This document shows positions 1-24,000 of a stretch of DNA of 24,000 bases, piece after piece. The stretch covers positions 1,727,394-1,751,393 of the forward strand of contig NC_009437.1 in the NCBI RefSeq assembly GCF_000016545.1. Reading direction: 5' to 3'. Numbering within the stretch: position 1 is the stretch's first letter; each line of letters starts with the position of its first letter. The stretch is from Caldicellulosiruptor saccharolyticus DSM 8903 (GTDB taxonomy: Bacteria; Bacillota; Thermoanaerobacteria; Caldicellulosiruptorales; Caldicellulosiruptoraceae). The notes beneath the pieces were generated by a model. That model was given only the letters and a program-made list of their open reading frames with translations, had not been told where the DNA came from and ran no database searches. A program made the translations under genes and the position numbers.

Positions 1-240
1 AGTGCAGTCTCTTCAATAGTACTTGCAAATGTAAATGGCTGTATTGAGATATTGAAAGCTGAGCATTCGTTAGAACAAAAAGAAGGCTATTTAGAATTTG
101 AAGTGCTAAATAACAATGAAGAAGTAACAAAGGGCTGTTCGCTTCTTCTTCAAACAGCATATTTAGCGTTAAAAGAGTTAGAATCTCAGTATCCAAAATA
201 TGTTAAAGTGGAGGTGAAAGAGGATGAAGTTAATATTTGA
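1..240 (+). CDS. prp: ribosomal-processing cysteine protease Prp, C-terminal part (5' end outside window)
   Basis: Frame 1 is open from base 1 ([35 protein letters not shown]...). The SAVS segment matches the region just after the catalytic Cys of Prp/DUF464 proteins. The gene overlaps the start of rpmA, as in the conserved Firmicute rplU-prp-rpmA arrangement. The TTG at 52 in the ORF track is an internal Leu codon. Confidence 0.7.
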
Positions 241-523
241 CATTCAGCTGTTTGCACACAAGAAAGCTGGTGGTTCAACAAGAAACGGAAGAGACAGCGA
301 GTCAAAAAGACTTGGTGTTAAAAGGTCAGACGGTCAGTTTGTTTTGGCAGGAAACATCTTGGTAAGACAGAGGGGAACTAAATTCCACCCAGGCAAGAAT
401 GTCGGTCGTGGTGGAGATGACACACTTTTTGCTTTAGTTACAGGGTATGTAAAGTTTGAAAACAAGAGAGGAAGAAAAGTTGTGTCTGTTATTCCAGCTG
501 AAGAGATGGTTGCTGCTCAATAA
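224..523 (+). CDS. rpmA: 50S ribosomal protein L27 (with Prp-cleavable N-terminal extension)
   Basis: 99-aa ORF with the L27 signature [22 protein letters not shown]...[15 protein letters not shown]. It carries the N-terminal extension [10 protein letters not shown] before AHKKAGG, typical of Firmicute pro-L27. Confidence 0.97.
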
Positions 524-553
524 AAATCTATTATGGTTTAACGCTTTTCAAAA

Positions 554-590
554 AGAGGCAAACTGACAAAAGAGGTTTGTCTCTTTTTTT
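554..590 (+). terminator. rho-independent terminator after rpmA
   Basis: AGAGGCAAAC (554-563) pairs with GTTTGTCTCT (575-584), with one G-U pair and an 11-nt loop. A T6 run follows at 585-590. Confidence 0.6.
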
Positions 591-627
591 GTATCTTTTA
601 GTTGTTCTTAAAAGAGGTGAGATATTC

Positions 628-1911
628 ATGTTTGTGGACATTGCAAAGATTTATGTCAAAGCAGGGGATGGCGGAGATGGTATAGTTGCGTTCAGGCGGG
701 AGAAGTACGTTCCAGCAGGAGGTCCTGCAGGAGGAGATGGTGGAAAAGGCGGAGATGTGATATTTGTTGCTGATAGGGAGCTGAACACCCTGCTTGATTT
801 TAAATACAAAAGACATTACAAGGCACAAAATGGTGAGCGTGGCGGACCTAACAATATGCATGGCAAAGACGGCGAAGATTTGATAATAAAGGTTCCTGTT
901 GGAACTGTAATAAAAGATGCTGAAACTGGTGAGATAATTGCTGACCTGTCGAGAGAAGGCGACAGAGCAATTGTTGCCCACGGTGGTAGAGGTGGCAGAG
1001 GAAATGCCCATTTTGCAACAGCCACAAGGCAAGTTCCAAGGTTTGCTGAGGTTGGGGAGAAAGGGGACGAGCTTTGGGTAATTTTGGAGCTAAAAGTCTT
1101 AGCAGATGTTGGACTGATTGGCTATCCAAACGTTGGTAAGTCAACATTCTTGTCTGTTGCAACAAACGCAAGACCTGAGATAGCAAACTATCCATTTACA
1201 ACAAAGTATCCCAACCTTGGGATTGTATATATTAGCGAGGGTGAAAGCTTTGTCTTAGCAGACATACCAGGGCTTATTGAAGGGGCAAGTGAAGGAGCAG
1301 GTCTTGGGCATCAATTTTTGCGACATGTTGAAAGGACAAAGGTTTTGATTCATATTGTTGATGTGTCGGGAAGTGAAGGAAGAGAGCCTGTTGAGGATTT
1401 TATAAAAATCAATGAGGAGCTAAAAAAATACAGCCCTGAACTTGCCCAAAAGCCTCAAATTGTCGCAGCAAACAAGATGGACCTTCCTGATGCTCAGGCG
1501 TATTTTGAACTTTTCAAAGAAGAGATTGAAAAGATGGGGTATGAAGTGTATCCCATCTCTGCTGCAACTGGCATGGGGATAAGAGAGGTTTTAAAAAGAG
1601 CTTATGAACTTTTGAAACAGCAAAAGGCAGCTGAAAATATCGAAGAGGATGCAAAGCCACGGACGTTTGTATACTACAAGAAAAAGGATGTAAAACCGCT
1701 TACTGTCAGAAAAGAAAACGGTGTATATGTTGTAGAAGGAACAGTTGTAGAGAAGGTAGCAAGAAACATAGTTTTAAATGACCATGACTCATTCAGGTAT
1801 TTTCAAAATTTCTTAAACAAGCTTGGGGTCTTTGACAAGCTAAGAGAGATGGGAATCCAGGATGGCGACATTGTGAGGATACTTGATGTTGAGTTTGAAT
1901 ATTATGAATAA
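628..1911 (+). CDS. obg: GTPase Obg/CgtA
   Basis: The Gly-rich Obg fold begins MFVDIAKIYVKAGDGGDGIVAFRREKYVPAGGPAGGDGGKGG. G1 motif GYPNVGKST, G3 DIPGLIEGA, G4 NKMD, plus a C-terminal OCT/Obg_CT domain. ATG 628 follows the RBS AGAGGTGA (613-620). The TTG-577 extension in the ORF track overlaps the rpmA terminator and is rejected. Confidence 0.97.
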   Translation: MFVDIAKIYVKAGDGGDGIVAFRREKYVPAGGPAGGDGGKGGDVIFVADRELNTLLDFKYKRHYKAQNGERGGPNNMHGKDGEDLIIKVPVGTVIKDAETGEIIADLSREGDRAIVAHGGRGGRGNAHFATATRQVPRFAEVGEKGDELWVILELKVLADVGLIGYPNVGKSTFLSVATNARPEIANYPFTTKYPNLGIVYISEGESFVLADIPGLIEGASEGAGLGHQFLRHVERTKVLIHIVDVSGSEGREPVEDFIKINEELKKYSPELAQKPQIVAANKMDLPDAQAYFELFKEEIEKMGYEVYPISAATGMGIREVLKRAYELLKQQKAAENIEEDAKPRTFVYYKKKDVKPLTVRKENGVYVVEGTVVEKVARNIVLNDHDSFRYFQNFLNKLGVFDKLREMGIQDGDIVRILDVEFEYYE

Positions 1912-1916
1912 GTTTT

Positions 1917-1935
1917 AGATTTATCATAAAAATGG
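1917..1935. repeat. left copy of the 19-bp perfect direct repeat flanking the IS (AGATTTATCATAAAAATGG)
   Basis: Identical 19-mer at 1917-1935 and 3191-3209, each 6 nt outside the terminal inverted repeats. Confidence 0.85.
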
Positions 1936-3027
1936 GTACGTGGTGAAGACATATTTACCACCAAATTTATTACAGAACAGAGAATAGAAGGTGCCTACTT
2001 TTTTCATAATATCCTCAAGAAGTAATGTAGGAAATTGAAATATATGGGAGGAGACCAGAGATTTTGAAGCTATGAATTTTTCGAATGGTGTCCTCCCGTT
2101 CATTCCTTTACCATTATGAGGTCTGAAAAAGTTCCATGTATCTTGCCATTTCTGGGCTCTTTGAATAAATTCATCTTTTGTTTTACATCTTTCAGCATGA
2201 ATCATTAAAAAATACTCATCATCAGCTCTATGTGAATTTTCAATTATACCCATTAAATGCTTTGCTTTTGGTGGAATAGGATTTAGTTCTACACCCAAAA
2301 ATGACAGCATCTCATTCCACTGCTTTAACTTTCTTTCGCTTCCTCCACAAAATTCTGCTCCATTGTCTAATCGGATCTTTATTATATTTCTTACATTATG
2401 AGTTCTTAACCATAATGCAACTAAGGATATGAACATAAATCCAAAAGCGGATGAAAGTTCGTAAGAATAGGCTGTAAATCTTGTTCTTGTTGCAACATCT
2501 ATTATGTTCCACTCATAGCAAGGCAAATTGTATCTTTTCATATGTTCATATACCTCCTTGGGAAGACTTTCTTTGTCTAAAAGATGTTTTGTATCAAGCT
2601 GAAATTCAGAAAATGGGATAAGAGTTTCATAATCGTATAGACTTCTTTCACCTTTTTTTGTTCTTTTTGTTTTTCGAGCTACAGAGTTTCTTCTAAGAAT
2701 TGACTTTATTGTGTTTTCACTTATTTTGATACCATATTTTCTGAGAAGATAAAAAGACAAACGTCTATATCTAAAACCAGTTTTTTTAGACTCTTCGACA
2801 ATAAAATTTTCGAGTTCAGAAGAAAGCTTTTTGGGAGAAGATTTAGGTTTTTTTGATTTATCTTCAAGAGGACCGTAGACAGCTCTTCTTACGGTATGTC
2901 TTGATACACCTAATATTTTAGCAGTTTTTGATACGTTTTTGTTATTTGATTCAAAGACTTTTCGAACTAATTCTCTAGCTTTTTGAGGGGATATTTTTCT
3001 TAGTTCGTGGTATGATATAATATTCAT
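1924..3027 (-). CDS. DDE transposase, integrase-core (rve) type with N-terminal HTH; IS481/IS3-superfamily-like
   Basis: 367 aa from ATG 3027, with GGGAGGA 9 nt upstream. HTH SKTAKILGVSRHTVRRAV. Candidate catalytic triad: D in FQLDTKH, D in RLDNGAEF, E in GIIENSHRADDEYF. The stop codon lies inside the left 19-bp direct repeat. The family cannot be fixed without a search. Confidence 0.85.
   Translation of the reverse strand: MNIISYHELRKISPQKARELVRKVFESNNKNVSKTAKILGVSRHTVRRAVYGPLEDKSKKPKSSPKKLSSELENFIVEESKKTGFRYRRLSFYLLRKYGIKISENTIKSILRRNSVARKTKRTKKGERSLYDYETLIPFSEFQLDTKHLLDKESLPKEVYEHMKRYNLPCYEWNIIDVATRTRFTAYSYELSSAFGFMFISLVALWLRTHNVRNIIKIRLDNGAEFCGGSERKLKQWNEMLSFLGVELNPIPPKAKHLMGIIENSHRADDEYFLMIHAERCKTKDEFIQRAQKWQDTWNFFRPHNGKGMNGRTPFEKFIASKSLVSSHIFQFPTLLLEDIMKKVGTFYSLFCNKFGGKYVFTTYPFL
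1942..1961. repeat. IS terminal inverted repeat, left
   Basis: GGTGAAGACATATTTACCAC matches the reverse complement of 3165-3184 at 18 of 20 positions. Confidence 0.75.
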
Positions 3028-3030
3028 AGT

Positions 3031-3121
3031 AGGCTGTCCTCCCATCCTGGTAGTTTTTCTATTTTTCTTTTGAATATTAGATTACACTTTTTAATTATAT
3101 CAAACAGGAGGGAGGCAGCCT
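3031..3121 (-). promoter_or_regulatory. candidate RBS-sequestering hairpin plus internal promoter of the IS transposase
   Basis: On the minus strand, AGGCUGCCUCCC (3121-3110) is complementary to the transposase SD region GGGAGGACAGCCU (3043-3031): 12 bp with one bulge. An extended -10 (TGATATAAT, -10 hexamer at 3099-3094) lies between the two arms. Transcripts from the element's own promoter would therefore lack the anti-SD arm, while read-through transcripts would contain it. Confidence 0.45.
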
Positions 3122-3164
3122 CAACTCTTTTTATGAAATTTTCTTCTTCGTACATTCTTTCGCT

Positions 3165-3184
3165 GTGGTAAATATCTCTACACC
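3165..3184. repeat. IS terminal inverted repeat, right
   Basis: GTGGTAAATATCTCTACACC is the reverse complement partner of 1942-1961 (18/20). Confidence 0.75.
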
Positions 3185-3190
3185 TATTCG

Positions 3191-3209
3191 AGATTTATCA
3201 TAAAAATGG
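3191..3209. repeat. right copy of the 19-bp perfect direct repeat flanking the IS
   Basis: AGATTTATCATAAAAATGG, identical to 1917-1935. Confidence 0.85.
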
Positions 3210-3212
3210 ATA

Positions 3213-3241
3213 TAGACAAAACAGTAAAAATGGGTTAAAAT
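3213..3241 (+). promoter_or_regulatory. candidate sigma-A promoter for the small ORF
   Basis: TAGACA (3213-3218), 17-nt spacer, TAAAAT (3236-3241). Confidence 0.35.
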
Positions 3242-3294
3242 AATTGACATGCAAAAAGAAATTCTTAAAAGGTTTGGAGGTTATCTTTTCTGAT

Positions 3295-3480
3295 ATGGAG
3301 TGCATCAATTGTGGGAACTGCAAGGTAGGTAATACCACATATTTTTGTTTTAAGGAAAACGGGTTTGTGGTGGATGTATCAAAACAAAAGGTGGTTGAGA
3401 AGGTAAGAAGCGGTTGGAAAAAGGGGGATCCAGAGTACGAGAAGCAGCGGCGCAGGTCTCGAAAAGAAGTAGAGGTCTAA
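3295..3480 (+). CDS. small hypothetical protein, Cys-rich N-terminus and basic C-terminus (61 aa)
   Basis: MECINCGNCKVGNTTYFCF... then KQRRRSRKEVEV. GGAGG lies at 3276-3280, upstream of ATG 3295. The gene has its own strong terminator. No family is recognisable by eye, and the ORF could begin at TTG 3244. Confidence 0.4.
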   Translation: MECINCGNCKVGNTTYFCFKENGFVVDVSKQKVVEKVRSGWKKGDPEYEKQRRRSRKEVEV

Positions 3481-3494
3481 AAATAAAAAAATGC

Positions 3495-3527
3495 CGGCAG
3501 AAAGGCAAAATCCTTTCTGCCGTTTTA
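3495..3527 (+). terminator. rho-independent terminator
   Basis: CGGCAGAAAGG (3495-3505) pairs perfectly with CCTTTCTGCCG (3512-3522) around a 6-nt loop, followed by TTTTA. Confidence 0.78.
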
Positions 3528-3592
3528 GTTTATAAATAGCGAAAAAGAAGTATTTTATCAAAAATTAAATTCAAAAAGAGGTGAAAAATATC

Positions 3593-3880
3593 TTGCTAAC
3601 ATCCAAACAAAGAGCAAAACTCAGGGGCATGGCAAACACAATGGATGCAATTATTCGAATTGGAAAGGAAGGGATTACAGAAAGAGTGCTCAAACAAATA
3701 GATGAAGCACTCACTGCAAGAGAGCTTATAAAAATTGCCCTTGAGAAGAACTGTGAGATAGAGCCGAAAGAAGCGATAGCTTATATATGCGAAAAACTAA
3801 ACGCAGAGCCTGTGCAGGTGATAGGAAGGAAGATTGTAATTTACAGAATGTCTGAAGAAAATCCAAGAATTCAGATTTAA
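3593..3880 (+). CDS. yhbY: YhbY/CRM-domain RNA-binding protein (ribosome assembly)
   Basis: LTSKQRAKLRGMANTMDAIIRIGKEGITERVLKQIDEALTARELIKI... matches the YhbY/YqeI family pattern. TTG 3593 sits 8 nt after AAGAGGTGA. GTG 3581 in the ORF track overlaps the SD. The position after obg is the conserved Firmicute neighbourhood. Confidence 0.85.
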   Translation: MLTSKQRAKLRGMANTMDAIIRIGKEGITERVLKQIDEALTARELIKIALEKNCEIEPKEAIAYICEKLNAEPVQVIGRKIVIYRMSEENPRIQI

Positions 3881-3891
3881 AAAGTAGAGTA

Positions 3892-3920
3892 TTGACCAAT
3901 GTATTTTTAAATGGTATAAT
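3892..3920 (+). promoter_or_regulatory. sigma-A promoter of the S-box met operon
   Basis: TTGACC (3892-3897), 17-nt spacer, extended -10 TGGTATAAT (3912-3920). Confidence 0.75.
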
Positions 3921-3951
3921 CAAAGCAACAAAATTGAATATTAGAAAATTA

Positions 3952-4132
3952 CTTCTTATCAAGAGTGGTGGAGGGACTGGCCCAATGAAGCCCGGCAACC
4001 GGAAAAAGGTATGGGTGCCCTTTTTCTTGGTGCCAATTCCAGCAGGTATTTTTAAAATACCTGGCAGATAAGAAGTAAGAAGATTTAGGAAGAAGTCTTC
4101 TTGTAGCTTATCTGCAGGAAGGCTATTTTTTT
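3952..4132 (+). promoter_or_regulatory. SAM-I (S-box) riboswitch: aptamer 3952-4075 plus expression platform
   Basis: Textbook S-box core: CTTCTTATCAAGAGTGGTGGAGGGACTGGCCCAATGAAGCCCGGCAACC...GGTGCCAATTCCAGCAGG...CAGATAAGAAG. The P1 3' strand (4067-4075) can instead pair with CTTATCTGC (4107-4115) as an antiterminator. A weak hairpin at 4103-4126 followed by T7 (4126-4132) is the likely terminator. Confidence 0.93.
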
Positions 4133-4177
4133 ATCTTTTAAAAAGCACAACAAAAATTTAATGAAAGGAGAAAATAA

Positions 4178-5455
<1,278 letters not shown>

Positions 5456-5486
5456 AATAGAGAATATAATAAGACCTATCATCTGC

Positions 5487-5549
5487 TGCATGAAAGATTG
5501 CTCCAAGATAAAAAGTTAAAAATTGATGTAAGGGGCAATCTTTCATGCA
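5487..5549 (+). other. perfect 15-bp inverted repeat (hairpin) in the metY-metX spacer
   Basis: TGCATGAAAGATTGC (5487-5501) and GCAATCTTTCATGCA (5535-5549) with a 33-nt A-rich loop, followed by TTTTAAAT. It may be an attenuator, processing site or partial terminator. Confidence 0.5.
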
Positions 5550-5583
5550 TTTTAAATAAGCTTCAATGTGGGGGTAAAAGAGA

Positions 5584-6729
5584 TTGGAGAAATTTGAGTT
5601 TTGGGAAGAGGGCTACAAAAAGTTTGTAAAATTTGCACACAACAAGGACTTTGTATTAGAAAGTGGCAAGAAATTCGGACCCATTACAGTTGGTTATGAG
5701 ACTTATGGAGAGATTAATAAAGAAAAGAACAACATTATTTTGATAACTCATGCCCTGACAGGCGATTCACACGTTGCGAAACACTCAGAAGATGATCCAA
5801 AACCCGGCTGGTGGGACAAGTTTGTCGGCCCCGGAAAGATGTTTGACACAAACAAGTATTTTATTATCTGTTCAAATGTTCTCGGTGGCTGTCAGGGGAC
5901 AACAGGCCCTTCTTCTATTGACCCTGAAACAGGAAAGCCTTATGGTGCAAGGTTTCCTATTATAACTATCAAAGACATGGTCAATGTTCAAAGAAAACTT
6001 TTGGAAGTACTGAAAATAGAGCATATTTTATGCGTTGTTGGCGGTTCCATGGGTGGTATGCAAGCTTTAGAGTGGGCTGTGAGCTACCCGGATTTTATGG
6101 ACGGTGTTATAAACATTGCATCGCCACTTAAGCTCAATGCGCAGTCAATTGCCTTCAATGAGGTTATGAGAAGGGCTATTATGGCAGACCCTAACTGGAA
6201 CAATGGTGATTATTATGACAAGACAGGTCCTGCTCAAGGTCTTTCTATTGCAAGGATGCTCGGAATTATAACTTACCAGTCAGACAAACTAATGGATAGG
6301 AAGTTTAACCGAAGGATGAAAGACCCTGTTGAGAGCTTTTTTGAGTCTTTTAACACAGAATTTGAGGTGGAAAGTTATCTACACTATCAAGGAATGAAAC
6401 TTGTTCAGAGATTTGATGCAAACACATATTTATATCTTACACGTGCAATGGACCTATACGACCTTGGAAGGACATATGGGAGTGAGGATGAGGCACTAAG
6501 GAGGATTAAGGCAAAGTTTTTGCTCATAGCCATAACCTCTGATATCCTCTTCCCAATCAGCCAGATGAGATATATGAGAGATAGGCTCCAAGAAGCAGGT
6601 GTTGATTTGATTTACAAAGAGATTGAATCGGATTATGGACATGACTCTTTTTTAGTAGAAGAAGAAAAGTACAGGGATATAATTACTGAGTTTTTGGAAT
6701 TACTATATAACAAGGAGATGATAAAATGA
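5584..6729 (+). CDS. metX: homoserine O-acetyltransferase
   Basis: 381-aa alpha/beta hydrolase with LGGCQGTTGPSS...GKPYGARFP and nucleophile motif GGSMGGMQALEW. TTG start 7 nt after GGGGGT. Confidence 0.93.
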   Translation: MEKFEFWEEGYKKFVKFAHNKDFVLESGKKFGPITVGYETYGEINKEKNNIILITHALTGDSHVAKHSEDDPKPGWWDKFVGPGKMFDTNKYFIICSNVLGGCQGTTGPSSIDPETGKPYGARFPIITIKDMVNVQRKLLEVLKIEHILCVVGGSMGGMQALEWAVSYPDFMDGVINIASPLKLNAQSIAFNEVMRRAIMADPNWNNGDYYDKTGPAQGLSIARMLGIITYQSDKLMDRKFNRRMKDPVESFFESFNTEFEVESYLHYQGMKLVQRFDANTYLYLTRAMDLYDLGRTYGSEDEALRRIKAKFLLIAITSDILFPISQMRYMRDRLQEAGVDLIYKEIESDYGHDSFLVEEEKYRDIITEFLELLYNKEMIK

Positions 6730-7448
6730 TTTTGACAATCTTGGGTGCAAGAGGTCCATACCCTACTAAAAATGAGGCTACATCTGGTTATCTACTAAAA
6801 ACAGAGAGCGCAAACATTCTAATTGACTGTGGAAGTGGTGTTTTGTCAAAGCTTTTAAACTATATCACCTATGATGATATTTCGTTTATAATATGCTCAC
6901 ATCTTCACGCTGACCACACAAGTGATTTAGGGGTTTTGAGGTACTACTTTGCGTCCCGTGGCAAAGAGATAGACCTTTTTATTCCATCTGAGCCACAAGA
7001 GGAATATAACTTAATTAGAAAAGGTGTTTACAAAATTAAAAATATTGAAGAAAACTTGCAAACCCAAATAGGTAGTGTTAAACTTTCCTTTTTTGAAGGT
7101 CAGCACCCATACAGGAGTTTTGCTGTCAGGATTGAAGAGGAAGGGAAAGCCTTTGTGTTCTCTGGTGATACAGGATACAAAGAGGATTTTGCAGTGTTTT
7201 GCAGCGGTGCAGATTTACTCTTGCTGAATGCAGCATATACCGATGAAGAGGTTGAAAAGATTGAGGAGCCAAAAAGGTACCATATGAGTCCAAAACAGGC
7301 AGCAAAGGTGGCAAAAGAAGCCAAAGCAAAGCTTTTAGTTTTAACACACCTAAAGCCAGAGTGTGATGAGCAAAAGCATTTAGCCTCTGCAAAAGAGATT
7401 TTTGATAATGTAGTTCTTGCAACAAAGGAGAAAATAATAGAATTTTAA
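6726..7448 (+). CDS. MBL-fold metallo-hydrolase
   Basis: HxHxDH motif SHLHADHTSD, plus a later His/Asp pattern (GDTGY, LTHL). The start overlaps the metX stop (ATGA), which suggests translational coupling. Confidence 0.8.
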   Translation: MILTILGARGPYPTKNEATSGYLLKTESANILIDCGSGVLSKLLNYITYDDISFIICSHLHADHTSDLGVLRYYFASRGKEIDLFIPSEPQEEYNLIRKGVYKIKNIEENLQTQIGSVKLSFFEGQHPYRSFAVRIEEEGKAFVFSGDTGYKEDFAVFCSGADLLLLNAAYTDEEVEKIEEPKRYHMSPKQAAKVAKEAKAKLLVLTHLKPECDEQKHLASAKEIFDNVVLATKEKIIEF

Positions 7449-7480
7449 TAGAGCCCCAGAAGCTAATAGGAGCTGCAGCA

Positions 7481-8371
7481 GTGTTTGCTGATGCCCACAA
7501 TGACACATTAACAGCAGCGTTTTTTAAAAATGAAGGACTTTTTGAAAATTCATTACAGTTTGACTTTAAAAGAGCAGAGCAAGTTGACTTGAAACTTCAG
7601 TACATGGCGATATGGCAAGATACAAGGCAGAAAGATATCCATTTTATGAAAAACATCTCTACAATTCTGGATTTGCTAAATAGATATGATATAAACAATG
7701 TTGGGGCCTCAAAAATTATTGATAAAAGTAAGCTAAATATTTTAGTAATTGTTGAAGATATTTCATTTATCAATGATATTTTTGATGTTGAAATATTAAA
7801 AGAAAAAGGTGTAAAAGGTGCTACACTTTCATGGAATCACAAAAACAAACTTTGTGGCGGAGCCTATGATGAGGAAGGTCTAAGTAATTTTGGAAAAGAA
7901 GTTTTAAAAAAACTTTTGGAGATGAATTTTATTATTGATCTTTCCCATGCGTCACAGAGAACATTTTATGATGTTGTAAAGATTGTTAACAGTCCTTTTA
8001 TTGTAAGTCATTCAAACTGTTATGCGTTGTGCAAACATCCACGAAATCTCACAGATGATCAGATAAAAATTGTAAGAAGTTTTAATGGTTTGATTGGGAT
8101 AAGCTTTTATTCGCCTTTTTTATGTGAAAGTTCTGCAAAGCTCGAAGACATTGCAAAACATATAGCACATATCTCACAGTTAATTGGCCATAAGCATGTG
8201 TGTTTAGGTTCTGACTTTGACGGAGCAGACAATTTTGCTCGAGGTGTAAATGGTGTTGAGGATTTTCCAAAGATAAAGCACGTGTTAGAAAGTTTTGGTT
8301 TTAGCAGAGATGAGATTTTTGACATTTGCTACAACAATCTTTTGAACTTTACCTGCAGGTTTCTAAAATGA
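7481..8371 (+). CDS. membrane (renal-type) dipeptidase, peptidase family M19
   Basis: FADAHNDTL (HxD metal site), DLSHAS, VSHSN, HPRNLTDDQI and LGSDFDG are the hallmark M19 motifs. GTG start 8 nt after TAGGAG. Confidence 0.85.
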   Translation: MFADAHNDTLTAAFFKNEGLFENSLQFDFKRAEQVDLKLQYMAIWQDTRQKDIHFMKNISTILDLLNRYDINNVGASKIIDKSKLNILVIVEDISFINDIFDVEILKEKGVKGATLSWNHKNKLCGGAYDEEGLSNFGKEVLKKLLEMNFIIDLSHASQRTFYDVVKIVNSPFIVSHSNCYALCKHPRNLTDDQIKIVRSFNGLIGISFYSPFLCESSAKLEDIAKHIAHISQLIGHKHVCLGSDFDGADNFARGVNGVEDFPKIKHVLESFGFSRDEIFDICYNNLLNFTCRFLK

Positions 8372-8434
8372 AATTTTTTTATTTAAAACTTGCGTTTTTA
8401 CACTCTTAAATCCTATTTTTTCGTAACATTGATA

Positions 8435-8463
8435 TTGAAAAATGCATATAAATGTGATATAGT
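8435..8463 (+). promoter_or_regulatory. candidate sigma-A promoter of aspC
   Basis: TTGAAA (8435-8440), 17-nt spacer, extended -10 TGATATAGT (8455-8463). Confidence 0.55.
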
Positions 8464-8500
8464 ATTGCAAAAACAAGCTGAAAGGACGAAAGGAGAAAAA

Positions 8501-9694
8501 ATGAGGTATTCACAAAGGGCATTAAGTATTTCAGCATCGCCAACCTTAGCAATAGACGCTTTAGCTAAAAGATTAAAAGAATCTGGGGAAGATGTAATTG
8601 GATTTGGTGCTGGTGAGCCTGATTTTGACACACCTGAAAATGTGAAATATGCAGCAATTGCTGCCATTGTTAAGGGATACACAAAGTATACACCAGTTGC
8701 GGGGATTGCCTGTTTAAAAGAAGCTGTTGCAAAGTATTATAATGATAATTATGGAATTTCTTATTCTGCAGATGAAATAGTCATTTCGAATGGTGCAAAG
8801 CATTCTCTGATGAATGTTTTTTTTGCTCTCTTGAACGAAGGTGATGAGGTACTCCTTCCATCTCCATATTGGGTTACATATCCAGAGCTTATAAAACTTG
8901 CAGGTGGCAAGGTCGTAGTTGTACCAACAACAAAAGAGTCAAATTACAAGGTAAATAGTAGAGATTTACAGAAATATATCACATCTAAAACAAAGGCTTT
9001 TGTTTTAAATTCTCCGTCGAATCCGAGTGGCATGGTCTATACATATGAAGAGCTTAAAGAAATTGTTGAACTTTGTATACAGAATGACATATTCATTATT
9101 TCTGATGAAATTTATGACAAGCTTGTATATGATGGACAAAAGCACATATCACCAGCCTCTTTTGGTGAGAAAGCAAAAGAACTTACCATAATAGTAAATG
9201 GTGTTTCGAAATCTTATGCAATGACTGGTTGGAGAATAGGGTATACTCTTTCAAATAGAGAACTTGCCAAGATTATGACAAACCTTCAAAGCCATACAAC
9301 TTCAAACCCAAATTCAATTGCCCAGTATGCTGCATATGAGGCTTTGAGTGGTCCTCAAGAAAATCTTAAGAAGATGGTAGAAGAGTTTGCAAAAAGAAGA
9401 GATTTGATATATGAGCTTGTAAATGAGATTGAGGGTTTAAGTAGCGTAAAACCCCAAGGGGCGTTTTATATTTGGGTTGACTTATCAGGTGTTATTGGGA
9501 AAAGTTTTGACGGGAAAGTTATAGACAGTGCAACTACCTTTGCAAAGCTTCTTTTAGAAAATGAAAAAGTTGCAGTTGTTCCAAGCGAAGGCTTCGGTAT
9601 GGAAAATCATATGAGACTTTCGTATGCTACATCTGTGCAGAATATCAAAGAGGGCTTGGTTAGGATAAAGAGGTTTGTTGAAAAGCTTAAATAA
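8501..9694 (+). CDS. aspC: aspartate/aromatic aminotransferase (class I PLP aminotransferase)
   Basis: 397 aa from ATG 8501 (AAGGAG at 8490-8495). Motifs GAGEPDFDTP, NSPSNPSG and the PLP-lysine motif SKSYAMTGWRIGY. The upstream extension from 8390 in the ORF track covers the promoter and is rejected. Confidence 0.92.
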   Translation: MRYSQRALSISASPTLAIDALAKRLKESGEDVIGFGAGEPDFDTPENVKYAAIAAIVKGYTKYTPVAGIACLKEAVAKYYNDNYGISYSADEIVISNGAKHSLMNVFFALLNEGDEVLLPSPYWVTYPELIKLAGGKVVVVPTTKESNYKVNSRDLQKYITSKTKAFVLNSPSNPSGMVYTYEELKEIVELCIQNDIFIISDEIYDKLVYDGQKHISPASFGEKAKELTIIVNGVSKSYAMTGWRIGYTLSNRELAKIMTNLQSHTTSNPNSIAQYAAYEALSGPQENLKKMVEEFAKRRDLIYELVNEIEGLSSVKPQGAFYIWVDLSGVIGKSFDGKVIDSATTFAKLLLENEKVAVVPSEGFGMENHMRLSYATSVQNIKEGLVRIKRFVEKLK

Positions 9695-9745
9695 AGGTAT
9701 AATTAGAAATAGAAAATACAGAGAAAATAGAGGAAGTGAGAAAAG

Positions 9746-11176
9746 TTGCACCAAACTTATGAGACACCGCTTAACTCACGTTATGCAAGCGATGAGATGA
9801 AAAGACTTTTTTCAGATGACACAAGATTTAAACTTTGGAGAAAACTGTGGATTGCTTTGGCAGAGGCACAAAAAGAGCTGGGGCTTGACATCTCTGATGA
9901 ACAAATAGAAGAAATGAAAAAGTATTCAGATGACATAAACTATGATGTGGCAAAGCAAAAAGAAAAAGAGCTCCGCCATGATGTAATGGCTCACATTCAT
10001 GCGTTTGGTGAGCAGGCAAAAAAGGCAAGACCAATTATTCACCTTGGCGCAACAAGCTGTTTTGTGACAGACAATGCAGATATCATCATAATGTATGAGG
10101 CAATGAAGCTTATTAGAAAAAAGCTTGTCAGCTGCATAAAGGTGTTGTCTGAATTTGCTTTAAAGTACAAAGACCTGCCAACATTAGGATTTACACACTT
10201 TCAGCCTGCTCAGCTAACAACAGTCGGCAAAAGAGCAATGCTGTGGGTTCAGGACCTGATGATGGACCTACAATTTTTAGAGTATGTAATGGACCACACT
10301 TACTTAAGAGGTGTGAAGGGAACAACTGGTACACAAGCAAGTTTCATGGCTCTTTTTGATGGTGATGAAGAAAAGGTTAAGAAGCTTGACCAGCTTGTTT
10401 GTCAAAAGATGGGATTTAAAAAGAGCTTCCCACTTACATCCCAGACGTATCCGAGAAAATTTGATTATTTAGTTTTATCAATGCTTGCATCAATTGCACA
10501 AAGCGCTTATAAATTTGCAAACGATATAAGGCTCTTGCAGCACTTAAAAGAGATAGAAGAACCGTTTGAAAAAACGCAGGTTGGTTCATCAGCAATGGCC
10601 TACAAAAGAAATCCTATGAGATGTGAGAGAATCTGTGCCTTGGCAAGGTATATAATGGTCAACATTCAAAATCCACTGTTTACAGCTTCTGTCCAGTGGC
10701 TGGAGCGTACTTTGGACGATTCTGCAAACAGGCGAATAGCAATCCCTGAGGCGTTTTTAGCAACCGATGCTATTTTGAATCTTTATCACAACGTTGCAAG
10801 CGGTCTTGTTGTATATGAGAACATGATAAAAAGACATATTGAAAAAGAACTTCCGTTTATGGCAACCGAGAATATACTGATGGAAGCGGTAAAGCGTGGC
10901 GGTGACAGGCAGGATTTACATGAAAGAATTAGAAGGTATTCCATGCAAGCTGCTCAAAATGTCAAAGAATTTGGAAAGGAAAACAACCTGATTGAACTTA
11001 TTTCAAACGATCCAAGCTTTGGACTTTCAAGAGAAGAAATAGAAACTATTTTAGATCCTAAAAAATTTGTAGGAAGAGCACCATCTCAGGTAAAAGAATA
11101 CTATGAGGAATATGTAAAACCGATATTAGAAAAGTACAAAGATGACCTTGATTTCAAATCAGAGGTAAATTTATAG
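9746..11176 (+). CDS. purB: adenylosuccinate lyase (long form)
   Basis: 476 aa beginning [19 protein letters not shown]. Fumarate-lyase signature [18 protein letters not shown] start after GAGGAAGTGAG. Confidence 0.95.
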
Positions 11177-11182
11177 AAAAAA

Positions 11183-11219
11183 ATAGAAAGGGACTGTTTA
11201 TTTTCCAGTCCCTTTCTAT
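11183..11219. terminator. bidirectional rho-independent terminator between convergent purB and reverse gyrase
   Basis: ATAGAAAGGGACTG (11183-11196) pairs perfectly with CAGTCCCTTTCTAT (11206-11219). A7 lies on the left and a T-rich tract on the right, so both strands read a hairpin followed by a U-run. Confidence 0.8.
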
Positions 11220-11269
11220 TAATTTCTTTTTTGTATTACAAAAGTCTTTTAAATCAAAAAAGTTCTGTC

Positions 11270-14200
11270 TCACCTTTGCATAATTTTTGTAAGCTCTTCA
11301 TATAAGCTACTTAACACACTTTGATAATCCTTTTCACCTATTTCAACAACTTCCATAAGTCTTTCAAGATCTCTTGTTGTCTCTTCGTTTATATAATCTT
11401 GGTAATGTTGTGCAAGGTAAGAATACACTTTTCTTCCGAGTGCAGTTGAACGAATCCTTCTATATTGGTCCTCGAATACATATCCTCTTTTGAAAAGGAT
11501 CTCAACCATTTTAGCATATGTGGATGGTCTTCCTATATTCTTTTGTTTCATCTCATCAATAAGCATTGCTTGGGTGAAAAGAGGAGTTGTGTGTTTCTTG
11601 TAATTTTTCTTTTCTATTATTTGGTATTCCCCACTTTCAAATTTTGAAAAAATTTGAATTGGACTAAACAAAAGCCAGCCCTCTTCTATCACTTCAATGG
11701 GCATTTCTTTTTCTATTTCTTGTTTGTCAAACCTGAAAATTAGTTTTTGATATCTTACAAGAGGGTTTTTCATCTGGCTTGTGAAAAATCTATTGAATAT
11801 AAGTTCGTACACCTTAATATGATTAGCTGTCAAACCCTGAGCAAGTCTTTCACTTGACAACTCTTTTAACTCCAAAGGTGAAATTGGCTTAACAGGTCTT
11901 ATTGCCTCGTGCGCACCTTCCGACCCGAAACTTCGGCCTACAAACAAATCTTTTTTGCCTATCTTTTCTAAGTATAATCTTGCCATATTTTGACCTGTAA
12001 GTGATATTCTGTTTGAGTCAGTTCTGTGATATGTTATAAAACCATGTTCAAACAAAAACTGTAAAATTTCCATAATTTCCTGTACGCTAAGGTTTAATTT
12101 TTGTGATGCATAAGACAAAAGTGTGGGTGTATTAAATGGCAAAATAGTCTCAAGCTCTTTTTCATTTTCTTCTACTACATCTACCAATACCTTGTCGCCA
12201 TCTATTTTGCCTTCTGCCTCAAATCCAAACCCATTTTCAAATCTCACAAAAGTAAATTCTTTTTGACTCTTTGCATATTCCTTTTCTCTTTCTATAATCC
12301 AGCCAAGGATGGTAGATTGGACTCTTCCTGCAGATAAATTATAGCTTTGAAAATTTTTCTGGAGCTTTGAGCTTAGTTCAAAACCCACCCACCTGTCTTC
12401 AATTCTACGTACAATCTGAGATTTTACAAGGTTTGCATTAAAATCGCGCTGGTTTTTTATAGCACTTTCAAAACCAAATTTTGTTATTTCGTGCATTTCA
12501 ATTCGTCTTAAGTTCGGATTTACAGGTTTTAGGTACTGGGATATATCCCATGAAATCTTCTCACCCTCAACATCAGGGTCTGTTGCAACTAAAATTTCGT
12601 CTACTTCAGCTGCTATCTCACGAAGCACCTTTAATATCTCCTTTTTGTCATCAATCTTATCAGAGCCACATTTAGGACATGAAGAATACTCATCAGTAAA
12701 CTGTGTACCACAGCTTGTACAGCGTTTGATAGAGTTATAGTATGGGATAAAATTGCCGTTTGATATTTCTACCCCATGCACTCCTGTTTTTGTATCAAGG
12801 TCATACACATGTCCTTTTGAGGCAGTTATGAGCAAAATTCCATCTGGAGTTACTGATTCGTATACAGAGAGCCTTCCATACCTTCTTGTTGATGCTTTTT
12901 CTAAAAATCTTGAAATTGTCTCTGCTTTTGTGGGCGATTCTACAATCATAAGCCTTGACTTTAAATCTGAAGACCTCTCGTCTATTAAAGCCTCATTTCT
13001 GCTCATTTCAACCTCTTTTATTAGATCCTCAAAACATACCTCATCTTCGGTTTTCCATTCTTCATCAAGCAAAAACATGAGTCTTGACCTGAGACTTTCG
13101 AAAAGTAGATCATCATCTTCAAATAGAATTGAAACTCCTTTTGTCAAAGAGCTACCCAGCATTCGTGATGTTCTTCCAGAGCCTTGGATATATGTGAAAA
13201 CATCAGGGAAGAATATCTGACCCTCATCTGAGATTTTCAAGTTTGAGAAAGACTTTTTAATAAAATCAGTCCATCTATCTTGAGGAATATATTTTTTTAC
13301 TACCTCTCTTAACCTTTCGACTTGATATTTGTCTATGTTTTTAAAGAAACTTTTTAACTTGGGATGTTCTTCAAGATAGTCAGAAAACACTCTTTCTAAG
13401 ACAAACCGGGGTGCCTTTTCTATATCTGTTGAAAACCTAAACGAGGGCGTCCCCCAAAATATTGAATACTTTATTCTCAAGGGTAGGTCTATGCCTCTCA
13501 CAAGCTTTCCATAGTATGAGTATATGCCACATAGAATTTTGAGCTTTCCATCTTTGAATTCCTCAAAACTTTTTTCAAAATCTTCCCACGTTTTACCAAC
13601 AGATATTCCTTCGTTTTCTAAAAAGTTTGTCACATCTTTGCCTTCTTCTTCATTTTCAACAAATAAGAGGATGCCATCATTGAGGATTTTGATTGTCTCA
13701 AGCAGCTTTACTTTTGACTTTCCAGCAATTCTAATATTTGTAATATTTCTTACGCTGAATGTGAATCTACCTATTTCGAAACCAAGTAGCTCTCTAAACA
13801 AAAGAGGTTTTAGTCCTTGTGGCTTTGCAGTGGCAGAAGATACAATGAGAATGCCTTTAGACGGAGTAGAAGATGTGCCGTTTTGTTTTTGTTCAGGGTA
13901 CTTAACACCTTTTTTGAGGTTTTCAAATGTCTTGTCAATTGTCTTTTGGTCAATTCCAATCATCTGCAAAAGAGTGTCAATGTTTTTTGAAGATTTCAAA
14001 ATTGCATCAACATCATCTACAAATACTAATGAAAACACCTTTTTTGCAAGGTCATCTTTTCGCTTTGATATAAATTGCGATGAAACAATCAAGATGTCAA
14101 ATTCACCGTTTTCAAAGTTTTTCTCAAACTCGTCCTTTTCAGTTCTTTTCATTGATGACTTATAAGATAGAATTTTAACATTTTCTTTTGGCTCTTTATT

Positions 14201-14635
14201 GGCAAACTCAAGAAGTCTCTGATGCGTTTGTTCAACGAGCGATACAGTAGGAAAGATTAAAGCTACCTTCTTACCATTTTTTGCCATCCACAGTGTTGCA
14301 ACAAGTCCAAATGTTGTCTTACCAAGGCCTGTGGGAGCAATTAATGTGAAGCTTTTTGAAAGTAAAAGCCGCCTTGCCCAGAGCCGTTGATATCCTGTCA
14401 TCGGTTTTCCAACCTTTGATACAAAAAACTTTTCAAACTCTTTATATTCATTTTGAAAATTCCAAAAGTAGGCATAATCTTTTAGGCTATTATGTTCTTT
14501 CAAGCTTTCAAGGATATTCATATTATTTTCAAATGGTAAACACTTTTCACATGGAAGTCCTTTTTGATTTCTTGTATCTGAGTTGATACCACCACAGTTT
14601 ATGCATGAATGATAATATTTTGCTCCTGTTGCCAA
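11270..14635 (-). CDS. rgy: reverse gyrase (helicase-like domain fused to type IA topoisomerase)
   Basis: 1121 aa. N-terminal zinc finger CINCGG...CEKC. SF2 motif I APTGLGKTT and motif II VFVDDVD. Toprim start LMIVESPTKAETISRF. Second zinc ribbon CTSCGT...CPKCG. Topo IA active-site region ITYHRTDS. TTG start 8 nt after AAGGGGGA. Confidence 0.97.
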   Translation of the reverse strand: MATGAKYYHSCINCGGINSDTRNQKGLPCEKCLPFENNMNILESLKEHNSLKDYAYFWNFQNEYKEFEKFFVSKVGKPMTGYQRLWARRLLLSKSFTLIAPTGLGKTTFGLVATLWMAKNGKKVALIFPTVSLVEQTHQRLLEFANKEPKENVKILSYKSSMKRTEKDEFEKNFENGEFDILIVSSQFISKRKDDLAKKVFSLVFVDDVDAILKSSKNIDTLLQMIGIDQKTIDKTFENLKKGVKYPEQKQNGTSSTPSKGILIVSSATAKPQGLKPLLFRELLGFEIGRFTFSVRNITNIRIAGKSKVKLLETIKILNDGILLFVENEEEGKDVTNFLENEGISVGKTWEDFEKSFEEFKDGKLKILCGIYSYYGKLVRGIDLPLRIKYSIFWGTPSFRFSTDIEKAPRFVLERVFSDYLEEHPKLKSFFKNIDKYQVERLREVVKKYIPQDRWTDFIKKSFSNLKISDEGQIFFPDVFTYIQGSGRTSRMLGSSLTKGVSILFEDDDLLFESLRSRLMFLLDEEWKTEDEVCFEDLIKEVEMSRNEALIDERSSDLKSRLMIVESPTKAETISRFLEKASTRRYGRLSVYESVTPDGILLITASKGHVYDLDTKTGVHGVEISNGNFIPYYNSIKRCTSCGTQFTDEYSSCPKCGSDKIDDKKEILKVLREIAAEVDEILVATDPDVEGEKISWDISQYLKPVNPNLRRIEMHEITKFGFESAIKNQRDFNANLVKSQIVRRIEDRWVGFELSSKLQKNFQSYNLSAGRVQSTILGWIIEREKEYAKSQKEFTFVRFENGFGFEAEGKIDGDKVLVDVVEENEKELETILPFNTPTLLSYASQKLNLSVQEIMEILQFLFEHGFITYHRTDSNRISLTGQNMARLYLEKIGKKDLFVGRSFGSEGAHEAIRPVKPISPLELKELSSERLAQGLTANHIKVYELIFNRFFTSQMKNPLVRYQKLIFRFDKQEIEKEMPIEVIEEGWLLFSPIQIFSKFESGEYQIIEKKNYKKHTTPLFTQAMLIDEMKQKNIGRPSTYAKMVEILFKRGYVFEDQYRRIRSTALGRKVYSYLAQHYQDYINEETTRDLERLMEVVEIGEKDYQSVLSSLYEELTKIMQR

Positions 14636-14687
14636 GCAAAATTCCCCCTTATTCTTTTTTGAGGGCTTTTAGTTTTTCTAATTTTCA

Positions 14688-14716
14688 AATATACTAATGG
14701 TTTTGGAAAAATTCAA
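14688..14716 (-). promoter_or_regulatory. candidate sigma-A promoter of reverse gyrase
   Basis: On the minus strand: TTGAAT (14716-14711), 17-nt spacer, TATATT (14693-14688). Confidence 0.5.
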
Positions 14717-14720
14717 TATT

Positions 14721-14764
14721 AAAAAAAGCTGCCCACTTTAAAATTTTCCCATCGGGGCAGCTTT
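14721..14764 (-). terminator. rho-independent terminator of the asd-dapA-dapB-ACT operon
   Basis: 10-bp stem AAAGCTGCCC / GGGCAGCTTT (14725-14734 and 14755-14764) with a 20-nt loop. On the minus strand it is followed by a T-run (plus-strand A7 at 14721-14727). Confidence 0.7.
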
Positions 14765-14771
14765 TCAAAGT

Positions 14772-15245
14772 TTACTCTAATTCAAATCTCTGTTTTATAA
14801 TCTCAACGGCCTTTTCTTCATCTTTTTGGTCAATCAAGTATGAGATGTCAACCTCGCTTGTTGTCACCATCTTAAGCTCAACACCTGCTTCTGCCAAAGT
14901 GGTGAAAAGGGATGCTGCAACGCCCGGCAAATCTCTCATAGCTTCACCGTAGATACTCAGCTTTGTCAGGTTAGAAATTATGTCAATTCTTAAATGTGGA
15001 ATCTCTTTTTTGAACTTGCTCAGCGCTGAAATTGCCTTTGGCACATTTTCTTCATCAAGACTAAATGATAGATTTATATTCCCTTTGTACGGGGCTGTCT
15101 GGCTAATCATGTCAATGTTTATTCCGTGGCTTGCTACTTCATTGAAGATTGAGGCAATCAGGTCTATTTTGTTTGGGACATTATCCAATGTTATCATGGC
15201 AACGTTTTGAGTGACATTTAAATTTGTCACAGGCTTCAAATTCAA
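14772..15245 (-). CDS. stand-alone tandem ACT-domain protein (aspartokinase regulatory/beta-subunit-like)
   Basis: 157 aa. Two ACT-like repeats (VAMITLDNVPNKIDLIASIFNEVASHGINIDMISQ and LSIYGEAMRDLPGVAASLFTTLAEAGVELKMVTTSE) resemble the C-terminal regulatory half of aspartate kinases, but there is no kinase domain. The start is TTG 15245 or TTG 15239, after GAGGTG. Confidence 0.8.
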   Translation of the reverse strand: MNLKPVTNLNVTQNVAMITLDNVPNKIDLIASIFNEVASHGINIDMISQTAPYKGNINLSFSLDEENVPKAISALSKFKKEIPHLRIDIISNLTKLSIYGEAMRDLPGVAASLFTTLAEAGVELKMVTTSEVDISYLIDQKDEEKAVEIIKQRFELE

Positions 15246-15251
15246 AACACC

Positions 15252-16010
15252 TCACATTGAATTAATCAGATCACTCATGTTATATATACCCGGCTTTTTG
15301 TCTTTTATAAACATTGCAGCCCTGATACTACCGTTTGCAAAAACCTCTTTTGAAAGGGCTGTGTGTTTTATCTCTATAATCTCATCTGGACCAGCAAAAA
15401 TAACACTGTGCTCTCCAACAATTGTACCTCCGCGCACCGAAAAAATTCCTATCTCATTTTGAGCCCTTTTCTTTCTTCTTGTATGCCTGTCGTAGATGTA
15501 CTCATACGCATTGTTTGCAACCTCATTGATAGCATCTGCAAGCATAAGAGCTGTGCCAGAAGGTGCGTCAATCTTCTGGTTGTGATGTTTTTCAACAATT
15601 TCAATATCAAACCTACTTCCCAGCGTCTTGTATGCTTTTTGTACAAGATCTGCAACAAGGTTAACACCAAGTGACATGTTGGCAGACCAAAAAACTGGTA
15701 TCTCTTTTGAAGACTCAACAATCTTTTCTTTCTGTTCACTTGTAAAGCCTGTTGTGGCAATTACAATTGGTTTTTTCTTTGCCTTTGCAAATTCTAAAAT
15801 TGCAAGTGTAGCCTCTGGCAGAGAAAAATCAATTATTACATCAAACTCTTCTTGAATTTGAGAAGGATTACTGTAAACAGGATAGTCAAAATTTCTTGTA
15901 GTGTTCAAATCAACACCTGCAACAATTGTAACATCTTCATATGTTTTTGCAACCTTGCTAACAACTTGACCCATCTTGCCATTGCAACCGTTAAGTAAAA
16001 CTTTTAGCAT
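15252..16010 (-). CDS. dapB: 4-hydroxy-tetrahydrodipicolinate reductase
   Basis: 252 aa. N-terminal NAD(P) fold LNGCNGKMGQ and the DapB signature EIVEKHHNQKIDAPSGTA. Confidence 0.95.
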   Translation of the reverse strand: MLKVLLNGCNGKMGQVVSKVAKTYEDVTIVAGVDLNTTRNFDYPVYSNPSQIQEEFDVIIDFSLPEATLAILEFAKAKKKPIVIATTGFTSEQKEKIVESSKEIPVFWSANMSLGVNLVADLVQKAYKTLGSRFDIEIVEKHHNQKIDAPSGTALMLADAINEVANNAYEYIYDRHTRRKKRAQNEIGIFSVRGGTIVGEHSVIFAGPDEIIEIKHTALSKEVFANGSIRAAMFIKDKKPGIYNMSDLINSM

Positions 16011-16065
16011 TTGTACATCACATCCATCTATGTTTAGTTTTTTAGAGATGTTTAAAAACGTTTTT

Positions 16066-16953
16066 TTACTCTTTTATGTTTATTCCATAGTCAATAAGAG
16101 CTTTTTTAAGTATCTCTCTATTTTTCTCAGTCATTGTAGTAAGAGGAAGTCTTGGCCTTCCGACATTGAATCCCATCATATTCATAGCTTCTTTTACAGG
16201 TATTGGATTTACCTCAATAAATAATGCTTTGATAATTGGAAGTAGCTTTAGCTGCAGCTCTTTTGCCTTTTCAACCTGGCCGTTTAAGAAATACTCAACA
16301 ATATCATGTGTCTCATCAGGCAAAATGTTAGCAAGAACTGAGATCACACCAATTCCACCAACAGAGAGTACTGGTACAATCTGGTCGTCGTTTCCAGAAT
16401 AGATGTCTATGTCAGGGCAGAGCATAGCAATTTCTGCAACCTGGGTGATATTTCCGCTTGCTTCTTTAATAGCTCTTATATTAGGAAGTTTTGAAAGCTC
16501 CTTCATTGTCTCGGGCAGTATATTTAGCCCTGTTCTTGATGGAACATTGTAGACAATTATAGGGATTGACACAGCATCATTTATTTCTTTGAAGTGTTCA
16601 ATCAGACCTTTTTGGGTTGTCTTATTGTAGTAAGGTGTTACATGCAAAAGACCATCTGCACCAAGCTCTTGGGCTTTTTTGGAAAGATATACTGCATGTT
16701 TTGTATGGTTGCTGCCAACACCTGCAATGACAGGTTTTCTACCAGCTACCCTGTCAATGACAAATCTAATTACCTCTAAATGCTCATCATCTGGCATTGT
16801 TGAAGGTTCGCCGGTTGTGCCACATACGATGATAGCATCTGTTTTGTGCTCAAGATGAAAATCAACAAGCCTCCCAAGAACTTCAAAGTCCACGCTTTCC
16901 TCGTCCTTAAAAGGTGTTATCAAGGCAACACCTGAGCCTTTAAAAATTGGCAT
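16066..16953 (-). CDS. dapA: 4-hydroxy-tetrahydrodipicolinate synthase
   Basis: MPIFKGSGVALITPF..., GTTGE, YNVPSRTG, AIKEASG (Schiff-base Lys). ATG 16953 lies 10 nt after GGGAGG. The ATG 16971 of the ORF track overlaps that SD. Confidence 0.95.
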   Translation of the reverse strand: MPIFKGSGVALITPFKDEESVDFEVLGRLVDFHLEHKTDAIIVCGTTGEPSTMPDDEHLEVIRFVIDRVAGRKPVIAGVGSNHTKHAVYLSKKAQELGADGLLHVTPYYNKTTQKGLIEHFKEINDAVSIPIIVYNVPSRTGLNILPETMKELSKLPNIRAIKEASGNITQVAEIAMLCPDIDIYSGNDDQIVPVLSVGGIGVISVLANILPDETHDIVEYFLNGQVEKAKELQLKLLPIIKALFIEVNPIPVKEAMNMMGFNVGRPRLPLTTMTEKNREILKKALIDYGINIKE

Positions 16954-17008
16954 AGCTATAAAACCTCCCATTTATTCAAAACATTAAATTATAGTCAAAC
17001 TAAAAAAA

Positions 17009-18010
17009 TTAACTAAAGAAATACTCAATTACCTTCTCAGCTATCTGAACAGCGTTTGTAGCAGCACCTTTTCTAATATTGTCAGCAACAACCCAAAGAT
17101 TTACACCACTTTCAACAGATTCATCTCTTCTGATTCTTCCAACATACACTTCATCCTTACCAGATACATAGATTGGCATTGGATACAAAAGATTTTCTGG
17201 GTCGTCCTGAACAACAACACCTGGTGCCTGTCTTAAAGTTTCTTTTAATTCTTCTAAATCAAATTGTTTTTCAAATTCAACGTTAATGGACTCACTATGA
17301 CCATTGAAAACAGGTACCCTTACGGTTGTTGCTGTAATTTTGATAGAGTCATCATGCAAAATCTTCCTTGTTTCATTTATCATCTTCATTTCTTCTTTTG
17401 TATATCCATTTTCTAAGAAAACGTCAATATGAGGAATTACATTTCCTGCAATTGGATATGGAAATTTCTTTGGTGGAGCACCTTTTAAACCTTCTTCCAA
17501 ATCTAAATATCCTTGATACCCAGCACCAGAAACTGCCTGATATGTTGAGTACACAATCCTCTTTATTTTGTACTTGTCATGCAAAGGTTTTAAAACAACA
17601 ACTGCCTGAATTGTTGAGCAGTTTGGATTTGCGATAATTCCCTTATGCCACTTAATATCCTCTGGATTTACCTCTGGTACAACCAAGGGAACATCTTTCT
17701 CCATACGCCATGCGCTTGAGTTGTCAATTACAATGCAGCCTTTGGAAGCTGCTATTGGTGCAAAGTGGAGAGAGGTAGATGCACCAGCTGAGAAAAGTGC
17801 AATGTCTATCCCTCTATCAAATGAATCTTCTTTTAGCTCTTCTACAATGTATTCCTTTCCCATAAACTCAACCTTTGTACCAGCTGACCTGCTTGAAGCA
17901 AATAGGTAATATTCTTCAACAGGAAGATTTCTCTCTTCTAACACCTTCAAGAATGTTCTACCAACCATACCAGTTGCGCCAACTATTGCCATTTTGATTT
18001 TCCTTGCCAT
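17009..18010 (-). CDS. asd: aspartate-semialdehyde dehydrogenase
   Basis: 333 aa. IVGATGMVG NAD fold, active-site NPNCSTI, SGAG motif. GAGGAGG RBS upstream. Confidence 0.95.
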   Translation of the reverse strand: MARKIKMAIVGATGMVGRTFLKVLEERNLPVEEYYLFASSRSAGTKVEFMGKEYIVEELKEDSFDRGIDIALFSAGASTSLHFAPIAASKGCIVIDNSSAWRMEKDVPLVVPEVNPEDIKWHKGIIANPNCSTIQAVVVLKPLHDKYKIKRIVYSTYQAVSGAGYQGYLDLEEGLKGAPPKKFPYPIAGNVIPHIDVFLENGYTKEEMKMINETRKILHDDSIKITATTVRVPVFNGHSESINVEFEKQFDLEELKETLRQAPGVVVQDDPENLLYPMPIYVSGKDEVYVGRIRRDESVESGVNLWVVADNIRKGAATNAVQIAEKVIEYFFS

Positions 18011-18073
18011 TTTTGAATTAGCCTCCTCTAAAAATATTTTACTTTATTTCTGCATATAAAATCAAATAAAACT

Positions 18074-18099
18074 AAAAAAAGCTGGTCTTCAGCCAGCTT
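18074..18099 (-). terminator. terminator of the lysine-riboswitch expression platform
   Basis: On the minus strand: AAGCTGG CTGAAGA CCAGCTT followed by T7. It lies between the aptamer and asd. Confidence 0.7.
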
Positions 18100-18143
18100 C
18101 TGTTAATATATTGTATAACAAGAATTATACAATATATTAACAG
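18100..18143. repeat. perfect 18-bp AT-rich palindrome between the L-box aptamer and its terminator
   Basis: CTGTTAATATATTGTATA (18100-18117) and TATACAATATATTAACAG (18126-18143) with an 8-nt spacer. It abuts the P1 3' strand on one side and the terminator on the other. Confidence 0.85.
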
Positions 18144-18314
18144 ATAGCGCTCCACCAATCTTTCAATTGGTGACAGTTGCATGGATATTCTCCATGCACC
18201 CAGGGAAGTTTCCAAGAAGAAAGAAACTCCCTTCGGCGTCTTTTCCTTTCAGCAGGCTTCATCTGTGTCTTCTTTCACATCCGCCTGCCTACTCTTAAAA
18301 GACGCGCCTCTATC
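18143..18314 (-). promoter_or_regulatory. lysine (L-box) riboswitch aptamer
   Basis: On the minus strand: GATAGAGGCGCG...AAGAGTAG...GTGAAAG...GCCGAAGGG...CTGGGTGCATGGA...CCATGCAACTGTCACC...TGGTGGAGCGCTATC. These are the conserved L-box blocks in the correct order, upstream of lysine-branch genes. Confidence 0.9.
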
Positions 18315-18355
18315 TATTAATATATTATGAGCTATTCACTTTTTGCGTTTATTTA

Positions 18356-18385
18356 ATAATATCATTTAACCTGCAAGGATGTCAA
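18356..18385 (-). promoter_or_regulatory. sigma-A promoter of the L-box/asd operon
   Basis: On the minus strand: TTGACA (18385-18380), 18-nt spacer, extended -10 TGATATTAT (18364-18356). Confidence 0.6.
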
Positions 18386-18450
18386 ATTTTTTTGTTTGCT
18401 GAACTTGAGATATAATTGCAACCATCTGTGGCTTTTTCATTTTGAAATTG

Positions 18451-18459
18451 TGATATAAT
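18451..18459 (+). promoter_or_regulatory. candidate extended -10 promoter element for the HEPN-MNT-ispF unit
   Basis: TGATATAAT at 18451-18459, 37 nt upstream of the HEPN start. No good -35 was found. Confidence 0.4.
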
Positions 18460-18495
18460 TAATCCAAGGCAAAAACTTTTTGAGGAGAATTTATT

Positions 18496-18894
18496 ATGAA
18501 TAAAGAAAGAGTAAGAGAAAGGTTGGCTGACTATCAAAAAGCTCTTTTTCGGTTAAAAGAAGCATTGGAAGAAGACACTTCAAACCCGCTATTGTATGAT
18601 GCAGTGATTCAAAGGTTTGAATTTACCTATGAACTTGCTTGGAAGCTTTTAAAAGCATATCTTGAATTAGAAGGAATTTCAGATGTAAACACACCGCGGA
18701 AAGTTTTTAAAGAAGCTTTTTCAGCAGGACTCATTGGTGATGGAGATGTCTGGATTTCTATGATTGAAGACAGGAATTTAACTGTTCACACATATGATGA
18801 AAAAATAGCTCAGCAGATATATTTAAGAGTGAAAGAAAAATATTTTTCTAAGTTTTACGACCTTGAGAGAAAGATGAAAGAGGTGATAGAGTGA
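18496..18894 (+). CDS. HEPN-domain protein, HI0074 family (nucleotidyltransferase substrate-binding protein; HepT-like toxin)
   Basis: 132 aa. N-terminal helix YQKALFRLKEALEE, RFEFTYELAWKLLKAYL, and the R-x4-H-x-Y motif RNLTVHTY (18772-18795). GAGGAG RBS 8 nt upstream. Confidence 0.88.
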   Translation: MNKERVRERLADYQKALFRLKEALEEDTSNPLLYDAVIQRFEFTYELAWKLLKAYLELEGISDVNTPRKVFKEAFSAGLIGDGDVWISMIEDRNLTVHTYDEKIAQQIYLRVKEKYFSKFYDLERKMKEVIE

Positions 18895-19190
18895 GATTTG
18901 GAATTCCTGAAGATGTTTTAGATAAAATTGTGGTGGAGTTAAAGAAAAGAAAAAATATTAAAAGAGCATTGTTATTTGGCTCACGAGTAAAAGAAGATTA
19001 TAAATACAATTCAGATATTGATATAGCCATATTAACAGAAGGAGAAATAGAACCGGGCCTTATGTCAGACTTAGACGAAGCAGCAGGGATTTACAAGATA
19101 GATATAATCGATTTTAATAAATTGAGTTGCCAGGCACTTAAGGAGAAAATACTAAAAGAGGGTGTAGTAATTTATGAGAGGGGAGATTAA
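18891..19190 (+). CDS. minimal nucleotidyltransferase (MNT, HI0073 family; MntA-like antitoxin)
   Basis: 99 aa. Pol-beta-type motif LFGSRVKEDYKYNSDIDIAIL (GS...DxD). The GTG start overlaps the HEPN stop (GTGA). Confidence 0.88.
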   Translation: MRFGIPEDVLDKIVVELKKRKNIKRALLFGSRVKEDYKYNSDIDIAILTEGEIEPGLMSDLDEAAGIYKIDIIDFNKLSCQALKEKILKEGVVIYERGD

Positions 19191-19196
19191 AGAGCA

Positions 19197-19670
19197 ATGT
19201 TCAAAGTAGGTTTTGGTTTTGATGTGCACCGCTTTTCAGAAGACAGAAAACTAATCTTAGGTGGTGTTGAGATTCCATTTGAAAAAGGGCTTTTAGGTCA
19301 TTCTGACGCAGATGTTTTAATTCACGCAATAATTGATGCCATCCTTGGTGCTATGGGTGAAAATGATATTGGAAGACTTTTCCCCGATACTGATATGAAA
19401 TACAAGGATATCTCAAGTATAGTCCTTTTAAAGGAAGTTTCGAAACTTTTGAAAAATAAAGGCATGAGTATAATTAACATAGATACAACAATAGTTGCAC
19501 AAAAACCAAAGATTTCTCCATATACAGACGAGATGAAAACAAACATTGCGAAGGCTTTAAATATTGAAAAAACTCAAGTAAACATAAAAGGGAAAACAAC
19601 AGAAGGTTTGGGATTTGAAGGAAGAGAGGAAGGAGTTTCAGCTTACGCTATTGTTCTATTACACGAATAA
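19197..19670 (+). CDS. ispF: 2-C-methyl-D-erythritol 2,4-cyclodiphosphate synthase
   Basis: 157 aa with [28 protein letters not shown] and FPDTD, the canonical IspF motifs. The start is only 6 nt after the MNT stop. Confidence 0.96.
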
Positions 19671-19674
19671 ATGT

Positions 19675-19703
19675 TTGATAAATTTTATTTATAATGGTAT
19701 AAT
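19675..19703 (+). promoter_or_regulatory. sigma-A promoter of the NurA-HerA-Mre11 operon
   Basis: TTGATA (19675-19680), 17-nt spacer, extended -10 TGGTATAAT (19695-19703). Confidence 0.6.
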
Positions 19704-19754
19704 CTTAAGTGATTGATAGTGACCGATTACATTAAATATAGTGGATGTGAGAAA

Positions 19755-20927
19755 ATGTTAGATTTACACAATTTAGCTCAACAAATAAGTGAAAAGAGAA
19801 ATATGATGTTGCAAAAAGAAAAAGAGATAGAAGAAAATATTCAAGAGGTTTTTAATTTTTTAAGCTTTTTAGATAAGCAAAAAGTTGAAAAGGTTCTTTC
19901 TAAAATTCCAAGGAAAGATGAGAAAAACGAAATCTTATTTTGCCTTCCATATTATAGCAACTTCAATGAATTTATGAAGGGTTTTCCCTGTGAGGTTCAG
20001 ACAAGTTATGAAGTATTTGCAGTTGATGGTAGCAATACTGAGATTGACAGGCATATCTCACAGCCTTACTACCTTTTGAACATTGCCTGTGTAGAAATTA
20101 CTTATGACAATGAAAACAGCAATTTTAATTACCAAACATATCCTTACATTTACCTTGATGAAGAGCTTTATTCAAAAAAAGAAGCTCAGGCAATCAAAAG
20201 CTCATCTGAAATATCAAGAGAAAGACAAACAAAAGAGTACATGGCTATCTTAGAGTATGTTGAAAACTCTTTACCAAAAAGTGAGATAAGACTTGTTCTT
20301 TATGATGGAAATCTCATTGATTGGACACAAGACAGGCAGGGTTTACGCTTTGGCAGAAGAGCAAATCTTGAGCTTGAAAGGATTTTTAATGTGGCAAAAC
20401 AAAAAAACGTAGCAGTTTGTGGTTTTATTTCAATGCCAAAGAACTCTATTATCTCTAATCTTTATAGGATATATAACTGTGAAAAGATGCGGATTGACTG
20501 TAAAGAATGCAGCAGAGAAGAAAAGAGAAATTGTGAAAAGATAGAGAGAATAAAAGATGTATTTTTGTTTTCGGACCTAAAAAGTGGACAGCACTCTAAT
20601 GTATTTTACACCTTAGGAAGAGCATTTGACGAGTTTGAAGACACAGATATTACCTTTGTTTATCTTGCAACTGGCTACGAGATTGCACGAATAGAAATTC
20701 CTGTTTATGTTGCAAAAGATGAAAAGTGGCTTAAGAAATGTATCGGTGCAATATATCACCAGTGCCAGGTTGGATTTGGTTATCCTATATCGCTCACACA
20801 TGCTCATGAGTTTTCTACTATCTCACATCAGGACAAAGCAGCCATAGAAAATATCCTTTTGGGGGTTGGAGATGATATTTTGCCATATTCTGCAAAGAAG
20901 AATAATAAGGTCAAGAGGATAGTATAA
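19755..20927 (+). CDS. nurA: NurA-like 5'-3' nuclease
   Basis: NurA-type motifs in order: FAVDGSNTEIDRH (catalytic DGS), VLYDGNLIDW, GFISMPK, and C-terminal GYPISLTHAHEFSTIS. ATG 19755 is preferred because TTG 19713 falls at the predicted transcription start. The N-terminus is uncertain (ATG 19803 is also possible). Confidence 0.75.
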   Translation: MLDLHNLAQQISEKRNMMLQKEKEIEENIQEVFNFLSFLDKQKVEKVLSKIPRKDEKNEILFCLPYYSNFNEFMKGFPCEVQTSYEVFAVDGSNTEIDRHISQPYYLLNIACVEITYDNENSNFNYQTYPYIYLDEELYSKKEAQAIKSSSEISRERQTKEYMAILEYVENSLPKSEIRLVLYDGNLIDWTQDRQGLRFGRRANLELERIFNVAKQKNVAVCGFISMPKNSIISNLYRIYNCEKMRIDCKECSREEKRNCEKIERIKDVFLFSDLKSGQHSNVFYTLGRAFDEFEDTDITFVYLATGYEIARIEIPVYVAKDEKWLKKCIGAIYHQCQVGFGYPISLTHAHEFSTISHQDKAAIENILLGVGDDILPYSAKKNNKVKRIV

Positions 20928-20943
20928 AAAAGGAGTTGTGCTG

Positions 20944-21531
20944 GTGATGGCAGTTGGTGAGATAATTGACATTTCTTTTACTCAAATTACATGTGAAGCA
21001 AAAGACCTTGACAATATCCCTACAGCCGGTCAGTTTATAAGATTTGAGCTTGATAACTACAAAGTCTTGGGGTGCGTTACAAGGTATGACGTAGGAAGTA
21101 TATCACAAGAAGGATATCCGCGGGCCCTGTGGAAAACCCCAGAGGAGCTGAAAAGGTTTTATCCACAGCTTGAGCAGATTTTAAAAGGTTATTTTAAGTG
21201 TATAATCCTTGGCTTTATATCAAATGGTAAGTTCATAAACTGCCTTCCGGACAGAAGTATAAGGCTTCACACAATGGTTGAGTTGGCAGACAAAAACGAT
21301 ATCCTTTTGGCAACACAAAGCAGTTTGTTTCTAAACTCTGTTATAAAAGCAAAGGATGTTGACGTTGTTGAGGTAATTCCGTGGATACTCTACTTTGCCT
21401 ATAGTGCAAGAGAAAAGGATTATGAATACATAGAACATATGGGGAAAGAGCTCAACGCATATCTTAAATATGACTTAAATCTTCTTACACCTATTATTGA
21501 AAGACTGGAAAATTTGATTTCTCACTTATAA
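20944..21531 (+). CDS. uncharacterised protein, N-terminal HAS-barrel-like domain without ATPase motifs
   Basis: VGEIIDISFTQITCEAKDLDNIPTAGQFIRFELDNYKVLGCVTRYDVGS has the same pattern as the N-terminus of the downstream HerA (IGKVIGGSFLEGLAIKVED...IGSILV) and of archaeal HerA HAS barrels. No Walker A or B motif is present, and the C-terminal half looks helical. AAGGAG at 20930-20935; the start is GTG 20944 or ATG 20947. Confidence 0.45.
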   Translation: MMAVGEIIDISFTQITCEAKDLDNIPTAGQFIRFELDNYKVLGCVTRYDVGSISQEGYPRALWKTPEELKRFYPQLEQILKGYFKCIILGFISNGKFINCLPDRSIRLHTMVELADKNDILLATQSSLFLNSVIKAKDVDVVEVIPWILYFAYSAREKDYEYIEHMGKELNAYLKYDLNLLTPIIERLENLISHL

Positions 21532-21550
21532 AAAAAAGGGTGAGTAAAAG

Positions 21551-23218
21551 ATGCCGGAAAAATTTTATACTGGTCAAAGGATTGGCAAGGTCATAGGCGG
21601 CTCATTTTTAGAAGGGCTTGCAATAAAGGTTGAAGATGATTCTATCATTGAAGATACAAGAATAGGTAGCATCTTAGTTAGCCAAACAGAGAAGAAAAAA
21701 TACTATTGCATGCTCACTGATATGGTCATAGAAGGCATGAACAAGCAATCTTTAACTGAGCTTCCAAGAGGCGCTGAGTTTTCTCTTTTAAATAGAATCA
21801 CAAAAGGAACTTCAATTTACACAATATTTAAGGCCCAGCCTGTTCTTGCATTTGATCTGCAAGAGGGGAAAAACCAGCCAATAAGAAACATTCCTCTTCA
21901 TGCTTCAAGTGTCAGAAGGGCAACATATGATGATATCCAAGATGTATTTGGAAGTTTTGAAAAAGACCCCAAACGTTTTTTCCCAATCGGAAGCGTTCTT
22001 GACATGGATGAAAGTACCCAGGTGTGCATTGACATAGACAGGTTCATTGAAAGAAGCAGTGGTATTTACGGTCGAACAGGTACAGGGAAGTCATTTATTG
22101 CAAGACTTATAATGGCAGGGATTATTCTTTCTGACAAAGCCTCTTTGCTGATATTTGATGCGCATTCAGACCACGGTCCAGATAGCATTGATGAGGAAAA
22201 CTATCATGTAAAAGGTTTAAAAAGTCTTTTTGGAAACAAAGTTCAGATAATGACAATTGAAAGCAGTTCAGTAAACAGAGCAGGAGTGCTTCCAATTGAG
22301 ATTGATGTGAGAGATGTTGAGGTTGAGGACATCTTGTCAATCTCTGAAGAGCTAAACTTAAATGAAACAGCTGAACAAGTGATGATTGCTCTCAAAAACA
22401 AGTTAGAGGCACAAGGAAGACATTGGCTTCATGAAGTCTTGGTAAATAGTGAGGAACTTGCTGAGGAGTTTAAAGATAGTGAGGCTATTGTCAACAGAAG
22501 TTCACTTTTAGCGCTTATAAGAAAACTTTCTGTGTTAAAAGAGCTTCCTTATCTTAAGTACGACAGAAGTCCTGGAACAAATTCTATTGATATAATCTTG
22601 GATTATCTTCAAAGAGGGATTAGTGTTGACATAACCTTTGGCAAAGGAGACAAACTCCTACACTACTTATTTGTCACAAACGTGTTATCAAGACGAATTT
22701 ACAATAAATACATGGAGATGTATGAAAAACACATATCAAACAGAAAAAAATACCCAGCACCAAGACCGCTCGTGATTGCAATAGAGGAAGCCCACAGATT
22801 TTTATCACCGGATGTTGCAAAACAGACAATATTTGGCACAATAGCAAGAGAGATGAGAAAAGCAAAGGTAAGCCTTATGTGCATAGACCAGCGTCCTTCA
22901 CAAATAGACAGTGAGATTGCTTCACAAATAGGCACAAGGGTGATTTTAGCACTTTCTGATGAAGCGGACATTGCAAGTGCACTTGCTGGCATGAAAAATA
23001 GTAAACAACTGAGAGCTATTATTGAGTCTCTTGATTCAAAGCAGCAAGCGCTTGTTATTGGCCATGCTGTTCCAATGCCAATTGCAATAAAAACAAGAGG
23101 GTATGACCAGAGCTTTTACGATTTTGTTTCGATTTACGGTCCAAAGACTGATGTTGAAGACAATTACCGGAAGGTACTTGAAGCCTCAGAAGAGTTTCTG
23201 AAAGATATGGAGTATTAG
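21551..23218 (+). CDS. herA: HerA-type ATPase/helicase (FtsK-HerA superfamily)
   Basis: 555 aa. N-terminal barrel, Walker A GRTGTGKSF, Walker B/EEAH LVIAIEEAHRFL, and CIDQRPSQIDSEIASQIGTRVILALSD (Arg finger/sensor). Confidence 0.85.
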   Translation: MPEKFYTGQRIGKVIGGSFLEGLAIKVEDDSIIEDTRIGSILVSQTEKKKYYCMLTDMVIEGMNKQSLTELPRGAEFSLLNRITKGTSIYTIFKAQPVLAFDLQEGKNQPIRNIPLHASSVRRATYDDIQDVFGSFEKDPKRFFPIGSVLDMDESTQVCIDIDRFIERSSGIYGRTGTGKSFIARLIMAGIILSDKASLLIFDAHSDHGPDSIDEENYHVKGLKSLFGNKVQIMTIESSSVNRAGVLPIEIDVRDVEVEDILSISEELNLNETAEQVMIALKNKLEAQGRHWLHEVLVNSEELAEEFKDSEAIVNRSSLLALIRKLSVLKELPYLKYDRSPGTNSIDIILDYLQRGISVDITFGKGDKLLHYLFVTNVLSRRIYNKYMEMYEKHISNRKKYPAPRPLVIAIEEAHRFLSPDVAKQTIFGTIAREMRKAKVSLMCIDQRPSQIDSEIASQIGTRVILALSDEADIASALAGMKNSKQLRAIIESLDSKQQALVIGHAVPMPIAIKTRGYDQSFYDFVSIYGPKTDVEDNYRKVLEASEEFLKDMEY

Positions 23219-23248
23219 AAATTCTTTTTAATAAAGGGTGGAACATAA

Positions 23249-24000
23249 ATGTCAATACGAGGTGTTCACACAGCAGATCTTCATTTTGGTGTGACAACAT
23301 ACAGCAAAGAAACTCCAGATGGACTGGGATCGCGTGTTCATGATTTTTTCAGGACATTTGATAGAATATTAGAGTATATAAGACAAAACCATATAGACCT
23401 TTTGCTCATCACTGGTGATATATTTAAAGACAGAGAGCCAAACTCTACCTTGCGAAATATGTTCTACAAAAGGGTTGTTGAGATTGCAAAAGAAGGTATA
23501 TTAGTTGTAATAGTTCCTGGGAATCATGACATGCACCCATTTGAAGCAAAACATCATTCAGTCAAGGTTTTTGAAATATTTGAACAAGAAAATATTGTTG
23601 TAATGGATAAGCTTTTTGAAACGAAAGTGTTTGATATAAAAGGTGAAAGACTCAGAGTTATAGCTGTACCATATCTTTACCTTGAAAGGTTTATAGATAA
23701 AACAATTCCTGAGAAGATTGAGCAGATTGAGCAAAACATTGCAAATTTTTTTGAAGAAAGATTGGCAGAAATTTTAGACTCATGTGAAGATGATATACCG
23801 ACCATCTTGGCAGGCCATTTTACAGTCAATGAAGCTGAAGTTGGCAGTGAAAGAATGATTATGGTAGGAAAAGATGTAAAGGTGCCACTTTCTGTACTTT
23901 TACATCCAAAACTTAGGTTTGTTGCCCTTGGCCATATACACAAACCACAGATTTTAAATTCCAAAGACCCGGCAATTGTGTACTGTGGCTCGCCTGACAG
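23249..24000 (+). CDS. sbcD: Mre11/SbcD-family nuclease (3' end outside window)
   Basis: My own translation from ATG 23249 is open to the window end: MSIRGVHTADLHFG...LLLITGDIFKD...VVIVPGNHD...LAGHFTV...ALGHIHKPQ. This gives all five calcineurin-like phosphoesterase motifs in Mre11/SbcD order. RBS AAGGGTGG 8 nt upstream. It is absent from the ORF track because it has no stop in the window. Confidence 0.9.
   Translation, partial: MSIRGVHTADLHFGVTTYSKETPDGLGSRVHDFFRTFDRILEYIRQNHIDLLLITGDIFKDREPNSTLRNMFYKRVVEIAKEGILVVIVPGNHDMHPFEAKHHSVKVFEIFEQENIVVMDKLFETKVFDIKGERLRVIAVPYLYLERFIDKTIPEKIEQIEQNIANFFEERLAEILDSCEDDIPTILAGHFTVNEAEVGSERMIMVGKDVKVPLSVLLHPKLRFVALGHIHKPQILNSKDPAIVYCGSPD

Follow-up and report, generated by a model that had tools for sequence, protein, structure and literature searches.

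A conserved stand-alone HAS-barrel protein encoded between nurA and herA in a probable bacterial DNA-end-processing operon

Gene organization of the locus

The window analysed here is a stretch of 24,000 nucleotides of the Caldicellulosiruptor saccharolyticus DSM 8903 genome (contig NC_009437.1, positions 1,727,394 to 1,751,393). Its last part, positions 19675–24000, holds the Csac_1588–1590 locus, where a promoter-like site is followed by four co-oriented genes. The first one, nurA (Csac_1588; 19755–20927, + strand), encodes a NurA-family nuclease of 390 residues. The second, annotated as hypothetical and referred to as X (Csac_1589; 20947–21531, + strand), encodes a protein of 194 residues, or 195 when read from a GTG at 20944. 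It is followed by herA (Csac_1590; 21551–23218, + strand), which encodes a complete HerA-type ATPase of 555 residues, and by sbcD/mre11 (Csac_1591; 23249–24000, + strand), which is cut by the window end and represented by the first 250 of its 419 residues. The spacers measure 19, 19 and 30 nt, with a GGAG/GGGTG-type ribosome-binding site in each, and no convincing terminator was found inside the cluster. The first-pass annotation of this DNA had anticipated a rad50/sbcC gene just downstream, and this gene is indeed present beyond the window, 6 nt after the stop codon of the 419-residue Mre11, on JGI contig L001, which encodes an identical X protein. The genes are thus co-oriented and separated by 6–30 nt all along nurA-X-herA-sbcD-sbcC, in an order conserved in three phyla, an arrangement consistent with co-transcription of the five.

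The sigma-70-type promoter-like site, TTGATA-17 nt-(TG)TATAAT (19675–19703, + strand), matches 11 of 12 consensus positions, includes an extended -10 element and is the best + strand consensus match within 18000–24000. The start of nurA lies about 50 nt downstream of it, and two distant members of the Caldicellulosiruptoraceae have kept its -35 region. The region as a whole has no more promoter-like sites than chance would give (18 observed, 20.2 expected), so the site is plausible but unproven. The earlier description of a promoter followed by four closely spaced, co-oriented genes is confirmed for the gene layout, with spacers of 19–30 nt, and plausible for the promoter.

Reverse gyrase, previously placed about 5 kb away, is found at 11270–14635 on the opposite strand, 5.1 kb from the cluster. 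The functional association suggested by this proximity is not supported, as the gene lies on the other strand behind unrelated operons; the interval contains a lysine-riboswitch operon, a toxin–antitoxin pair and ispF. The toxin–antitoxin pair, of the HEPN/MNT type, is located 0.6 kb upstream of the nurA cluster.

The nuclease, motor and phosphoesterase components

Profile searches, AF2 models and Foldseek comparisons agree with the four identities originally proposed from the sequence: NurA, a HAS-barrel-like protein of 195 residues, HerA and Mre11/SbcD. NurA matches Pfam PF09376 with 60.7 bits (cut-off 21, E 2e-16) over profile positions 2–251 of 254, and Csac_1588 bears the NCBI name DNA double-strand break repair nuclease NurA. 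In a cross-phylum alignment of 12 sequences, D91-G92-S93, D184-G185, Y343-P344 and H351 are invariant; these D-G-S, D-G and (G-)Y-P...H motifs are predicted to be catalytic by analogy with published NurA structures. The window protein is too divergent to match the sequences of the solved NurA structures. Four cysteines (C242, C249, C252 and C260; 20478–20534, + strand) are also invariant in the 12-sequence alignment, which covers at least four phyla. They lie in an insert characteristic of this NurA clade, putatively zinc-ribbon-like and possibly metal-binding.

HerA matches DUF87 (PF01935) with 128 bits (E 6e-37). Its RecA-like core contains the Walker A motif GRTGTGKS (174–181), EEAH (412–415) and DQRPS (446–450), plus helical inserts; GTGKS, EEAH and DQRPS, corresponding to Walker A, Walker B and the arginine finger, are invariant. 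The AF2 model (pLDDT 76.8) shows N-terminal HAS-barrel strands at residues 10–123, and 12 of 13 HerA orthologues match the HAS-barrel profile PF09378, the window protein itself giving no match at E ≤ 0.1. Full-length Foldseek matches (E about 1e-22) comprise the Sulfolobus and Thermococcus HerA proteins as well as HerAs from defence systems.

The SbcD fragment in the window scores 105.6 bits against TIGR00619 (sbcd; cut-off 77.65, E 3.6e-30), rising to 118.3 bits for the full-length protein of contig L001, and the fragment also matches the Metallophos profile (1.7e-15). All the phosphoesterase motifs are present (DLHFG, GDIFKD, GNHD, AGHF and GHIH). The Rad50/SbcC protein of L001 (862 residues) contains SMC_N, AAA_23 and SbcC_Walker_B domains and a CPVC zinc hook, which aligns with CPLC of a Tectimicrobiota homologue. 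Its assignment to the SbcC subfamily is loose because its TIGR00618 score, 233.8 bits, is under the cut-off of 478.5. The label "archaeal-style" initially given to the cluster is likewise a loose one: the protein families are shared with archaea, but the phosphoesterase is best scored as a bacterial SbcD and the HerA clade of the window is widespread in bacteria.

Structure of protein X

In its AF2 model (pLDDT 85.3, pTM 0.80), X is a 22 kDa protein built of a stand-alone HAS-barrel (residues 1–113) and a C-terminal five-helix bundle (residues 116–193). The HAS-barrel (PF09378) is the fold of the N-terminal "crown" of HerA and of the α and β subunits of F1-ATPase, in both of which six barrels sit next to one another in a ring. 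In contrast to these proteins, X has no ATPase domain and its barrel is fused only to the helical bundle. In a Foldseek search of the PDB, the top 50 matches of X were all HerA chains, aligned over 119–159 columns, the best being the N-terminal barrels of HerA structures (4d2i at E 5e-7), and the strand order is the same in the barrel of the window HerA. PF09378 was matched by 14 of 22 members of the X family (best E 2e-9); the window protein alone gave no match in the Pfam profile search. The barrels of X and HerA share no significant sequence similarity (hhalign probability below 1%; BLASTP E 0.55). Neither relatives of the helical bundle, which comprises about 80 residues, nor a regulatory domain or ligand-binding signature within it were detected. 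Since HerA retains its own barrel, X is an added component rather than one part of a split HerA or a HerA fragment.

The most conserved motif in the family alignments reads YPQLEQILKGYF in the window protein (21160–21195, + strand) and (E)QPQIFxLLKTxF in most phyla. It is located in and just past an insertion that separates barrel strands 4 and 5 and is modelled with low confidence (pLDDT 42–56 for residues 51–80). The equivalent region of HerA, a loop of the HAS domain together with helix α1, makes the contact with NurA in solved complexes (PMC12977600; PMC9960219).

Distribution and gene linkage of X

The X family contains 311 cluster representatives (E ≤ 1e-3) and is present in at least 451 species genomes of many phyla. 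The gene directly upstream of X encodes NurA in 69 of 74 loci, and the one directly downstream encodes HerA in 42 of 72; nurA-X is the tightest-linked gene pair of the cluster, and the ends of neighbouring genes at X loci often overlap through their stop and start codons. In some genomes herA is unlinked; there nurA and X stay paired and the herA orthologue is found elsewhere among housekeeping genes. Orphan copies of X, without adjacent nurA or herA, occur in Ca. Thermosaccharophagus (X-tsaD), Planktothrix (an isolated X), Babeliales (rnhB-X-ftsY) and KSB3. The contexts in the first three could indicate that X is a conserved small protein that shares an operon slot with nurA and herA and is functionally unrelated to them, with, for example, a separate nucleic-acid-binding or housekeeping role. 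We consider this very improbable. Chance falls far short of explaining so frequent an adjacency to nurA, across many phyla and with stop and start codons that overlap; X also has precisely the fold of the domain by which HerA docks NurA, and the orphan members are the most divergent of the family.

The complete array nurA-X-herA-sbcD-sbcC was found in all Caldicellulosiruptoraceae examined, in one Aquicultorales MAG and in one Tectimicrobiota MAG, where the surrounding genes are radA-recA-...-rusA-...-DEAD/MZB. The core formed by nurA-X-herA is frequent among Latescibacterota, Gemmatimonadota and further phyla, so that the thermoadaptive role once suggested for the cluster is not supported. 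In the Caldicellulosiruptoraceae the order of the flanking genes (ispF ... ybaB-recR) is kept even in distant members of the family.

The same data bear on a defence module, the other reading originally offered. After the pattern of SIR2-HerA and DUF4297-HerA, HerA would power NurA and SbcCD against invading linear DNA of phage or other foreign origin, and X would be a sensor or an adaptor. For the window HerA, matches to defence HerAs are about as good as those to repair HerAs, in profiles and in structures alike, the HEPN/MNT-type pair is close by, and a recent study suggests that archaeal HerA-NurA might destroy foreign dsDNA (PMC12977600). However, PADLOC recognized only generic HerA models and left NurA and X without a hit, the cluster lacks SIR2 and DUF4297 domains, and a search of 2.9 million viral contigs and 72,556 plasmids yielded no relatives of X. 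Furthermore, the position between ispF and ybaB-recR is constant across the bacterial family, the neighbours in other phyla are housekeeping genes, and one phylum has recA, radA and rusA linked to the cluster. These observations make a defence function improbable.

A proposed role for X in DNA-end processing

We conclude that the cluster is probably a chromosomal housekeeping DNA-end-processing operon with X as a third, NurA-binding component. It would be a known kind of repair operon to which an apparently undescribed and widely conserved third partner of NurA and HerA has been added. In this form the earlier suggestion, an end-processing cluster of five genes with an extra subunit, is upheld, the role of X being proposed from its fold and gene linkage. 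Mre11-Rad50 end opening, HerA translocation and NurA degradation are established for the archaeal and Deinococcus systems. By the same route, SbcCD/Mre11-Rad50 would recognize and open DNA ends, and the HerA hexamer would then translocate duplex DNA into the NurA dimer, which would degrade it. X is proposed to bind NurA, presumably as a stoichiometric third subunit, on three grounds: NurA docks on the HAS-barrel face of HerA, the corresponding loop/helix insertion of X carries its best-conserved motif, and no genes of the cluster are more tightly linked than nurA and X. One option is a barrel "collar" or adaptor placed between the NurA dimer and the HerA ring; another is that X might hold NurA ready and govern the timing of HerA docking. 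The analysis establishes the gene identities, the fold of X, the extent of its family and its gene linkage, whereas co-transcription, physical contact and the part played in resection are inferred. Even for archaea there is disagreement over what NurA-HerA does in the cell (PMC12977600).

A stronger version of the proposal, to which we give somewhat less than even weight, is that X is an obligatory third subunit of a distinct three-component NurA-X-HerA machine of many bacterial phyla, where a free HAS-barrel ring or collar on NurA would control the feeding of DNA by HerA to the nuclease. In that case the complexes studied so far, the two-component ones of Deinococcus and archaea, would be unrepresentative of most bacterial systems.

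The fold of X and its linkage to nurA could equally reflect a negative regulator or decoy that mimics the HAS-barrel face of HerA, occupying NurA or capping the HerA barrel ring, so that assembly of the nuclease–motor complex would be held back until it is required, for instance after damage or upon engagement of an end by SbcCD. The persistence of the nurA-X pair where herA is unlinked points in this direction, as does the barrel of HerA itself, which is complete, so that a second one is not needed for the ring; moreover, a complex that degrades both strands in vitro, as NurA-HerA does (PMC12977600), would have to be restrained. On the other hand, tight translational coupling and a gene dosage of about 1:1 fit an adaptor equally well, and the helical bundle bears no regulatory domain or ligand-binding signature. 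We regard a purely inhibitory X as unlikely, though it deserves more weight than a defence function.

If X is a subunit or gatekeeper of the machine, as in the NurA-binding reading that we prefer, it offers a direct route to how a nuclease–motor complex that shreds both strands in vitro is restrained and directed in vivo, and to how NurA-HerA is coupled with Mre11-Rad50/SbcCD. Caldicellulosiruptor bescii is genetically tractable and carries an orthologue of the window HerA (P0196), which makes the idea testable.

Comparison with known NurA-HerA systems

The archaeal herA-mre11-rad50-nurA operons (Sulfolobus, Pyrococcus and Thermococcus; structures 4D2I for HerA and 9X1L/9X1M for HerA-NurA) likewise group these four protein families in a single cluster of one orientation. 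From end to end, the model of the window HerA can be aligned with 4D2I and 9X1M, the NurA catalytic motifs are conserved, and the HAS-barrel is the NurA-docking element of archaeal HerA (PMC12977600). The window differs in its gene order, with nurA first, in a phosphoesterase that scores as bacterial SbcD, in a divergent NurA with the four-cysteine insert, and in the additional stand-alone HAS-barrel gene between nurA and herA; no mention of such a subunit was found in the consulted literature on these complexes.

The HerA hexameric motor is also shared with SIR2-HerA (Nezha), DUF4297-HerA and TdpAB, in which the HAS-barrel recruits the effector, and structures of defence HerAs are matched by both X and the window HerA. 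Here, in contrast, NurA plus SbcCD takes the place of SIR2 or DUF4297 as effector, the surroundings are not those of a defence island and X has no detected relatives on mobile elements.

Among bacteria, Deinococcus radiodurans (DR_0836/0837) and Thermus thermophilus (nurA-hepA) have nurA followed by herA, as in the window, and NurA binds the HAS-barrel face of HerA in a bacterial system as well (PMC9960219). No Deinococcus chain labelled HerA was among the solved-structure sequences matched by the window HerA (E ≤ 1e-3). The gene order had been considered unlike any described in bacteria; Oceanithermus profundus, however, has nurA-hepA-sbcD-sbcC, with sbcD and sbcC downstream of herA (PMC5448004), and the novelty is confined to the interposed gene. 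The Deinococcus and Thermus systems are described as two-gene units or "duets" without such a gene, and the characterized Deinococcus, Thermus and archaeal complexes function without an X-like protein, which counts against X as a subunit. NurA-HerA has been studied as a two-protein machine, and its bacterial form is usually presented as a trait peculiar to Deinococcus-Thermus that was acquired from archaea, an assignment kept in recent literature (PMC12977600). The survey described here instead reveals a separate HerA/NurA clade spread over many other bacterial phyla and nearly always accompanied by X, a small, unannotated HAS-barrel protein.

Gene layout of the cluster

The four genes at the end of the window lie on the + strand behind ispF, which ends at 19670 and is followed by an 84-nt spacer: nurA (19755–20927), X (20947–21531), herA (21551–23218) and sbcD/mre11 (23249 to the window end, which cuts the gene). 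The three complete proteins are identical to Csac_1588, Csac_1589 (X, annotated as “hypothetical”) and Csac_1590 of C. saccharolyticus DSM 8903. The intergenic spacers measure 19, 19, and 30 nt and all contain a ribosome-binding site; no credible terminator was found inside the cluster. A predicted promoter, TTGATA-17-TG-TATAAT (19675–19703, + strand), is situated in the ispF–nurA spacer; it agrees with the consensus at 11 of 12 positions, the closest + strand match in the region, where the overall count of promoter-like sites is at chance level. In a JGI contig encoding an identical X protein (L001), Mre11 has 419 residues and a gene for an 862-residue Rad50/SbcC begins 6 nt downstream. Its product contains SMC_N, AAA_23, and SbcC_Walker_B domains, Rad50/SbcC NCBIfam matches, and a CPVC zinc hook. 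The first-pass annotation had described a NurA/HerA/Mre11 operon with an extra gene and had predicted Rad50/SbcC past the window; every particular was borne out, the predicted gene included.

A LexA-box-like site, CGAATAAATGTTTG, at 19664–19677 shares bases with both the ispF stop codon and the −35 hexamer of the promoter ahead of nurA; 12 of its 14 positions agree with the Firmicute LexA (Cheo) box, CGAACNNNNGTTCG. It is kept in two distant Caldicellulosiruptoraceae, the ispF stop region being part of this conservation. Because sites as near to the consensus occur in the window at chance frequency (5 found versus 2.8 expected), SOS control of the cluster is only a lead, and we make no claim for it.

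NurA and SbcD retain their family motifs

NurA matches PF09376 well above threshold and has kept the D-G-S, D-G, and G-Y-P...H motifs, whose residues do not vary between phyla; a sequence search against the solved NurA structures gave no match, the protein being too divergent. Residues 242–260 (window 20478–20534) carry a C-x6-C-x2-C-x7-C pattern whose four cysteines are invariant in the clade across phyla, which suggests a zinc-ribbon-like insert. No such insert is known from the archaeal and Deinococcus NurA proteins that have been characterised. The phosphoesterase exceeds the SbcD subfamily cut-off, and all motifs checked (DLHFG, GDIFKD, GNHD, AGHF, and GHIH) are there.

X is a stand-alone HAS-barrel protein

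X gave no match in Pfam, NCBIfam, or PADLOC, and a word-indexed search found relatives in Caldicellulosiruptoraceae only. When 1.84 billion cluster representatives were searched with a profile, 311 relatives came up at E ≤ 1e-3 (45 at E ≤ 1e-10), nearly all of 190–250 residues. The AF2 model, built from a nine-sequence alignment, is confident (pLDDT 85.3, pTM 0.80) and comprises a β-barrel (residues 1–113), with a low-confidence insertion at about 51–78 between strands 4 and 5, and a five-helix bundle (116–193). No solved structure related to X by sequence was found. In a Foldseek search of the PDB the top 50 matches listed were HerA chains throughout, each over 119–159 alignment columns, the best being 4D2I (E 5e-7), the SIR2-HerA and DUF4297-HerA complexes, and the Thermococcus HerA–NurA complex. 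The Pfam HAS-barrel PF09378 is matched by 14 of 22 diverse family members (best E 2e-9), and the earlier guess that X is “HAS-barrel-like” was right.

X is not a detached N-terminus of HerA, since HerA and its orthologues have a barrel of their own: PF09378 was found in 12 of 13 HerA orthologues of the clade. In the AF2 model of the window HerA (pLDDT 76.8) an N-terminal barrel precedes the RecA-like core and has the same strand order as that of X, offset by about nine residues. Direct sequence homology between the two barrels was undetectable (hhalign; BLASTP E 0.55). Their sole common feature is P-x3-I-x-L-H-x2/3-V-x2-A, invariant in each family and located at the last barrel strand, in residues 101–114 of X (21247–21288) and 110–124 of HerA (21878–21922); the pairwise similarity is not significant, and the motif may be either a trace of common origin or a joint functional site.

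nurA and X form the tightest pair

With one genome scanned per species, X relatives turned up in 451 or more species genomes. The figure is a minimum, since the search patterns, taken from an alignment of the family (A3), miss the Caldicellulosiruptor-type X. The best 80 loci, in which ORFs were called and classed with HMMs grown from the window proteins, belong to Dadabacteria, Thermodesulfobacteriota, Latescibacterota, Gemmatimonadota, Armatimonadota, Dehalococcoidia, Zixibacteria, Planctomycetota, and others. Among those with enough flank, nurA is directly upstream of X in 69 of 74, and 1.4 kb upstream in one more, with frequent overlap of the nurA and X stop and start codons; herA is directly downstream in 42 of 72. 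In Latescibacterota and Gemmatimonadota the genes that come after nurA-X-herA are unrelated ones (a glycosyltransferase, DUF218, or a TPR/PMT protein). In Dadabacteria and Thermodesulfobacteriota nurA-X stands alone at the site, and herA orthologues, 42–43% identical, are found elsewhere, between acpS and ompH-lpxD. HerA orthologues 42% identical to the window HerA (L087, 8001–9599; L088, 8001–9605) stand by themselves, flanked by comM/acpS and by ompH-lpxD or other housekeeping genes; in this clade, then, herA need not be linked to nurA-X. Since nurA-X persists where herA sits elsewhere, these two genes form the tightest pair. A 689-residue ORF upstream of nurA in Dadabacteria, considered as a divergent HerA, proved to be an unrelated secreted protein.

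One KSB3 genome has herA after X and no nurA upstream, and X adjoins neither gene in Ca. Thermosaccharophagus, Planktothrix, and Babeliales. These divergent copies (L092, 5340–7555; L073, 5956–7646; L091, 5394–7239) occur as rnhB-X-ftsY in Babeliales, as X-tsaD in Ca. Thermosaccharophagus, and as an isolated X, adjoining an AF_1845-family gene, in Planktothrix.

The five-gene array also occurs outside this genome. Distant members of the Caldicellulosiruptoraceae (HerA 66% identical) have ispF-nurA-X-herA-mre11-rad50-ybaB-recR, with the order unchanged, and in a Ca. Aquicultorales MAG the five genes recur with their boundaries overlapping. A Ca. Tectimicrobiota MAG (L094, 1–12579; BPKO01000001.1) has the array as part of a co-oriented repair supercluster that runs from radA/sms through recA, an mraZ-like gene, a second DUF87 ATPase (634 residues, with a DnaX_C-like tail), rusA, nurA, X, herA, mre11, and rad50 (1010 residues) to a DEAD/MZB helicase.

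Repair, defence and thermoadaptation

The flanks of the cluster keep a constant order across the family Caldicellulosiruptoraceae, its neighbours in other phyla are housekeeping genes, and recR is among the genes linked to it, as are recA, radA, and rusA in one phylum. PADLOC returned nothing for NurA or X, no SIR2 or DUF4297 partner is present in the cluster, and no relatives of X were found among viral structure models (BFVD), on viral contigs, or on plasmids. Together these features of sequence and gene order are evidence for a housekeeping role in recombination and repair, and they speak against a defence module directed at foreign DNA. HerA itself does not discriminate between the two. 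Its sequence (DUF87 at 6e-37, with Walker A, EEAH, and DQRPS motifs) and its fold, which aligns from end to end with the HerA of Sulfolobus and of Thermococcus and no less well with the HerAs associated with SIR2 and DUF4297, fit repair and defence proteins alike, and a 2026 study questions end resection by the archaeal HerA–NurA complex, as against destruction of foreign DNA (PMC12977600). For these two reasons we still grant the defence reading a slim chance.

A thermoadaptive reading of the nurA-X-herA core found no support, the core being present in many phyla. Nor did the proposed link with reverse gyrase (11270–14635, − strand), a gene outside the cluster unit and separated from it by a lysine-riboswitch operon, a toxin–antitoxin pair, and ispF. 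All the lineages that join the core to sbcCD (Caldicellulosiruptoraceae, Oceanithermus, the hot-spring Tectimicrobiota, and Aquicultorales) may be thermophiles; if so, this would echo the original archaeal observation.

Other features of the window

The pair just upstream of ispF (18496–19190) consists of a HEPN-like (NTase_sub_bind/HepT) gene and a minimal nucleotidyltransferase (Polbeta/NTP_transf_2) gene with overlapping ends, likely a HEPN/MNT toxin–antitoxin module; Caldicellulosiruptoraceae bacterium PP1 has a MazE-like pair there instead (L089, 871–1406). The lysine riboswitch (18137–18320, − strand, 139.7 bits) precedes the asd-dapA-dapB-ACT genes; 136 nt downstream of this operon, and sharing its strand, comes the reverse gyrase gene. 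A SAM riboswitch (3953–4074, + strand, 92.8 bits) lies ahead of a Cys/Met PLP-enzyme gene at 4181. A 373-residue ORF (1924–3045, − strand), with a weak HTH_32 match and no other, is possibly a transposase or insertion sequence; its segment has the lowest GC of the first 10 kb (0.32), with GC and AT skew opposite in sign to those of neighbouring segments.

A proposed role for X and comparison with known systems

HAS-barrels form a six-membered ring in HerA and in the F1-ATPase. In the Deinococcus and Thermococcus complexes of known structure, the NurA dimer rests on a platform formed by the HAS domains of hexameric HerA, and the contacts with NurA are made by helix α1 of HerA and the loop before it (PMC9960219, PMC12977600). 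The insertion of X, which runs into the strongest motif of the family, (E)QPQIFxLLKTxF, matches this contact element in position. Taken with the linkage of nurA and X, this match is most simply explained if X were to bind NurA through the same kind of surface as the HAS domain of HerA. If its barrels also formed a six-membered ring, X could act as a collar with NurA on one side and HerA on the other. Another possibility is that X is a decoy that holds NurA until HerA or SbcCD is engaged.

The searchable literature, outside which Iyer 2004 and Constantinesco 2004 fall, contains no mention of Csac_1588–1592 and no stand-alone HAS-barrel partner of NurA. Within it, the conserved partner appears to be undescribed, and so does the wide distribution of this NurA/HerA clade among bacteria. 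Operons of this kind are known, and the four-gene form has been described from bacteria before: the order nurA-hepA-sbcD-sbcC (hepA being herA) was noted in Oceanithermus profundus with no mention of a fifth gene (PMC5448004).
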